Below are positions 1-64,000 of a stretch of DNA of 64,000 nucleotides, piece after piece (the first letter of the stretch is position 1; every line of letters begins with the position of its first letter). The notes beneath the pieces were generated by a model. That model saw nothing but the letters and a program-made list of their open reading frames with translations, searched no databases and was not told where the DNA came from. Source of the DNA: an uncultured delta proteobacterium (GTDB lineage Bacteria > Desulfobacterota > Binatia > Binatales > Binataceae); contig CAWJET010000001.1 in assembly GCA_963842085.1 (NCBI GenBank), positions 1,952,001-2,016,000 of the forward strand. The letters run 5' to 3'. Both the position numbers and the translations under genes were made by a program.

Positions 1-98
1 GTTCACGCATCGCTAGTATCAAGCCCGGCCCTCTCAAAATTTAGCCCAACTTTGGTCCGCAGGCATCAGGATTCTTAACCGGCAGCAAGGACACTCAC

Positions 99-1709
<1,611 letters not shown>

Positions 1710-1861
1710 TGAAATCAGGTTGTCCAATCTTCGTCTGGTTCTGTTCCGATTCCCTCTCACGTTCGTCGGGGGAGGGAATCAGAGGTGCTCATCCTCGAAG
1801 TTATCGTGAGCCGGCGCCTCCATTAGGCGCGGTTTCATCTACCGAAAAATGCTCCGCGAGG

Positions 1862-3343
1862 TCAGCCTTCCGGCGCGAGCATCTTGTCCGGCCGCACCAG
1901 CCGGTCGAACTCCTCCCCCGTGAGCAGCTTCAACGCCATCGCCGACTCGCGCAGCGTGATGCCTTCCGCGTGAGCCTTCTTGGCGACCTTGGCCGCGTTG
2001 TCGTAGCCGATATGCGGGCTCAGCGCCGTCACCAGCATCAGCGAATTTTCGACGTTGCGCTGGAGCTGTTCGCGATTCGGCTCGATCCCTCCGACGCAGT
2101 ACTTGCTGATCGACGCGCACGAATGCGCCAGCAGCATCGTCGAGTGCAGAAAATTGTGGATGATGAGCGGTTTGAAAACATTGAGCTCGAAATTCCCCTG
2201 CGAGCCGGCCGTCGTGATCGCCACGTCGTTGCCGATCACCTGGATGCAGACCATCGTCATCGCCTCGCTCTGCGTCGGATTCACCTTGCCCGGCATGATC
2301 GACGAGCCCGGCTCGTTCTCCGGCAGGATTAATTCTCCGAGACCGGTGCGTGGTCCCGAGCCCATCCAGCGGATGTCGTTGGCGATCTTCATCAGCGAGA
2401 CCGCCAGCGTCTTGAGCGCTCCGGACGCCGCCACCAACGCATCGTGCGCGGCCAGCGCCGCAAACTTGTTCGGCGCCGACTTAAACGGCAGCCCGGTGTA
2501 CTCCGCGATCTTTTTCGCCACGCGCTCCGCGAATTCCGGATGCGTATTGAGCCCGGTGCCGACCGCCGTGCCGCCGATCGCCAGCTCGAGCAGGTCCGGC
2601 AGCGCCGCCTCGAGCCGCTTCAGGTCATAGTCGAGCTGCGCGACGTAGCCCGAAAATTCCTGCCCGAGCGTCAGCGGCACCGCATCCATCAGGTGCGTAC
2701 GCCCGATCTTCACGATGTCGGCAAACTCTTTGGCCTTGCGCGCCAGCGCGTCGCGCAACTTTCGCACCGACGGGATCAGGTCGTGCGTGACTTCCTCGGC
2801 CGCCGCGATATGCATCGCAGTCGGAAACGTGTCGTTCGACGACTGCGACATGTTCACGTCGTCGTTGGGATGTATCGGCTTCTTGCTGCCGAGCACGCCG
2901 CCGGCCATCTCGATCGCGCGATTCGAGATGACTTCGTTGGCGTTCATGTTGGTCTGCGTGCCGCTGCCGGTCTGCCAGATGCGCAGCGGAAAATGATCGT
3001 CGAGTTTTCCCGCGATCACTTCGTCCGCAGCCGCGGTTATCAGCCGGGCCTTGTCGGCGGGCAGCTTGCCGAGCTCGCGATTCACTTCCGCCGCCGCCTT
3101 TTTCAAAATCCCGAACGCGCGCACCACCGAGCGCGGCATCCGATCGAATCCGATCGCAAAATGCAGCAGCGAACGCTCGGTCTGCGCCCCCCAGTAGCGG
3201 TCGTTGGCGACCTCGATCGCCCCCATGCTGTCGGTTTCGACGCGCTTGCCGGTCTGCGCCTTCACGGCCGCGGCCGCCTTTGCGGTCACCGGCCGCTTCG
3301 CGATGCTGGCCTTGAGCATCTTGGATCTCGAATTTGATGCCAT
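1862..3343 (-). CDS. fumC: Class II fumarate hydratase
   Basis: Signature '[13 protein letters not shown]', plus '[11 protein letters not shown]', '[10 protein letters not shown]' and '[10 protein letters not shown]'. Confidence 0.97.
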
Positions 3344-3561
3344 CTCCTATATTCCTGTCGGATTTCCGACGCTCTCCCACCGCCTATTCTAACCCGGCCG
3401 GCGGCCGATGACAGCGGTTTCCTGCCGCCGCGATTCGCCCCGGGGTGCCCTTTTCAGAGGCGCTGTGCCGATATAGGTTATGGCGCGTACTCTCGACAAT
3501 AGCGACCAAAGGTTTCGGTCGAGATATTATAAGGACTGGATTTCAAGCGAGGCTGCCAACC

Positions 3562-3921
3562 ATGCCCTGGACGATTACCCGTCTTTGCCGCGATTGCGTT
3601 GACACCGGATGCGTCAGCGTATGCCCCGTCGATTGCATCTACGAATACATCGGCGCCGACAAGGAAAAATTTCCCAACCAGCTCTACATCGATCCCGACG
3701 AATGCATCGATTGCGGCGCCTGCGAGCCCGAATGTCCCTGGCAGGCGATTTTCGAGGAGCCGGCCGTTCCCGACGTCCTCAAGGACGACATAGCGCTCAA
3801 CCACGCGATCCTCGAAATCAAAGATCAGTTCAAGGTGATGCCGTTCAAGAAGGTCGAGCACCCGACCCCCGAGCAAGTGGCCGAGAACAAGAAAAAATGG
3901 GGCGTCGATCCGAATAGTTAG
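3562..3921 (+). CDS. Dicluster Fe-S ferredoxin (FdxA-like)
   Basis: Starts MPWTIT at ATG 3562; motifs [14 protein letters not shown] and [12 protein letters not shown]. Confidence 0.92.
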
Positions 3922-3958
3922 CAGCACAAACGCGCCAAACGCTGGCGCCACACATCGG

Positions 3959-4495
3959 TCACGCCGCTTCCTCAATCGCCGCCAGCAACGACCGCAGATC
4001 GAACGGCCCGTCGTGACGCACCCCATTTACAAAAAACGTCGGCGTGCCGTTCACCCCGCTCCTGACCCCGCTGCTAAAATCCTCGCGCACGCGCTCAGCC
4101 TGCGCATGCCCGGTCATCTCCTTGACGAACCGCGGCACGTCGAGATGTAGAGCGCGCGCATACCGCGCCAGGTCTTCATCCTCGAGCGCGTCCTGATTCT
4201 CGTAAAGCAGATCGTGCATCTCCCAGAATTTGCCCTGCGCGCCGGCCCCCTCCGCGGCTTCCGCTGCATGCTCGGCGTGAGGATGCGCCTCGCCTAGCGG
4301 GAAATTCCGAAAAACGAAGCGCAACTGATCTCCCAGCCGCTCCTGAAGAGCCTTCACGATCGGATACGCCTCGCCGCAATAAGGGCACTCGTAGTCCCCA
4401 TACTCGACCAGCGTAACCGGCGCCTTCGCTGGCCCCTGCACGTGATCGTTCGCGCCGACCGGCGGCTTGAGTTTGGCGGTCGCGGTTGGGGTCAT
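3959..4495 (-). CDS. DsbA-like thioredoxin-domain protein
   Basis: 'EYGDYECPYC' (CPYC) and 'GVNGTPTFFVNG'; start at MTPTAT after an AGGGAGG RBS. Confidence 0.88.
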   Translation of the reverse strand: MTPTATAKLKPPVGANDHVQGPAKAPVTLVEYGDYECPYCGEAYPIVKALQERLGDQLRFVFRNFPLGEAHPHAEHAAEAAEGAGAQGKFWEMHDLLYENQDALEDEDLARYARALHLDVPRFVKEMTGHAQAERVREDFSSGVRSGVNGTPTFFVNGVRHDGPFDLRSLLAAIEEAA

Positions 4496-4505
4496 CGCGT
4501 CCTCC

Positions 4506-4994
4506 CTACTTTTTCGACGCGAGCGCTTCGAGTGCCTCCAGTATCCCATCGGCGCCGGGGTTGACGCCGACCGGAGACAGGTAGCTCCAGCTAATCGTTC
4601 CTTTAGGATCGATCACGAACAGCGCCCGCTCGCTGACGCCCTCGCGCTCCCGGTACGCGCCGTACAAGCGCGCGACTGCGCCCTTTGGCTCGAAATCCGA
4701 CAGCAGCGGAAAGTGCAGCTTGCGGTCGCGGGCGAAGGCGGCATGGCACCACGATCCATCTACCGAAATACCGACGATGGCCGCCTTGAGCCTGTGAAAC
4801 TCGGGGAGCACTTCATTATAGAGCGCCATCTGATCGCCGCACACCGGACTCCAGTCGGCCGGGTAAAATGCCACGATCAACGGGGCGCCGCGGAAGTCGC
4901 TCAATGAGACGAGTTGGTCGGGCGTGCTATGCAGCGCAAAGTCCGGCGCCGGAGTGCCGGCCGCGAGGATCTTGTTCGCGTTTTCCGTGGCCAT
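4506..4994 (-). CDS. Peroxiredoxin, AhpC/TSA family (AhpE-like)
   Basis: 'APDFAL', 'FYPADWSPVC', 'ERALFVID'. Confidence 0.88.
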   Translation of the reverse strand: MATENANKILAAGTPAPDFALHSTPDQLVSLSDFRGAPLIVAFYPADWSPVCGDQMALYNEVLPEFHRLKAAIVGISVDGSWCHAAFARDRKLHFPLLSDFEPKGAVARLYGAYREREGVSERALFVIDPKGTISWSYLSPVGVNPGADGILEALEALASKK

Positions 4995-5112
4995 TCGGGA
5001 GAAACCTCCTTGATTTTATGCAGGTCAGAAACCTGGGTCGCGGACTTTCGATGCTGCTCCTTCCGCTCCGTTGTGACAAACAGATCCGGATTCACAGATA
5101 AAAAGTTGGGAT

Positions 5113-6636
5113 TCAGTTCCTTGCCGATGCGTACGACTTGCCGCGCTTCAGGAGTACAAGGTGGCGGTTGCCGTGGTCGGAGGTTAGGACCGGTTCGAAA
5201 TCGAGCGCGGTGCGCTGATCCGTTTTCCAGACGTGCGCGGGCACGATGACGAATCCCGGCGGCGCATCACCGAGGCGGCCCTGTAGCACTGGCGCGTCGC
5301 GATCGAGATAGAACAGCAGCGGCGCAACCTCTTCCTTGAATCCGTAAAGGTAGAGTGGGTCGGTGGGCGCGACGACGCGGGCGATTTCCTCGGCGGCGGG
5401 CCGAAACGAGTCGTCGCGGCACGTCCGCACTTCCATCCGCGGGATGTAGATGAAGTTAAAAACTACCAGCCCCGCGCATACTGCCGCGAATGACCAGGCC
5501 GCGGCGCGGCGCCATGCGAGCGGCGGGACGGTGACGATCCACCACGCCAGCATCACGGCGGCTGCCGGCCATACCGGGAGCAAGTAGGAGCGCCGCTTGT
5601 AGGCGGCGATGCTGAAGAAGACCACGGTGGCGAAGTAGAAGATCGCAAAGAGACGGACGGCAGAGCGCGCGCGAGCTGAGTCCGAGGATGCCGGGGAGCG
5701 AGCGGCGTCAGGTGCGTCGTGGCGACGAGTGAGTAATGGACTGAGTAATGCATAAACGGCGGCGACGGGAACAAGCAGGCTCAGCGGGGCCGAGTTTAGC
5801 AAGACCGGTTTCAGGTAGTACCACGGCGCCATCGCGCCGAGCGAGCCGAAGAAGCGGCCGACGTTTTCGGTGTCGAGCTGACGATTGAGGAAGGCGAAGC
5901 GCCCGCCGAAGTAACAGGCGAGATACCAGCTCGAAGCAATCGCGGCGCCGAGAATAATCGCGCCCGGATCGAGCATCGTCAGGATTTGGCGTCCGCGATG
6001 CTCGACGATCATGAAGATGAGGATCGAAGCGCCGGGAAGAATCATGCCGACAGGACCCTTGGCAAGCACCCCGAGACCGAGCGCCGCCGCCATCAGGTAG
6101 AGCGCGGGCAGCTTGGATTCGAAGCGCGCCACGGGGCCGGACGAAGCCGGGTCGCGCGGCATCCACCACAGAAAAGCGAACAGCGAGAGCGACTCGAAGA
6201 AGCACAGCGTCATGTCGACGCGGCCGAAGCGGCCCTGGCTGATGTACTGGTAGGACGCGGCGAGGGCGAGTCCGGCCAGCGCGGCGGCCTCAGGGCCGAG
6301 AAACTCGAACGCGAACATCATCGTCAGGATACCGCCGGCAATCGCGTAGAATGCGGACGGCAGGCGGAGATTGGCGGCCGTCACTTTGCGGATGCCGGCA
6401 AGGCGATCGATCGCGGCCGCAGTCCAGTGGAACAGCGGCGGCTTGTACATCGGCACGTTGCCGTTCTCGACCGGGAACATCAGATGGCCGTGCTCGACCA
6501 TCTGCTGCACGAACACGCCCTCGACCGCCTCGTTGCCGGTGCATACGTCGCCGGCGCCGAGCCGATGAAGGGTCAGTACCGCGATGAGTAGGGCGAGCGC
6601 GGCGATGGCAACGGCCGGTGGAATTTTAGCGGGCAT
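5113..6636 (-). CDS. ArnT/PMT-family (GT-C) membrane glycosyltransferase
   Basis: 'YKPPLFHW', 'RLPSA', 'LAKGPVG', 'PWYYL', 'KRRSYLLP' and many hydrophobic segments. Confidence 0.85.
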   Translation of the reverse strand: MPAKIPPAVAIAALALLIAVLTLHRLGAGDVCTGNEAVEGVFVQQMVEHGHLMFPVENGNVPMYKPPLFHWTAAAIDRLAGIRKVTAANLRLPSAFYAIAGGILTMMFAFEFLGPEAAALAGLALAASYQYISQGRFGRVDMTLCFFESLSLFAFLWWMPRDPASSGPVARFESKLPALYLMAAALGLGVLAKGPVGMILPGASILIFMIVEHRGRQILTMLDPGAIILGAAIASSWYLACYFGGRFAFLNRQLDTENVGRFFGSLGAMAPWYYLKPVLLNSAPLSLLVPVAAVYALLSPLLTRRHDAPDAARSPASSDSARARSAVRLFAIFYFATVVFFSIAAYKRRSYLLPVWPAAAVMLAWWIVTVPPLAWRRAAAWSFAAVCAGLVVFNFIYIPRMEVRTCRDDSFRPAAEEIARVVAPTDPLYLYGFKEEVAPLLFYLDRDAPVLQGRLGDAPPGFVIVPAHVWKTDQRTALDFEPVLTSDHGNRHLVLLKRGKSYASARN

Positions 6637-6710
6637 CCAAAACTCAGTTTTCGCTCGCGCAATACTCAGTCATTGGACAAAACCCGGTCGTGGCCGCGAA
6701 TAGTCAGTAG

Positions 6711-7892
6711 TCAGTCGAGGTTCGCGCGGAATATACTAAGGCTCTTGATGCGCGAGGAATCGTAGCCGCGCCATTTGGCCGCGGGCACCTCGCGCGGGCC
6801 GGCGCGCTTGAAGCCGAGGCGCGAGAAGAAACCGCCGACCCGCTCCTCACTGGTGCAGGCAAAAACGTACTTGAGGCGGCGCGCGCGCGCTTCCTTGAGG
6901 ATCTCGCGGACCAGCACGGCGGCGACGCCTTCGCCCTGGAAGCGCGTCAAGGTGTACATCGCCGTGATCTCGCCGGCGCGGTCGCGGCGGTAGGGCTCGG
7001 TCAGCAGCGAGCAGATGCCGGCCAGGTGTTCGTCGCCGATCCGGTAGCCAAAGCACGACGGCAGGATTTGCGCGATCTGCTCGGGGCTGCGGTGTAGCAG
7101 GAAGCCTTCGTTCTGGCCGCGGACGATGAGCGCTTCGACTTCCTCGAAGTCGTCGATCGAGACCGGGCGCACGAAGCCGTACTGCATCTCGGTGAACAGC
7201 GTTCCGGCGCCGATGAAACTGAAAAGTTCCTCGTACACGTCGCCCGGCGCGACCAGGTTGACGGAGCCCACGCCGTCTTCGAGCGCGTCGCGGGCGGCGC
7301 GCACGATCGCTTTGCGAGCGGGCGAGCGGACGTATCGCATCGTGCGGCCGATGCGACGCTCCTCGACGAACGAAAGCCGATTGCCGTCCTTGTCGATCAA
7401 GCCGCCGCGCCGATCCAGCATCAGCAGCTTGAACACGCGCAACCGGCTGGCGAGCTCGCGGGCGAAGACGATGAGATCGTCGGCGTCGTCGCGGCTCATC
7501 GAGGCGACGACGATCGAGCCGGCACGCAGCCGCGCCCATATTTCGGCGACGGCGGAATCCGGCGGATACGGGCGCGAACGGAGTCCGTCGGACGGGTTGA
7601 AGACCGGCGGCGGTTCCTTGGGCGCCAGGCGGCCGAGCCGGCGCATCAGCTTTGGCAGCGCGCTCGGCGAAACGATGACGACGCATCGGGTTTGATTGCG
7701 GCGCAATTCGCGAAGCGTCAGCAGCAGAGAATCTAGGTCGGAAATGCGCTGTCCCGCGGGAGGAATCAGCGCGAACAGCAGGCTCTTGCCGTAGAATTCC
7801 TCGAGATAGAAAGTCTTCTCGGTGAAGACCGGTGCGATCCGGCGCGCTTTGCCGGTGATGTCGCCGAACGCGATCGCTGCAAAATCGCTCAC
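6711..7892 (-). CDS. ArgA-like N-acetyltransferase (degenerate amino-acid-kinase domain plus GNAT domain)
   Basis: 'EELFSFIGAGTLF' linker typical of ArgA; GNAT motif A 'FQGEGVA'. Confidence 0.65.
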   Translation of the reverse strand: MSDFAAIAFGDITGKARRIAPVFTEKTFYLEEFYGKSLLFALIPPAGQRISDLDSLLLTLRELRRNQTRCVVIVSPSALPKLMRRLGRLAPKEPPPVFNPSDGLRSRPYPPDSAVAEIWARLRAGSIVVASMSRDDADDLIVFARELASRLRVFKLLMLDRRGGLIDKDGNRLSFVEERRIGRTMRYVRSPARKAIVRAARDALEDGVGSVNLVAPGDVYEELFSFIGAGTLFTEMQYGFVRPVSIDDFEEVEALIVRGQNEGFLLHRSPEQIAQILPSCFGYRIGDEHLAGICSLLTEPYRRDRAGEITAMYTLTRFQGEGVAAVLVREILKEARARRLKYVFACTSEERVGGFFSRLGFKRAGPREVPAAKWRGYDSSRIKSLSIFRANLD

Positions 7893-8025
7893 GGCGCGTC
7901 GTCCGGAGCAAAGCGGAAGCGTGATCGCGCGGGACGCGCCGAATCGGGACCCTCACCTGACCTCTCCCTCGCAGGGAGAGGGATAGGAGTGGCGGGAATT
8001 CGCGAAGTCGCAGTCGGGAGGTTGT

Positions 8026-8547
8026 TCAATTCTGCTGCGCGGGTTGAGACTTGGCCGGCGACATCTCGCGCGACGCTGCGTCGGGAGCACAGACGGGCGG
8101 CGTGGGACGCGACGCGGCTATTTCGGCCAGCGAGGTGTCGGAGAAAACTTCGAGTAACACGCGCTGGCCCTTCTCCCACACCCGGTACATGCGACAGGTC
8201 GGCTGCAGAGCGCATGAGCTGCTGCCGTCGGTGCATACGTTGAGCGTGATCGGACCTTCGACCGCCTCGATAATATCGCGAAAGGTGACGGTGTCGGCTT
8301 TGCGCGCGAGCTGGTAGCCGCCGCCGGGACCGCGGCGCGCGTGGACGAGGCCGCGGCGCATCAGATCGCGAATGACTTTTTCGAGATAGTACTTGGGGAT
8401 GTGCTCGCGACTGGCTATCTCGCTGCCGCGCGCGACGCCCGACGGATGATCGGCCAGATAGATCATCGCGCGCAGCGCGTACTCGATCTTGCGCGGGATC
8501 TGCATCAGGCTCATGCGTTTTTCACTCTTTCGCTTTTCAACTTTCAC
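8026..8547 (-). CDS. Rrf2-family transcriptional regulator
   Basis: 'EYALRAMIYLA', 'RGPGGGYQLAR', three C-terminal Cys. The start may be the later MSLMQ. Confidence 0.92.
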   Translation of the reverse strand: MKVEKRKSEKRMSLMQIPRKIEYALRAMIYLADHPSGVARGSEIASREHIPKYYLEKVIRDLMRRGLVHARRGPGGGYQLARKADTVTFRDIIEAVEGPITLNVCTDGSSSCALQPTCRMYRVWEKGQRVLLEVFSDTSLAEIAASRPTPPVCAPDAASREMSPAKSQPAQQN

Positions 8548-9155
8548 GACGCGAGCGCCGGCGTCGCGCGTAGCGTGAGAATCTTCTCGACATACTTGAC
8601 CAGCATGTCGTTCTCGATGTTGACGGTGTCGCCCGGCCGCTTGAAACCCAGCGTCGTCGACCGCAGCGTGTGCGGAATCACTTCGACCGAAAAGTTGCAG
8701 TCCTTGATCGAGAAGATGGTCAGGCTGATCCCGTCGATGGCGACCGAGCCCTTCTCGACCAGGTAGCGCGCCTGCGCGGGCGCGACCTCGAAGCTGAAGA
8801 GTTTCGAGTCGCCTTCGGGCTTGATCGACGCGACGCGGCCGATGCCGTCAACGTGGCCGGAGACCAGGTGGCCGCCGAGCAGCTTGCCCAGCGTGAGGCA
8901 GCGCTCGAGGTTGACGCGGCTGCCGGGCTTCAATTCGCCAAGTCCGGTGCATCGGATGGTCTCGGCGGAGACGTCCATCGCGAAGCGGCCGGGGCTTTTG
9001 GAAATCACGGTCAGGCACGCGCCGTTGACGGTGATCGAGTCGCCGATGTTGATTTCGGAAATCGGAAGCGAGGTGTGCACCGAAATTACCGCGCCCTGGT
9101 CGGTCGGCTTGAGGCTTTCGACGGTGCCGAGGTCTTCGATAATACCGGTGAACAT
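8544..9155 (-). CDS. ribE: Riboflavin synthase
   Basis: Canonical N-terminal MFTGII; 'GGHLVSGHVDG' and 'KGSVAIDGISLT'. Confidence 0.95.
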   Translation of the reverse strand: MFTGIIEDLGTVESLKPTDQGAVISVHTSLPISEINIGDSITVNGACLTVISKSPGRFAMDVSAETIRCTGLGELKPGSRVNLERCLTLGKLLGGHLVSGHVDGIGRVASIKPEGDSKLFSFEVAPAQARYLVEKGSVAIDGISLTIFSIKDCNFSVEVIPHTLRSTTLGFKRPGDTVNIENDMLVKYVEKILTLRATPALAS

Positions 9156-9352
9156 CGCTTTTCCTGTCGAGCGTTGATGTAGGCGGGGAGAAATCTCCAG
9201 AAAAATCATATCTTTTTGAGAGATGCCCGCGCAACAATCGCGTTGAAAGGAAGTCGAAAATATCCGGGATTTTTCGCTGCAAACAGCTTGTGCAGGCGGT
9301 CGTCATGCACCGCTGGAGAGTCTCCGCAAAATAGCGTAAGAGAGTAGGCGCT

Positions 9353-10522
9353 ATGTCTCTAAGAGCTAAATGCGCTATCGCCGGGCTCGGCCAGACCCGG
9401 ATGGGCAAAAACTTCGATCATCCCGGCCCGATCGGCTTCGCCGCCGAGGCCGTCAACCTCGCGCTGGCGGACGCGGGCCTGCAGCGGTCCGACCTCGACG
9501 GCCTGCTCGTCAACCCCGGGATCACATGGTTCAACAATCCGATGGCGTCCACGTCGCTCCAGAATGCGCTGGGTCTCCGTGACCTGCGGCTGACCGCGAC
9601 GATGAACCTCGGCGGCGCGACCGCCGCCGCGATGGTCATGCACGCCGCACAGGCGATCGACGCCGGTATGGCCGAAGTCGTCGCGTGCGTATTCGCCGAC
9701 GCTCCCCTGCGTCCGCCTTCGCCCAACAAGCGCGACGGCGGCGGCTCGGCCGCATCCTACGGCTTCGCCCAGGGCCTCAACGCGCATTACGGCCTGTTCG
9801 GCGTCAACGCCCAGTATGCGTTCGTTGCTCAGCGCCATATGTACAAATACGGGACCACCAACGATCATCTCGGCGCCGTCGCCGTGTCCGAGCGCGATTG
9901 GGCCAACCTGAATCCTGCCGCCCAGTTTTACGACACCCCGATGACGCTCGCCGACTACCACGCCTCGCGCTGGGTGGTTGAGCCGTTTCATCTCTACGAT
10001 TGCTGCCTGGTTTCCAACGGCGGCCTGGCGGTTATCGTGACCTCCGCCGAGCGCGCGAAGACCCTTAAGCGCCCGCCGGTGTACATCCTGGGGATGGGGC
10101 AGGGTCATCCCGGTGGCGACCCGCTCGAGACTCTCGTCTCCGGCGCGCCAATCGCCAAGGTGACCGCCTTCAAGATGGCGGGAATCAAGCTTGGCGACGT
10201 CAATTTTTGCGAACTCTACGACTGCTACACTTTCACGGTGCTGGTCACGCTCGAGGACTACGGCTTTTGCAAAAAGGGCGAGGGCGGGCCGTTCGTCGCC
10301 AGCGGTGCAATCGCCCCCGGCGGCACGCTCCCCGTCAACACCGGCGGCGGCCAGCTAAGCTCCTTCTATATGTGGGGGATGACCCCGGTCGCAGAGGCAA
10401 TCGCTCAGATGCGCGGTGAGGCCGGCAAGCGCCAGGTGCCAAAACACGACATTGGACTCGTTTCCGGCAATGGCGGTATCCTCGCTACGCATTCGACTCT
10501 GGTTTTGGGATCACAGCCGTAG
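9353..10522 (+). CDS. Thiolase-family (SCP-x/lipid-transfer type) protein
   Basis: 'LYDCCLVSNGG', 'ELYDCYT', 'LEDYGFC', 'PVNTGGGQLS'. Confidence 0.88.
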   Translation: MSLRAKCAIAGLGQTRMGKNFDHPGPIGFAAEAVNLALADAGLQRSDLDGLLVNPGITWFNNPMASTSLQNALGLRDLRLTATMNLGGATAAAMVMHAAQAIDAGMAEVVACVFADAPLRPPSPNKRDGGGSAASYGFAQGLNAHYGLFGVNAQYAFVAQRHMYKYGTTNDHLGAVAVSERDWANLNPAAQFYDTPMTLADYHASRWVVEPFHLYDCCLVSNGGLAVIVTSAERAKTLKRPPVYILGMGQGHPGGDPLETLVSGAPIAKVTAFKMAGIKLGDVNFCELYDCYTFTVLVTLEDYGFCKKGEGGPFVASGAIAPGGTLPVNTGGGQLSSFYMWGMTPVAEAIAQMRGEAGKRQVPKHDIGLVSGNGGILATHSTLVLGSQP

Positions 10523-10624
10523 TATTAGCCGCGACCCGCGCTGTCACTGCCTTTGGCATGACGTAGCGTGTTTCAATCGTTTCAAACGCCCAATCGTCTA
10601 AGTTAATATATAAGCAAAACCACG

Positions 10625-11041
10625 ATGCCCGAAATCAGCAAACCTATCCCCGCCATCACCCCCGAGATGCGCGAGTTCTTCGACGGCGCGCGCGCCGGTC
10701 GCCTGATGGTGCAAAAGTGCGACGGCTGCGGGACCCTGCGCTTCCCCGCCCACGACATCTGCTCCAGGTGCAATTCGACCGCCTCGCGATGGGTCCCGGT
10801 GAGCGGCCGGGGCGAAGTCTTCAGCTTCAATATCATGCATCAGGTCTATCACCCGGGCTTCGCCGGCGAGGTTCCTTACGCGGTGGTCGTGGTCGAGCTC
10901 GAGGAGGGGTGCAAATTCATCTCGAACCTGCTGGGCGTCAAGCCGCACGACATCCGGTGCGGGATGCCGGTGGAGGTCACTTTCGAAAAACTCAGCGATG
11001 AAGTGTCGATGCCGAAATTCCGGCTCCGCGCCGCGAAATAA
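10625..11041 (+). CDS. DUF35/ChsH2-type Zn-ribbon plus OB-fold protein
   Basis: CDGC...CSRC, 'SGRGEVFSF', 'PYAVVVVELEEG'; the usual partner of SCP-x thiolases. Confidence 0.9.
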   Translation: MPEISKPIPAITPEMREFFDGARAGRLMVQKCDGCGTLRFPAHDICSRCNSTASRWVPVSGRGEVFSFNIMHQVYHPGFAGEVPYAVVVVELEEGCKFISNLLGVKPHDIRCGMPVEVTFEKLSDEVSMPKFRLRAAK

Positions 11042-11076
11042 TCCGGCCCGACTGAATTCATCAAGGAATCAATAAA

Positions 11077-12255
11077 TTGCAGCTCGATCAAAAATATTTC
11101 CAGCGCCTCATCGAGAGCTCGCCGGACATCATAATCGCCGTCGATAAGGACGGCACCGTGAACTATTACAACGAAGGCGCCCGTACCGGCCTGGGCTACA
11201 ACCCCGACGAGATCATCGGCCAGAAATGTACGCGCATCTATCCGTCGATCGAAGAGGCGCGCCGTGTGATGAAGGCGATGCGCGAGTCGAAGGACGGCGG
11301 CCGAATCGCCAGCTTCGAGACCGAGTTCCGCAACAAGGACGGCGAGCTTATCCCGGTGATGATCTCCGGCGCGCTCATCCACGATGACGAGGGCAACGAA
11401 GACGGCTCGATCGGCTTCGCGCGCGACATTCGCCGCCTGCGCCATGCCCAGCAGCTCGCGACCGCCGGCGAAATCGCCGTCAGTCTCGCGCACGAGATCA
11501 ATAATCCGCTCGAATCGATCACCAACAATCTCGAACTGCTCTCGCAATGCCTCGATGCGCGCCTCACCGAGTCCGAAAAAGTCGTCGAGAACGAACGCCT
11601 CGACTCGATTCGAAATTCCATCGAGCGCGTGCAGGCTATCGTGCGTCGCCTCGACGAGATGATCCGCAAGGGCGTGTACGAGACGCGCGACTACCTGGCA
11701 GGCAAGCGGATGGCCGATCTGGCGCCGCGCGAAGATGCGAAAGTGCAAACGCGCTCGCATGACGCGCCCCATACCGAGCAATCGCCGCTGGAAGGGATGT
11801 CGGTGCTGGTGCTCGACGACGATACCGCCGTCGTCAATTCGATGGCCGACCTGCTGCGCGCCGAAAAATGTATCGTGCACTGCGCCACGCGTCCGTCGGC
11901 CGCCTTCGGAATCATCCGCAACGTCAAGCTCGACGCGGTTATCTCCGACGTCGTGATGCCCGAGATGGACGGTTACGATTTCTATCTCAAGGTCAAGGAG
12001 GAGATGCCGAGCCTGCCGGTGATCCTCATAACGGCCTACTACTACGACAAGGATCACATCCTGAAGCGCTCGCGCCTGCGCGGTCTGGAGGGCGCCCTGT
12101 TCAAGAAGCCGGTGAATCCCGGCAAGCTGCGCGCGATGCTCCTGCAGTTGCGCCAGAAGGCCGCCCAGGAAAAAGCCGAAGCCAAGGCCGCCGCGCTGGC
12201 CGCCAAAGCCGCCGCCGCCGGCGACGCAGCCGTCAAGCCAATCCCCAGTTCCTGA
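11077..12255 (+). CDS. PAS-HisKA-receiver signalling protein without an ATPase domain
   Basis: N-terminal PAS, H-box 'AHEINNPL', receiver 'VLDDD...ISDVVMP...ITA...KKP'; no N/G1/F/G2 boxes. Confidence 0.8.
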   Translation: MQLDQKYFQRLIESSPDIIIAVDKDGTVNYYNEGARTGLGYNPDEIIGQKCTRIYPSIEEARRVMKAMRESKDGGRIASFETEFRNKDGELIPVMISGALIHDDEGNEDGSIGFARDIRRLRHAQQLATAGEIAVSLAHEINNPLESITNNLELLSQCLDARLTESEKVVENERLDSIRNSIERVQAIVRRLDEMIRKGVYETRDYLAGKRMADLAPREDAKVQTRSHDAPHTEQSPLEGMSVLVLDDDTAVVNSMADLLRAEKCIVHCATRPSAAFGIIRNVKLDAVISDVVMPEMDGYDFYLKVKEEMPSLPVILITAYYYDKDHILKRSRLRGLEGALFKKPVNPGKLRAMLLQLRQKAAQEKAEAKAAALAAKAAAAGDAAVKPIPSS

Positions 12256-12293
12256 TCCTCGCCTCCTTCTTGACCGCCGCTACCTATCAGCCC

Positions 12294-12862
12294 TCAGGGA
12301 CTTCCGCGCGATAGGACCCTGTACCTCGCGCAATCAACCAGGTGATCGTTGACCATCCCGGTCGCCTGCATCATCGCGTAGCAGATATGGTCGATCCGAC
12401 GAACTTGAACCCGCGCCCGATCAAGTCCTTGCTCATTGCGTCGGATTCGTCGGTCCGCGCTGGCACCTGCTTCAGCGCGCGCCACTGGTTGATCCGAGGC
12501 CGCCCGCCGACGAATCGCCAGATGTAATCGTCGAAGCTGCCGAACTCCTTCTGCACCGCCACAAATGCTTTCGCGTTGACGATCGTGGAATTGATCTTCA
12601 GCCGATTGCGGACGATTCCAACGTCCGCCAGCAGCCGCGTCACATCGCGCTCGCCGAACTTCGCGACTCGCCCCGGCTCGAATCCCTTGAACGCGCGCCG
12701 GTACGCCTCGCGCTTGCGCAGAATCGTGTCCCAGCTCAGCCCGGCCTGCGCCCCCTCGAGCGTGATAAACTCGAACCATCGCCGCTCGTCATGCACCGGC
12801 ACGCCCCACTCTTCATCGTGATAGCGAATCGCCAACTCGTTGCGCGCCCATCCGCACCGCAT
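12294..12862 (-). pseudogene. tag: DNA-3-methyladenine glycosylase I, frameshifted near the C-terminus
   Basis: 'YHDEEWGVP', 'EGAQAGLSW' and 'GFKFVGST' in one frame; the conserved tail 'ICYAMMQATGMVNDHLVDC' continues in another frame after an extra AT at about 12385. Confidence 0.85.
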
Positions 12863-12916
12863 CTCTTGAACCCCTTCGATAAGAGGAAGCTCAAACCAGA
12901 ATTATGGAGCCTCACT

Positions 12917-13124
12917 TGTCGTCCTGACCCAAGCGAGCAGCGTGCCGCAGTCTGTCATCCCGACGACGGGAGCGTTAGCGACGGGAGGAGGGACCTCGGA
13001 CAGCTTCGCGTCAGCGAAGCCGGTACCGGTTTTGAATCGCTGCCTCCGATTTTGTCATCCTGAGCGAAAGGTGCTGCAGCGAAAAATCCCGGATCCGGAT
13101 TCCTTCGCTGCGCTCAGGATGACA
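12917..13124. repeat. Cluster of REP-like palindromes (family B)
   Basis: Perfect 14-bp inverted repeat TGTCATCCTGAGCG (13053-13066)/CGCTCAGGATGACA (13111-13124); 30 bp at 12995-13024 are identical to 21176-21205. Confidence 0.8.
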
Positions 13125-13130
13125 CGAAGA

Positions 13131-14675
13131 CTACGCGCCGCTCGCGCTCTTGCGCTCCGGCTCCACTTCCGTTTTCTCCGCCGACTTTTCCGCGCATCGC
13201 CGCTTCAGCTCCGCGAACGCGTCATCGACGAACGCCTTCATCAGCGCCACGTCGGGCATCACGCGCGGGTCCGCCGTCATTCCGAAGTACAGACTCCTAT
13301 AGTAACTGAGTATTGCGACTGAATACCCCATCGTCGCGCCGAGCGGCACCAGCGGTATCATGTCCAGGCAGACGTGACCGTTGATGTATTGCGGCACCTG
13401 CACCCCGGGCACATTGGTCGCAATAAAATTTATCCCGAACGCGGGCAGCCCGAAGCCGTCCCGGCGCGGCTTCCAATCCGTCCACTTCGCCAGCCGTCCC
13501 GCGACGTCCATCATCGTGGTCGCCACGCGCGCCGCCGGCCCGACCATGCTCGGCGGAATCCCGTCGCTGAGCTGCATGATGGCTTCCAGAGCCTGCGCCG
13601 ACCCGGCCGCCTTGATTCGCTCGGTCTCTTCATTGATCAACTTCAGCCGCGCGACGATATCCATCGGCGCCGCCGGCGCGGTCGGGAACATCATCGAGAC
13701 CCGGTTGCCCAGCGAGCTTCTTTCGTCCTTGTGCCGCACGTTGACCGGACATCCGATGCACAGTTGCTGTCCCTCGACCGCGTACCCGTGATGCTCCAAA
13801 TAGCGCGCCGCGCCCTCGGTCAGCATGGCCAGTACCACGTCGTTGACCGATCCGCCGAAGGCCGATCTGATCGCGCGAAAGTCCGAGAACGATTGACGCG
13901 ACCACGCCACCACGCGGTCCTGCGTAACCGGCGTCGAGTTCCACGGCGTCGCCACTATCCGCCGCGTCGCCAGCTCCGTCATCACTCGCGACGCCTCCCC
14001 CAGTTGCCGCGCGCGCTCCGCCACCGATGCCGGGTCCTCGATCGCTTCGACCGCCGCGTTGATCGTCGAGTTGACCCTGCTCTGAATCTGATCGCGCACC
14101 GCCTCCGCGAATCGCCGGATCAGGCTCGACGGCCGCGCCGGCACCCACGGCTCCGGCGGCTGCGGAACATCGTCGGGCTCCGCGCGAAAGTCGTACATCA
14201 CTTTCAGCAGCTCGACCCCCGACACGCCGTCGACCAGGCAATGATGCACCTTCCACATCAGCGCCGTGCGATTCCCGTCCAGGTTGTGGAACGTGTGCAG
14301 CTCCCACAGCGGGCGCTTGCGGTCGAGCGGCTTCTGGTAGATGCGCATCATTTCCACCAGCGCTTCCCCTTCGCTCATCGCGTCGGGCAGCTCATGCAGA
14401 TGCATATGGTTATTGATCGCGAATTCCGGGTCATCCTCCATCATCGCGTGCGCCAGGTTCAGCGGCACCTCGCTCAGCCGCTGACGGTAGCGCGGCACCA
14501 GATGCATCCGTTCCTCGAAATGCCCCAGCAGCGAGTTGAAATCGACGCGCCCCTCGAACAGCCCGATCGATCCGATATGCAGCGGACCGCTTTGCGACTC
14601 GCCGTAGATAAAGGTCGCGTCCTGCGTCGACAACCGGTAGCTCGACGCGGATGGAAATGTTGATTGTTCGGCCAT
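13131..14675 (-). CDS. Wax ester synthase/diacylglycerol acyltransferase (WS/DGAT)
   Basis: Catalytic HHxxxDG 'HHCLVDG', plus 'PLDRKRPLWE', 'SVNDVVLA' and 'TNVPG'. Confidence 0.93.
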   Translation of the reverse strand: MAEQSTFPSASSYRLSTQDATFIYGESQSGPLHIGSIGLFEGRVDFNSLLGHFEERMHLVPRYRQRLSEVPLNLAHAMMEDDPEFAINNHMHLHELPDAMSEGEALVEMMRIYQKPLDRKRPLWELHTFHNLDGNRTALMWKVHHCLVDGVSGVELLKVMYDFRAEPDDVPQPPEPWVPARPSSLIRRFAEAVRDQIQSRVNSTINAAVEAIEDPASVAERARQLGEASRVMTELATRRIVATPWNSTPVTQDRVVAWSRQSFSDFRAIRSAFGGSVNDVVLAMLTEGAARYLEHHGYAVEGQQLCIGCPVNVRHKDERSSLGNRVSMMFPTAPAAPMDIVARLKLINEETERIKAAGSAQALEAIMQLSDGIPPSMVGPAARVATTMMDVAGRLAKWTDWKPRRDGFGLPAFGINFIATNVPGVQVPQYINGHVCLDMIPLVPLGATMGYSVAILSYYRSLYFGMTADPRVMPDVALMKAFVDDAFAELKRRCAEKSAEKTEVEPERKSASGA

Positions 14676-14938
14676 TCTAACTCACCTCCGAGTGGGATCT
14701 TCCCTCGCTTGGGCGGCGGCGCGATGCCCCGTCCCAGTCGGGAAAACCTGGAAATGACAATGCCGCAGAGATGAAGAGTTTGGCAGGCATGCTCGCCGGA
14801 GTGCAAGCCAAATTTCACCGCCGCAACGCTTGCCCAGCCGCCCGCGCTGATCAAGGATAGCGGTCCGTGCCAGTTACGAGCGGCTTACGAGTAATGTCGA
14901 GCGCCACGCTTGCGCACAGCAGTTCGCCGGAGGTTCCA

Positions 14939-15520
14939 ATGCCCGAGCAGATCAAAACCAATCGCCCCTATCCAATTCAAATTAAACTGCGCGACGGCCA
15001 CACCGCCGTCATCCGCGTGATGGAACCCGACGACCTCGACAAGGTCCTCGAATTCGCCAAGGACCTCCCCGCCGACGACCTGCTCTTCCTCCGCCTCGAC
15101 ATCACCGATCGCAAAGTCGTCCAGCAATGGGTCGACAACATCAGGGATGGGCACACCATCACGCTGTTGGCCGAGATCGACGGCGACCTCGCCGCCTACG
15201 CCAGCGTCCACCTGGATCAGGCGCGATGGACCCGGCGCGTCGGCGAAATCCGGATCATGACCGCATCGCGTTACCGCGGCACCGGACTCGGCCGGCGCCT
15301 GGTCGCTGAAATATTCGATCTAGCGCGCTCCCTCGGGCTCAAAAAGATTACCGCCCAGATGACCACCGAGCAGACCGCCGCGCGCGCCGCCTTCGAGCAT
15401 CTGGGCTTTCAGGTCGAGGCGATGCTGTCGGACTGGGTCGAGGACCGCCGCGGCCGCTCCCGCGACCTGTTGATCATGACCCACGACGTAACCGGCTTCT
15501 CCGACCGCGTCGTCGCCTGA
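14939..15520 (+). CDS. GNAT-family N-acetyltransferase
   Basis: Motif A 'YRGTGLGRRL' and 'FEHLGF'; GGAGG RBS before ATG 14939. Confidence 0.85.
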   Translation: MPEQIKTNRPYPIQIKLRDGHTAVIRVMEPDDLDKVLEFAKDLPADDLLFLRLDITDRKVVQQWVDNIRDGHTITLLAEIDGDLAAYASVHLDQARWTRRVGEIRIMTASRYRGTGLGRRLVAEIFDLARSLGLKKITAQMTTEQTAARAAFEHLGFQVEAMLSDWVEDRRGRSRDLLIMTHDVTGFSDRVVA

Positions 15521-15614
15521 GGCAGCCGGCCCGGCGGCGCGAGCGCTCTTCGCCCTATCCCTTCTAACAGGGCGAAGCCCGCATCCCGCGGCGGTGCCGA
15601 TTCTCTTTAACACT

Positions 15615-15669
15615 GGGTGCAGGGGCTGGCCCCGGCCGAAGGAAGTGTGAAACCCACCGCGGGGTTCAC
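15615..15669. repeat. REP-like repeat family A copy
   Basis: GGGTGCAGGGG...GGAAGTGTGAAACCC-N5-GGGTTCAC, matching the copies at 37640-37722 and 48693-48776. Confidence 0.75.
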
Positions 15670-16233
15670 CTCAAATCAACCTGTTGTTCCTGGGTCTGGC
15701 GCTTGGCGTCGGCGACGATTCGCTCGATCGGGGTTAGGGGGCGCTCTTGTGGCTTGTCCGGCCCTACAGGTTCCGGGATCCGGTTCTTGGCGTCGGCGAC
15801 GATTTTGTCAAGCGCACTTTGTGGCTGCGGTTGTTCCTTGTCCGGCGAGTTTTGCCGCTCGGGAGCCTGTTCTAGCTGCGTTCCATCGCGCCAGTAGGAT
15901 TGATATCCGATAAAGCCGTCCGGGCCGTACTCGATTTCGGCGGGGCCGTCTTCCCTATGGAGTTTGCCGTTGCGGCAATATTCTTCAAACCTAGAGCCGT
16001 CGGCTTGGCGCTCGACGACCGCCGGCCCGTCGTCGCGGTGTTGTTGGCCGTCGCGGAACCAGTGTTCGGTCGAGTATTCGCCGTCGGGCTCATGGTGGAT
16101 GCGGGCCGCTCCGTCTTTCTCGGTGAAGCTTGTCGGCCTGGTACCAGCTTTCATAGGTGACGAATCCGTCTTCGGCGCGCTCGGTCCAGGCGGGCCCGTC
16201 GTCGCGATGAAGTGCGGCCGACCGCTTTCGCAC
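15666..16233 (-). pseudogene. Frameshifted, probably 5'-truncated protein with HRxDGPA (MORN-variant-like) repeats
   Basis: Four units of about 27 aa (LHRDDGPA, LHRE/DGAA, QHRDDGPA, LHREDGPA); an extra A at about 16117 separates the first unit from the rest. Confidence 0.65.
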
Positions 16234-16460
16234 TAGAGGAACTGACTATCGCCGAAGAGAGCTTGATAGCCGCGCTGGTGAAGAAAGCGGTCAGCTGAGC
16301 CGCCACAAGAAAGCCTGCTCCGATTTCTGATTCCAATGGCTCCGTACCCGCGAGCCATCGCGCGTTCCATCAGTTGGAGTCACCGGAATGTGCCAGTTAT
16401 CACCCGGTTTCGAAGTAACGGAAAGGTTAACTGTCCAACTGGGCCTCGACTAATCACCGT

Positions 16461-17171
16461 TCACTTTTCCGCGGCCGCTATGTAGAGACCCGCTCTCCCA
16501 ATCACGGGCGTCGGGGCAGTCGTGCACTCGACTTCCAGTGACGAGACCAGGTTCTCCAAATGGCTCCAGGGCTTGTTGAAACCCTCGAAGGTGGTCACGA
16601 AGTCTTTAGCACCCCGCCAAGTTCTCCAATTGGTGATGGGATGCCACCACGGAGTCCATTTCACGCCGATCGCGGCGATGCGTCCACCAGGCTTTAAGTC
16701 TTCGATCACGTTCCGCAACGCCGACGGAGTACGCATTATATCGTGAGTGAAGGAAAACAGCGCGGCGTCCGCCACAAAAGGTATCTCAGCGTCCTCGACT
16801 GGCGTGTTGATCAGCAGAACGTTGCTCCATCCGCGGCTCTCTACCAGCGCTCGTGCCGCGGCCAGTTGCTCTGGACTCTGCTCGATACCGATGATTCTTC
16901 CCTTGGCGCCGACTCTGTTTTCGAGCTCGGCGAAACTCCGGCCAGCTCCGCATCCTACGTCCAAGACAGTGTCGCCAGTCGTGAGTCGAAGGCTGGCTAT
17001 GCATCGTTCACTCAACTGGAGGAATTCCTCGAACCTTCTCTGCCAAACTGGACCACCGGTTGTTCGTCGATCGTAAACCGCCCGGACGCGTTCTGATCGA
17101 TACTTTTGCAATGCAGATTGCCGACTGGGCATGACGCCTCTCAGTAATTTTGCTGCGCGGCTGCGAATCAT
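16461..17171 (-). CDS. Class I SAM-dependent methyltransferase
   Basis: 'VLDVGCGAG' and 'LKPGGRI'; visibly lower GC than its neighbours. Confidence 0.85.
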   Translation of the reverse strand: MIRSRAAKLLRGVMPSRQSALQKYRSERVRAVYDRRTTGGPVWQRRFEEFLQLSERCIASLRLTTGDTVLDVGCGAGRSFAELENRVGAKGRIIGIEQSPEQLAAARALVESRGWSNVLLINTPVEDAEIPFVADAALFSFTHDIMRTPSALRNVIEDLKPGGRIAAIGVKWTPWWHPITNWRTWRGAKDFVTTFEGFNKPWSHLENLVSSLEVECTTAPTPVIGRAGLYIAAAEK

Positions 17172-17225
17172 TTTGCTATCGTCACAATAGCTTCACATCA
17201 AATCAGGTGATTTGCCCTTCCCCTG

Positions 17226-18269
17226 CTACTGCGTCACCACCAATATCCTGAACGTCCCCGGCACCGGCACCGGCCGCGGATGCGCCGCGGTACTGCCCGG
17301 CGCAAACTTGAGGTCCGCCGTCGGCAGGTAAATCATCTCGCCGGTGGAATCCACCGCCATCGTCCGCGCCCCCAGCGCGGTCCTCACCACCTGCGCCAGT
17401 TCGAACTTGTCCGCCGACACTTCGCGAATAATCGTCAACGTCCCGTCGCCGCAGCTCGCGAATGCCAGCCCGCCGCGGAATGCGCTCGCGTCGACGTAGG
17501 CGCCGATCGGAAACTCGGCCACGATCTTTCCGTCATCGGCGTTCATCACGACCAGCTTGTTGTTTCGACAGCCGATAAACAGCCGCCGCGTCGCACGGTC
17601 CATCGAGATCGCCGTCGGCGCCATCCCCGGCGCGGTCGGCCATCGCGCGACCACCTTCATCGCCTTCGTATCGACCACGGCCACCTCGTCCTTGTCCACG
17701 ATATTGACGAACACCTTGCCCTTCCCATCGGCGACCGCGAACTCCGGCTTGCCACCCAAATCAACCGTCGCCGCCGCTTTGCCGCCGGCCGGATTCACGT
17801 CGGGTGCTAAAGCCACCATCTGATGCGCGTCGCCGCAGAAAACCAGCACGCGATTACTGGCGCGGTCATAGATGATCCCGTCGGCGTCATCGGCCGCCGC
17901 CACCTTGCCGAGGCTCGCGCGGGTCTTCAAATCGAAGATCTGCACCGCGCCGGCCTTGCCGTCACTGATAAATCCGCGCCCCGCGTCGGGCACCAGCACC
18001 ACGCCATGCGCTCCCTGCTGCCCGCCGATATCTGCCAGCAGCTTTCCCGACGCCACGTCCACCACCATCGTATGCGTCGTGCGGGTGACGTAGAGCACCC
18101 GCCCGTCGGCTTTGAGCGTCGCGTAGTCCCATCCGCCCTCGCCGCCGACCGCAACAGTCGCGGCCACCCGGTAAGCATTCGGCCCCGTATCCGCCGCCAT
18201 CGCCGCGCCCGCTGCAACCGCCACCCCAACAATCACCAAACCGGAAAGTCGAACAAGATAATTTTTCAT
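17226..18269 (-). CDS. Secreted YncE-like beta-propeller protein
   Basis: Signal peptide, 'GGEGGWDY', 'AHGV', 'GFISDG', 'GKPEFAVADG', 'GARTMAVD'. Confidence 0.82.
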   Translation of the reverse strand: MKNYLVRLSGLVIVGVAVAAGAAMAADTGPNAYRVAATVAVGGEGGWDYATLKADGRVLYVTRTTHTMVVDVASGKLLADIGGQQGAHGVVLVPDAGRGFISDGKAGAVQIFDLKTRASLGKVAAADDADGIIYDRASNRVLVFCGDAHQMVALAPDVNPAGGKAAATVDLGGKPEFAVADGKGKVFVNIVDKDEVAVVDTKAMKVVARWPTAPGMAPTAISMDRATRRLFIGCRNNKLVVMNADDGKIVAEFPIGAYVDASAFRGGLAFASCGDGTLTIIREVSADKFELAQVVRTALGARTMAVDSTGEMIYLPTADLKFAPGSTAAHPRPVPVPGTFRILVVTQ

Positions 18270-18305
18270 ATGCCTTTTGTGTCATCCCGAGCCTTTCGAC
18301 CTCGC

Positions 18306-18662
18306 TCAGGACGCGACCCATCCAAGTTGCCGAAACGATCCGTCGGCCTCGCACTGCAACTCGACCACCCGCACCACCGCATCGACATTCAACTCTCCAT
18401 ACAGATGAGGAAACAACTCGCCCGCCGACTCGCCACGCGCCATCGTCGGCGCCTCATATTTCAATTCCGCCTTCAGCCGCGACTCGTCAATGCACAACAC
18501 GACCAGGCCGTCGCGCCCACGATAAAACCGGTTGGCAGTATCGATCACCTGCGCAAGCGTCGAGCAATGGATAAACCCCTCCACCCGCAAACTCTCCGGC
18601 GCATAACTCCCGCGCCCGACGGCCTCCGTCCACTCACTCCGCTTGACTATATGAAGGATCAT
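18306..18662 (-). CDS. DUF952 family protein
   Basis: 'MILHI', 'EGFIHCS', 'FPHLYGELN'. Confidence 0.9.
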   Translation of the reverse strand: MILHIVKRSEWTEAVGRGSYAPESLRVEGFIHCSTLAQVIDTANRFYRGRDGLVVLCIDESRLKAELKYEAPTMARGESAGELFPHLYGELNVDAVVRVVELQCEADGSFRQLGWVAS

Positions 18663-18685
18663 CGCACCCGCCCACGAATACCCGC

Positions 18686-19017
18686 GAAAGAACTTGATTG
18701 TAGTGGAACCCGCCGTCGGTTCCACACCTCCCTCGGCAGGGGTCACCTCCTTCGGCTTCGCTCAGGACAGGCTCTGCACCCGGTGCTGAGAAAGGATGCG
18801 GTCGGAGTTTACCCGACAGTTTGTGAGGAATTGGTTGCCATCGGAGCACTGGCGCCAAGTCATCAGAGGCAGAATCTTGAATCGCGCGCAAAAGAGCGCG
18901 CTGAATAAGGACCCTCACCTTAATCCTCTCCCTTGCAGGGAGAGGAAATTAACGCGCGTTGCTGGCGCAAAAGAGGTGTGGAACCCGCGGCGGGTTCCAC
19001 TACAATCACGTTCTTTC
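18686..19017. repeat. Composite repeat block: family A (18686-18781, with an element nested at 18749-18772), family C (18869-18945) and an inverted family A copy (18973-19017)
   Basis: GTGGAACC..GGTTCCAC hairpins in opposite orientation; CCCTCACC..CTCTCCC..GGGAGAG unit. Confidence 0.75.
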
Positions 19018-19944
19018 GTTCCCCCGGCTTAGGCGCGCATCGATGCGCGTCGAATTGCCCAGCAGCATCTCGGCGATCGCTGTCAGATCGTTATCGTCGT
19101 AGTAATCGATTTCGATTCTTCCCGGGCTCCGGCCGCGGCGCTTGAAAATTCTGACCTTGCGCTTGAGCGCGCGTTGCAGGCCTTCGGCGAGTGCGTTCAG
19201 ATTGGCATCGGCGGCGGAGCGCGATGCGCCGCTCTTCGACGCGCGTGGGCGACTCGCCGTTGCCATTTCTTCGGCGCCGCGCGCCGAGAGTCCGACCGCC
19301 GCGATTCGCCGCGCCGCCGATAGCTGCGCCTCGGCGGATTTCAGACCCAGCAGCGGGCGCGCCTGTCCTGCCGAGAGTTCTCCCTTCGCGATCATAGTCA
19401 GAATCGGCTGCGGCAGTTCGAGCAATCGAAGCGCGTTGCTGACGTAGGGGCGGCTCTTGCCGACGCGCGCCGCGATTTCGTCCTGGGTCAGCTCGAAATG
19501 GTCGACCAGCCGGAAAAACGCGAGCCCTTCTTCGACCGCATTCAGATCCTCGCGCACGATATTCTCGACCAGCGACATCTCGAGCGCCGCGCGATCGTCG
19601 AGCTCGCGCACCACCACCGGCACCGCTTCCAGACCCGCCGCGCGCGCCGCCCGCAGCCGCCGCTCGCCCGCGATCAGCTCGTAGCGCGGCCCATCGGGCT
19701 CCGCCGCGCCGATTCGCCGCACGATCAGCGGCTCGATAATTCCCTGGCTCTGGATCGCGCGCGTCAGTTCGGCCAGCCGCTCCTTGTCGAAGTTTATCCG
19801 CGGCTGAAAAGGACCCGCCGTGATACTCCCGACCGGCGCCATCCTGAATTGCGCGCCGCTGCTGACTTCGGCGCCGGCTTCAATTTCCGCCGCCACGTTG
19901 CCGATCAGCGCATCGAGCCCTCGTCCCAATGGTTTCCGCATCAT
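19006..19944 (-). CDS. parB: Chromosome partitioning protein ParB
   Basis: 'RKPLGRGLDALI', 'FQPR', 'GIIEPLIVR', 'IAGERRLRA', 'ENIVREDLN' and an HTH. Confidence 0.96.
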   Translation of the reverse strand: MMRKPLGRGLDALIGNVAAEIEAGAEVSSGAQFRMAPVGSITAGPFQPRINFDKERLAELTRAIQSQGIIEPLIVRRIGAAEPDGPRYELIAGERRLRAARAAGLEAVPVVVRELDDRAALEMSLVENIVREDLNAVEEGLAFFRLVDHFELTQDEIAARVGKSRPYVSNALRLLELPQPILTMIAKGELSAGQARPLLGLKSAEAQLSAARRIAAVGLSARGAEEMATASRPRASKSGASRSAADANLNALAEGLQRALKRKVRIFKRRGRSPGRIEIDYYDDNDLTAIAEMLLGNSTRIDARLSRGNERT

Positions 19945-20039
19945 CCTGGCAGTCCTCTGTGCTTTCGATCGTTTTCGCCTTTCGATCCGCACCGCTCAGC
20001 ATCGCGCTCGACGCGGGGAACCCACGGTGGGTTCCACAT

Positions 20040-20834
20040 TCAATCAGTTCCCGTTCCATTCTGTTCACGCGCAATTATCTCCGCGGCGAGCGCGCGGTAG
20101 CCTTCGGCGCCGGCCGACCTCGGCCCGTACTCGAGCACGGACAGTCCATGGCTCGGACTTTCCGACATCCGCACGCTGCGCGGAATCACGCTGCGAAAAA
20201 CTTTTTCAGGAAAATGCTTTCGCACCTCGTCCGAGATTTCGTGACTGAGGCGATTGCGCGAGTCGAACATCGTGAGCACCAGGCCCTCGAGCTCGAGCGC
20301 CGGCCTGAGCGCCGCTTTGACCTTGTTGATCGTGCCGAGCAACGCGCTCAGACCCTCGAGCGCGTAGTACTCACACTGCATCGGCACCAGCACGGAGTCC
20401 GCCGCGACGAGCGCGTTGAGCGTGAGGATTCCGAGCGAGGGCGGCGTATCGATTAGAACATAGTTATATTCTTCTCGCAGCGGCTCCAGGAGCGCACGCA
20501 CGCGTCGCTCGCGACCTTCCATCGTCACCAGCTCGATCTCGGCGCCGACCAGGTCGTCGCCCGCCGGCGCCAGCGACAGCATCGGCCGCACCTGCCGGAG
20601 GATTTCCGCGATCGCCAGGCCGCCGACAATCGCCTGGTAGATGGTCTTGCCCTCGTGGCGCGCAGCGGCGACGTCCTCCGGCGTACTGATCCCGGAAGTG
20701 GCGTTCCCCTGCGGATCGAGGTCAACGAGCAGCACGCGCCGCCCCGTATCGGCCAACGCGACCGCAAGGTTGATAGCCGTCGTAGTCTTGCCGACGCCGC
20801 CTTTCTGATTGGCTATTGCGATTACCCGCCCCAC
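20040..20834 (-). CDS. parA: Chromosome partitioning ATPase ParA/Soj
   Basis: Deviant Walker A 'NQKGGVGKTT', 'DLDPQGNAT', 'IDTPPSLG', 'QCEYYALEG'; probable GTG start at 20834. Confidence 0.96.
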   Translation of the reverse strand: MGRVIAIANQKGGVGKTTTAINLAVALADTGRRVLLVDLDPQGNATSGISTPEDVAAARHEGKTIYQAIVGGLAIAEILRQVRPMLSLAPAGDDLVGAEIELVTMEGRERRVRALLEPLREEYNYVLIDTPPSLGILTLNALVAADSVLVPMQCEYYALEGLSALLGTINKVKAALRPALELEGLVLTMFDSRNRLSHEISDEVRKHFPEKVFRSVIPRSVRMSESPSHGLSVLEYGPRSAGAEGYRALAAEIIAREQNGTGTD

Positions 20835-20904
20835 AACCTGCCCCGGCAGGGACTTGCCCCTGCACCCTCGCAAAGAAGAGACCTGGACCCGGACCGCACT
20901 CAGA

Positions 20905-20920
20905 CGTTTCACGTGAAACG
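20905..20920. promoter_or_regulatory. parS: parS site 1
   Basis: CGTTTCACGTGAAACG, a perfect palindrome matching the chromosomal parS consensus. Confidence 0.92.
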
Positions 20921-21015
20921 TCCCCGCAACCATTAAATCCCCGCGATCGCAAAAGATCAAATCGCGCGATCAGATTTGCACAAATGATTGAATTTATTGA
21001 GTTTTCGCGATTAAA

Positions 21016-21031
21016 CGTTTCACGTGAAACG
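21016..21031. promoter_or_regulatory. parS: parS site 2
   Basis: CGTTTCACGTGAAACG. Confidence 0.92.
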
Positions 21032-21089
21032 TTCCTCAAACGCGGAAGAGAGCCGCTTTTCTTTTTCATTGGGTGCAGGGGTCACCCCT

Positions 21090-21105
21090 GCTTTCACGTG
21101 AAACG
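21090..21105. promoter_or_regulatory. parS: parS site 3 (imperfect, fused to a family A repeat at 21071-21091)
   Basis: GCTTTCACGTGAAACG. Confidence 0.8.
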
Positions 21106-21135
21106 TCGGATGCTGCCAGCTAGCACTGCTCGTTC

Positions 21136-21212
21136 GTCATCCTGACGATGCGAGCAGCGCGAGCTGAGGAAGGATCTCGGACAGCTTCGCGTCAGCGAAG
21201 CCGGTTCCGGTC
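21136..21212. repeat. REP-like family B copy
   Basis: GTCATCCTGA...GGATCTCGGACAGCTTCGCGTCAGCGAAGCCGGT, shared with 12953-13024. Confidence 0.75.
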
Positions 21213-21263
21213 TCGAGATCGCGGAGCGGTGCTTACTAAGGAGTAACCGGTCACCCCTGCCTG

Positions 21264-22013
21264 CTAGCGGCGGGTCCAGGTGGCGACGGCGCGGCGCATC
21301 ACATTGCGGCCGTGGCGCAAATCGTATCCGGCCACAGACCCATCGACCAGCCCCGCCGCCGAGGCGGCAACGACACTGGCGGCATCGTCGAACTTCTGGT
21401 CGGCGCTGACGTAGAGCATCAGCACGCCCCCCTGATGCAAAGCCCTACCGGCAATCTCGAAAATGCCGGCAGGATTGCCGACTGCGCGCGCCGTCACGAG
21501 GTCGAACCGGTCCCGAACGTCGAGCGATTCGGCGCGCGCGCATTCGACGTGGACGTTGCGCAGTCCCATCTCGACGGCGACCTCGCTGAGAAACGTCGCC
21601 CGCTTGCGGCGCGCCTCGACTAGAGTCACCTGAGCGTTGATCGCGGCGGCAATCACGAGGCCGGGGAAACCGGCGCCGCTGCCGATATCCAGGAAGCGGC
21701 GCTCGCGATCGAGCCGCGTGTTGAGCCGCAGGATCTTCGAGCTGACCGCAATCGAGACCGGGATAATACTGTCGAAGACGTGGAACACGATCTCGTCTGG
21801 GTCCCGCGGATGCGCCGTCAGGTTGATCTTCGTGCCCCACAGCGCGAGCGTCGCCGCCATCCGCTCGATCCGGCCCAGGAACTCGACGGTGTTGGCGACC
21901 ACCCCAGTCGCCGCGATCGCAGGGGCAAGCTGAGCGCGCACCGCGGCGGCAATCTCGTCGGGAGTGGCCGCCTTTTTCTTTTTCGGCGGCCGCGCCTTAG
22001 CCTTATGTTTCAC
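21264..22013 (-). CDS. rsmG: 16S rRNA m7G527 methyltransferase
   Basis: 'INLTA', 'H..DS', 'LDIGSGAGFPG', 'VTARAV'; lies between mnmG and parA. Confidence 0.93.
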   Translation of the reverse strand: MKHKAKARPPKKKKAATPDEIAAAVRAQLAPAIAATGVVANTVEFLGRIERMAATLALWGTKINLTAHPRDPDEIVFHVFDSIIPVSIAVSSKILRLNTRLDRERRFLDIGSGAGFPGLVIAAAINAQVTLVEARRKRATFLSEVAVEMGLRNVHVECARAESLDVRDRFDLVTARAVGNPAGIFEIAGRALHQGGVLMLYVSADQKFDDAASVVAASAAGLVDGSVAGYDLRHGRNVMRRAVATWTRR

Positions 22014-22021
22014 GTGAAACG
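22006..22021. promoter_or_regulatory. parS: parS site 4, overlapping the predicted rsmG GTG start
   Basis: TGTTTCACGTGAAACG. Confidence 0.9.
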
Positions 22022-22070
22022 TCCGTGATCAGCCGAATTACCCGCTAAATTCCTAGGTTATTTTCCAAAA

Positions 22071-22086
22071 TGTTTCACGTGAAACG
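22071..22086. promoter_or_regulatory. parS: parS site 5
   Basis: TGTTTCACGTGAAACG. Confidence 0.92.
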
Positions 22087-22120
22087 TTCCTGAAGAGGCT
22101 CCTTTCAATGGGTGCAGGGG

Positions 22121-23989
22121 TCACCCCTGCCGGGCGCGCCGGCTCTTGATATGGACCGCAAGGATCGAGATTGCCGCCGGCGTGATTCCCGGCATCCGGG
22201 CCGCCTGCCCGAGCGAACGCGGTCGCACGGCTGACAGGCGCTCAGACACTTCGGTCGAAAGACCCATCACGCCCTTGAAATCCACCCAGCCCGGTATCGT
22301 CGTGTCCTCGAGGCGCGCGAACCGCTCGACCGCCTCCGCTTGCCGGCGAACGTAGCCCTCGTACTTGACCTCGGTCTCGAGCTCGGCGGCTTCGTCGAGG
22401 TTCAGCTCGGGATCGACGCCGCTCATCTTCAGCAAGGCGTCGTTGCCGATTTCGGGACGCTTGAGCAGCTCGATCGCGCGCACCGGCTGCGCGATCGGCG
22501 TCGAGCCGGACGCCGCAAGCAGCGCGTTGACCTCGTCGGACGCCGGTATCAGCGCCGATTTGAGCCGCTCGATCTCGCGGCGTACCGCCTCGGTCTTGGC
22601 GCGAACGCGCGCGCCCGCCGACGCGTCGAGCAATCCCAGCCGCTCGCCAATCGGCGACAGCCGGCGGTCCGCATTATCCTCGCGCAGCAGCAGCCGGTAC
22701 TCGGCGCGCGAGGTGAACATCCGGTACGGCTCGCCGCCGATCCCGCGGGTCACCAGGTCGTCGATCATCACGCCGATGTAGGCCTGGTCGCGGCGCAGGA
22801 TTAGCGACGGCTCGCCGCGGACCGTGAGCGCGGCGTTGATTCCCGCGAGCAGACCCTGCGCGCCCGCCTCTTCATAGCCGGTAGTGCCGTTGATTTGCCC
22901 GGCGAAGAACAGGCCGCGCACCAGCTTGGTCTCGAGCGACGGCGTCAACTGCGTCGGGTCCGAGAAGTCGTACTCGATCGCGTAGCCGGGACGCATGATT
23001 TCCGCCTGCTCGAGCCCGGCGATCGAACGCACCATCGCGAGCTGGACATCGAGCGGCAGGCTGGTGGACAGGCCGTTAGGATAAACCTCGACCGTGTCGC
23101 GGCCTTCGGGCTCGAGGAAAATCTGGTGGCGCTCCTTGTCCCGAAAGCGCATCACCTTGTCCTCGACCGACGGGCAATAGCGCGGCCCCTTGCTCCGGAT
23201 CACGCCGGAGTACATTGGGGAGCGGTCGATACCGCCGCGAATTATCTCGTGGGTGCGCGAGTTGGTGAACGTCAGGTGGCAGGGAATCTGCGCCTGCGTG
23301 ATGCGTTCGGTGCGGAACGAGAACGGCGGCGGCGGCTCGTCGCCCGGCTGGAGCTCGAGCGCGGAGTAGTCGATCGTGCGAGCGTCGAGGCGCGGACAGG
23401 TCCCGGTCTTGAGGCGGCCGATATGGAAGCCCAGTTGCGCGAGATGATCGCTGAGACCCATCGCGGCGAAGTCGCCGGCGCGGCCCGCGGAATAATTCTG
23501 CAAGCCGATATGGACGAGGCCTTTCAGGAACGTGCCGGTAGTGAGGATGACGGCGGGCGCCTCGAACACCTCGCCAATCTGCGACTCGACGCCGCGCACC
23601 GCGCCGTCGGCGACGAGCAGGCGCTCGACGCTCGCCTGCCGCACCTGCAGGTTGGCGGTGCGCTCGAGCACGCGCTTGCTGCGCGCGCGATAGGCGGCCT
23701 TGTCGGCCTGCGCGCGGCGGGCGCGAACGGCGGGGCCCTTGCGCGTGTTTAGAAACCGGAACTGGATGCCGGTCTCGTCGGCCGCCAGGCCCATCTCGCC
23801 GCCGAGCGCGTCGATCTCGCGGACCAGGTGGCCCTTGCCGATGCCGCCGATCGCCGGGTTGCACGACATCTGGCCGATATGGTCGAGGTTGAGCGTGAGC
23901 ATCAGGGTGCTCGCGCCCATCCGGGCGGCGGCGAGCGCGGCCTCGATGCCGGCATGGCCGGCGCCGACGATGATGACGTCGTAGGTCAT
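22121..23989 (-). CDS. mnmG: tRNA uridine 5-carboxymethylaminomethyl modification enzyme
   Basis: 'GAGHAG', 'MSCNPAIGGIGKG', 'GPRYCPSVEDK', 'AGQINGTTGYEEA', 'EPYRMFTSRAEYRL'. Confidence 0.98.
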   Translation of the reverse strand: MTYDVIIVGAGHAGIEAALAAARMGASTLMLTLNLDHIGQMSCNPAIGGIGKGHLVREIDALGGEMGLAADETGIQFRFLNTRKGPAVRARRAQADKAAYRARSKRVLERTANLQVRQASVERLLVADGAVRGVESQIGEVFEAPAVILTTGTFLKGLVHIGLQNYSAGRAGDFAAMGLSDHLAQLGFHIGRLKTGTCPRLDARTIDYSALELQPGDEPPPPFSFRTERITQAQIPCHLTFTNSRTHEIIRGGIDRSPMYSGVIRSKGPRYCPSVEDKVMRFRDKERHQIFLEPEGRDTVEVYPNGLSTSLPLDVQLAMVRSIAGLEQAEIMRPGYAIEYDFSDPTQLTPSLETKLVRGLFFAGQINGTTGYEEAGAQGLLAGINAALTVRGEPSLILRRDQAYIGVMIDDLVTRGIGGEPYRMFTSRAEYRLLLREDNADRRLSPIGERLGLLDASAGARVRAKTEAVRREIERLKSALIPASDEVNALLAASGSTPIAQPVRAIELLKRPEIGNDALLKMSGVDPELNLDEAAELETEVKYEGYVRRQAEAVERFARLEDTTIPGWVDFKGVMGLSTEVSERLSAVRPRSLGQAARMPGITPAAISILAVHIKSRRARQG

Positions 23990-24130
23990 GGCGAGCAGCG
24001 ATTATGGCCCGCGCGGGCGAATCGCGCAAAGGGCGGAGCGCGCGCCGCCGGCGATGTCTATAAGTAGGCTTATACTACATATGGTAGAGAATATGTTGCA
24101 TCGCGGCGATTATTAACTATAGTTAAGTAC

Positions 24131-24889
24131 ATGGCCATCACCCAGAGCTGGGACCCCGACGCCTACGCGCGCAACGCCCGCTTCGTCTCCGAGCTCGGCG
24201 CGCCGGTCGTCGAACTGCTGGCGCCGCGCGCCGGCGAGCGAATCCTCGACCTCGGATGCGGCGACGGCGCGCTCACGCTGAAGCTTGCCGAGGCGGGCTG
24301 CGAGGTCGTCGGCGTGGACTCGAGCGCGCCCCAGGTCGAGGCGGCGCGCCGCCGCGGACTGGACGCGCGCGTCGCCGGCGGCGAGCGGCTGGCCTTCGAC
24401 GCCGAGTTCGACGCCGTGTTCAGCAACGCCGCAATCCACTGGATGAAGCCGGCCGACGACGTGATCGCCGGCGTCTGGCGCGCGCTGCGGCCCGGCGGCC
24501 GTTTCGTCGGGGAGTTCGGCGGCCACGGCTGCGTCGCGACGATCAAGCGCGCGCTGATCGAGGCGCTTGGGCGCCGCGGTATCGACGGCGACGCGCTCAA
24601 CCCGTGGTACTTCCCGACCGTCGAGGATTATTCGGCGCGGCTCGCGCTGCGCGGATTCGCCGTCAGGTACATCGCATTGATTCCGCGCCCCACGCCGCTG
24701 CCCACTGAAATCAACGGATGGCTGGAGACGTTTGCGCAGAGCTTCATGGCGCCGCTGGCGGACAATGAGCGCGCAGGTTTTATCGACGAGGTGCGCGAGG
24801 CGCTGCGGCCAGAACTCTGCGACGGCGGCGGCAACTGGTTCGCCGATTACGTTCGGCTGCGTTTTGCCGCCGACAAGCCGGCTGCCTGA
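24131..24889 (+). CDS. Class I SAM-dependent methyltransferase (Tam-like)
   Basis: 'ILDLGCGDG', 'FDAVFSNAAIHW', 'ADYVRLRF'. Confidence 0.88.
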   Translation: MAITQSWDPDAYARNARFVSELGAPVVELLAPRAGERILDLGCGDGALTLKLAEAGCEVVGVDSSAPQVEAARRRGLDARVAGGERLAFDAEFDAVFSNAAIHWMKPADDVIAGVWRALRPGGRFVGEFGGHGCVATIKRALIEALGRRGIDGDALNPWYFPTVEDYSARLALRGFAVRYIALIPRPTPLPTEINGWLETFAQSFMAPLADNERAGFIDEVREALRPELCDGGGNWFADYVRLRFAADKPAA

Positions 24890-24940
24890 CACCGTGGGCG
24901 ATTGAGTTCGTACGCGTCCGGCGGCAGTATTCCGTGCGAG

Positions 24941-25684
24941 ATGAACATCTTTCGCGAATTGACCGAGGGCCTGCCGCGGCAGGCGCCCGGCTCCGCAGCG
25001 GCAACGCTGCGCGCGCTGGGCCTGGTGCGCAAGCTGCCGCCGCACCCGCGGATTCTGGATGTCGGATGCGGTCCCGGCGCGCAGACCATCGAGCTTGCGC
25101 GCGCCACCCACGGCTGGCTCGTGGCGGTCGATATCCGCCAGCGATTTCTCGACGAACTGACCGAACGCGCCGGTGCGGCGGGAGTGCTGCCTCAGGTGAC
25201 GACGATCAACACCTCGATGTTCGACATGGATTTCGCCGACGCGTCGTTCGACCTGGTGTGGTCCGAGGGCGCCATCTACATTCAGGGATTTGCCGCCGGC
25301 CTTCGCGCGTGGGGGCGGTTCCTGAAGCCGGGCGGATGGATCGCGGTCTCCGAGCTGACGTGGCTGGTGCCCGATCCGCCGGCCGAAGCCGCCGCATACT
25401 GGGCGCGCAGCTATCCCGGCATGGGATCGATCGAGCGCAACTGCGAGATCATTGCGGAAGCGGGATACGTGAGCATGGATGGGTTCGTGCTTCCGGTGGC
25501 GGATTGGTGGAACAACTACTACGGGCCGGCCGAGCGGCGGGTCGAGGAGCTGAGAGAAAAGTACGCCGGCGACGGCGAGGTGCTCGCGAGCCTCGACGAG
25601 GCGCAGCGCGAGCACGATCTGTTCCGCGCATATCACGACGCCTACGGCTACGTCTTTTACGTGATGCGCAAGCCCGCCGCGTAA
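24941..25684 (+). CDS. Class I SAM-dependent methyltransferase
   Basis: 'RQAPGS', 'ILDVGCGPG', 'FDLVWSEGAIY', 'YGYVFYV'; start uncertain (24902 or 24941). Confidence 0.87.
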   Translation: MNIFRELTEGLPRQAPGSAAATLRALGLVRKLPPHPRILDVGCGPGAQTIELARATHGWLVAVDIRQRFLDELTERAGAAGVLPQVTTINTSMFDMDFADASFDLVWSEGAIYIQGFAAGLRAWGRFLKPGGWIAVSELTWLVPDPPAEAAAYWARSYPGMGSIERNCEIIAEAGYVSMDGFVLPVADWWNNYYGPAERRVEELREKYAGDGEVLASLDEAQREHDLFRAYHDAYGYVFYVMRKPAA

Positions 25685-26022
25685 TTTGCTGCAATGTTTG
25701 CGGTAAGCAGGGCAGGAAGCTAGCATCCCTTTCGCGCCAGCTACGCGGGCTTGCGTCCCGCAGCGATCGGTCGCGGAACCACAGTTTCGCAGGGGGAGAA
25801 AATCGATGGTTGCGATTACTCGTTACGACGGTAAGCGGCCCATTCTGAGTGCCGTGTTTGCGATTGCGTTGCTTGCGGCGATCGCTGAGGGCACGGTCTC
25901 CGCAAAAATTCACGCAAGGTAGCCCGCCGCCTGACTCACTCTCCGCGGTTGTTTCCCTTCCCTCTGCGGGAAGAGCCGGCCGTGAGCGAAGTCGAAGGGA
26001 GTTAGCTAAACCTCAATAACGA

Positions 26023-26865
26023 GTGAAGAACATGGCGACAGGCACTTCCACCGGCAACGATGCGATGGCTTTCCCGCACGCGGCGCGTCGCGTCGCGACG
26101 CCCGTCGAATCGTCGCAAGACCGCGTTGCGAGTTCCGCGCCCCTCGAGCGCGAGCGTTTGTTCTACGTGATCGCCTCGTTAGCGATGCTCGTCATCACTG
26201 CGATCGGCTTCAGGCAGTTCCTTCTCCACGGAAGGTCAATCGGCGGCGAGCCGATGACCCCGCAAATCGTGGGCCTCATTGTCATTCATGGGTCCGCGAT
26301 GCTCGGATGGGTATTGCTTCTTTTCGTCCAGAGCCTGCTGATCCTCAGTGGACGCCCGAGCCTCCACGTGATGCTCGGCCGCGTGGGCGCGGTGCTTGCG
26401 GCCGCGATCGTGATCCTGGGCCCGATAGTGGCGCCGCTGTCCGCGCATTTCAATCCCAACATCTACATCCCATTCGGAGGCGCGAGATTTTTCATGGCGC
26501 TTGCCGTTGCCGGCCCTATCATGTTCGGCGTGCTTGCCGCCATCGGCCTTGCCAATCGCCATCGGCCCGAGGTCCATCGCCCGATGATGCTGCTGGCGAC
26601 GCTCGCGATAATGACCGGGGCGATCGACCGAGCGCCCCACATGCCGTGGGTCATCGGCCTCGTCCGCGGCAACGTTCCGCTGTTTCATTGGGGCCAGGTA
26701 TTGTTACTCGGCGCGATCCTGTTCGCCCTGCACGCCGTGATGACCCGCCGCCCCAGTCGATACTACGTGATGGGCTACGCCGGCCTGGCGGTCGTGTGCC
26801 TTCTCGCCACCGTCGTCGCCCGCAGCGCCGCATGGGATCAACTCGCAAGCCTGGTAGTTCGGTGA
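26023..26865 (+). CDS. Hypothetical multi-pass membrane protein
   Basis: About seven hydrophobic segments and His-containing motifs 'IHG', 'LHVMLG', 'HRPMMLLAT'. Confidence 0.7.
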   Translation: MKNMATGTSTGNDAMAFPHAARRVATPVESSQDRVASSAPLERERLFYVIASLAMLVITAIGFRQFLLHGRSIGGEPMTPQIVGLIVIHGSAMLGWVLLLFVQSLLILSGRPSLHVMLGRVGAVLAAAIVILGPIVAPLSAHFNPNIYIPFGGARFFMALAVAGPIMFGVLAAIGLANRHRPEVHRPMMLLATLAIMTGAIDRAPHMPWVIGLVRGNVPLFHWGQVLLLGAILFALHAVMTRRPSRYYVMGYAGLAVVCLLATVVARSAAWDQLASLVVR

Positions 26866-27095
26866 ACAACGCTGCTTCAATTTTGATTATTTGATCTCTA
26901 ATACTTCCTTGGTTATGATTCGTCCACGGGCGAACCAGGCCGGTCCGGTTACGCTCTACGCCGAACCATCGAAATAGGAATTTCATAGTTAGGGGTTAGA
27001 TCGCCCGGATCAATCGCGGCTGCTTGCTCGCTTTCATTTCTTGCCGATCTGGGTTACCTGTTGCGGTACAAATCATTAGACCTGCGAGGAACGAA

Positions 27096-28286
27096 ATGGA
27101 CTTTTCGCTGACCCCAAAAACCGAACAGTTGCGCAAACGCGTCTCCGACTTCATGGACCAGTACGTCTTCCCGATCGAAAAAGAAGTTGGGCGCGCGATG
27201 GGCGAGAGCGGCAATACCGAGCCGCAATCGCTCAAAGACGTCCGCAAGAAAGCCAAGGCCGAGGGGCTGTGGAACCTCTTTTTGCCGGACGAGAAATTCG
27301 GCGCCGGACTCAAGAACTACGAGTATGCGCCGCTGTGCGAGTTGATGGGCCGCAGCCCGATCGGCGCGCGCGCGTTCAACTGCATGGCGCCCGACACCGG
27401 CAACATGGAAATTCTGACCGAGTTCGGCACGCCCGAGCAGAAAAAGAAGTGGCTGCAGCCGTGCCTCGACGGCGAGATGCGCACCTGCTTCTCGATGACC
27501 GAGCCTGACACTCCGGGCTCCGACCCGACCCAGCTCAAGACCCGCGCGGTGCGCGACGGCGACAACTACGTGATCAACGGCCACAAGTGGTTCACGTCGA
27601 ATGCGATCGGCTCGAGCTTCGCGATCGCGATGGTGGTGACCGACCCCGACGCGGAGCCGCATCGCCGCGCCAGCCAGATAATCGTTCCGACCGACACTCC
27701 GGGATTCAACCTGATTCGGCCGGTGCCGGTGATGGGCCACACCGGCGGCGGCGGGCATTGCGAGATAATCTACAAGGACTGCCGCGTGCCGGTGACCAAC
27801 CTGCTGGGCGAGGAAGGCGGCGGCTTCGCGATCTCGCAGGCGCGGCTGGGCCCGGGGCGCATCCACCACTGCATGCGAACTATCGGGGTAGCAGAACGCG
27901 CGCTCGAACTGATGTGCAAGCGGGCGAACACGCGCTTCACGCACGGCAGCTACCTGGCTGAAAAGTCGAACATCCAGGAGTGGATCGCCAACTCGCGCAT
28001 CGAGATCGACTCGTGCCGCCTGATGGTGATGCACGCGGCGTGGAAGATGGACACCGCGGGCAAGAGCGCCGCGCGCAACGAGATCGCGATGATCAAGGTG
28101 ATGTGCGCGAACATGGTGATGATCGTGCTCGATCGCGCGATCCAGGTGTTCGGCGCGGCGGGCGTCAGCGACGACTTCCCGATCGCGCGGATGTGGCGCG
28201 ACAGCCGCTCGCTCAGAATCGCCGACGGCCCCGACGAAGTGCATCGCATGGTTATCGCGCGCCGAGAACTGCGCAAATACAAATAG
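27096..28286 (+). CDS. Acyl-CoA dehydrogenase (ACAD10/11-like)
   Basis: 'FNCMAPDTGNME', 'FSMTEP', 'QARLGPGRIHHCMR', 'RIADGPDEVH'. Confidence 0.94.
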   Translation: MDFSLTPKTEQLRKRVSDFMDQYVFPIEKEVGRAMGESGNTEPQSLKDVRKKAKAEGLWNLFLPDEKFGAGLKNYEYAPLCELMGRSPIGARAFNCMAPDTGNMEILTEFGTPEQKKKWLQPCLDGEMRTCFSMTEPDTPGSDPTQLKTRAVRDGDNYVINGHKWFTSNAIGSSFAIAMVVTDPDAEPHRRASQIIVPTDTPGFNLIRPVPVMGHTGGGGHCEIIYKDCRVPVTNLLGEEGGGFAISQARLGPGRIHHCMRTIGVAERALELMCKRANTRFTHGSYLAEKSNIQEWIANSRIEIDSCRLMVMHAAWKMDTAGKSAARNEIAMIKVMCANMVMIVLDRAIQVFGAAGVSDDFPIARMWRDSRSLRIADGPDEVHRMVIARRELRKYK

Positions 28287-28308
28287 CGCCGACGGTTTCG
28301 CATCGCGC

Positions 28309-29403
28309 ATGGCTGAAGCGGTAGAAATCGTCCCTGAATTCGGCGACGTCCGCGACGAGGAGCAGCTCGACTGGGGCAAGCTGGCGGCGTACCTGCGCGG
28401 CAGGCTTCCCGGCGCCGACGCGCCCATGACGATCAAGCAGTTTCGCGGCGGCTCCTCGAATCTCACCTACCTGCTGCGCTTCGGCGAACGGGAATGGGTG
28501 ATGCGCCGGCCGCCGTTCGGCCCGCTGCCGGTCGGCGGGCATGACATGGGCCGCGAATACCGCGTGCTCTCGCGGCTGTGGGAGGTGTTCAAGCCGGCGC
28601 CGCGCGGGATGCTCTACAGCGACGACGCGTCGATCGTCGGTGCGCCGTTTTTCGTGATGGAACGCCGCAACGGCATCGTAATCAAGAACCGGCAGCCGCT
28701 GCCGGCCGAACTCGGCAACGATCCGGCGACGTTTCGCGCGATGTCGCAGGGATTCATCGACACGCTGGCCGATCTGCACGGCGTCGATTACACGGCGATC
28801 GGACTCGCGTCGCTCGGCAAGCCCGACGGATTCCTGAAACGCCAGATCACCGGATGGATGGCGCGATGGGAGAAGGCGAAGACGCGCGAAGTGCCGCTGA
28901 TGGAGAAACTCGGCGCGTGGTTTCTCGACAACATGCCGGTGTCGCCGCCGCCGGTGCTCGTGCACAACGACTTCTACCTGCACAACATCATGGTCGGCGC
29001 GGTGAATCACGGCGAGATAGTGGGAGTGTTCGACTGGGAGATGTCGACGATTGGCGACCCGCTGGTGGATCTCGGCATCGTCTTGAACTACTGGCGCGAC
29101 AGGAATGACCCGCCCGAACTGCTCGGGACCTCGCAGGGCGAGGCGCATACGCTGCGGCCCGGGTTCATGAGCCGCGACGAATTGCTGCATCGCTATGCGA
29201 GCCGCACCGGCCGCGACGTTAGCGGTATCGCGTTCTACTGGGCATGGGCGCACTGGAAGACGGCGACGGTGGTCGAGCAGATCTACGTGCGCTACGTGCG
29301 CGGGCAGACGACGGATCCGCGGTTCGCGCTGATGGGCCCGATGGCGCCGGCGCTGGCGCTGGCGGCAGCGCAGGTCGCGTCGCGGCTGGGCTTCAAGGGC
29401 TAG
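28309..29403 (+). CDS. Aminoglycoside-phosphotransferase-family kinase (ACAD10 N-terminal type)
   Basis: 'GGSSNLTY', 'HDMGREY', 'VHNDF..HN', 'FDWEM', 'GDPLVDLG'. Confidence 0.9.
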   Translation: MAEAVEIVPEFGDVRDEEQLDWGKLAAYLRGRLPGADAPMTIKQFRGGSSNLTYLLRFGEREWVMRRPPFGPLPVGGHDMGREYRVLSRLWEVFKPAPRGMLYSDDASIVGAPFFVMERRNGIVIKNRQPLPAELGNDPATFRAMSQGFIDTLADLHGVDYTAIGLASLGKPDGFLKRQITGWMARWEKAKTREVPLMEKLGAWFLDNMPVSPPPVLVHNDFYLHNIMVGAVNHGEIVGVFDWEMSTIGDPLVDLGIVLNYWRDRNDPPELLGTSQGEAHTLRPGFMSRDELLHRYASRTGRDVSGIAFYWAWAHWKTATVVEQIYVRYVRGQTTDPRFALMGPMAPALALAAAQVASRLGFKG

Positions 29404-29405
29404 CG
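29319..29405 (+). repeat. 87-bp direct repeat, copy 1 (3' end of the phosphotransferase gene)
   Basis: Matches 30267-30353 with one mismatch. Confidence 0.92.
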
Positions 29406-29517
29406 AGTCTCTGCATCGCTGACGCCGAACGCGGGGAGCAGCCGATCTTATTTTTGCGTCTTACTCTTCCATCATCCTGAGCGCAGCGAAGGATCTCGCG
29501 CGCCAGCGCCGTTTCCG

Positions 29518-29850
29518 CTATGCCGCCCGTCGCGGCTTTGGCATGGCGATATAGGAAGCAACTTCTTTTCTGCTAGCGCCCATTCGCAGAAGTGATCGCA
29601 CCATCAGATCAATACTGACCGAAGGATCGGCGGCCTCCATTTTAGCTACCCTGGACTGGCTCGAACCCAGCAGGCGACCTAGCTGCGCTTGAGTCATTCG
29701 GCGGCGGTTTCTTTGCTTTCTTACCGCGCCGGCAAGTCCGAGCTTGACCTCAACCAGCGCGCTTTCCTCATCGCTGAGCCCAAGAAAGTCCGTGGTGCTT
29801 CCGACTTTCCATCCCGCGTCTTCCAATCGCCGTCTTTTACGCTTCTGCAT
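29518..29850 (-). CDS. XRE/HTH antitoxin (HigA-like)
   Basis: 'MTQAQLGRLLGSSQSRVAKME' HTH; follows a RelE-type toxin. Confidence 0.88.
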   Translation of the reverse strand: MQKRKRRRLEDAGWKVGSTTDFLGLSDEESALVEVKLGLAGAVRKQRNRRRMTQAQLGRLLGSSQSRVAKMEAADPSVSIDLMVRSLLRMGASRKEVASYIAMPKPRRAA

Positions 29851-29860
29851 CGCTCATTCC

Positions 29861-30211
29861 CTAGCCGGCCAGTTCGTCATACCGCCGCAAACGTGACCGG
29901 CATCGATCGATCACGTCACCCGGCGTTCGACGAGTCTTCTTGCTGAACACATCAACTATCACGATGGCATCTGGATCAGTCCGGTACACTATCCGCCACG
30001 TATCGTCTCGGTCGACGACCCTCAGTTCGTGACACCGAGTTCCGATCGCAGCCATCGGCCGCGAATGCGGCAAGGAAAGACTCTCGCCCTGTTGCAAACG
30101 CCGCAGAAGTACCCCGGTCTCGATTCGGCCTTCCCGTGAAAATGGCGGTGTCTTGATCTCGCCATGCAGCCAGACCAAGGGTTTGTCTCCGGCCCTGGTC
30201 ACTGAGCGCAT
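29861..30211 (-). CDS. RelE/ParE-family toxin (Gp49/HigB-like)
   Basis: 'KTPPFS', 'LPHSRPM', 'HELRV', 'WRIVYR', 'VFSKKTRRTP'; toxin-first gene order. Confidence 0.88.
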   Translation of the reverse strand: MRSVTRAGDKPLVWLHGEIKTPPFSREGRIETGVLLRRLQQGESLSLPHSRPMAAIGTRCHELRVVDRDDTWRIVYRTDPDAIVIVDVFSKKTRRTPGDVIDRCRSRLRRYDELAG

Positions 30212-30214
30212 CTT

Positions 30215-30230
30215 ATGTCAGATTTGACAT
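30215..30230. promoter_or_regulatory. Probable toxin-antitoxin autoregulatory operator
   Basis: Inverted repeat ATGTCA-N4-TGACAT a few bases upstream of the toxin start. Confidence 0.6.
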
Positions 30231-30266
30231 CGAGCGCAAGCGCGGAATTACTTTCTGTGATTGCAT

Positions 30267-30353
30267 GCGGTTCGCGCTGATGGGCCCGATGGCGCCGGCG
30301 CTGGCGCTGGCGGCGGCGCAGGTCGCGTCGCGGCTGGGCTTCAAGGGCTAGCG
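30267..30353 (+). repeat. 87-bp direct repeat, copy 2
   Basis: Re-copy of 29319-29405 including the stop codon. Confidence 0.92.
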
Positions 30354-30686
30354 CTTTTCGCTCTTTCACTTTGCCAAAGCCATCATCGTTCTCCTGATGC
30401 GCGCGACGTTGCAAAGCATTGCGCGAGATTTCGCGGGGAGCTTGGCATCTCGCGATTTTCGGTCGAGCGATAATTCCCGCAATCGCCACGGTCTCAGTGG
30501 TGGCCCGCGTCTTGCGTGGTACCGCAGTGATGACCTGAATGGCCATCTCTCCGCGCCGAAGGTCACACTTATTGCGAGTATTTTTCACGCCTGGGAGGAC
30601 GGAAGAACGTTAAAGCTCGGGGCTGGCTGAGCAAGGACTCGTGTGTCGAATTGTCACAACTTTGGAATCTAATCAGGACACCGCAT

Positions 30687-32024
30687 ATGAGATTAAATCG
30701 ATTCGCAACAGTCGCCGCGCTCGCCTTGACGAGCGCGTTGGTTTCCACGGCAGTGCCCGCGGGGGCCCAAGTGAAACCGGGAGATTTTATCACTCCCGCC
30801 AATGCGGCAAAGGTCGAAGGGTTGGTCAGTCCCGGGAACCTTTTGCTGGTCAAGCAGGGCATGACGATGAAAATAATTCCGACTGGCCACCTTGACTGGC
30901 CGCCGCCCTACAAGGAGGCGACCGAACGATATTCGCCGCAGGTATCACTCGGCGCGGACGGCGAGCTGAAGAATTACGTTGCCGGCCTGCCGTTCCCGCT
31001 GGTCGATGCCAACGACCCGCAGGCCGCGACCAAGATCATGTGGAACTTCGCCTTCCGGCCGCTTTACACCGACGACCTCGATGAGCGTGGTGTCGAAGTC
31101 GTGAGTCATCGCGCAGGCTCGGCAAATGAAGTCGAGCATTTCTTGTTCGGCCACCTTGGCTTGTACAACTCTGTCGGCCGCACCGAGGTCGCGCCGACGC
31201 CGATGGATCCCGACGTTATGAAAACCGGCATCGCCTCTCGTTCCGGAGTTTTTCCGATCCTCGAGCCTGCCGAGATGCGCGGTGCTGGAATAGTCAGACA
31301 GCGCTACGCTATTCCGGGGTTCGAAGACGCGGTGTGGGAATACAGCTCTGAGACCCGCAGGCTGAGGCGGCTGCCGACCACGGAACTCGCGGATGGGTTT
31401 GGAGTTCCCAGTGGCGGCTCATCCGGCCCGAGGGGCGGAGGTGCGGGAGGCGCTACGACCTATGCCTCCACGTGGGATCCCGATTCCGCGTTCGGGTTCG
31501 CCGCAAGAATCCAAGACTTCAGCTACCGGCTGCTAGGCGAGCGCTCGATGCTCGCGTCGGTGGAGGCCGCGAATTCTCCCGCCCAGCCCTGCGCCGGCGA
31601 CGGCGGCCGCACAGTGTGCCCGGAGAATTGGGAAATGCGCCGGCTTTATGTGATTGAGGCGACGGCGAAGCCTCGCTCTCTTCTGGGCGCCAACGTGATT
31701 ACTCCGAAGCGTATTCTCTACGTCGACTCGGAAGGCTGGTTTATCACCGCCTCCGATCAATTTAGCGAGCAGGGCCAGCTCTGGAAGACGATCGTGATTT
31801 ACCATGCATATCGCGACCGGCCGGTGCCGGACGCCAGGGTCGCGATCTGGCCGTTCGAACGCATGTTCGAGACTGCGCTGGTTGATGAAGATCTGAGCAG
31901 CGGTTTCTCGACCGTGGTTTATTCACCGGGACACGAAAGTCATGACGACAGCTTGTACATCAATATGGGCGCGGTCGACCGGACCTTCTTCACGCCCGAG
32001 AGAATGGTCCAGGCCGGCCACTGA
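30687..32024 (+). CDS. DUF1329-family exported protein
   Basis: Signal peptide, 'AQVKPGDFITP', 'GLPFP', 'RRLRR', 'WEMR', 'GQLWKT'; paralogue of 55062-56378. Confidence 0.8.
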   Translation: MRLNRFATVAALALTSALVSTAVPAGAQVKPGDFITPANAAKVEGLVSPGNLLLVKQGMTMKIIPTGHLDWPPPYKEATERYSPQVSLGADGELKNYVAGLPFPLVDANDPQAATKIMWNFAFRPLYTDDLDERGVEVVSHRAGSANEVEHFLFGHLGLYNSVGRTEVAPTPMDPDVMKTGIASRSGVFPILEPAEMRGAGIVRQRYAIPGFEDAVWEYSSETRRLRRLPTTELADGFGVPSGGSSGPRGGGAGGATTYASTWDPDSAFGFAARIQDFSYRLLGERSMLASVEAANSPAQPCAGDGGRTVCPENWEMRRLYVIEATAKPRSLLGANVITPKRILYVDSEGWFITASDQFSEQGQLWKTIVIYHAYRDRPVPDARVAIWPFERMFETALVDEDLSSGFSTVVYSPGHESHDDSLYINMGAVDRTFFTPERMVQAGH

Positions 32025-32034
32025 AAGGCAATTC

Positions 32035-32065
32035 TGCGCGGGCAGACGACGGATCCGCGGTTCGC
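32035..32065 (+). repeat. Third partial copy of the phosphotransferase 3' region
   Basis: 31 bp identical to 29297-29327, located 10 bp after the DUF1329 stop. Confidence 0.85.
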
Positions 32066-32099
32066 CGATGATGGGTTCGAACAAGGAGCAGGGAGACGA

Positions 32100-32231
32100 A
32101 AAAGATCCCGGGGTCCCTCGACTCGGGAAGCCTCCCCGCTCGGGATGACGAAGGGGAGAGAGGCTCTGAATGACACAAGTAGCAGAGAGAGAAATAAAGT
32201 CCCGGTCCTTTCGACTTCGCTCAGCGCAGGC
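32100..32231. repeat. REP-like family B cluster
   Basis: CGCTCGGGATGAC, CTCTGAATGACAC and CCTTTCGACTTCGCTCAGCGCAGGC. Confidence 0.65.
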
Positions 32232-32287
32232 TGGCGGCCTGGCTCGGGGATCGCGCACGGCATTCGGAGGGGGGAAACAAACTCATA

Positions 32288-32316
32288 TTGATTAGATGGG
32301 CGGCGCTTGTTAGATT
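32288..32316 (+). promoter_or_regulatory. Putative sigma70 promoter of the guaB leader
   Basis: TTGATT-17 bp-TAGATT. Confidence 0.55.
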
Positions 32317-32369
32317 CGGACATGGCGCATCTGACTAAACGGACTGCGTGCAAAAACTGAAGGGTGATT

Positions 32370-32400
32370 GGGCCCGCGGAAAACCGCGGGCTCTTTTTTT
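32370..32400 (+). terminator. Intrinsic terminator in the guaB leader
   Basis: GCCCGCGG-AAAA-CCGCGGGC followed by TCTTTTTTT, ending about 40 nt before the guaB ATG. Confidence 0.8.
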
Positions 32401-32439
32401 ACCCGCTGACTTTACGGTTTGCCCAAGGAGGGCTTTAAA

Positions 32440-33894
32440 ATGGCGCATCAGGAGCTCCGCGAAGCACTTACCTTCGACGACGTTCTCTTGATCCCTCAAT
32501 CGTCCGATTTGCTGCCGGCGAATTGCGACGTCTCGACCGCGCTGACGCCCAAGATCCGCCTGCGTATCCCGCTGGTCTCGAGCCCGATGGACACCGTCAC
32601 CGAATCGCGCACGGCGATCGCAATCGCGCAGATGGGCGGGATCGGGTTCGTGCATCGCAATCTTTCGATCGAAGAGCAGGCCAGCGAGGTCGAGACGGTC
32701 AAGAAATATGAAAGCGGGATGATCGTCGATCCGATCACCGTCAGTCCCGAGCAGAAAATCGGCGAGGCCCTGGCGGTGATGGAACGCTACCGGATTTCCG
32801 GGCTGCCGGTGGTGTCGGACGGCCGCCTGGTCGGGATTCTGACCAATCGCGACCTCCGCTTCGAGCGGCGGCTGGACAAGCAGGTGCGCGACGTGATGAC
32901 CAGCAAAGTGATCACGGCGCGTCCCGGAATCGATCTCGAACACGCCAAGGAACTTTTGCAAGCGCATCGGATAGAGAAACTGCCGCTGGTGGACGAGCAG
33001 AACCGGCTGCGCGGGCTTATCACCGTCAAGGACATGGACAAGGCAATTCGGCATCCGCATGCGAGCAAGGATCAGATGGGGCGGCTGCGGGTTGGCGCGG
33101 CGGTCGGCGTCGGTCCGGAGCGGGAGGCGCGGGTGGCGGCGCTGCGGCGTGCGGGCGTCGACGTGATCTGCATCGACACCGCGCATGGGCATACGCGCAA
33201 CGTGATCGACGCGATCAAGGCGACCAAGAGCGAGTGGCCCGGGGTGGAAGTGGTGGCCGGAAACGTCGCGACCAGCGAGGGCGCCAAGGCGCTGTGCGAC
33301 GCGGGGGCCGATGCGCTGCGCGTCGGGATGGGACCGGGGTCGATTTGCACGACGCGGGTGGTGTCGGGAGTCGGCGTGCCGCAGATCACGGCGATAATGG
33401 ATACAATCGCGGTTGCCGAGCCGCGCAATATCCCGGTGATCGCCGACGGCGGAATCCGGTTCTCCGGCGATATCACCAAGGCGATTGCGGCCGGCGCGAA
33501 CAGCGTGATGATCGGCTCGCTGTTCGCGGGCACCGAGGAAAGCCCCGGCGAGACGATTCTCTACCAGGGGCGTACGTACAAACTTTACCGCGGGATGGGA
33601 TCGATCGGCGCGATGAACGAGCGCACGGGAGATCGTTACGGGCAGCTCAACCTGACCGACGGCAAGCACGTGCCGGAAGGAATCGAGGGGCGCGTACCGC
33701 ATCGCGGGTCGCTCGCGTCGAATATCGAGCAGCTGGTGGGCGGGCTGCAATCCGGGATGGGCTACCTCGGTGCGGCGAACCTGGCGGAGCTACGCAAGCG
33801 GGCGCGCTTCGTCAAGGTGAGCGACGCCGGGATGCGCGAGAGCCACGTGCACGACGTGTTCATCACGAAGGAAGCGCCGAATTACAGACAGTAG
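32440..33894 (+). CDS. guaB: IMP dehydrogenase
   Basis: 'LTFDDVLL', CBS pair, catalytic 'GPGSICTTR', 'IADGGI', 'YRGMGS', 'VPEGIEG'. Confidence 0.98.
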
Positions 33895-33920
33895 GATGCG
33901 GGGCTCCTCGCCCCGCGCCC

Positions 33921-34116
33921 CCGGCAGGGGTGACCCCTGCACCCAGTATTCAGAAAAGAAGGATGCGGGACTTCGTCCCTGTTAGGAGTTGTCTTGGGGT
34001 CGCGGCAAGCATTCTGCGCATGGCCGCGCTGCGACGGCATTCAGCTGGAACCGCAGAACCCTCACCTGTCGGCCGCGATGCGGCCGGCCGCCTCTCCCGT
34101 AAAGGAACGGGCGAGG
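33921..34116. repeat. Family A hairpin (33921-33944) and family C unit (34053-34116)
   Basis: GCAGGGGTGACCCCTGCACCC; GCAGAACCCTCACC...CTCTCCCGT..ACGGGCGAGG, also present at 62763-62806. Confidence 0.7.
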
Positions 34117-34186
34117 TAATTAGGGCATTAATATACTTGACTGACCGAACATGGTAAAGTGTCCGTGACGTGACAGGCCGAATGTT

Positions 34187-35556
34187 TTAACGATTGGTTC
34201 GGTCGCTCTCCATCAACTCTTCAGCGGTACGACGCGAAGGATCGAGAGACGGCATATGCTCGAAGTAATCTTTGCGACCGGGGCTTAATCCCATGCGATA
34301 GAGATGCTCCGGTTCGTTAAGCATCTGTTCGACAGTAACGAGATGAATTTCTAGCTTCTCTGATCGGACGCGGGCGACCTCTTCGTGAGAACCGCTCGTG
34401 AAGCTGAATGCGACAATATATCCACGGTTCTTTTTCGCGCGCTTCATCGCTGTTTCAAAGTTGTCAACTACATTCCGCCCGACGCTTTCGGATTGTTTCA
34501 CTTGTACTGGTTCGTGAAGCAAAAACGTCCAGCCGTCGATCCCCATGTCTCCACTTTTGCGATTTGTCTGGATGCCTGTGATCTGCGCGATCACCCAGTT
34601 CTGAAATTCACCTGGCTTCAACTGTTTCAGGTCTTCAATCGAACTTGGCATCCCGATTAGTGTGATTTCGGTGCTTAGTTTACCGAACCGTCGGTTAATC
34701 AGATTGCAAGCTGTGGGCGAGATGTCGATCCCATCCAGCGGCGTTTTAGCTTTTGTGCAACGGTCAGCGCCGTGCCGCAACCTGCAAACGGATCGAGGAC
34801 GATTTCGCCCTTATTTGACGATGCCTTTACGAACACTTCCAACAGACGTTCGGGCTTCTGAGTCGGATAGCCCATGCGTTCTTTTGATGACGGCATAGTT
34901 GGTTGAATGTCGAGCACGTCGTCAGGATGTTTGCCAAGCGGATTCGCTTCGTAAGTGTCGTAAACGTGTTCGCCAGTCGCCGTCTTGCGGAACGAGCGGG
35001 CTTTGTATTTAAGGCGGTCGAGCGATTCCTGACTGTACTCTGTGCGAATTTCATCGACGTTGAACGTCCATTCGTCGCCCTTGGTGTAAAAGAAAATGGT
35101 GTCATGGCGTCTGCCAAACCGCTTGGACGAAACGCCGCCGCCTCGATAGTGCCAGATCACTTCGTTCTGAAAATGATTCGCGCCGCATACTTCGTCGAGC
35201 ATCGCCTTTAGGTAGTGAGCGGCATGCCAATCGCAATGCAGGTACATCGAGCCAGTCGGCTTGAGCACGCGCCAGATTTCGTGCATCCGTTCCCGCATCC
35301 ATTCGACATAATGATGGACGCCACCTTCCCAACGGTCCTCGAAACTGCGGACTTCGGCTTCATCTCCCCAAATCACTTCGTATTGGCGATTGCTGAAAAA
35401 TGGCGGGTCGAGATAAACGAGGTCGATGGACTCCGTTGGGAGCACGGCCAACCGGCTTAAATTGTTGTCGCGATAAACGACGCCGGTTTCGGGGCCTGAC
35501 TCTTCCGGGGCTTCTATAAGGCGTGCAGCACGTCGTCTTCTGGGCATGCGCGCCAT
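34187..35556 (-). pseudogene. Beta-class N6A/N4C DNA methyltransferase fused to a C-terminal Mrr-like nuclease, split by a 1-nt frameshift
   Basis: Motif IV 'YLDPPF', 'YPTQKP' and motif I 'LDPFAGCGT'; 'RRWMG|IDISPTAC' is broken at about 34731; the downstream frame has 'EFQNW..GDMGIDG..VQVKQ'. Confidence 0.85.
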
Positions 35557-35695
35557 TCTACAGAGTCTCAAGAAAAGCGAAAGACCCGAAATGTCTGCCG
35601 CAGATAGACTCTGATAGAGAATCTATCGGGTCTATCAGACCTCTTGCGTGAAACAACTGAATGAGCATATTGTGTCCGATAGAGGTAATCCGACG

Positions 35696-36298
35696 ATGAG
35701 CAATAAAACGCAACCTATCAGCCAAGTACAGAAATTTGCGGATGAAGCCGAAAGGCTCGGCTGCTACTCCAAAGACCAGCGGTACAATTTCGGAACCGCT
35801 TGGGCAATCGTGCTTAAAGGCCTCACGGGAACGGGGCTGACAGATGCCTCTACTGTGGAGCAGTTGCGCCCGAAAATCGCAGAAATTTTCAAGGAACACG
35901 GGCGTCAAAGCCGCGCCAAGGCCGACAGCCTCAAAGCGTACTCAGGGCGTGTCATGCGGCTATTGGATGATTTTTTGAAGTACAACGGCGGGGATTTCAT
36001 GGCGTGGAAGGAAGCGCTGGCAAAATCTCCGTCAAACGATGATAATGGAAAACGTCGGCGGCGGAAGCCGTCGCGCCAGACTAGCAGTGGCGGAGATAAT
36101 ACCGACGTTATGATTCATCGTTTGGTCGTGCGGCAAGGAACAGAAGCGAAGATAGAGCTTCCTCAAGACCTATCTGAACCCGAACTTGAATCTGTGTGGG
36201 CGCAACTAACCGCGCTGAAGGGATACATCAAAGCACAGATTGAAGCCTTGGAGAAAAAGCCCGCGAAGACTTCGGAAAAAATTGCGCCGCAGGTCTGA
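35696..36298 (+). CDS. Hypothetical protein (IS passenger)
   Basis: Open frame of 200 aa with an AGAGGT RBS before ATG 35696; predicted helical N-terminus and a basic 'KRRRRK' linker. Confidence 0.7.
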   Translation: MSNKTQPISQVQKFADEAERLGCYSKDQRYNFGTAWAIVLKGLTGTGLTDASTVEQLRPKIAEIFKEHGRQSRAKADSLKAYSGRVMRLLDDFLKYNGGDFMAWKEALAKSPSNDDNGKRRRRKPSRQTSSGGDNTDVMIHRLVVRQGTEAKIELPQDLSEPELESVWAQLTALKGYIKAQIEALEKKPAKTSEKIAPQV

Positions 36299-36377
36299 CA
36301 ACCTACGGCGCTTGAAGCATCTCCGCCCGTGGATGGGCAAAGGACGGTGACGCTAAGTGCGGAGACCCCGCGCGTTA

Positions 36378-36542
36378 TTATGAACGCGCCCCCGCAAGGG
36401 GGCGCTTCCTACGCGGCTGTTTAATCGTTTTCTGGTCAACTTCTTTCTTGCTCACCGCGAGAACGCCCCGCGCTAGTTTGCGCAAACGATCAAACGCGGC
36501 CCCTGGTTCAAATTTTAAATTTTCAACCTTCGGAGATTTCAC
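36378..36542 (-). CDS. Small basic protein downstream of the IS1595 transposase (54 aa)
   Basis: GTG-start ORF 'KSPKVENLKFEPGAAFDRLRKLARGVLAVSKKEVDQK...', below the ORF-track cutoff; from memory it resembles short ORFs that trail IS1595 transposases. Confidence 0.5.
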   Translation of the reverse strand: MKSPKVENLKFEPGAAFDRLRKLARGVLAVSKKEVDQKTIKQPRRKRPLAGARS

Positions 36543-36582
36543 GAGCGACAGCGTAACACGTTGCCGCTTTCCCCGCCATTGC

Positions 36583-37539
36583 TTACGCCGGTAAGGGTTC
36601 GGCGGTCGATTCGGTCTTGCCAGTCAATTCCGCATACGTGAGCCGTCTGCCAAGCACGGAACTGGCAACGCCGATGAACCGCTCGCCGTCGTTCAGCTCG
36701 CGCTCGTTGAAGCGATACGCCTGTTCATCCAGATAGCGGAACAGGTGAAACGGCTCGACGCTGACGTATGTTCCCTTGAGACCACGTTTCAGCAGACTCC
36801 AGAAATTCTCGATTTTGTTAGTATGCACGTTGCCATCAACGTAGCGTTCGGCGTGATCGATCACATTGTGAATGTAATCCTGATCGAGGCCGTGATAACC
36901 GGCCCACGCATCAGTGAAGACATACGAGCCACCCTGCACATAGCGGCGCACATGGCTCTTGAGCGTTTCGCCTTGCGTGTTCGGTACATGAACGAGCCGG
37001 ACCTTGGAGCTATGCCGGTCCAGCAGACCCATCACGATTGCTTTACCAGCCCCGCCTGTGCCCGTGATTTTGGCCTTCTTGCTTTTGTGCATGTTTCGAG
37101 CGAGGCCGCCGATAAAAGTTTCGTCTGCTTCAACCTCTGAACCGGGGAACATATCGACCGACTGATTCTGCATCGCGAGCCGAATGCGATGATCCATGAA
37201 CCATGCGGTTTTCTGTGTCACGCCAAGACCGCGTGCCATTTCATAGCTGCTGATTCCGTTCTTGCAGTTCGCGATCAGCCACATCGCGGGTAGCCACTTA
37301 TCAAGGCCGATTGGCGAGTCCTCGAAGATCGTTCCGACCTTGAGCGAGAACTTTGCGCGCGGATGTTTCACGTAGCATTTCCACAGACGCGCCTTTTCGA
37401 GATACGTCACTTTCTCCGATTTGCAAGTCGGGCATCGGACCGTGCCATCCGGCCAGCGCATCTCGATCATGAATTGCTGGCAGTTATCGAAATCGGTGAA
37501 GTAGCGCATCGCTTGCTGGAGTGTGCTTGGATACTTCAT
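36583..37539 (-). CDS. IS1595-family (ISXO2-like) DDE transposase
   Basis: Zn-ribbon 'RWPDG..CPTC..WKC', HTH 'GISSYEMARGLGVTQKTAW', catalytic 'EADETFIGG', 'FTD', 'HTNKIENFWS', 'YLDE..YRFN'. Confidence 0.95.
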   Translation of the reverse strand: MKYPSTLQQAMRYFTDFDNCQQFMIEMRWPDGTVRCPTCKSEKVTYLEKARLWKCYVKHPRAKFSLKVGTIFEDSPIGLDKWLPAMWLIANCKNGISSYEMARGLGVTQKTAWFMDHRIRLAMQNQSVDMFPGSEVEADETFIGGLARNMHKSKKAKITGTGGAGKAIVMGLLDRHSSKVRLVHVPNTQGETLKSHVRRYVQGGSYVFTDAWAGYHGLDQDYIHNVIDHAERYVDGNVHTNKIENFWSLLKRGLKGTYVSVEPFHLFRYLDEQAYRFNERELNDGERFIGVASSVLGRRLTYAELTGKTESTAEPLPA

Positions 37540-37598
37540 GCCCCAAACATAGCAAATCGAGCGTGGTCAGTCAAGTATATTAATGCCGTAATTAGGAG

Positions 37599-37722
37599 CC
37601 GGGATTCTTCGCTTCGCTCTGAATGACACGAAAGGAATTGGGTGCAGGGGTCCGCGCCGGTGGCGACACCCCTGCCCAAGGAAGCGCGAAACCCACGGTG
37701 GGTTTCGCTACAATAAAGTTCC
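37599..37722 (-). repeat. Composite family A+B repeat, an inverted copy of 48693-48815
   Basis: Its reverse complement aligns almost base-for-base with 48693-48815 apart from a short linker. Confidence 0.85.
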
Positions 37723-37744
37723 TTTTCCACGCGGTGGCGGCGGC

Positions 37745-38938
37745 ATGATGGCAGAAAAAAAACGACTCAGGGTTGGGGTTCTGTTTGGTGGACGCTCGGG
37801 CGAGCATGAGATTTCGCTGCGCTCCGCGCTGACCGTGATGTCGGCGATGGATCCGGCGCGGTACGAGATCGTTCCGATTGGGATTGTCCGCGACGGGCGC
37901 TGGTATCTCGAACGCAACGCGCTCAAGCTGCTCGCCGAAAAGACGCCGCATCTTGCGGCGCTCGGCGCCGGCGGCACACAGGTGACGCTGCTGCCGCATC
38001 CGGAAGGGCAATCGCTGGAGGCGACGCCGGCCGACGGTGCGCGCGGCGCAATGACCGGCACACAAGATGCGATTCCCGGCGTCGACGTGGTGTTCCCGGT
38101 GTTGCACGGCACCTACGGCGAGGACGGCACGGTGCAGGGGCTGTTCGAGCTGGCGGGAATCGCGTACGTGGGAGCGGGGGTGCTCGGCTCGGCGCTTGGG
38201 ATGGACAAGGACGCGCAGAAGCGCATCCTGCGCGACGCCGGCGTCGCGGTGGTGAAATATTTCGCGATCGAGCGCGCCGACTACCGCGAGACTCCGGAGC
38301 TTGGGGCGCGGCTCGCGCGCAAACTTGGTTATCCCGTATTCGTCAAGCCCAACGCGCTGGGCTCGTCGATCGGAATAAGCAAGGTGAAGCGCGCCGCCGA
38401 GCTCAAAGCCGCGCTCGACGACGCTTTCCAGTACGATCGCAAGGCGCTGATCGAGGCGGCGTGCGAAGGCCGCGAGTTCGAGTGCTCGGTGCTGGGCAAC
38501 GATCGTCCCGAGGCGTCGATTCCCGGCGAAGTGCTGGTCAAGGGCGCGCATGAGTTTTACGACTACGAGTCGAAGTACGTCGATCCGGAAGGCTCCGCGA
38601 CAAAAATTCCCGCCGAGCTGCCGCCCGCCAAGACGAAGAAGCTGCGCGCGATGGCAGTGGCGGCATTCAAGGCGTTGTCGCTGCGCGGGATGGCGCGCGT
38701 CGATTTCCTGGCGAGCAGCGATTTGCGCGAGATCTACGTGAACGAGGTTAATACCATCCCCGGCTTCACGGCGATCAGCATGTATCCGAAGCTGTGGGAG
38801 GCGTCGGGCCTGCCGTTGCCCAGGCTTATCGATCGGTTGATCGAGCTGGCGCTCGAGGAACATCAGGAGCGCGCCTCGCTCAAGATCACGTATCATCCGA
38901 AATCTCTCGCGAAGTCTCCCGCAAAGCCCCGCGACTGA
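37745..38938 (+). CDS. ddl: D-alanine--D-alanine ligase
   Basis: '[11 protein letters not shown]', 'LHGTYGEDG', '[11 protein letters not shown]', 'FYDYESKY', '[10 protein letters not shown]'. Confidence 0.97.
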
Positions 38939-38948
38939 ATCGATCACG

Positions 38949-39587
38949 ATGCGGCGGCTGCTGATTGCGACGACGAACCCGGCGAAGCTGGCTGAATACC
39001 GCTTGATTCTGAACGGCGCCGGCGTCGAGCTCGAGCTGGTGTCGCTCGCAGAGCTCGGAATTTCGGAGACTCCCGAGGAGACGGCGGCGACGTTCGGGGA
39101 GAACGCGCTGATCAAGGCGCGGTTCTACTTCGAGCGCGCGCAAATTGCGACGCTGGCCGACGACGGCGGACTCGAGATCGACGCGCTCGGCGGAGAGCCG
39201 GGAGTCAGGTCGCATCGCTGGCTCGGTTCGGGCGGCGATGATTCGGACCGGGCGCTGGTGGACGAAGTTATCCGCCGGATGAAGGATGTCGAGGCGGCGC
39301 GGCGGACCGCGCGAATTCGCGCCACGATCGCGCTGATACACGAGGAGGGCGGCGCGATCCGCGAGAAGACGGCGGAGGGCGCAATCGAGGGCGTGATCGC
39401 CGAGCGCGCGTATCCTGAAATTCGCGCGGGATTTCCTTATCGCGCGGTGCTGGTCATCCCCGGCCGCAACTGTTATCTGGGCCAACTCGGCGACGAGGAA
39501 GAGGCGCAAATCAGCCAGCGGCGGATCGCGGTGCTCAAGCTACGGGACGAACTGGAGCGGATAGCCGCAGGACGCGGCGCGGGCTAA
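38949..39587 (+). CDS. Ham1/RdgB-family non-canonical purine NTP pyrophosphatase (divergent)
   Basis: 'ATTNPAK', 'TFGENALIKAR', 'LADDGGLEIDALGGEPGV'. Confidence 0.85.
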   Translation: MRRLLIATTNPAKLAEYRLILNGAGVELELVSLAELGISETPEETAATFGENALIKARFYFERAQIATLADDGGLEIDALGGEPGVRSHRWLGSGGDDSDRALVDEVIRRMKDVEAARRTARIRATIALIHEEGGAIREKTAEGAIEGVIAERAYPEIRAGFPYRAVLVIPGRNCYLGQLGDEEEAQISQRRIAVLKLRDELERIAAGRGAG

Positions 39588-39603
39588 GATCGCCACGCAT
39601 AAG

Positions 39604-40776
39604 GTGAACGGCAAGCGCAAGGGCAAAGTCGTGGTGCTGCATCTGGCGGCGCGGTACCCGTTCGCGGGGGTGATCTGGCAATTGGTGCATCACCTGTTGG
39701 GGTTCAGACAGCTTGGGCTCGACGTTTACTATATCGAGGATCATTGCGCCTATGTGTACGATCCGACGATCGAAACGACCGCCACGGACCCGTCGCGCAA
39801 CCTGAAGGTGCTGGGCGGCGTGCTCGAGCGCTACGGCTTCGGCGAGAGGTGGGCCTTCCTGGACTCGGTGAAGGAGCAATACATCGGGATGTCGCGGGAG
39901 CGATGCATGGAACTGTTTCGCGACGCTGACATGGTTATCAATCTTTGCGGCGCCACCGAGCCGCGACCGGAGCATGAGCGCAGCCGCTGCCTGGTGTATC
40001 TCGAGACCGATCCGGGAGTGTTCCAGCTCGAGCTCGCGCGCAAGATTCCGACCACCGTGGCGTTTGCCAAATCGCACAAATTGTTCTTCACGTATTGCTA
40101 CAATATCGGCGCGCCCGATTGCCTGCTGCCGACCGCGGGCCTCGAATGGCATCCGACGCGTCCGCCGGTAAGTCTCGACGAGTGGCATCCGGGCGTCGGA
40201 CCGGCGGAGCCGACGACGTTCACGACTGTCGGCACGTGGCAGAATAACGGCAACGACATGGAAATCGCGGGCGAGACGTACTACTGGTCCAAGCATCTGA
40301 ATTTTCGCAAGGCACTCGAGGTTGCGGGGCGCGCGAAGCAGCCGATCGAGATTGCCACCAACCTGAGCGGCGGCCCCGACTACGAGCGCGCGCTCGCAGG
40401 AGGATTCAGCATCACGCCGGTGGTGCCGATGTCGCTCGACATCGATGCGTATCGCGATTACATCAGCTGGTCGCGCGGCGAGTTCACCGTGGCGAAGGAC
40501 ATCTACGTGAGGCCGCGCACGGGATGGTTCAGCGATCGCACGGTTTGCTACCTGGCGGCAGGGCGTCCGGTCGTGACGCAGCGGACCGGGTTTGAGAAGT
40601 TCATTCCCACCGGCGCCGGGCTGCTCGGATTCGACACGCCCGACGAAGCGGTCGATGCGATAGAGGAAGTCAACGCCGACTATCCGCGCCATGCCCACGC
40701 CGCGCGCGAGATAGCGGCCGAGTATTTCGACGCGGTGAAACTGCTCGACGAAATCGCGGTGGCCGCGGGGATCTGA
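39604..40776 (+). CDS. Putative glycosyltransferase (GT-B-like)
   Basis: C-terminal 'GWFSDRTVCYLAAGRPVV' resembles GT-B nucleotide-binding motifs. Confidence 0.6.
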   Translation: MNGKRKGKVVVLHLAARYPFAGVIWQLVHHLLGFRQLGLDVYYIEDHCAYVYDPTIETTATDPSRNLKVLGGVLERYGFGERWAFLDSVKEQYIGMSRERCMELFRDADMVINLCGATEPRPEHERSRCLVYLETDPGVFQLELARKIPTTVAFAKSHKLFFTYCYNIGAPDCLLPTAGLEWHPTRPPVSLDEWHPGVGPAEPTTFTTVGTWQNNGNDMEIAGETYYWSKHLNFRKALEVAGRAKQPIEIATNLSGGPDYERALAGGFSITPVVPMSLDIDAYRDYISWSRGEFTVAKDIYVRPRTGWFSDRTVCYLAAGRPVVTQRTGFEKFIPTGAGLLGFDTPDEAVDAIEEVNADYPRHAHAAREIAAEYFDAVKLLDEIAVAAGI

Positions 40777-40779
40777 ACG

Positions 40780-42285
40780 ATGGTGCCGACACCTCTGCAG
40801 TCGATGCTGGGATTGGACGCGCTGCATCGCGATTTGCGCACGCTGGTCGAAAGCGTGCTGGTCCTGTTCGGTCTGCTGGGGGCGTTTGCCGTGCGGCGGC
40901 GCAGGCGGGCGGTGACCTCGACGACGTTCCTGCTGCTGTCGGGCAGCGCGCTGATCGACGCCGGCTCGCGCTTCATTCCCAACGAGTTGGTCGGCCAGAA
41001 GGTTGCGGTCGCGGCGTTGGTGCTTTTCCTGTTCGGCGTGATCCGGCTGGTGCTCGAGTTCGTCGACTCGGTGACGCGGCGCGGCAAGGTCCACTTCTCG
41101 ACCATCGGCAAGGACCTGCTGATGCTGGTGTTGTGGTTCGTGGTGCTGATGGTGGTGCTGTACACCGACTTTGGCGTGCAGCCGCTTTCGATCCTGACCA
41201 CCACGACGGTGTTCGCGGCCGTCCTCGGCTTCGCGCTGCAGGAAACGCTGGGCAATATCTTCAGCGGGCTGTCGCTCTCGATGGGGCGGCCGTTCGAGCC
41301 GGGCGACTGGATCCGCAGCGGCCAGTACCTGGGCCGGGTCAAGGGAATCGCGTGGCGTGCGACGACGATCGTGACGCGCGCCGGCGAGCGGCTCGAGGTA
41401 CCCAACTCCGTGATCGCCAAGGACGTGCTGTTCAACTACGCCACCGGCGCAGTGCGCGACGAACTAAAGATCGGCATCAGCTACGGCGTGCCGCCCAATC
41501 ACGTGCGCGAGGTCGTGCTCACCGTTCTGCGCGACGTGCCGCAAGTGCTGCGGGAGCCGCCGCCCGAGGTTCTGGCGTGGAACTATTCCGATTTCTCGAT
41601 TGAGTATCAAATCAAGTACTGGATCGCGGACTACGGGGTGCAGGAACACGTGCGCGATCGGGTCGCGTCGAGCCTGTGGTACGCGCTCCGGCGCCATTCG
41701 ATCGAGATTCCGTTCCCGATCCGCACCGTCCGTCTGCACGACGCGCGCCAGAGCGTGGAAGAGCGAGCCGACGCAGATTTCGAGCGCGAATTGATGGGCG
41801 ACCTGCGCCAGGTCGATTGGCTGCGCGGCCTTAGCGACGAAGAGCTTCGCTTACTGGTGCCGACCGTTTCGGTGCGCCAGTTTGGCGCCGGTGAGATGCT
41901 GGTGCGCGCCGGCGAACCGGGCGAGTCGATGTTCATCGTGCGGAGCGGAAAGGCCGAAGTCTTTGGTCACGCCGCCGACGGCCAGATCCGCCACATTGCC
42001 AATATTGGCCGCGGCGACGTCACCGGCGAGATGGCGCTGATGACGGGCGAACCGCGCAACGCAAGCGTGCGCGCGCTCACTGACCTGGAAGTGATCGAGA
42101 TGGATCGCGAGGGATTCATCCGCCTGTTCAAGGAGCATCCCGACGCCGCCGCCGGCATCGGCGACATTATTGCCGCGCGAAACCGCGACCGGCTGGAGAA
42201 GCTCTCATCGGGCGACGCGACGAACGGCAAGGGCGGACCGCATCGATGGCTGCTGGCCAAGATGCGCGAGCTGTTCGATTTCTGA
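40780..42285 (+). CDS. MscS-family channel with a C-terminal cyclic-nucleotide-binding domain
   Basis: 'GFALQETLGNIFSG', 'PFEPGDWI', 'IEIPFP'; cNMP motif 'GEMALMTGEPRNASVRA'. Confidence 0.9.
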   Translation: MVPTPLQSMLGLDALHRDLRTLVESVLVLFGLLGAFAVRRRRRAVTSTTFLLLSGSALIDAGSRFIPNELVGQKVAVAALVLFLFGVIRLVLEFVDSVTRRGKVHFSTIGKDLLMLVLWFVVLMVVLYTDFGVQPLSILTTTTVFAAVLGFALQETLGNIFSGLSLSMGRPFEPGDWIRSGQYLGRVKGIAWRATTIVTRAGERLEVPNSVIAKDVLFNYATGAVRDELKIGISYGVPPNHVREVVLTVLRDVPQVLREPPPEVLAWNYSDFSIEYQIKYWIADYGVQEHVRDRVASSLWYALRRHSIEIPFPIRTVRLHDARQSVEERADADFERELMGDLRQVDWLRGLSDEELRLLVPTVSVRQFGAGEMLVRAGEPGESMFIVRSGKAEVFGHAADGQIRHIANIGRGDVTGEMALMTGEPRNASVRALTDLEVIEMDREGFIRLFKEHPDAAAGIGDIIAARNRDRLEKLSSGDATNGKGGPHRWLLAKMRELFDF

Positions 42286-42291
42286 GCGGCG

Positions 42292-43560
42292 CTAGGCGAT
42301 TGCGGCCAGGGCGACCTGAAGCTGGCGCAGGTTCCGCGCCGGAACGATAGCCTTCACTTCGCGCGCGTACTGCTTGATCGCACTGTCGCCGGTGCCCCAG
42401 CGCGCGGGATCTTCCGGATTCAGCCACACCACGGCGCGGCAAGAGCGCGCGATCTCGCGGACCAGGTCGGCGCGCGCCGGCAGCCGGTTGTTGCGAGCGT
42501 CGCCCATTATCACGACGAGCGTGCCGCGCGTCAGCAATCCGGTTCGGCGCGCCCAAAGCTCGCCAAGCACGCGGCCGAAATCCGAGCGCGCGTACAGGTC
42601 AAGCGCGGGCGTCATTACCAGATGGCCCTGCTCGAAGTCCGCCTCCGCCATATGGTCCACGTAGACGAAACTACTGACGCGGCGGAAGCATCCGCGCGCG
42701 CCCGCCATCAACTCGAGCATCAACTGCGCCGCGTAGCGGACCGAACCCGAGATGTCGGCGAGGATTACGAGATCGACGTGACGCGGACGGCGCGCGCGGA
42801 AATTGAGATCGACCAGCGCGCCGCCGCGCTGCAGGGCTGCGCGAATCGTGCGGCGGAAGTCGATTCTGCCGGTCGGCGCCAGCCGCAGCCGGCGTCCGAG
42901 CCGAATCCGGAAGCGGCGAATCAGGGGCGCGAGCGCGTCGCGCGCCTCGTCGTAGTCGAGGTCGGAGTATTGGTCGAAGGGCATCCGCTCGATCGCGCGG
43001 ATTCGCGCAACGCGGGCGGCGTCAATACCGGGCGTTGGCGACTCCGCGCGCGCCGCCGCGTCGCGACCCTCCTCGCGGCCGCGCGCCTTATTTGACCGGC
43101 GTTCTGCGTCTTTGTCCTCTGTGTCATGGAGGCGGGACGCCGATGCTTTCTTTGCGGGCCTCGCATCTGACGGTGGCGATTTCTCATCGCGATTGCTCGC
43201 GAGCACGCCTTCGCGAGGCTCTTCGGACTTACGCGGCGGCAAATCGTCGCGCGAAGACGGATGCTCGCCCGCGCGGCCGCGACCGGCTGCAGCGGAGAGC
43301 TGAGCGCCGCGTTGATCGGGATGCTCGCCGCGATCCGCGCGCGGCGCTGCGAAAAAACGGTTGAACGAATCGTTGAAGATCGGGCGGTCAGCCTCGTCTT
43401 TGATCAATGCCGCCGCCAGCGCCTCGTGCATCCGCGCCCGCTCGAGTCCCACCGCCGCGACCGCGTTCATCGCGTCGATCGACTCCGCCACCGAGATTCT
43501 GACGCCGGCGTCCCGCAGCGCGGCGATGAAGTTCACGAGCTGATCGCGAAGCCGGGCCAT
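42292..43560 (-). CDS. VWA-domain CoxE-like protein
   Basis: MIDAS 'DISGSV', 'GDARNN', 'WLNPE', 'WGTGDS'. Confidence 0.88.
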   Translation of the reverse strand: MARLRDQLVNFIAALRDAGVRISVAESIDAMNAVAAVGLERARMHEALAAALIKDEADRPIFNDSFNRFFAAPRADRGEHPDQRGAQLSAAAGRGRAGEHPSSRDDLPPRKSEEPREGVLASNRDEKSPPSDARPAKKASASRLHDTEDKDAERRSNKARGREEGRDAAARAESPTPGIDAARVARIRAIERMPFDQYSDLDYDEARDALAPLIRRFRIRLGRRLRLAPTGRIDFRRTIRAALQRGGALVDLNFRARRPRHVDLVILADISGSVRYAAQLMLELMAGARGCFRRVSSFVYVDHMAEADFEQGHLVMTPALDLYARSDFGRVLGELWARRTGLLTRGTLVVIMGDARNNRLPARADLVREIARSCRAVVWLNPEDPARWGTGDSAIKQYAREVKAIVPARNLRQLQVALAAIA

Positions 43561-43577
43561 CTAACCACGTCGTGAAA

Positions 43578-44450
43578 TCATCGCCGGTGCGGGGCGAGCG
43601 ATGAGGCTTTCGACTCCACCTTGGCGCGATCGTCTTCGTGCTTGAGCAGGACGCCCAGCGCGGTGCGCACCGCGTCGGTGTCGAGTTCGCGCACGCCCAG
43701 GCGCACGAGGGCGCGCGCCCAGTCGAGAGTCTCCGCGATCGACGGCGGCTTGCGCAGTCCGAGCTTGCGAATCGCGCTGACAAAACGCGCCGCCTCGGTC
43801 GCCAGCGTCGCGTCGAGCTCGGGCACCTTGAGCTCAATGATCTTTCGCTCCTGCTCTGTCCCCGGAAAGTCGATGAACAAATGCAGGCATCGGCGGCGCA
43901 GCGCCTCCGATAGTTCGCGTGCGCGATTCGAGGTCAAAATCACGGCCGGCCGCTCGTGCGCCTTCAACGTTCCCAGTTCGGGAACGCTGACCTGGAAGTC
44001 GGACAGCAGTTCGAGCAGAAAGGCCTCGAACTCCTCGTCGGCTTTATCGACCTCGTCGATCAGCAGCACGACGCGATTGGGCGAGGTGATCGCGCGCAGC
44101 AGCGGACGCTCGAGTAAAAAATCGCGCGAGAAAATGTGCTCGCTCAGTTCCTCCCATCGCAGGCCCTCGTTCTCGCCGGCCTGCATGCGCAGGAGTTGCT
44201 TCTGGTAGTTCCATTCGTAGAGCGCGCGCGCCTCGTCGAGTCCCTCGTAACATTGCAGCCGGATGAGTTCGGTGTGGAGAATCTCGGCAAGCACTTTGGC
44301 GACTTCGGTCTTGCCCGAACCGGCGGGACCTTCTATCAGCAGCGGCTTCTCCAGCGCGAGCGCCAGGAAGATCGCGGTCTCGACGCGCTCGTTGGTGACG
44401 TAGCGCGCACGCTTGAGGCCGTCGGAGATCTGCTGGTGGGTGATTTGCAT
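43578..44450 (-). CDS. MoxR/CoxD-type AAA+ ATPase
   Basis: Walker A 'GPAGSGKT', 'LQCYEGLD', Walker B 'LLIDEVDK', 'ALRRRC'. Confidence 0.92.
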   Translation of the reverse strand: MQITHQQISDGLKRARYVTNERVETAIFLALALEKPLLIEGPAGSGKTEVAKVLAEILHTELIRLQCYEGLDEARALYEWNYQKQLLRMQAGENEGLRWEELSEHIFSRDFLLERPLLRAITSPNRVVLLIDEVDKADEEFEAFLLELLSDFQVSVPELGTLKAHERPAVILTSNRARELSEALRRRCLHLFIDFPGTEQERKIIELKVPELDATLATEAARFVSAIRKLGLRKPPSIAETLDWARALVRLGVRELDTDAVRTALGVLLKHEDDRAKVESKASSLAPHRR

Positions 44451-44455
44451 GGCGT

Positions 44456-44884
44456 TCAGCGGCGGTTGATCTTCGGCGCGCGGCGGCGCTCGAGGAAAAT
44501 CCGCGCGCGATGCTTGAGCCCGTCGCGCTCGTCGCGCGGGGTCGCGCGCACCTCTTCGGTGTAGGCCGCCAGCTCGACGCAGAGCCGCTCGATGTCGACG
44601 CCGCCGCGCGCGGGCTTCAGGTCGTCGAGCGCGAGCATCGCCTGCGACATCAGGTTGATCGACGCCTGCCGTCCGCCGCGTTCGAAGCGCAGATGGAGCG
44701 CAGCGGCGATTTGATTGAACGCGACGATGAGCGCTTTCAGATCGTCATCGGCGGCTTGAGATGCCGTCTCGAACATCTCGGCTGCCTCGAAATACGCGCC
44801 CCGGTTGAATGCGGCGATCGCGTCGTCGATCGGCGCAGATGGGGAATCGTTTTTCACGGTTCGCGTTTCACTGTTGGAATTCAC
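44456..44884 (-). CDS. DUF309-like protein
   Basis: 'FNRGAYFEAAEMFE...QIAAALH', although the usual HE is replaced by AE. Confidence 0.65.
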   Translation of the reverse strand: MNSNSETRTVKNDSPSAPIDDAIAAFNRGAYFEAAEMFETASQAADDDLKALIVAFNQIAAALHLRFERGGRQASINLMSQAMLALDDLKPARGGVDIERLCVELAAYTEEVRATPRDERDGLKHRARIFLERRRAPKINRR

Positions 44885-44918
44885 AGCTTAAGAGATGGCG
44901 GACAGATTCAGGATAAGA

Positions 44919-44998
44919 GCAGAATCTTGAATCGCGCGAGGCGCGCTGGACAAGGATCCTCACCTTCGATCCTCTCCCTTACAGGGAGAGGGGAAGAA
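44919..44998. repeat. Family C long repeat
   Basis: GCAGAATC(T/G)TGAATCGCGCG..GCGCGCTG..AAGGA(C/T)CCTCACCTT..ATCCTCTCCCT..CAGGGAGAGG, also at 18869-18945 and 47949-48033. Confidence 0.8.
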
Positions 44999-45808
44999 CT
45001 ACAACTGCTCTTTTTCCTCGACCGCGCGATACTCCGCCTCGCCGAGCGCCTGGGCCTTGCGCGAGCCGTAGCGCTCGTAGAGGTCGAACAGGCTCGACTT
45101 GTGCGGCCGCACCTTGCCGAGCGGGCACTTCTGCCATTCGTCGAGCGACTCGTCGCAGTAGCCCATGCGATTCTCGCCGCACTTGGGCTGCAGGAACACC
45201 GCGATTTCCGGCAGCACGCGCTTGATTTCCGCGCGCATCATCGCGACCATCCGGCGGATTTCCCACTGCGCGCGCACGCACAGGCGCAGATCGCAGATGT
45301 GCAGCATCTCGGCGAAATTCACCATCACGTGGAAATTGGTGGGCGCGGCGTTGGGCAGCACGAAGCGCGCATCCTCGGCGGGGATCCCGGCCTTGAGCGC
45401 TCTCGCGTAGAGTTCGGAGGTCTTCGAAAGCAAATCCGAGAATTCACTCTCCAGCCCCGCGCGCGACCACGAATCCGGCAGCACGAACGCGAGCTTGTCC
45501 CGCTTGAATTTCACGTAGCGCTGGCTTTGCTGCTCGAAGCTGATGCCGATCCGATGGCGCACGAACTGATGCGACAGCGAGCGCGAGACGTTGGCGATCC
45601 CGAACCAGAAGACGATCTGCTCGAGCGGCGAGGCGTGGCCGGTCTTGAGCCGGTCGGTGATGAACTCGCGAATTTTTTCGTGCGTAATCTTCTCGGATTT
45701 GATTTTGTCCCAGACTTCGATTGGCGTGTCGGAGGAATAGCAGGTGCGAAACGCCGCGTAGAGTTTTTCCAGCGGCTGCTGGGCGTAGTCGATCAACTTG
45801 ACTTGCAT
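44999..45808 (-). CDS. thyX: FAD-dependent thymidylate synthase
   Basis: 'GHASPLE', ThyX motif 'RHRIGISFEQQSQRY', 'EDARFVLP', 'AQWEIR'. Confidence 0.95.
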   Translation of the reverse strand: MQVKLIDYAQQPLEKLYAAFRTCYSSDTPIEVWDKIKSEKITHEKIREFITDRLKTGHASPLEQIVFWFGIANVSRSLSHQFVRHRIGISFEQQSQRYVKFKRDKLAFVLPDSWSRAGLESEFSDLLSKTSELYARALKAGIPAEDARFVLPNAAPTNFHVMVNFAEMLHICDLRLCVRAQWEIRRMVAMMRAEIKRVLPEIAVFLQPKCGENRMGYCDESLDEWQKCPLGKVRPHKSSLFDLYERYGSRKAQALGEAEYRAVEEKEQL

Positions 45809-45994
45809 TTTCGCCTGATTTTCCACGCGATCCTGACCTCTCCCGCAAATGGCCGCGCGCTTCACGCCGCCAGCGCCTCTCATCTTATTCCAAGCCGCCG
45901 TGCGACTGCATCAGGGGCGGCCGCTCTTAATCCACACCATGCGTTCCGATTGCGCCAGCCGTGCAGCATTGCAACATTGCCTGTCAGAGCCGTG

Positions 45995-47065
45995 ATGCCT
46001 GCTGTTTCCGCAATCGACGCCGCCTATCGGCAGTTCTTAAAGAGATACCTGTTCGGCCTCGATGCCGAGTATGCGCATCGTCTGACGTTGCGGATGCTTT
46101 CGATGATGCCGCCTTTTCCGGCGCCGCGTGAAAGGCCCGAGCTCGCAATCAAGTTGTGGGGAACCGACTTTCGCAACCCGATCGGGCTCGCCGCCGGCAT
46201 GGACAAGGACGCCGTCGCCATCCGCGGATGGGAGACGCTCGGCTTCGGCTTCGCGGAGCTGGGAACGATAACGCCGCGCCCGCAGACGGGCAATGCAACG
46301 CCGCGGGTCTGGCGCATTGCCGAACGCCGCGCGCTTATCAATCGGCTCGGGTTTCCCAGCGAAGGGATGGAGGCGGTGGCGCCGCGTATCGAGCGCATCC
46401 GCAAGGCCGGGATTTCGATTCGGCTGGGGCTGAACTTCGGGCCGAACAGCAACACTCCGCCCGAGGGGATAGCCGCCGACTACGCCGCCCTGATGCAACG
46501 GCTGGGGCCGCTGGCCGATTTCATCGTCATCAACGTGAGCTCGCCGAATACGCCGGGGCTGCGCAACTGGCAATCGCCGGAGAAAATGAGCGAGTTGTTC
46601 GCCGCGATGCGGGAAAAGGCCGGCGAGTCGCCGCGTCCGGTGCTGGTGAAAATCTCTCCCGACCTCGAACGCAACGAGCTGTTTCGAATTTGCGAAACCG
46701 CGCTCGAGCTCGACGTGGACGGCATCGTCGCGTGCAACACCACGGTTGCGCGCGAGTCCGTTGGCGTCTCGTCACCGCATCCGGGAGGACTGAGCGGTCG
46801 CCCCTTGACGATCCGCGCGCGCGAGTTGATCCGCGACATCTTTACGCACACTCGCGGAAAAATCCCGATCATCGGGGTCGGCGGAGTCGGCAGCGCCGAG
46901 GATGCGTGGCTGCACATCCGCGCCGGGGCCACGCTGGTCGAGCTTTACACCGCCCTCATCTACGAGGGCCCGGGCGTGGCGGAAAGAATCAAAGCGGGAC
47001 TGGCAGACTTGCTCCGCCGCGGTGGATTTCGTTCTATTGGTGAAGCGGTAGGAGTAGACCGGTAG
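45995..47065 (+). CDS. pyrD: Quinone-dependent dihydroorotate dehydrogenase
   Basis: 'NPIGLAAGMDK', 'INRLGF', 'INVSSPNTPGLR', 'VKISPD', 'GGLSG'; start at MPAVSA. Confidence 0.95.
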   Translation: MPAVSAIDAAYRQFLKRYLFGLDAEYAHRLTLRMLSMMPPFPAPRERPELAIKLWGTDFRNPIGLAAGMDKDAVAIRGWETLGFGFAELGTITPRPQTGNATPRVWRIAERRALINRLGFPSEGMEAVAPRIERIRKAGISIRLGLNFGPNSNTPPEGIAADYAALMQRLGPLADFIVINVSSPNTPGLRNWQSPEKMSELFAAMREKAGESPRPVLVKISPDLERNELFRICETALELDVDGIVACNTTVARESVGVSSPHPGGLSGRPLTIRARELIRDIFTHTRGKIPIIGVGGVGSAEDAWLHIRAGATLVELYTALIYEGPGVAERIKAGLADLLRRGGFRSIGEAVGVDR

Positions 47066-47084
47066 GGCCGCGCGCGGAGGCGAT

Positions 47085-47909
47085 TTGAATCAGGAAGAAA
47101 CACAATTGATTGTCGACGCGCGATGGCTCCGCGAGCGTCGCGACGATTCCGATCTGATCCTCATCGACACGCGGCCCGCGAAGGACTTTCACGCCGGGCA
47201 TCTGAGCGGCGCGCGGCACTTCGATCCGTTTCCGTTTCATCACACCGACACGTCCGAGCGCGGCATCGCGGAGTTCGACGCGCAGCTCCAGTGGATATTT
47301 TCGGCGCTCGGAATCACCGGCCGCGAAACCGTCGTGTTTTACGAGAACGAATCCGGAATGCGCGCGGCGCGCGGGCAGTGGGCGCTCGAATACGCGGGAC
47401 ATCCAAGGGCGCAAATGCTCGACGGCGGACTGAAGGCGGCGGGCCGTGAAGGCGAAAAGCTGGTCACGAACGTCGAGAAGTTCGCGCCTGCGGATTTTCA
47501 GCTCAGTCCGCGTGCGGAAATCCTGGCGACGTATCCGCGTCTGCTCGAGCAACTCGGGCGTCCCGGCGTGCAAATCTTCGACGTTCGCAGCGATGCGGAA
47601 TACTTCAGCGAACGCGTCCGCGCGAAACATGGCGGTGCGATTCCGGGCGCGTTCCATCAAGACTGGACCGCAGCGCTGGCCGCCGACGGGACCGTGAAAT
47701 CGCCCGCCGAGCTGCGCGCACAGTTCGAAGCGCTCGGTCTCGAGCCCGCCAACGAGATAATTCCGTACTGCCAGGGCGGCTACCGCGCCGCGCATGCGTA
47801 CCTCGCGCTCAAAATCGCCGGCTACCCGAAGGTGAGAAACTATCTCGGGTCGTGGGCGGAATGGGGCAACCGCGACGACCTGCCAATCGAGCATCCGCGG
47901 CGCAAGTAG
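47085..47909 (+). CDS. Tandem-rhodanese sulfurtransferase
   Basis: 'GHLSGA', 'LDGG', 'GAIPGA', catalytic 'YCQGGYRA', 'YLGSWAEW'. Confidence 0.92.
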   Translation: MNQEETQLIVDARWLRERRDDSDLILIDTRPAKDFHAGHLSGARHFDPFPFHHTDTSERGIAEFDAQLQWIFSALGITGRETVVFYENESGMRAARGQWALEYAGHPRAQMLDGGLKAAGREGEKLVTNVEKFAPADFQLSPRAEILATYPRLLEQLGRPGVQIFDVRSDAEYFSERVRAKHGGAIPGAFHQDWTAALAADGTVKSPAELRAQFEALGLEPANEIIPYCQGGYRAAHAYLALKIAGYPKVRNYLGSWAEWGNRDDLPIEHPRRK

Positions 47910-47948
47910 AATGCGTGCGCAACCTTAGAGCAGGCATTCGGAGGAGAG

Positions 47949-48033
47949 GCAGAATCGTGAATCGCGCGCGAAGGAGCGCGCTGCAAAAGGACCCTCACCT
48001 TCGATCCTCTCCCTGGCAGGGAGAGGGGAAGAA
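47949..48033. repeat. Family C long repeat
   Basis: Aligns with 44919-44998 and 18869-18945. Confidence 0.8.
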
Positions 48034-48063
48034 GCTCGGAAGCGGAAACAAGAAAATCAGCCG

Positions 48064-48681
48064 ATGCCGCCAATTTTGATTCTCACGGGGTTCGAGCCGT
48101 GGCGCGGCGAGCGGATAAATCCGTCGTGGGAAGTTGCGCGCCGATTCGACGGCGAGGTGATTGGCGGCTTGCAGATAAAGTCGGTGCGCGTGCCGGTCGG
48201 ATGCGCCAAGGCGGCGCGGCGCATTACCGGCGCGATCGTGCGCTACCGGCCACGCGCAGTGATCGGACTCGGCGAAGCGGGTGGCAGGCCGGCCGTCTCA
48301 CTGGAGAGAATCGCGATCAATCTCGCCGACGAACGCGGCGCGCTCGCCAAAAGCGGCGACCCCGGATTCACGCCCGTGATTCGCGGCGGACCCGACGCGT
48401 ACTTCTCGCGATTGCCGCTGCGCGCGATCATCCGCGAGCTCGATCGCAAAGAGATTCCCGCGAGCGTATCGCTAAGCGCCGGCGTGTACGCATGCAACGC
48501 GCTGATGTACGCGGCGCTGCATGACCTGCGGCGCAAGCCCGGCATCCCGGTGGGATTCATCCATCTGCCGTACGAGGCGCGCCAGGCGGGGCGTCATCGC
48601 AGCCTGCCCAGCATGCCACTGACGCTGATGGAGAGCGCGGTGCGCATTGCAATTGTCGAGACCGCGCGCGCGGCGAAGTGA
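48064..48681 (+). CDS. pcp: Pyroglutamyl-peptidase I
   Basis: 'TGFEPW', 'NPSW', 'LERIAIN', 'SAGVYACN', 'GFIHLP'. Confidence 0.93.
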   Translation: MPPILILTGFEPWRGERINPSWEVARRFDGEVIGGLQIKSVRVPVGCAKAARRITGAIVRYRPRAVIGLGEAGGRPAVSLERIAINLADERGALAKSGDPGFTPVIRGGPDAYFSRLPLRAIIRELDRKEIPASVSLSAGVYACNALMYAALHDLRRKPGIPVGFIHLPYEARQAGRHRSLPSMPLTLMESAVRIAIVETARAAK

Positions 48682-48692
48682 AATCCAGACGA

Positions 48693-48815
48693 GGAACTTT
48701 ATTGAATGTGAAACCCCCGGTGGGTTTCACGCTTCCTTCGGCAGGGGTGTCGCCACCGGCGCGGACCCCTGCACCCAACGGCTTTTGTCATTCAGAGCGA
48801 AGCGAAGAATCCCGG
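48693..48815 (+). repeat. Composite family A+B repeat
   Basis: GTGAAACCC/GGGTTTCAC hairpin, GCAGGGGT/ACCCCTGC hairpin, then GTCATTCAGAGCGAAGCGAAGAATCCCGG. Confidence 0.85.
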
Positions 48816-48833
48816 ATCTCTTTGCTTGCCCGC

Positions 48834-49811
48834 TTACTTGATTGCGACGGCGTTGGGGGGCGAGGCGATGCCGCCCTCCAGGTTCATCGGGACCGACACC
48901 AGCATGAAATCGTAACGCTTGTCGGCGGCGCAATCCGCGGCCAGGTCCTCGAGGTTGAACTGCTCGCCGATCGGCAGGCCGAGCAGGCATAGGGTGCGGT
49001 AGTGCAGCGCGCCCTCGTTCTTGAAGTCCCACGGCCACGGCTCGACGGCGGGACAATCGGTGCCGACCGCGGCAACGCGATGATCCCAGAACCATTCGAC
49101 CATCGCGCTGCTGTCCTCGATGCCGCACGCTTTGAGCCCGTCCAGCGGCGCCATCGCGGCCTTGTCCGCCGGCGACGCGGCCAGGTACGCCTGCATCCAG
49201 CCCGTGCGAATCAGCAGGATCGTGCCCGGCTTCAGCTCGACCCCGTCGGCGACGGCGGTCTCCTTCAAATCGTCGAGGCTGTATTTTTCCGACTTGAGCG
49301 GATCGATCGTGCGGCCATGCGAGATGCGGTAGCGGAACACGTCGAGCAGCACGGCACGGCCGACAAACTTGTTGGCCCATTTGTGGATGCTAAGGCGCCC
49401 GCCTGGGCCGTCCTTGATCTCGCCGGATTTCACGCCGTTGTAGAACGCCTTGTAGCGCGGGCTGCCGACGTGCGCGAGGCCGTCCCACTGGCTGCCCTCC
49501 TGCGTGTTGTAGCTGTCGAGCGAGTCGTCGAAACCGAGCAGGCCGAAGCTCTCGAAGCTCATGATGTTGTGCTTGGCGGGACGGCGCGCGAAGAGAGGCG
49601 GGTTAGCGTAATTGATTTTAGTATCGAGCCGGAAGACGGAGCCCTTGCGCACCAGGCGCGCCGCGTCGATCACGCCTTCGGGCGTCAGGAAATTCAGGCA
49701 TCCGAGTTCGTCGTCGTCGCCGAACACGCCCCACGACGACTCTTTGGGCTTGTTTGGCTTGATCGGGAGTTCGGAGAAGCGGGGAACTTTGTTGAGATCG
49801 ATTTTTGCCAT
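48834..49811 (-). CDS. Cyclase-family (kynurenine formamidase-like) metallohydrolase
   Basis: 'GCLNFLTP', 'SQWDGLAH', 'LIRTGW', 'GLPIGEQFNLE', 'ASPPNAVA'. Confidence 0.87.
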   Translation of the reverse strand: MAKIDLNKVPRFSELPIKPNKPKESSWGVFGDDDELGCLNFLTPEGVIDAARLVRKGSVFRLDTKINYANPPLFARRPAKHNIMSFESFGLLGFDDSLDSYNTQEGSQWDGLAHVGSPRYKAFYNGVKSGEIKDGPGGRLSIHKWANKFVGRAVLLDVFRYRISHGRTIDPLKSEKYSLDDLKETAVADGVELKPGTILLIRTGWMQAYLAASPADKAAMAPLDGLKACGIEDSSAMVEWFWDHRVAAVGTDCPAVEPWPWDFKNEGALHYRTLCLLGLPIGEQFNLEDLAADCAADKRYDFMLVSVPMNLEGGIASPPNAVAIK

Positions 49812-49844
49812 CGCATCAGCTCCTTGGCGAAAAAGTGCGGTCCT

Positions 49845-50294
49845 TCAGGGCGTCCATTGGTAGAGCACGTCGGCTTCGCGCTCCATGTTGGTGGCGCCGT
49901 CGGTAAATTTCCTTGCGATGAAGCCGCGCGCCTCGTAAAAGCGACGCGCGGGAGCATTGCGCTGGAACGCCCAGAGCCGAAGTCCGGCGGGGCGAAGCCG
50001 CTTGGCATGCGCGAGCATCGCGTCGCCGACGCCGCGGCGCTGGTCGTCAGGCGCAACGTAAAATTGATCGACCTCGTCGTCGTGGAGCACCAGCACGGCG
50101 ACGATCCGGCCATCAATCTCGGCGACCCAGCACTCGCGCTCCGGGATCATCCGATGGATCACGAACGCGCGAATCTCCGCGTCGGTGCCGACGGTCGGCA
50201 GGTATTCGGCAGCGCCGCGCCGCGAGGCGATATACACCGTCGCTACTTCGGGCGCATCGGCGGCGGTCGCGCGTCGGAATGAAACAGCCATCAA
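49845..50294 (-). CDS. GNAT-family N-acetyltransferase
   Basis: 'YVAPDDQRRGVG' and 'NAPARRFYEARGF'. Confidence 0.88.
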   Translation of the reverse strand: MMAVSFRRATAADAPEVATVYIASRRGAAEYLPTVGTDAEIRAFVIHRMIPERECWVAEIDGRIVAVLVLHDDEVDQFYVAPDDQRRGVGDAMLAHAKRLRPAGLRLWAFQRNAPARRFYEARGFIARKFTDGATNMEREADVLYQWTP

Positions 50295-50487
50295 TGTCGG
50301 TCTCCGCCCGAAAGCGGTGCGCTGTCAAGAAGCGGTGGAGCAAGCACGCCTGACTGCGAAGGCAAGCGTTGCGCGTCAGGAACAATCACGCGACCTGCTG
50401 AAACCCTTCGGGTCGAAGCTGCGTACCGTTTGTGATATTTAACTCACTGTTGTTTTTTTTGACCGGAAGGGCCGGAAAAGGGCTCGA

Positions 50488-51720
50488 ATGGCTACAGACC
50501 AACGCACCCGATTGTCCAGGCGAGCCACGATTAAGAACGTCGTCCGGCTGATTCCCGCCGTTGTTATTATCGCAGCGACGCTCAATACGGTGTCGTGCGG
50601 AAGCAATGGGCTTCTGACGTCGGTCAATAACAATTCCGCGTCCCCGACATCTACTCAGACACAGGGCACGGGAGCGCTCGCGTTCGTGACCAACTACAAC
50701 GATGCCAAGGTGTCGTCGTTCACGCGCAATCTCACGACTGGCGCGCTCAAGCTTACGGGGCAGGTGAAGGCAGGCGCAACCAATGGGCCGCGCGGCGTGA
50801 TCGCGTCGCCCAACGGCAACTTTCTCTACGTCGCGAATATCGGCGACGATAGTATCTACGAGTTCGCGATCAATTCGCACAACGGAAAGCTGACGCAGTT
50901 GGCGAAGGTGGCAAACGGGAGTGGGACTGGACCCGACGAACTTGCGATGAATTCCAACGGGACGCTGCTGTGGGTGACCAACGCGCACAAGGGAACGGTT
51001 GGATGGTACACAGTTAACGCCGCCACGGGATTGATCAACCTGAACTCGGGAGGCTCGATTGGCGGCTTCGGTACTCCTTTTGGTGTCGCGCTGCATCCAT
51101 CACTGGCGGAGTTGTACGTGTCGGATACGGCCGCCCCCGGGCTTATACAGCCGATGTCGTACAACACCAGCACCGGAGCGCTGGCGAAGAACTTTCCCGC
51201 GGTGACGAGTGCGTCTCCGCTGGCGATGAAGCCCGCTGCGATCGCGATCGACGCAGCGGGAGCAGCGCTGTTCATCGCGGACCAGGGAAACGGCGAGGCA
51301 TCGTCGTTTTCGATCGATGCCATGGGCGCTCTTACCCCGATCATTGCAGTCGCCAACAGCAGCGTTGGCGACGTGCCGGTGGGAGTCGGCATCGGGGTAA
51401 ACGCTGGCGCTGAGTACCTGTTCACCGCCAACCAGGGCGGTGGCTCGGTGTCGTCGTTTACCGTCACCAGCGTGACGAACGTCATCACGCCGCCGGTGAC
51501 CGTGCCGCAGCCGCCGGGAGCAGCCTACAACGGGCCGACCGGGTTGGTCGTCGATCCGCAGAACCTGTTCGTTTACACTGCGGACAATTTCGACGGCACC
51601 GTCTCGCAGTCAAGTATCAAAGGCTCGTGCGGGATTCAGCTGTGCGAGGTTGGTCTGGTATCGACCGAGAGTCCGCATAATGCCAACAGCGGTCCGTTCG
51701 GGATCACGCTCGCGCAGTGA
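50488..51720 (+). CDS. Lactonase-family beta-propeller lipoprotein
   Basis: Lipobox-like 'VSC'; blades 'GPRG..SPNGNFLYVAN', 'YLFTANQG', 'DPQNLFVYTAD'. Confidence 0.75.
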   Translation: MATDQRTRLSRRATIKNVVRLIPAVVIIAATLNTVSCGSNGLLTSVNNNSASPTSTQTQGTGALAFVTNYNDAKVSSFTRNLTTGALKLTGQVKAGATNGPRGVIASPNGNFLYVANIGDDSIYEFAINSHNGKLTQLAKVANGSGTGPDELAMNSNGTLLWVTNAHKGTVGWYTVNAATGLINLNSGGSIGGFGTPFGVALHPSLAELYVSDTAAPGLIQPMSYNTSTGALAKNFPAVTSASPLAMKPAAIAIDAAGAALFIADQGNGEASSFSIDAMGALTPIIAVANSSVGDVPVGVGIGVNAGAEYLFTANQGGGSVSSFTVTSVTNVITPPVTVPQPPGAAYNGPTGLVVDPQNLFVYTADNFDGTVSQSSIKGSCGIQLCEVGLVSTESPHNANSGPFGITLAQ

Positions 51721-51722
51721 CC

Positions 51723-52523
51723 TCACATGCTGAGGCAGGCTTCGGCGGCGAGTGCGAACAAGCGCTCGCGGATTTGATGACGCGTCCAGTTGCGATGGTC
51801 CCAGTCGTTGCCGCCTAGATCGTCGCCACCATAGAGAATCTGCCCGAACTGGACGCGGCGGAACTGCGCGACGGCGAAAAACGCCGCCGCTTCCATCTCG
51901 ACCGTGAGGCATCCTTCGCGCTTGCGCGCGCGCATCCGGGCGCGCGTCTCGCGAAGGATCCCGTCGGTGGTCCAGGTCTTCGCGACAATGTAATCCAACC
52001 CGTTTCGCCGCAGTGTTTTTTCGATCGCTGCCAGGGCGCGCGGATGCGGCGCGACTTCGCGCGACGGCGGCAGGTAATGGTACGAGGTGCCCTCGTCGCG
52101 AACGGCGGAGTTGGGCACAATGATGTGGCCGACGGCGATCTTCGAATCGAGCACGCCCGCGCCGCCGCATGCGATGAACTTGCGCGAGCCGAGCGCGATC
52201 ATCAGTTCGAGCATCGCCGCCGAGATCGGAGCGCCGACGCGCGGATGAAGCACGGCGAGCCGGCGGCCGTTGAAATCGAGCTCGTAAACCGGATGCCTGC
52301 CGGTCTCCCAATTCGCGATGTGAATTTCCCGGGCGCCGTTGCGCACCAGCTCGTCGATCACGTCCTGGAAGAAGCAGAGCACGCAATGCTTTGGCACGTC
52401 GATGGATTTGTAGACGCGGCGCGGCTCGATGATGGCGGTCGGGGAGGGATCGTGCTCGAGGATGGGAAAGGGGTGAGTGGGAAGCCGCTTCAGGGTGCGC
52501 GATTTGCGGCGTCGGGATTTCAT
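51723..52523 (-). CDS. Nucleoside phosphorylase (PNP/UDP family)
   Basis: 'GAP', 'CGGAG', 'RDEGTSYHY', 'WTTD..RET', 'VEMEAA'. Confidence 0.88.
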   Translation of the reverse strand: MKSRRRKSRTLKRLPTHPFPILEHDPSPTAIIEPRRVYKSIDVPKHCVLCFFQDVIDELVRNGAREIHIANWETGRHPVYELDFNGRRLAVLHPRVGAPISAAMLELMIALGSRKFIACGGAGVLDSKIAVGHIIVPNSAVRDEGTSYHYLPPSREVAPHPRALAAIEKTLRRNGLDYIVAKTWTTDGILRETRARMRARKREGCLTVEMEAAAFFAVAQFRRVQFGQILYGGDDLGGNDWDHRNWTRHQIRERLFALAAEACLSM

Positions 52524-52537
52524 GGGGAGAGAGCTTA

Positions 52538-52601
52538 GTAAAACCCGCTGTGGGTTTCACACTTCCTTGAGCAGGTAATGCCACCCCAGGCCCCTGCCCC
52601 C
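52538..52601 (+). repeat. Degenerate family A repeat
   Basis: GTAAAACCC-N5-GGGTTTCACACTTCCTT..GCAGG...CCCCTGCCCC. Confidence 0.65.
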
Positions 52602-52604
52602 TGG

Positions 52605-53054
52605 CTACTGCGTGATGACCATCGCCGCTGTGCGGGTGAGCGGGATGGTGACCGAGGAGACTAAGCTGGTCAGCGGCGGGTAGTTGTAGCTGACGACCAC
52701 GGTAACCACGCTCCCGGGCTTATTGTTCGGTGACCAGGTCGTGGCGACGGTCAGCGATTTGGTGTTGAGCACACCGACGACGAGAACGTTCACGTAATTC
52801 TGGACATCGGTCGACGACACAACGGTCGGCGCGGTCGAGCCATGGACTGTCGCATAGCGAACGGCCTGCTGGGCGCTGTAACAGACGAAGTCGTAGCAAT
52901 AGAGCGCCAGCGCGAAGTTGATGATGCCGAAAAACAGGGCCAGGCACGGCGTGAGCACCAGCGCGAACTCGGCCATCCCCTGTCCGCGATGCGAACCTCG
53001 GATGGCCGCGCGCCATTGTCGGCGCGATGGCTTGGCGATGCCCGTCGCTTCCAT
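52605..53054 (-). CDS. TadE-family pseudopilin
   Basis: Prepilin motif 'RGQGMAEFAL' followed by a hydrophobic helix. Confidence 0.88.
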   Translation of the reverse strand: MEATGIAKPSRRQWRAAIRGSHRGQGMAEFALVLTPCLALFFGIINFALALYCYDFVCYSAQQAVRYATVHGSTAPTVVSSTDVQNYVNVLVVGVLNTKSLTVATTWSPNNKPGSVVTVVVSYNYPPLTSLVSSVTIPLTRTAAMVITQ

Positions 53055-53058
53055 TTGG

Positions 53059-53526
53059 CTATTGGACGACCCGCATAACGGCTTCGCCGGGCACCGTCAT
53101 CGACGGCAGGGCGCCCATGAAATTGATCAGCGGCGTGTATGGCGCGCTGGTGTTGACCTGCGCGTATAACAAGCGATGGCTGCCGGCGCAGTCGGTGGCC
53201 AGACAGGTCGAGGCGCTCCCGTCGGAGCACTTGCAGAAGTGAGTCGCGGTAACGGTCATCCGGGCAATATTCGGAGCGTCGTTGGTAGCCGCCTGAATCA
53301 TCCCGGCATTGTCGGCCGCGGTCGACAGATTCTGCGCACCGTACTGAACGCCGGCGCGCGCCGCGTTGGCGACCGAAATCGCGATATAGAACGCGCGGCC
53401 CGTTTCCACCACCACCAGGAACATCATCAGCAGCATCGGCAAACTAAGCGCGAGCTCCACCGAGGCCTGGCCAGGAGCGCGGCCGCCGCGCGATCGTATC
53501 CACCTCGATGTGCGCATCGCACTCAT
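53059..53526 (-). CDS. TadE-family pseudopilin
   Basis: 'GQASVELAL..P' and 'NAARAG'. Confidence 0.88.
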   Translation of the reverse strand: MSAMRTSRWIRSRGGRAPGQASVELALSLPMLLMMFLVVVETGRAFYIAISVANAARAGVQYGAQNLSTAADNAGMIQAATNDAPNIARMTVTATHFCKCSDGSASTCLATDCAGSHRLLYAQVNTSAPYTPLINFMGALPSMTVPGEAVMRVVQ

Positions 53527-54812
53527 TCCGCCAGGATCGTTGATTTTATTGGCGAGCCGTTTGGCAGCGACGAATAGTTGCTGCCGACCGACGAGTTGCC
53601 GCAGACCACCAACTCGTCTGCCACCACGATGCTGTAGCCGTTGGCGCTGCTGTTGCCGTTGAAGGTAAGGGAAGTCGTCGGGAAGTAGAGCGCGCCGTCG
53701 AAGGTCGAGCTCGAATTCCCGCTTATCGTGCTGCCTGCGGCAGTGCTCGGGATCGAGCGATCCTGAAAAAACAGGATGCCCGCCAGCGGACCCGAGGTCG
53801 GCGCACTGAAATTAGCCTGCGAGTTGCCGTTCAGCGTAATTGCCCCATAACCACCCAGCCCGGTCGTATTGTAGAAGGTTATCCCGGTGCCGGTCATCAC
53901 CGCGTTGGCGTTTATGTTCATTCCGCCGCCGGCGAGCACGTAGGTTCCCGTGTTGAAATTCAGCCAGGCATTGCCGCGGACCGAGATACCGCCGCAATAA
54001 GTGCCGGCGTAGAGCTGGTAAGGACTGCCGCTGCTCCCGGTGTTTCCGTTCAAGGAAAAATTGGTGTGAGCGCATGAGCCGACAGCAGGCGCCTGCACGT
54101 AGGCCAGCGGATCGGTCGCTGCGATCACCCCGGTCTTGGGCGTAGGCGTGAGCGTGACGTTGCCGGTTTCGCTATAGTTGCCGACGACTCCGATCATCGG
54201 CGCGCTGATCGTCACGTTGCCTTTGGCGGTTAGACCGCTCGAGGAGCTCGAGTCGACCATCAGGCCGCAGCTACTCTGGACGTTGACGTTGCCGTTGGTG
54301 GACAGCGCGCCCGAGGCCGACGGATCCAGTACGTAGATGCAGTTCGGCCCATTGCCCTCGTATGCAACCGCGCGCGCCGACACCGTCATCGAGCTGACTC
54401 CGAGCACGCGCAGGAAATAAGTAGGCTCGGGCTTGGTGACGATTGCCTCGACGTACGCCGAGTTCGACGCATTCGGGCCCGTACTCGGAGGATTATTGAT
54501 AGCAACGGTGACGCCGCTTTGGCCGTCGGTGTATCCGCTGGTTGCCGCGTCCGCTTTGCCCGCAGTAATCAGGTCGCCGTAGTTCAGTTCCGCGGCGCCG
54601 GCCATCGCCGCGCTATCGGCCGCCGTCTGCATCATGTTCCTTTGGTGTTGCATGAAGCTGAAATCGGCGACGACGGCAATCATGCCCATGAGCGCGATCA
54701 GCGCGACGCAGATCAACACCATGACCTGACCGCTCGCGCTCGCCGCCACGCCAATCAGGTTGTTTGTGGCCGGTCGTCCTGCCGTGCGCCGCGCCGCTGG
54801 ATTGCTCGTCAT
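53523..54812 (-). CDS. TadG-like pilus assembly protein with a Gly/Asn-rich beta-rich C-terminus
   Basis: 'GQVMVL', 'MQTAADSAAMAGA', 'GILFFQDR', 'GALYFP'. Confidence 0.8.
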   Translation of the reverse strand: MTSNPAARRTAGRPATNNLIGVAASASGQVMVLICVALIALMGMIAVVADFSFMQHQRNMMQTAADSAAMAGAAELNYGDLITAGKADAATSGYTDGQSGVTVAINNPPSTGPNASNSAYVEAIVTKPEPTYFLRVLGVSSMTVSARAVAYEGNGPNCIYVLDPSASGALSTNGNVNVQSSCGLMVDSSSSSGLTAKGNVTISAPMIGVVGNYSETGNVTLTPTPKTGVIAATDPLAYVQAPAVGSCAHTNFSLNGNTGSSGSPYQLYAGTYCGGISVRGNAWLNFNTGTYVLAGGGMNINANAVMTGTGITFYNTTGLGGYGAITLNGNSQANFSAPTSGPLAGILFFQDRSIPSTAAGSTISGNSSSTFDGALYFPTTSLTFNGNSSANGYSIVVADELVVCGNSSVGSNYSSLPNGSPIKSTILAE

Positions 54813-55061
54813 AATCGGTACACTCCAAGCGTATAAAGCACCGCCCGTGCCATCCGATTAGTCCTCGGATCGCCACGGCATACGCCGAAATATGTCCTAA
54901 GCTGATTTGCTGTGTGTCCGGTTTTGACGCTGCGGGAGAGACCGCGCCCCGCTCAGCCGACAGGCGACCGGGGGATAAATCCTATTGACGATTCATCCCC
55001 GCTTGCCCTAATGTCCGAGAACAGACAAAAACGCGGCTCCACGCCGCTCGGAGGCTAGTGT

Positions 55062-56378
55062 ATGCGAAGGCAGCAGACTTTGTCATCCCGGATTTCGGCG
55101 ACCGTGGTGGCTTTGGCGTTGTTTGCAATCGGCGCGCTCAGCTCTTCAGGGTACGCCCAAGTCAAGCCGGGTGATTTCATCACGCCGGATAATGCAACCA
55201 AGGTTAGAGATCTCGTATCACCCGGCGTGTACTACAAGGTCGAGCGCGGCATGACGATGAAGATCGTGCCTGCACAGCGCGTCGATTGGCCGCCTCCATA
55301 TAAGGATGCGACCGAAAAATATTCTTCACAGGTCCGGCTTTCGCGGGACAAGCGCTCGATCGTCGGTTTCGTCGCCGGTCAGCCATTTCCGCTGATCGAC
55401 GCCAACGACCCCGATGTGGCCGTCAAGGTTATCTGGAACAACGTCTTCCGCCCAATCACTTCGGACGACTACGATCTCCGATACTATGACTGCGATTCCG
55501 AGTACCAGAAAAGGGGCCCGCAGACCGGGCAGATCGAGTATTTCCAAATCGGCCATTACGCCGGTTACGACCTGGTCGGCCGGACCGAAGTAGAGCCTCT
55601 TCCCACCGATCCGGATTTCAAAGTCACCGGCCGTTACTGGCTGTTCGGCCTCTACCCGATCCTGGCGCCGCAGGAAATTCGAGGAACCGGATTCATCCGA
55701 TATCGCTACGCCGATCCAAAACGGGGCGACGACATCTGGAGTCTTGACGCCGGCTCGCGCCGCCTCCGCCGCGTCAACGAGTCCATCATGAGTTCCTCAA
55801 CCACCGCGGGCGGAACCTCGGCTCATGCGTGGGACCCCGATCATTACTCCGGCTTCAATCCCAAGACCGAAGAGTACACCTACAAATTCCTTGGCGAGAA
55901 GAACATGCTCGCGACGATCCACGCCGAGCATTCGCCCGAACAGCGATGCCCCACCGACGGCGGCGCCAGCGCATGCCCCGAGGCATGGGAGATGCGCCAT
56001 ATGTACATAGTCCAGGCGTTGCCCGATCGCTCGCGCGTCAACGCGCTGGATTCGCGCACCGTCATTTTCATGGACAGTGAGATGTGGTTCGAGCCCTACA
56101 TCGACACTTACGACCGCGCCGGCCATCTCTTCCGCTCCCACATCTATTGGCTGGCGACTCGCGATCGTCCGGTGCCCGACGCCAAGGTCGCAATCTATCC
56201 GTTCAAGCGCTCGTTCGTCGTAGGCGCGGTCTCGACCGACGTGCAGTCCGGCCTCGCGACTATGTGCTATCTGCCGGGGCTGGAAACGCCGGAACGCGAA
56301 TGCTGGTATATCAACATGGGTGCGGTTGATCGCGCCTTCTTCACCACTCAAGCGATGTTCCGCGCGGCCTCGTTCTAG
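55062..56378 (+). CDS. DUF1329-family exported protein
   Basis: GGAGG RBS, signal peptide, 'AQVKPGDFITP', 'GQPFP', 'RRLRR', 'WEMR', 'YDRAGHLFR'. Confidence 0.82.
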   Translation: MRRQQTLSSRISATVVALALFAIGALSSSGYAQVKPGDFITPDNATKVRDLVSPGVYYKVERGMTMKIVPAQRVDWPPPYKDATEKYSSQVRLSRDKRSIVGFVAGQPFPLIDANDPDVAVKVIWNNVFRPITSDDYDLRYYDCDSEYQKRGPQTGQIEYFQIGHYAGYDLVGRTEVEPLPTDPDFKVTGRYWLFGLYPILAPQEIRGTGFIRYRYADPKRGDDIWSLDAGSRRLRRVNESIMSSSTTAGGTSAHAWDPDHYSGFNPKTEEYTYKFLGEKNMLATIHAEHSPEQRCPTDGGASACPEAWEMRHMYIVQALPDRSRVNALDSRTVIFMDSEMWFEPYIDTYDRAGHLFRSHIYWLATRDRPVPDAKVAIYPFKRSFVVGAVSTDVQSGLATMCYLPGLETPERECWYINMGAVDRAFFTTQAMFRAASF

Positions 56379-56412
56379 GCCACTCGCATCAAGCGACAAC
56401 TGTCCGTGATGA

Positions 56413-56451
56413 AACGGGCGCGGTCATAGGTACCGCGCCCGTTCCTTTTTT
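56413..56451 (+). terminator. Intrinsic terminator
   Basis: 12-bp stem AACGGGCGCGGT/ACCGCGCCCGTT followed by a T-tract, between convergent genes. Confidence 0.8.
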
Positions 56452-56485
56452 CCGTAACCCTGAGCCCAGCGCCCCGCGTCTCCCA

Positions 56486-57478
56486 CTACACGATCCGCTT
56501 CTGGCCGTGCTTGAATCCGCCCTGCTCGCCGATCGCTTCGTTGCCGCGCTCGGGCTCGGCCCGCTCCCGCTCGGGTTGAGGGTCGCGCTCAGGCTCGCGA
56601 CGTCGTCCGCGGCCCGGTCCCTCTCCGCGCGGCTGGGGACGGCCGCCCGCAGTCGGCACTATCTCGATCGACCGCATCAATCCTTCACCCGCCGAGCGCG
56701 TGGTGAGCATGGGATCTTCCCTGAGCGCCAGATGCACCACGCGGCGGTCGCGCGGCGGCATTGGATCCAGCCGCACGGGCTTGTGCTCGCGCTTGGCCTT
56801 CTCGCCCATCGACAGCGCCATCCGATGCAATTGCTGGCGGCGCCGCGCGCGATACGCTTCGGTCTCGAGCGAAATCGGCGCCGCATCTTTGATTCGGCGC
56901 GCGAGGATCCGATTCACGAGGTACTCGAGCGCGTCGAGGGTCTGGCCATGCCGCCCGATGAGGATTCCCGAGCCGTCGCCCTTTATTTCGAGCTCGACGG
57001 TCTCCGCGTCCAGCTCGATCTGGCGCACGTCCCCGCGCTCGCCCATCCGCTCGAGGATCTCTTTGAGGATCATCGTCGCTTCACGGCGCTGCTCTTCGAC
57101 GTCCGCGCTCTTGCGCCCCGCTGCGCCGGCGTCATCATCACCGGCTGCGCGATTCCTGCCGCGCGCGCTCGGGTCATTGCGGTCTCGCGCTTGATTCTCG
57201 CGCCCGCCAGGCCGCCCGCGGGGTGCGCCTTCCTTGCGCGCAGGCGGAGCCTGGGGGTTCGAGCCCGCATGCTCGCCGGCGCCACCGACCGCATCCGCGC
57301 TCTTGCGCGTCACCCGCACCCGCGCATTGCGTGCGCCGAGTCCGAGCACGCCCGCGCGCGGCGTTGCCAGCACTTCGATCGTGACCTCGTCCTCGCGCGC
57401 GCCGAGCTGTTCGAGGGCTTCCCTGGTCGCCTCTTCCACCGAGGCGGCCGCCAGTTCTATCGAGTCGTTATTACTCAT
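56486..57478 (-). CDS. jag: RNA-binding protein Jag/KhpB/EloR
   Basis: Jag_N 'SVEEA..ALEQLG', KH 'LIGRHGQTLDALEYL', R3H 'RRVVH'; start MSNND overlaps the yidC stop. Confidence 0.92.
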   Translation of the reverse strand: MSNNDSIELAAASVEEATREALEQLGAREDEVTIEVLATPRAGVLGLGARNARVRVTRKSADAVGGAGEHAGSNPQAPPARKEGAPRGRPGGRENQARDRNDPSARGRNRAAGDDDAGAAGRKSADVEEQRREATMILKEILERMGERGDVRQIELDAETVELEIKGDGSGILIGRHGQTLDALEYLVNRILARRIKDAAPISLETEAYRARRRQQLHRMALSMGEKAKREHKPVRLDPMPPRDRRVVHLALREDPMLTTRSAGEGLMRSIEIVPTAGGRPQPRGEGPGRGRRREPERDPQPERERAEPERGNEAIGEQGGFKHGQKRIV

Positions 57479-59214
57479 GTAGCCGGGGTGTATTGTTGGA
57501 ATTCGCGGTTGAGAAAATATTGCTGGACTACGCCCAGCAGGTTCGACGAAAAATAGTACAAAGCCAATCCCGCCGGAAAGTTTATCAGCATGATCGTGAA
57601 AATCAGCGGCGTCAGCATCATCATCCGCTGCTGATTCGGATCGGGCGTGGTCGGCGTCATGTATTGCTGGATAAAACTGGTCAGGCCCATCAACAGCACC
57701 AGCACCGGCAGACCGTGGCAATGCATCAGCGGCAGTTGCGGCAACCCCGGTATATGCAAACAGTCTGGCGTTGACAAATCATTGATCCATCCGATAAACG
57801 GCGCGTGGCGCAACTCGATCGAGTTCAGCAGCGCCTCGTACAAGCCCAGGAAAATCGGCAACTGCAGGGCCATCGGCGCGCATCCGCCCAGCGGGTTGAC
57901 GTGATTGCGCTTGTAGAGGTCCACCATCTCCTTCTGCAACTGCTCGTTCTGGTCCTTGTATTTCTCGCGCAAGCGCTCGATCTGCGGCTGCAGCCGCTGC
58001 ATCTTCATCATCGAGCGCTGGCTTCTGATCGATATCGGCAGGAACGCAATCCGGATCGACACCGTCAGCAGGATGATATCGATGCCGTAGTTGGGCGCGA
58101 TGTAGTGAAACAACTTCAGCGCGCGCAGAAAAATCAGCGCCAGTATCCCGGCCCAGCCGAAATCGATCGCCTTGTGCAGCGCCGGATTTACCGCGTCCAG
58201 CGCCTCGAGCAGCTTCGGCCCCATGTAGATTTCACTGTGGATTCGCGTCGTGCCGTCGAACAGCAGACGCGCGATCGCCTCGTCACCCGCGTACGCCATC
58301 GCGAGCAGGCCGGTCGTCGGCGCCTGGGGCAGAAATACCGCCAGAAAATACCGATCGCCGAAGCCCGCGTACGTGATCGTTCCCGCGACCGGCGGCACTC
58401 CGGTCTTCAGCTTCTTTTCGTTCTCGGTGAGCACCTTGTCGGCGACATCGGCCTGCAGCTCGGGGATATCGTAGTATCCCTGATGCGCCGTCAGCGGCTG
58501 GCTCATCGAGACGCCCAGTTGTCCCGGCGCCGGCCCGCCGGTTACCGCCACGTCCATCGAAAACACATAGCTGGACGGCTTGAATGTGAAGGTCTTGGTG
58601 ATAGTGGTGCCGTCCGCGGTCCTGCCGACGAAGACCGCCGTCGCGTCCGCCCCGGCAGACGCGTTGACTTGCGCGGGCGCGGTCGTCTGGTAGTCGAGAT
58701 CGCGGTCGTCGAGAACCTGGCCCTCGCGCGTTATCACCGCGCCGAGCGGCAGATGGCCTCCCGGCGGTACCTGCACCATCTCGTAGGGCGGGCTGTCTTT
58801 GGCCGCGGTCTGCCGGTAACGCTTCAGAACAAAGCTCTTGAGCCGCGCGCCGTGAGTCGTGAACACGGCGGTGTAAAAATCGGAATCCACTTCGACCGTC
58901 TTTTCCGGCTCCGGCGTCCCCGCCGGCGTCATCGCAGCCGATTGCTGCCCCGCGGCCGCCGTCGCGGCGGTGCCGACGCTCACGACCGCACCGGGCGCGG
59001 CTGCCGTGCTCGCGGCGCCGGCGGGCAATCCCGTCGGCTGCCCGTTGCCAAGCGCCTGGCCCTGCGCAGCCTTGGCCGCCTTCGCCTGCTCGGCGGCCTG
59101 CTGCTGCTGTTGTTCAGTGGGTGGCGGAAAGAATCGCTTCAGCACCAGTTCCTGGTAGGCGACCACCAGTATGATGGACAGAATGACCGCGATTAGAACT
59201 CGACTGGAATCCAA
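57475..59214 (-). CDS. yidC: Membrane protein insertase YidC
   Basis: 'IDFGW', 'NYGIDIILLT', 'NPLGGC.P..LQLPIF', 'GLALYY'. Confidence 0.96.
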   Translation of the reverse strand: MDSSRVLIAVILSIILVVAYQELVLKRFFPPPTEQQQQQAAEQAKAAKAAQGQALGNGQPTGLPAGAASTAAAPGAVVSVGTAATAAAGQQSAAMTPAGTPEPEKTVEVDSDFYTAVFTTHGARLKSFVLKRYRQTAAKDSPPYEMVQVPPGGHLPLGAVITREGQVLDDRDLDYQTTAPAQVNASAGADATAVFVGRTADGTTITKTFTFKPSSYVFSMDVAVTGGPAPGQLGVSMSQPLTAHQGYYDIPELQADVADKVLTENEKKLKTGVPPVAGTITYAGFGDRYFLAVFLPQAPTTGLLAMAYAGDEAIARLLFDGTTRIHSEIYMGPKLLEALDAVNPALHKAIDFGWAGILALIFLRALKLFHYIAPNYGIDIILLTVSIRIAFLPISIRSQRSMMKMQRLQPQIERLREKYKDQNEQLQKEMVDLYKRNHVNPLGGCAPMALQLPIFLGLYEALLNSIELRHAPFIGWINDLSTPDCLHIPGLPQLPLMHCHGLPVLVLLMGLTSFIQQYMTPTTPDPNQQRMMMLTPLIFTIMLINFPAGLALYYFSSNLLGVVQQYFLNREFQQYTPAT

Positions 59215-59215
59215 C

Positions 59216-59581
59216 TTAGTTCCTTGTTTCCTGTGTCTGCGCTGATGCCGAGGGCGCGGATGAGGGTGCGATTCCAGCTGAGGTCTCCGCTAGGTATGCG
59301 TCGGCTTCGGAAGAGGCCGCGCGCACGGGATCGTACCCATGGCCACCCATCGGATTGCATCGCGCGAGTCGCCAAATCGCCATGACGCCGCCGCGAATAA
59401 TCCCGTATTCGGCAATCGCGTCTTGCGCATACGCCGAGCAACTCGGCTCGAAGCGGCATGCCGGCCCGTTCATCGCATGGAGCAACGGCGAGACGGCCGC
59501 GCGATAAATCGCAACCGCGCCGAGCGCGACGAATCGCGGCGTCGCCTTGAATCGATCTAATGTGCCTGCCACCGCCATCAT
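59216..59581 (-). CDS. yidD: Membrane protein insertion efficiency factor
   Basis: 'CRFEPSCSAYA' and 'RCNPM..GYDPV'. Confidence 0.93.
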   Translation of the reverse strand: MMAVAGTLDRFKATPRFVALGAVAIYRAAVSPLLHAMNGPACRFEPSCSAYAQDAIAEYGIIRGGVMAIWRLARCNPMGGHGYDPVRAASSEADAYLAETSAGIAPSSAPSASAQTQETRN

Positions 59582-59952
59582 TTGCGCCCGGCGATTCGAC
59601 CGCTCAGATTGCGCGCAGCCATCGTGAGTTCATCGCTGATCGCCGCCGATTCGAGCGCAGCCGCGCCGCCGCGCGCAATCACGACGATCGAGGTCCCGGC
59701 GGGAAGCTCATCGCGAATAACCCGCCTGAAAATCTCGCGGACGCGACGCTTGACCCGGTTTCGCGTCACCGCGTTGCCGATCCTGCGCGAGACCGTAACA
59801 CCCAGCCGTGAGCGCGCCGGCTCGCCGCCGAGCTTGCCCGCGTAGAGCACGAAGTGGGGGCTCTGAAATCGCACGCCGTCGCGCTGGAGGCGCAAAAATT
59901 CCGCGCTTCGATGCAGCCGGTCCGCCGCCGCGAAGCTCAATTGCGCGCGCAC
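59578..59952 (-). CDS. rnpA: Ribonuclease P protein component
   Basis: 'RLGVTVSRRIGNAVTRNRVKRRVRE' (RNR motif). Confidence 0.95.
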   Translation of the reverse strand: MRAQLSFAAADRLHRSAEFLRLQRDGVRFQSPHFVLYAGKLGGEPARSRLGVTVSRRIGNAVTRNRVKRRVREIFRRVIRDELPAGTSIVVIARGGAAALESAAISDELTMAARNLSGRIAGRK

Positions 59953-59958
59953 TGGAGG

Positions 59959-60117
59959 TTAGCCCGGCTGCTTGGGCGGTATCGAGATTGCGAGGCGCAC
60001 GCGGCCCTTGGCGCGGCGGCGCTTGAGCACCTTGCGTCCGCCCGGCGTGGCCATCCGCGCCAGGAATCCATGAGTTCGTTTGCGTCGGCGGTTGTGAGGT
60101 TGGTAGGTCCTTTTCAT
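59959..60117 (-). CDS. rpmH: 50S ribosomal protein L34
   Basis: [42 protein letters not shown]..., 52 aa, below the ORF-track cutoff. Confidence 0.97.
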
Positions 60118-60399
60118 TGCTCGCAGCCAGCTTCACTCGGGGTTTGTATTCAGACCGATGGGGTCTGTTGCAGGTCGGGTGTCTTTCGTTCCGGCTTGAT
60201 CTCTTTCGGGTGGATTGATGTCTCGAACGACCCCGAACACGCAATCGAACCATACCACGCGCCTTTGAGCAAGCGGCAGGGTTCGCCGGTACTGGCGTCA
60301 TTCGGCCAAAAGACGCCACTGGGGCTGAAATGACGCCATCCATGTCGGACTCGCGAACGCTTCAATTTCGATGCTATTACTCCGACAATCGGAGAAGCG

Positions 60400-60684
60400 A
60401 TGCCGCCAGATCAACCAGAGAAACCGCCGCCGCCGTTTCCACCAAAAAAACTGGATTTGGAGCGGGCCGAACAGAAATTTGCGGAATTTTGGAAGGGTCC
60501 TGTTGTTTGTCCGATCTGCAAAACTTGGGAATGGCACTTCGGTCAGGACATTATTCATCTTTTGAATATCAACGTCCTGAGCGAAGCGACGCCCGGTGTA
60601 TATCCTTGTGTCGTTGTGATCTGCAACACCTGCGGATACACGATGCTCTTCAATGCCAAAAAGCTAGGCCTGGACAATGGCTGA
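60400..60684 (+). CDS. Small Zn-ribbon protein
   Basis: CPIC...CNTCGY; GGAG RBS; low GC. Confidence 0.6.
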   Translation: MPPDQPEKPPPPFPPKKLDLERAEQKFAEFWKGPVVCPICKTWEWHFGQDIIHLLNINVLSEATPGVYPCVVVICNTCGYTMLFNAKKLGLDNG

Positions 60685-61021
60685 TAATCTTCCAAGCCGT
60701 CCTGGTTCGTCGGGCTCAAGAGATATTGATGAACGATATGAACGAATAGACACGCACTATTTTACCCATATGTCACAAACTCAAGCCGATGCGATGATCC
60801 AAGTCTCAAAAAATGAGCATGTCATTCCAGCCCGCCACGAAACATATCGAGCGTATGGACCAATTATTCTGGTAGGAATTTTACTGATCTTTTTGATTCC
60901 CCAATTTCTAGCGGCGAATCCCGACGCGAAAACTCTCGCATATCTCATCGCGGGAGTGATTGGAATAGTGGCCGCTGGTCCGACCGCCAAAGCCGTGATT
61001 GAAGCCCTCAGACGCTCTTAG
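60677..61021 (+). CDS. Small protein with two C-terminal transmembrane helices
   Basis: Hydrophobic 'PIILVGILLIFLIP' and 'LAYLIAGVIGIVAAG'; overlaps the upstream ORF by 8 bp. Confidence 0.55.
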   Translation: MADNLPSRPGSSGSRDIDERYERIDTHYFTHMSQTQADAMIQVSKNEHVIPARHETYRAYGPIILVGILLIFLIPQFLAANPDAKTLAYLIAGVIGIVAAGPTAKAVIEALRRS

Positions 61022-61182
61022 ATTCGCGGCATATTTGTTCCCTTCCGGCCGCGTCCGACGATCAGTCTAAACCGCCGCGTTCCCGGTCGCAGCGTCGTTT
61101 CTGGCTTGCGCGGGATCGGCGGCACGTCTGACGGCTCGTTCGCCGCATTGGTCAATTCTCCGACCGACCAAATGTGGTCCGT

Positions 61183-61651
61183 TACGGGGGCGCGACATTA
61201 ACGATCCCCACAGAGAAACTGCGGCCGTGCGAAAGCGTTTTTGTCGGTCCCGCTTTACCTCAAGATTTTCAATACGTACAAAGGCGGTCCGCTCCCGAAA
61301 GATGATGATCTTGAAGCGGTGATCGAATCTTTTGGCGTCGCATCGAAGCAGACAAAGCGCGCGCGGCAGACTTTTCAACGATCCGCCGAACAAGCGAAAG
61401 TATTTAATGAGAAAAAAGATCGACTTGTTCTGCCTGCTGGTGTATCTCTCGACTTGACAACTCCCAATGGAGGAAAGGGTCGAAAGATGGAACAAACAAT
61501 TACTCAGACTTCGACAGGCGAAATAAATCCGCTGCTCGCATCACTCCTCGAAGAATTGCCAGCGAGTGGAGAATGGTCACGCGAGGAACACGATCTCTGG
61601 GCGCGAGTGTTTTGGCGGACTGTGGAGAAGCTAGTTAAAATCAAAGAATGA
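61183..61651 (+). pseudogene. Degraded hypothetical gene; C-terminal part intact from 61241
   Basis: 'AKAFLSVPLY..YKGGPLP...ARQTFQRSAEQA' continues upstream only through a frame change at about 61225 ('GRDINDPHRETAA'); no proper start. Confidence 0.45.
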
Positions 61652-62007
61652 AGCCCCGTCACGCTGCCGCGTTCGCGCTTGTGGGCTGGTATCTGATGAT
61701 GCCGCCGATGCCACACGAAGAGGACTGGCAACCTGGCGGCCCGCCAGCTACAGCGTCACTCAGCGAATGGTTTATCTGGAAGTCGTTTGATACGGCTGAC
61801 GCATGCGAAAAAGCCAAGGATGCGCTTTTCTGGAGGGCGTCGGAAAGCAACTCAAATGACTATCATCGATGGCTGGCCGGTCGTGCGTCGTCAGACGACC
61901 TGCTTGACGAATGGGCGAGTACTTATAGCGGCGTCGCGGCCTTGAACGCTGCACTTAGGCAATCGCGTTGTATTGCTACCGACGATCCGCGGCTCAGATC
62001 AAAATAA
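61648..62007 (+). CDS. Small exported hypothetical protein
   Basis: 'MKPRHAAAFALVGWYLMMPP...FDTADAC...CIATDDPRL'; ATGA overlap with the upstream ORF. Confidence 0.65.
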   Translation: MKPRHAAAFALVGWYLMMPPMPHEEDWQPGGPPATASLSEWFIWKSFDTADACEKAKDALFWRASESNSNDYHRWLAGRASSDDLLDEWASTYSGVAALNAALRQSRCIATDDPRLRSK

Positions 62008-62101
62008 GACACTCGCGGATTCAAATTCAGACACTCAGGGTCGAATTAAGACAGTACCGTTCGCCCCGCACCAGGAATAAGCAGAAGCTGCGGCGCTTGA
62101 A

Positions 62102-62692
62102 TCAATTCGAGGTTGGGGGTGCGGGGCTGGCCTGCGCGGGAGGGGCGGCGTCGGCGACGCCGAGGTCGTTGAGAATTTCGATCGCGTGGGTGGACGGATC
62201 GACGCTCGGATAGACCTTCAGGATCTTGCCGTTCTCGTCGATGACGTAGGTGATTCGGCGATCGAGGCCGAGGATCGGAATGCCGTTGGCGGCGCCGTAG
62301 GCCTTTGCAATCTTCTTGTCGGGATCGAGCAGGAGCGGGAACGGCAAGCCGTTCTTGCGGATGAAATCCTTGTGCGCCTCGGCCGAGTCGATGCTGCATC
62401 CGAGCACCACCAGGCCGGCGTTGGTATAGCGCGCGTAGCCGTCGCGGAACGCGCATGCCTCTTTGGTGCATCCCGGGGTTTCATCCTTGGGATAGAAATA
62501 GAGGACGACTTTTTTGCCGTGGAAATCGGCGAGCGAAACCGGGGCTTGGGTGTCGCCGGTAACCATCTGGGTGGTGAACGGCGGCGCAATTTCGCCTTCC
62601 TTGAGCAGGGTGGTGCGCGCGACGCGCGGGCGTATCGCGATTGCGAGGATGATTACGGCGATTGCGATTAGGCCTGCGGTGAACATTTTCAT
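62102..62692 (-). CDS. bcp: Peroxiredoxin Bcp/PrxQ with an N-terminal membrane anchor
   Basis: 'LYFYPKDETPGCTKEAC' and 'RITYVID'; start MKMFTAG. Confidence 0.9.
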   Translation of the reverse strand: MKMFTAGLIAIAVIILAIAIRPRVARTTLLKEGEIAPPFTTQMVTGDTQAPVSLADFHGKKVVLYFYPKDETPGCTKEACAFRDGYARYTNAGLVVLGCSIDSAEAHKDFIRKNGLPFPLLLDPDKKIAKAYGAANGIPILGLDRRITYVIDENGKILKVYPSVDPSTHAIEILNDLGVADAAPPAQASPAPPTSN

Positions 62693-62762
62693 GCGAGTCT
62701 CCCTGGTCGCGGGCTTAACTGCGAGTGGGGTTGGAAAGTTCCCGATCCATTTGCAGGAGTCG

Positions 62763-62806
62763 GCAGAACCCTCACCCAACCTCTCCCGTGAAATAACGGG
62801 CGAGGG
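62763..62806. repeat. Family C repeat
   Basis: GCAGAACCCTCACCCAACCTCTCCCGT..ACGGGCGAGGG. Confidence 0.7.
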
Positions 62807-62835
62807 ACCAGATAGCAACCGGCGAGGGATCAAAT

Positions 62836-63762
62836 TCAGATGTAGTAGAGCCAGTCGCGGTAGCGCGGCTCGCGGCCGTGCAGGGCTGCCTGGAAGACCT
62901 GCTGCACCTTGGCCGTGATCGGGCCGGGCTTGCCGGGGCCGATCTTGCGGTCGTCGAGCTCGACCACCGGAGTTACTTCGGCGGCGGTGCCGGTCATGAA
63001 GGCTTCGTCGGCGATGTAGAACGCGTCACGCGCGAAATATTCCTCGCGTACCTCGACCGCGTTGTCGCGCAGAATCCTGATGACGGCGTTGCGCGTGATT
63101 CCCGCCAGCACCGACGTGAGCGGCGGCGTGCGCACGATACCGTCGCGAATCACGAACACGTTCTCGCCGCTGCCCTCGGCCACAAAGCCCTCGGTGTTGA
63201 GCAGGAGCGCTTCGTCGTAGCCGTTGCGGCGCGCCTCGTAGCCGGCGAGGATCGAGTTGACGTAGTGGCCGGTGGCTTTCGCCGCCGGCATCATCGAGTT
63301 GTGATGGAATCGCACGAACGACGAGGTCTTGAGCCGCACGCCCTTGGCGACGCTGTCCTGGCCGAGATAAGCGCCCCACGGCCATGCAGCGATCGAGACG
63401 CGAATCTTGTTGCCGCGCGCCGAGAGTCCCATCTCACCTTCGCCGAAGAAGACCAGCGGCCGGATGTAGCATTCGGCGAACTTGTTGATGCGCACAACGT
63501 CGGCGCATGCCTTGAGCAACTCCTCCTGGCTGTAGGGCACTTCCATCTCGACGATATGGCCGGAGTCGATGAGGCGGCGGATGTGCTCGCGGGCGCGGAA
63601 GATTGCGGAGCGGCCGTCGTCGCTCTTGTAGCATCGCATCCCTTCGAAGACCGCCAGGCCGTAGTGCAGGCTGTGGGTCAGGACGTGAACGGTGGCCTCG
63701 TCAAAGGGGACCATCGCACCGTCCATCCAGATACGGTCGGAGCGCAGATTATTCGCCGGCAT
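62836..63762 (-). CDS. ilvE: Branched-chain amino acid aminotransferase
   Basis: 'HSLHYGLAVFEG', 'YIRP', 'AKATGHY', 'EGSGEN', 'LAGITR', 'GTAAEVTPV'. Confidence 0.96.
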   Translation of the reverse strand: MPANNLRSDRIWMDGAMVPFDEATVHVLTHSLHYGLAVFEGMRCYKSDDGRSAIFRAREHIRRLIDSGHIVEMEVPYSQEELLKACADVVRINKFAECYIRPLVFFGEGEMGLSARGNKIRVSIAAWPWGAYLGQDSVAKGVRLKTSSFVRFHHNSMMPAAKATGHYVNSILAGYEARRNGYDEALLLNTEGFVAEGSGENVFVIRDGIVRTPPLTSVLAGITRNAVIRILRDNAVEVREEYFARDAFYIADEAFMTGTAAEVTPVVELDDRKIGPGKPGPITAKVQQVFQAALHGREPRYRDWLYYI

Positions 63763-63826
63763 AGTGGAGTCAAAAGTAGTCGATGGTGCGGAGTTAGTCG
63801 ATGGGGCGCGTCGGGGCGGCGCGATG

Positions 63827-64000
63827 TCAGTCGCGGCGCGTGGGATCCGGTGATGGAGGTGGCGCGCCGGCGCCGTTCGTTTCGCCGGACGGCGCACTCC
63901 GCTCAACGCTTCCGCCGTGGCGCGGGCGGCGGCGACGCCGCCGGCGTCTGCGGCGATTGCCTGCGGGTGCCGGGGTTGCGGGCGCGGCGGCCGGACTCGG
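63827..64000 (-). CDS. C-terminal end of a gene running off the window (Arg/Pro-rich tail)
   Basis: Open frame '...PAGNRRRRRRRRRPRHGG...PTRRD*' with TGA at 63827-63829. Confidence 0.5.
   Translation of the reverse strand, partial: PSPAAAPATPAPAGNRRRRRRRRRRPRHGGSVERSAPSGETNGAGAPPPSPDPTRRD

Follow-up and report, generated by a model that had tools for sequence, protein, structure and literature searches.

IS1595 subgroups with passenger genes, for example ISNwi1 and ISNha5, were reportedly described by Siguier, Gagnevin & Chandler in 2009. Among restriction-modification enzymes, LlaBIII/LlaGI (PDB 4xqk) are of Type ISP, i.e. single-chain enzymes with an Mrr-like nuclease domain. Passages in PMC11891212 report passenger genes in IS1595-family transporter IS (tIS) and a methyltransferase passenger in IS220 of the IS1380 family, and PMC8649781 describes Tn7-like transposons with defence cargo. 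The window analysed here, i.e. the whole 64-kb stretch of DNA, holds an IS1595-family transporter IS of 3,464 bp at 34124-37587 (34116-37595 with its target duplications), bounded as follows.

34116..34123, no strand: target-site duplication, left copy, 8 bp, GTAATTAG, by direct reading; the same letters stand at 37588-37595
34124..34146, + strand: IRL, left terminal inverted repeat, 23 bp, GGCATTAATATACTTGACTGACC, exact reverse complement of 37565-37587
37565..37587, - strand: IRR, right terminal inverted repeat, 23 bp, from the repeat finder and a mismatch search
37588..37595, no strand: target-site duplication, right copy, 8 bp, GTAATTAG, by direct reading

Direct reading and the repeat finder agree that the inverted repeats match over 23/23 bp and the duplication over 8/8 bp, as the initial annotation had claimed. 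The repeat finder gives the terminal pair (I1) a length of 30 nt and an identity of 97%, and the runner-up in length among its 127 inverted pairs has 20 nt at 80%; a search with up to 6 mismatches located the 23-mer nowhere in the 64-kb window besides the two ends. The part of the element adjoining the right end contains the following features.

36583..37539, - strand: intact IS1595-family transposase, 318 aa, from Pfam and NCBIfam matches and comparison with siblings
36378..36542, - strand: orf54, a small basic protein of 54 aa, about 40 nt 3' of the transposase on the same strand, kept across the lineage
36284..36311, - strand: terminator-like hairpin with a T-run, 3' of orf54, from a consensus scan, such scans being no evidence of function
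37546..37574, - strand: promoter-like site for the transposase, from a consensus scan (9/12 matches with TG)

The transposase matches Pfam DDE_Tnp_IS1595 (PF12762; 5.4e-37, profile positions 5-153 of 153), Pfam Zn_ribbon_IS1595 (PF12760; 1.3e-8, residues 18-56) and NCBIfam IS1595 (NF033547; 2.3e-52, 178 bits against a cutoff of 75). The transposases of intact siblings are equally long and 94% and 87% identical to it, in line with the earlier call of an intact IS1595 enzyme. The -35 hexamer of the promoter-like site, TTGACT, falls inside the right end; the count of such sites is not above that in shuffled sequences, and the site is a lead only. The ISXO2/IS1595-type DDE transposase, N-terminal zinc ribbon, inverted repeats and 8-bp duplication place the element in the IS1595 family. 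The 8-bp duplication brackets all 3,464 bp, passengers included, and sibling elements have duplications of their own, which marks a transporter IS and upholds the initial view that the ends enclose cargo genes. The element thus resembles the IS1595 tIS in its short inverted repeats, its 8-bp duplication, the passengers inside and its one DDE transposase, which bears a zinc ribbon at the N-terminus; it differs in its cargo, a methyltransferase-nuclease fusion plus a rare putative DNA-binding protein, and in the conserved 43-54-aa gene that its lineage keeps 3' of the transposase. We found no description of such a gene in this IS1595 lineage in the literature.

In the element studied here, this small gene is orf54. 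It is retained in 7/7 elements of the lineage, with indels in-frame and whatever the sibling's cargo, and its dN/dS is 0.13-0.53 (15/21 pairs, those with computable dS). The homologues found number 7, of 52-54 aa, and neither Pfam nor NCBIfam gave a family match. Judged by this conservation, orf54 is a gene of the IS core and under purifying selection. The core consists of the two 23-bp ends and an approximately 1.2-kb block, transposase then orf54, adjoining the right end.

Four sibling elements have the same ends, with the 23-mer at 0-3 mismatches, and their target duplications comprise three intact 8-bp pairs and one matching at 7/8. What they have in common is confined to the transposase-orf54 block, with a DNA identity of 83-87%, and the cargo differs. 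It includes GmrSD / PADLOC HEC-06 (2e-158), a DUF433 + PIN_10 pair and DUF3800; sibling copies in the genus therefore carry other addiction or defence cargo. The sibling element L026 retains the 200-aa gene of the present element (Unk200, see below) and has in its cargo slot two unrelated small ORFs and no methyltransferase. Homology to L026 ends at window position 34185 and restarts at 35598, and the swapped segment is therefore the methyltransferase gene and its promoter. Everything from the left end to the transposase-orf54 block is an exchangeable cargo slot. No element with the same passengers between the same ends was found elsewhere, an outcome that the initial annotation had listed as counting against its reading; L026 keeps Unk200 only. 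Like Tn7-like transposons and IS220 as described in the papers cited above, these are mobile elements with restriction-modification, toxin-antitoxin or other defence genes aboard; unlike those, they are minimal (2.2-5 kb) with one transposase, and the same cargo gene occurs across four IS families.

The gene in the slot of the window element is encoded in two parts.

34699..35556, - strand: 5' part of the cargo gene, beta-class amino-methyltransferase, from Pfam and PADLOC, truncated just before the GID motif
34187..34780, - strand: 3' part of the cargo gene, an Mrr-like PD-(D/E)xK nuclease domain with a conserved tail at the C-terminus, read in the -1 frame with respect to the methyltransferase
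34727..34735, - strand: site of a 1-nt deletion splitting the methyltransferase-Mrr gene, with a CCC run at 34730-34732 on the + strand

The methyltransferase ORF (34699-35571, - strand) matches Pfam N6_N4_Mtase (PF01555; 2.1e-49) and PADLOC MTase_II (3e-62), is 77-79% identical to full-length fusions, and has motif IV (LDPPFF) before motif I (DPFAGCGT), the beta-class order. Its catalytic domain is interrupted, the frame being lost before GIDISP and the Pfam match stopping at profile position 208 of 221; the GID motif at the deletion is presumably methyltransferase motif II. The nuclease ORF, in which the domain proper begins near GIDISP (about 34729), matches Pfam Mrr_cat (PF04471; 7e-7, 29.9 bits against a cutoff of 21) and aligns with residues about 251-431 of intact homologues of 430-485 aa. 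D78, D82, Q93 and K95 of this domain do not vary among 50 sequences. The AlphaFold2 (AF2) model of the nuclease part (pLDDT 83) gave no Foldseek match at E<=1e-3; the best weak match was the N-domain of RPB5 (1.5e-3), and LlaBIII, EcoT38I, NucS and MspJI were other weak matches. The Foldseek comparison proposed for both passengers thus gave weak matches for the nuclease domain and none for Unk200.

Frame A ends ...KLKRRWMGSTSRPQLAI and a stop, and the -1 frame gives ...GIDISPTACNL; intact homologues read KRxW[I/V]GIDISPTAC across the deletion site. As the two ORFs lie in different frames, the 'fusion' here is a broken gene: both domains claimed by the initial annotation are present, but not in one reading frame, a break at which the annotation's word 'repaired' had only hinted. 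Could the gene nevertheless be intact in vivo, the split being due to an error in assembly, to programmed -1 frameshifting or to a phase-variable switch? The break does lie within a short G/C run (the CCC at 34730-34732) and coincides exactly with the boundary between the domains. However, independently built Logan contigs from 4 public runs in 2 studies, one of which runs may be the source sample, cover the site in the same sequence, without a single difference or gap; direct reading shows no X XXY YYZ slippery heptamer; a 3-base run is too short for usual phase variation; and full-length homologues are single ORFs. We therefore consider intactness in vivo very improbable. The genome holds no intact paralogue of the gene. 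Read from its sequence, the methyltransferase-Mrr cargo gene appears dead in this window, with the nuclease domain out of frame, and because of the frameshift the cassette, which had been put forward as a candidate mobile defence or epigenetic unit, is non-functional as encoded.

The surroundings of the element bear on its age. It is a single copy in the genome, and its GC content is 0.53 against about 0.61-0.70 in flanking windows. The guaB and ddl blocks lie on one contig, 24-342 bp apart, in 19/24 same-genus genomes, and the element is missing from the guaB-ddl spacer in these 19 congeneric genomes. In the orthologous locus of one relative (G001), both flanks meet directly where ...GGCGAGGTA is followed by GGAG..., and the sequence at a paralogous REP junction of the same genome is GGCGAGGTTAGGAGCC. 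The perfect ends and duplication, together with the single copy, agree with the recent, clean insertion proposed earlier. The most likely reading, to which we give a probability of about 0.65, is that the IS recently entered the guaB-ddl spacer at a REP-like repeat junction, duplicating GTAATTAG, and that its selfish, restriction-modification-like cargo has decayed.

By sequence, the cargo gene is a member of a large family that abounds in uncultured lineages from soil and sediment. No characterised member of this family was found, a PDB sequence search returned stand-alone methyltransferases only, and the closest plasmid relatives are <=38% identical. The intact homologues are like Type ISP LlaBIII/LlaGI and the Type IIG/IIC enzymes in that a single polypeptide combines methyltransferase and PD-(D/E)xK nuclease, a likeness of architecture only. 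They are unlike them in having a beta-class methyltransferase first and the nuclease C-terminal, and in being about 430-485 aa without a helicase or motor. Among 80 genome loci, the gene has a transposase next to it of the IS1595 type at 10, IS1-like at 6, IS5-like at 3 and IS6-like at 1. The methyltransferase-Mrr gene and a transposase lie together between inverted repeats in five IS1595-type and four IS1-type elements, all with 8/8 duplications; ten elements, the window element included, have matching 8-bp duplications, and an IS5-type element is present as two 100%-identical 4,367-bp copies in one genome. On a quick ML tree, 21/36 rows of one branch are transposase-linked (IS1595, IS1, IS5, IS6) against 0/43 on the other side of the split (SH-aLRT 98), with the IS families interleaved. 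The remaining 15/36 rows of the IS-rich branch and all 43 others have no adjacent transposase; IS carriage is therefore common and not obligatory. Taken together, these loci indicate that the methyltransferase-Mrr gene is recurrent mobile cargo on four IS families.

A single-chain enzyme of this kind would methylate its own site and cut DNA without the mark, making it a self-contained, selfish module of restriction-modification type. Such a module would stabilise its carrier DNA and might, besides, restrict DNA coming into the cell; its repeated carriage by IS1595, IS1, IS5 and IS6 may, we propose, come about because it would stabilise its carrier. We put this function at slightly less than even odds. 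Alternatively, the protein may be an orphan ('solitary') methylase whose nuclease-fold domain only binds or reads DNA and which gives the IS an epigenetic benefit. The benefit to the IS would in that case be the shielding of incoming DNA from host restriction, or regulation of the IS. The gene is always single, its other neighbours being unrelated housekeeping genes with no partner gene among them, as would suit an orphan enzyme; PADLOC Type II methyltransferase models match it, PDLC03339 with an alignment that extends deep into the C-terminal region, as far as residue 358; and in the non-IS branch of the tree the gene sits stably among housekeeping genes, e.g. inside V-type ATPase operons. 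The catalytic-type residues (GDxGIDG...QxK), however, are invariant in 50 diverse members, an invariance not expected of a domain that only binds DNA. The gene is also broken in the window, as toxic genes often are, which is one case only. These considerations leave the orphan methylase rather unlikely.

The second passenger and the region in front of it are the following.

35696..36298, + strand: Unk200, 200 aa, with a helical N-domain (1-110), a basic disordered linker and a C-terminal beta-hairpin and long helix
35603..35683, no strand: GATAGA/TCTATC hexamer array in the divergent promoter region, a candidate operator for Unk200

Both this 200-aa ORF and the 54-aa ORF above are present as first described. 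Unk200 matched nothing in Pfam, NCBIfam, PADLOC or PHROGs; a search of 5.8 billion proteins found 6 homologues, and one of 1.84 billion found 80 representatives with E<=1e-3. Its AF2 model has a pLDDT of 74.6. With VIA-align, 18/21 top rows are by title integrase or recombinase N-terminal domains, at Z 5.0-7.8, below the value of 8 under which the tool warns that such scores are common for helical domains. The likeness is to the core-binding (SAM-like) domains of tyrosine recombinases (PDB 3nrw, IntI 2a3v, lambda Int 1z1b/2oxo, XerD 1a0p), whose helical fold is shared by residues 1-100 at Z 6.0-7.8, under the caution line, with an rmsd of 2.7-3.2 over 80-90 residues and 8-14% identity. In place of a catalytic domain, Unk200 has the basic linker, beta-hairpin and helix. 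A tyrosine recombinase proper was rejected: the protein has 200 aa, no Phage_integrase match and no catalytic domain (R-H-R-Y) after the linker.

Unk200 and the methyltransferase are divergently transcribed from a shared region of 124-140 bp that holds the array, with GATAGA at 35603, 35613 and 35678 and TCTATC at 35622 and 35631; 5/20 TCTATC matches of the window are concentrated in these 81 bp. We infer, tentatively and at somewhat poorer odds than evens, that Unk200 is a rare DNA-binding protein with an integrase-core-binding-like N-domain, and that it acts on the GATAGA array to repress the promoter of its own gene. The shared region, together with the defence-type cargo that sibling elements do carry, might be taken as a sign of a single working, self-mobile system for defence or epigenetic marking, made up of the methyltransferase-nuclease, the 200-aa protein and perhaps the 54-aa ORF, in which the unknown proteins would serve as regulator or accessory, as initially proposed. 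This proposal fails the test of co-occurrence that the annotation itself had set: a methyltransferase was found at 0/8 loci with an Unk200 relative, and an Unk200 relative at 0/80 methyltransferase loci (tblastn and profile search). The hexamer array, moreover, is retained alongside Unk200 in L026, which lacks the methyltransferase, orf54 is in every sibling regardless of cargo, and the methyltransferase gene is frameshifted, leaving a single system extremely improbable. Unk200 appears instead to travel with IS backbones and not with the methyltransferase.

Unk200 and the methyltransferase-Mrr gene are each carried by IS of at least two families, which, along with the resemblance of the Unk200 N-domain to recombinase core-binding domains (IntI included) and the precise, gene-sized cargo replacement relative to L026, would suit a part in transposition itself, be it of the fused Mrr-like domain as a second-strand nuclease (as TnsA in Tn7) or of Unk200 as an end-binding or cassette-exchange factor. 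Yet lineage siblings with target duplications and intact transposases carry neither gene, the transposase and ends are intact here despite the frame loss of the nuclease, most members of the methyltransferase-Mrr family have no transposase nearby, and Unk200, as noted, lacks a catalytic recombinase domain. Such a role is improbable for either protein.

The preferred reading, a recently inserted IS with decayed restriction-modification-like cargo, makes this locus a clean, dated example of a minimal transposon with selfish or defence cargo. For this genome the message is ordinary, in that the cargo gene appears dead and the IS itself is probably still mobile. For the IS1595 lineage, the core gains a conserved small gene, orf54, and Unk200 represents a rare family of candidate DNA-binding proteins with a testable candidate operator. 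More broadly, four IS families have repeatedly taken up one uncharacterised methyltransferase-nuclease fusion. Should this fusion serve in addiction or restriction, selection would act on the IS itself, guarding the insertion from loss, and there would be a simple route for the spread of restriction-modification specificities. A bolder version, which we regard as unlikely, is that one methyltransferase-Mrr branch is a single-chain restriction-modification or addiction enzyme specialised as IS cargo, a gene-sized cassette passed between unrelated IS families, with small IS serving as exchangeable-slot platforms; orf54 and the integrase-core-binding-like Unk200 could then have roles in transposition control or cassette exchange. 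If true, exchangeable-slot IS would be the smallest known mobile 'defence islands', shuffling methyltransferase-nuclease, toxin-antitoxin and GmrSD-type genes.

The IS1595-family element in the guaB-ddl spacer (34116-37595 including its target duplications) has exactly matching ends and a transposase that agree with the initial annotation, in which perfect 23-bp terminal inverted repeats, an 8-bp duplication and an intact transposase had been described. The features used here are as follows.

34116-34123 and 37588-37595: target-site duplication, GTAATTAG
34124-34146: terminal inverted repeat, GGCATTAATATACTTGACTGACC, exact reverse complement of 37565-37587, both directly inside the duplications
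35603-35636: four GATAGA/TCTATC hexamers, 9-10 bp apart, two direct and two inverted, with a fifth at 35678
35696-36298, plus strand: Unk200, the 200-aa passenger
36378-36542, minus strand: orf54, a 54-aa ORF
36583-37539, minus strand: transposase, 318 aa (DDE_Tnp_IS1595 5e-37, Zn_ribbon_IS1595 1e-8, NCBIfam IS1595 2e-52)

Counting the partly palindromic duplication, the terminal pair spans 30 nt at 97% and is by far the longest of the inverted pairs (the runner-up among 127 is 20 nt at 80%); the 23-mer has no other occurrence in the 64-kb window with up to 6 mismatches permitted. Two sibling elements have intact transposases of the same length, to which this one is 94% and 87% identical. The sole full match to the 3,480-bp segment in the 4.93-Mb genome is the segment itself, and three further sites match 182 bp only, at 70%, as more distant IS1595 relatives. 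In the plasmid collection, transposase relatives reach 40% at most, with no close one. With a single genomic copy, a GC content (0.53) below that of its flanks (about 0.61-0.70), and guaB and ddl blocks that are contiguous in relatives, the element is a recent, foreign, single insertion; its recency had been proposed in the initial annotation. It is an ordinary IS1595 transporter IS of a known kind, following the concept of Siguier 2009 in the form quoted in PMC11891212, and it looks still mobile; PMC8649781 describes Tn7-like transposons with defence cargo. The guaB stop (33894) lies 222 bp upstream of the insertion, and ~150 bp separate the insertion from the ddl start on its other side (37745; span 37596-37745); the element may cut ddl off from upstream signals. 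A weak promoter-like site points outward from the left end (34130-34158, minus strand). Promoter and terminator sites in a consensus scan showed no excess over shuffles, and Rfam gave zero matches over 33700-38000 at E ≤ 0.1.

The guaB and ddl blocks lie on one contig, 24-342 bp apart, in 19 of 24 same-genus genomes (G001-G012, G014-G017 and G019-G021); in the other five they are on separate contigs or unlisted, two of the five, unpublished genomes, having been left out. In G001 the match extends to window position 34118, and the flanks meet as ...GGCGAGGTA|GGAGTCGC... The insertion point is a junction of REP-like repeats dispersed in the own genome and its relatives, and a paralogous junction without interruption is found at C1:2499610 (GGCGAGGTTAGGAGCC) on the own genome's contig. 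Looking in relatives for an empty site with a single GTAATTAG had been suggested: the flanks are contiguous there, but neither the G001 site nor the C1:2499610 junction holds an exact single copy, so the empty site is demonstrated by flank contiguity and not letter for letter. In Logan contigs from three of four metagenome runs (depth 4-9), 34115 is joined directly to 37588, the exact empty site; since the shorter side is just 21-30 nt and REP-like repeats are abundant, this is at most a hint of a co-existing empty-site allele. A 34102-to-37592 joint was rejected as an empty site, being the paralogous REP junction. The spacer itself (33890-34123 and 37592-37723) is composed of REP-like repeats of about 60-130 bp each; dozens of copies, 80-97% identical, occur in this genome and in most others of the genus, and the IS sits at the exact junction between two units. 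A second beta-class methyltransferase (G000:C1:2498353-2499144), which has no Mrr part and shares 33% identity with the fusion family, is encoded about 400 bp away from the paralogous junction resembling the empty site.

Elsewhere in the genus, three genomes have between them four elements bounded by the same 23-mer (0-3 mismatches); the 8-bp duplication is intact in three of these elements and matches at 7/8 in one.

Sibling elements, by host genome: length; duplication; cargo
G013: 2,943 bp; CTAATTTG; a DUF433/HTH_66 protein and a PIN_10 protein
G008: 2,911 bp; CTAATTTG; three unknown ORFs
G006: 2,160 bp; CAAATTGG; a DUF3800 protein, weak match
G017: 2,979 bp; CTCATCAG / CTCATCGG; a GmrSD-type protein (GmrSD_N 1e-33, GmrSD_C 1e-17; PADLOC HEC-06 2e-158)

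What the siblings have in common with the window element is only the left end and a right-hand block (36306/36505 to 37596, 83-87% DNA identity). As they share these and differ in cargo, the lineage combines a cargo slot with a core (left end ... orf54-transposase-right end). In the tabulation of passengers by terminal repeat and transposase that had been proposed, the same ends enclose different cargo in each sibling. Orthology of the G013 and G008 insertions was considered and rejected; 12 nt to their left are common and the flanks are otherwise unrelated. The duplications of the lineage, including those of three distant own-genome copies, mostly fit (C/G)(T/A)AATT(A/T/G)(G/A). With the sibling and own-genome copies (L020, L023, L024 and L002-L004) taken in, the duplications are GTAATTAG, CTAATTTG twice, CAAATTGG, CTAATTAG and CAAATTAG, AT-rich and near-palindromic, which suggests that the lineage prefers AT-rich targets in a genome of >60% GC.

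The core also includes orf54. It shares the strand of the transposase gene, lies ~40 nt past that gene's stop and is kept in all seven elements compared (the window, G013, two in G017, G008, G006 and metagenome locus L026). At 43-54 aa, it carries a conserved motif, K-x-P-K-V-E-D-L-x-F-E-P-x-x-A-F-D-x-L-R-x-L-A-R; 3-nt deletions in two elements preserve its frame, and dN/dS is 0.13-0.53 (Nei-Gojobori) for the 15 of 21 pairs with computable dS, the other 6 being saturated. Seven homologues of 52-54 aa occur among 5.8 billion proteins, with zero family matches in Pfam, NCBIfam, PADLOC or PHROGs. Judged by this conservation, orf54 is a real gene of the IS core; one guess is that this small protein could regulate transposition or assist in it. 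Within its 3' end lies a perfect GC-rich hairpin, GCGCCCCC-GCAA-GGGGGCGC (36387-36406), conserved in one G017 element (G017a), L026 and L030 and missing from the shorter siblings, whose orf54 stops earlier.

The initial annotation had suggested that the two passengers, Unk200 and the methyltransferase-Mrr fusion (a beta-class methyltransferase with a C-terminal Mrr-like nuclease), may form one unit. This proposal did not survive: no methyltransferase accompanies the Unk200 relative at any of eight metagenome loci, and none of 80 methyltransferase loci has an Unk200 relative (by tblastn, and by profile search of all ORFs of at least 60 aa). On co-occurrence, the two passengers are not a joint system. 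In metagenome contigs L025/L026, the same IS lineage is 81% identical in DNA over a stretch that starts at the Unk200 promoter, spans orf54 and reaches into the 3' end of the transposase gene, with two small unrelated ORFs in the methyltransferase slot; homology ends at window 34185 and restarts at 35598, so that gene and promoter were exchanged together. The small L026 ORFs, likened by eye to HicA/HicB, were left unnamed after zero matches in Pfam, NCBIfam and PADLOC. In that sibling (L026:7046-8101) the transposase is cut to its last ~44 codons, and a second segment follows, with Gp49-like and HTH_37 proteins (a HigB/HigA-like pair) bounded by another IS1595-type end. In L027-L029 the Unk200 relative stands upstream of an IS1-type transposase (PF03400), with an IS1-type end upstream of it in L029.

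Unk200 is rare. It has six homologues in the 5.8-billion protein set, and a profile search of 1.84 billion proteins returned 80 representatives at E ≤ 1e-3. Across 400 other genomes of the phylum, the profile gave a single weak match with 2 stops (E 7e-4), counted as none; a pattern search of genome contigs gave 98 matches, zero confirmed. Pfam, NCBIfam, PADLOC and PHROGs had no match, and the ESM Atlas offered unnamed clusters only (score 0.94), leads at most. In the model (pLDDT 74.6), an N-domain of five helices is followed by a basic, disordered linker (KRRRRK) and then by a beta-hairpin and a long helix. Foldseek, suggested for both passengers, yielded weak PD-(D/E)xK-type matches for the nuclease and none for Unk200 (against the PDB, E ≤ 1e-3). 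In a Foldseek-independent structure search, 18 of 21 top rows were, by title, tyrosine recombinase N-terminal or core-binding domains (Z: 3nrw 7.8, IntI 6.8, lambda Int 6.7, XerD 6.0), a range common for helical domains; the likeness is in the N-domain, whereas Unk200 has no catalytic domain. The hexamer array upstream of the gene holds 5 of the window's 20 hexamer matches and is conserved in L026. We infer that Unk200 is a DNA-binding protein controlling its own promoter.

The fusion belongs to a very large family (7,082 matches at E ≤ 1e-3 among 8,000 candidates scored). Its top homologues are single 430-485-aa proteins with PF01555 and PF04471, 60-79% identical, from Acidobacteriota, Chloroflexota, Actinomycetota, Gemmatimonadota and Dormibacterota; in the plasmid collection, relatives reach at most 38%, with no close one. 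GTDB representative genomes hold at least 586 relatives, of which the best 80 loci were kept. Within 3.5 kb of the fusion, the three largest neighbour-protein clusters are all transposases, and in the remaining loci one extra family came from scanning the closest ORFs on either side with Pfam.

Transposases beside the fusion, out of 80 loci
IS1595: 10 (9 by clustering, 10 by tblastn)
IS1-like: 6
IS5-like DDE_Tnp_1: 3
IS6-like: 1 (Pfam scan)

Otherwise that scan yielded a single serine recombinase and a few genes of defence type; most flanking genes were unrelated housekeeping ones (e.g. alaS, lepA, gyrA, mreB and V-ATPase subunits), and the scan gave no conserved partner gene. Inverted repeats and perfect 8-bp duplications enclose transposase and fusion in five IS1595-type elements (L037, 3,907 bp; L048, 3,358 bp; L050, 3,686 bp; L057, 4,800 bp; L058, 5,060 bp) and four IS1-type elements (L035, 4,730 bp; L047, 3,369 bp; L056, 4,712 bp; L067, 4,834 bp). 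In one genome, L044 and L045 are copies of 4,367 bp with 20-bp ends and 100% identity to each other. No clean 8-bp duplication was found, or contigs were too short, for L038, L041, L052, L084 and L095 (IS1595) and L039 and L055 (IS1); the 'duplications' of L040 and L099 are palindromic and may be repeat extensions. Each IS1-type carrier also encodes, near one end, a basic 73-86-aa protein (L047:7325-7555, L056:7378-7602, L067:9397-9618, L035:2857-3117) with the common tail ...GG(L/A)KGG(K/R)ARA..LS.E.R.EIA..AA.ARW and zero NCBIfam matches, which may be a counterpart of orf54. Toxin-antitoxin-like pairs occur in several of the elements (by eye from ORF lists, with Pfam for G013 only).

A quick maximum-likelihood tree of the methylase domain (79 rows; L102 and L111 left out for in-frame stops) splits into 36 and 43 rows (SH-aLRT 98). 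All 21 transposase-linked genes fall on the 36-row side and none on the other. IS families are interleaved, with at least 5 changes for IS1595 and at least 4 for IS1, and L056 (IS1) has L058 (IS1595) as its sister. On the transposase-free branch, V-type ATPase operons of several Bacteroidota genomes from termite guts (L080, L089 and L093, Prevotellaceae MAGs) house the gene, an odd and apparently stable location for a restriction-modification-like gene.

The window copy is broken. Its frame is lost after ...KLKRRWMG, with GIDISPTACNL... resuming in the -1 frame, a 1-nt loss at the CCC run 34730-34732 relative to intact homologues. In four runs belonging to two studies, the contigs that cross the break show zero differences and zero gaps, although one run may be the source sample, and the genome has no intact paralogue. 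Because the GID motif and the following part of the methylase, which we take to be motifs II-III, are missing, the truncated methylase is probably inactive as well. In the out-of-frame nuclease domain, D78, D82, Q93 and K95 (GDMGIDG...QVK) are invariant in 50 family members. Its model (pLDDT 83) gave weak Foldseek matches, including the RPB5 N-domain, the Mrr-like domain of LlaBIII (Type ISP; E 6.6e-3), EcoT38I, NucS and MspJI. The main rival explanation, a plausible one, would make the fusion an orphan methylase whose nuclease fold binds DNA.

Our literature search found no account of the Unk200 family, of the methyltransferase-Mrr fusion as recurrent cargo of four IS families, or of orf54 as a small gene conserved in the core; Siguier 2009, in its passenger tables, could bear on the latter two. 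The most economical mechanism is that the fusion would act as a selfish module of restriction-modification-like type, complete in itself, and so help its carrier to be retained. In the window, the fusion has decayed, its frameshift falling on the boundary between the domains; the IS around it looks mobile.
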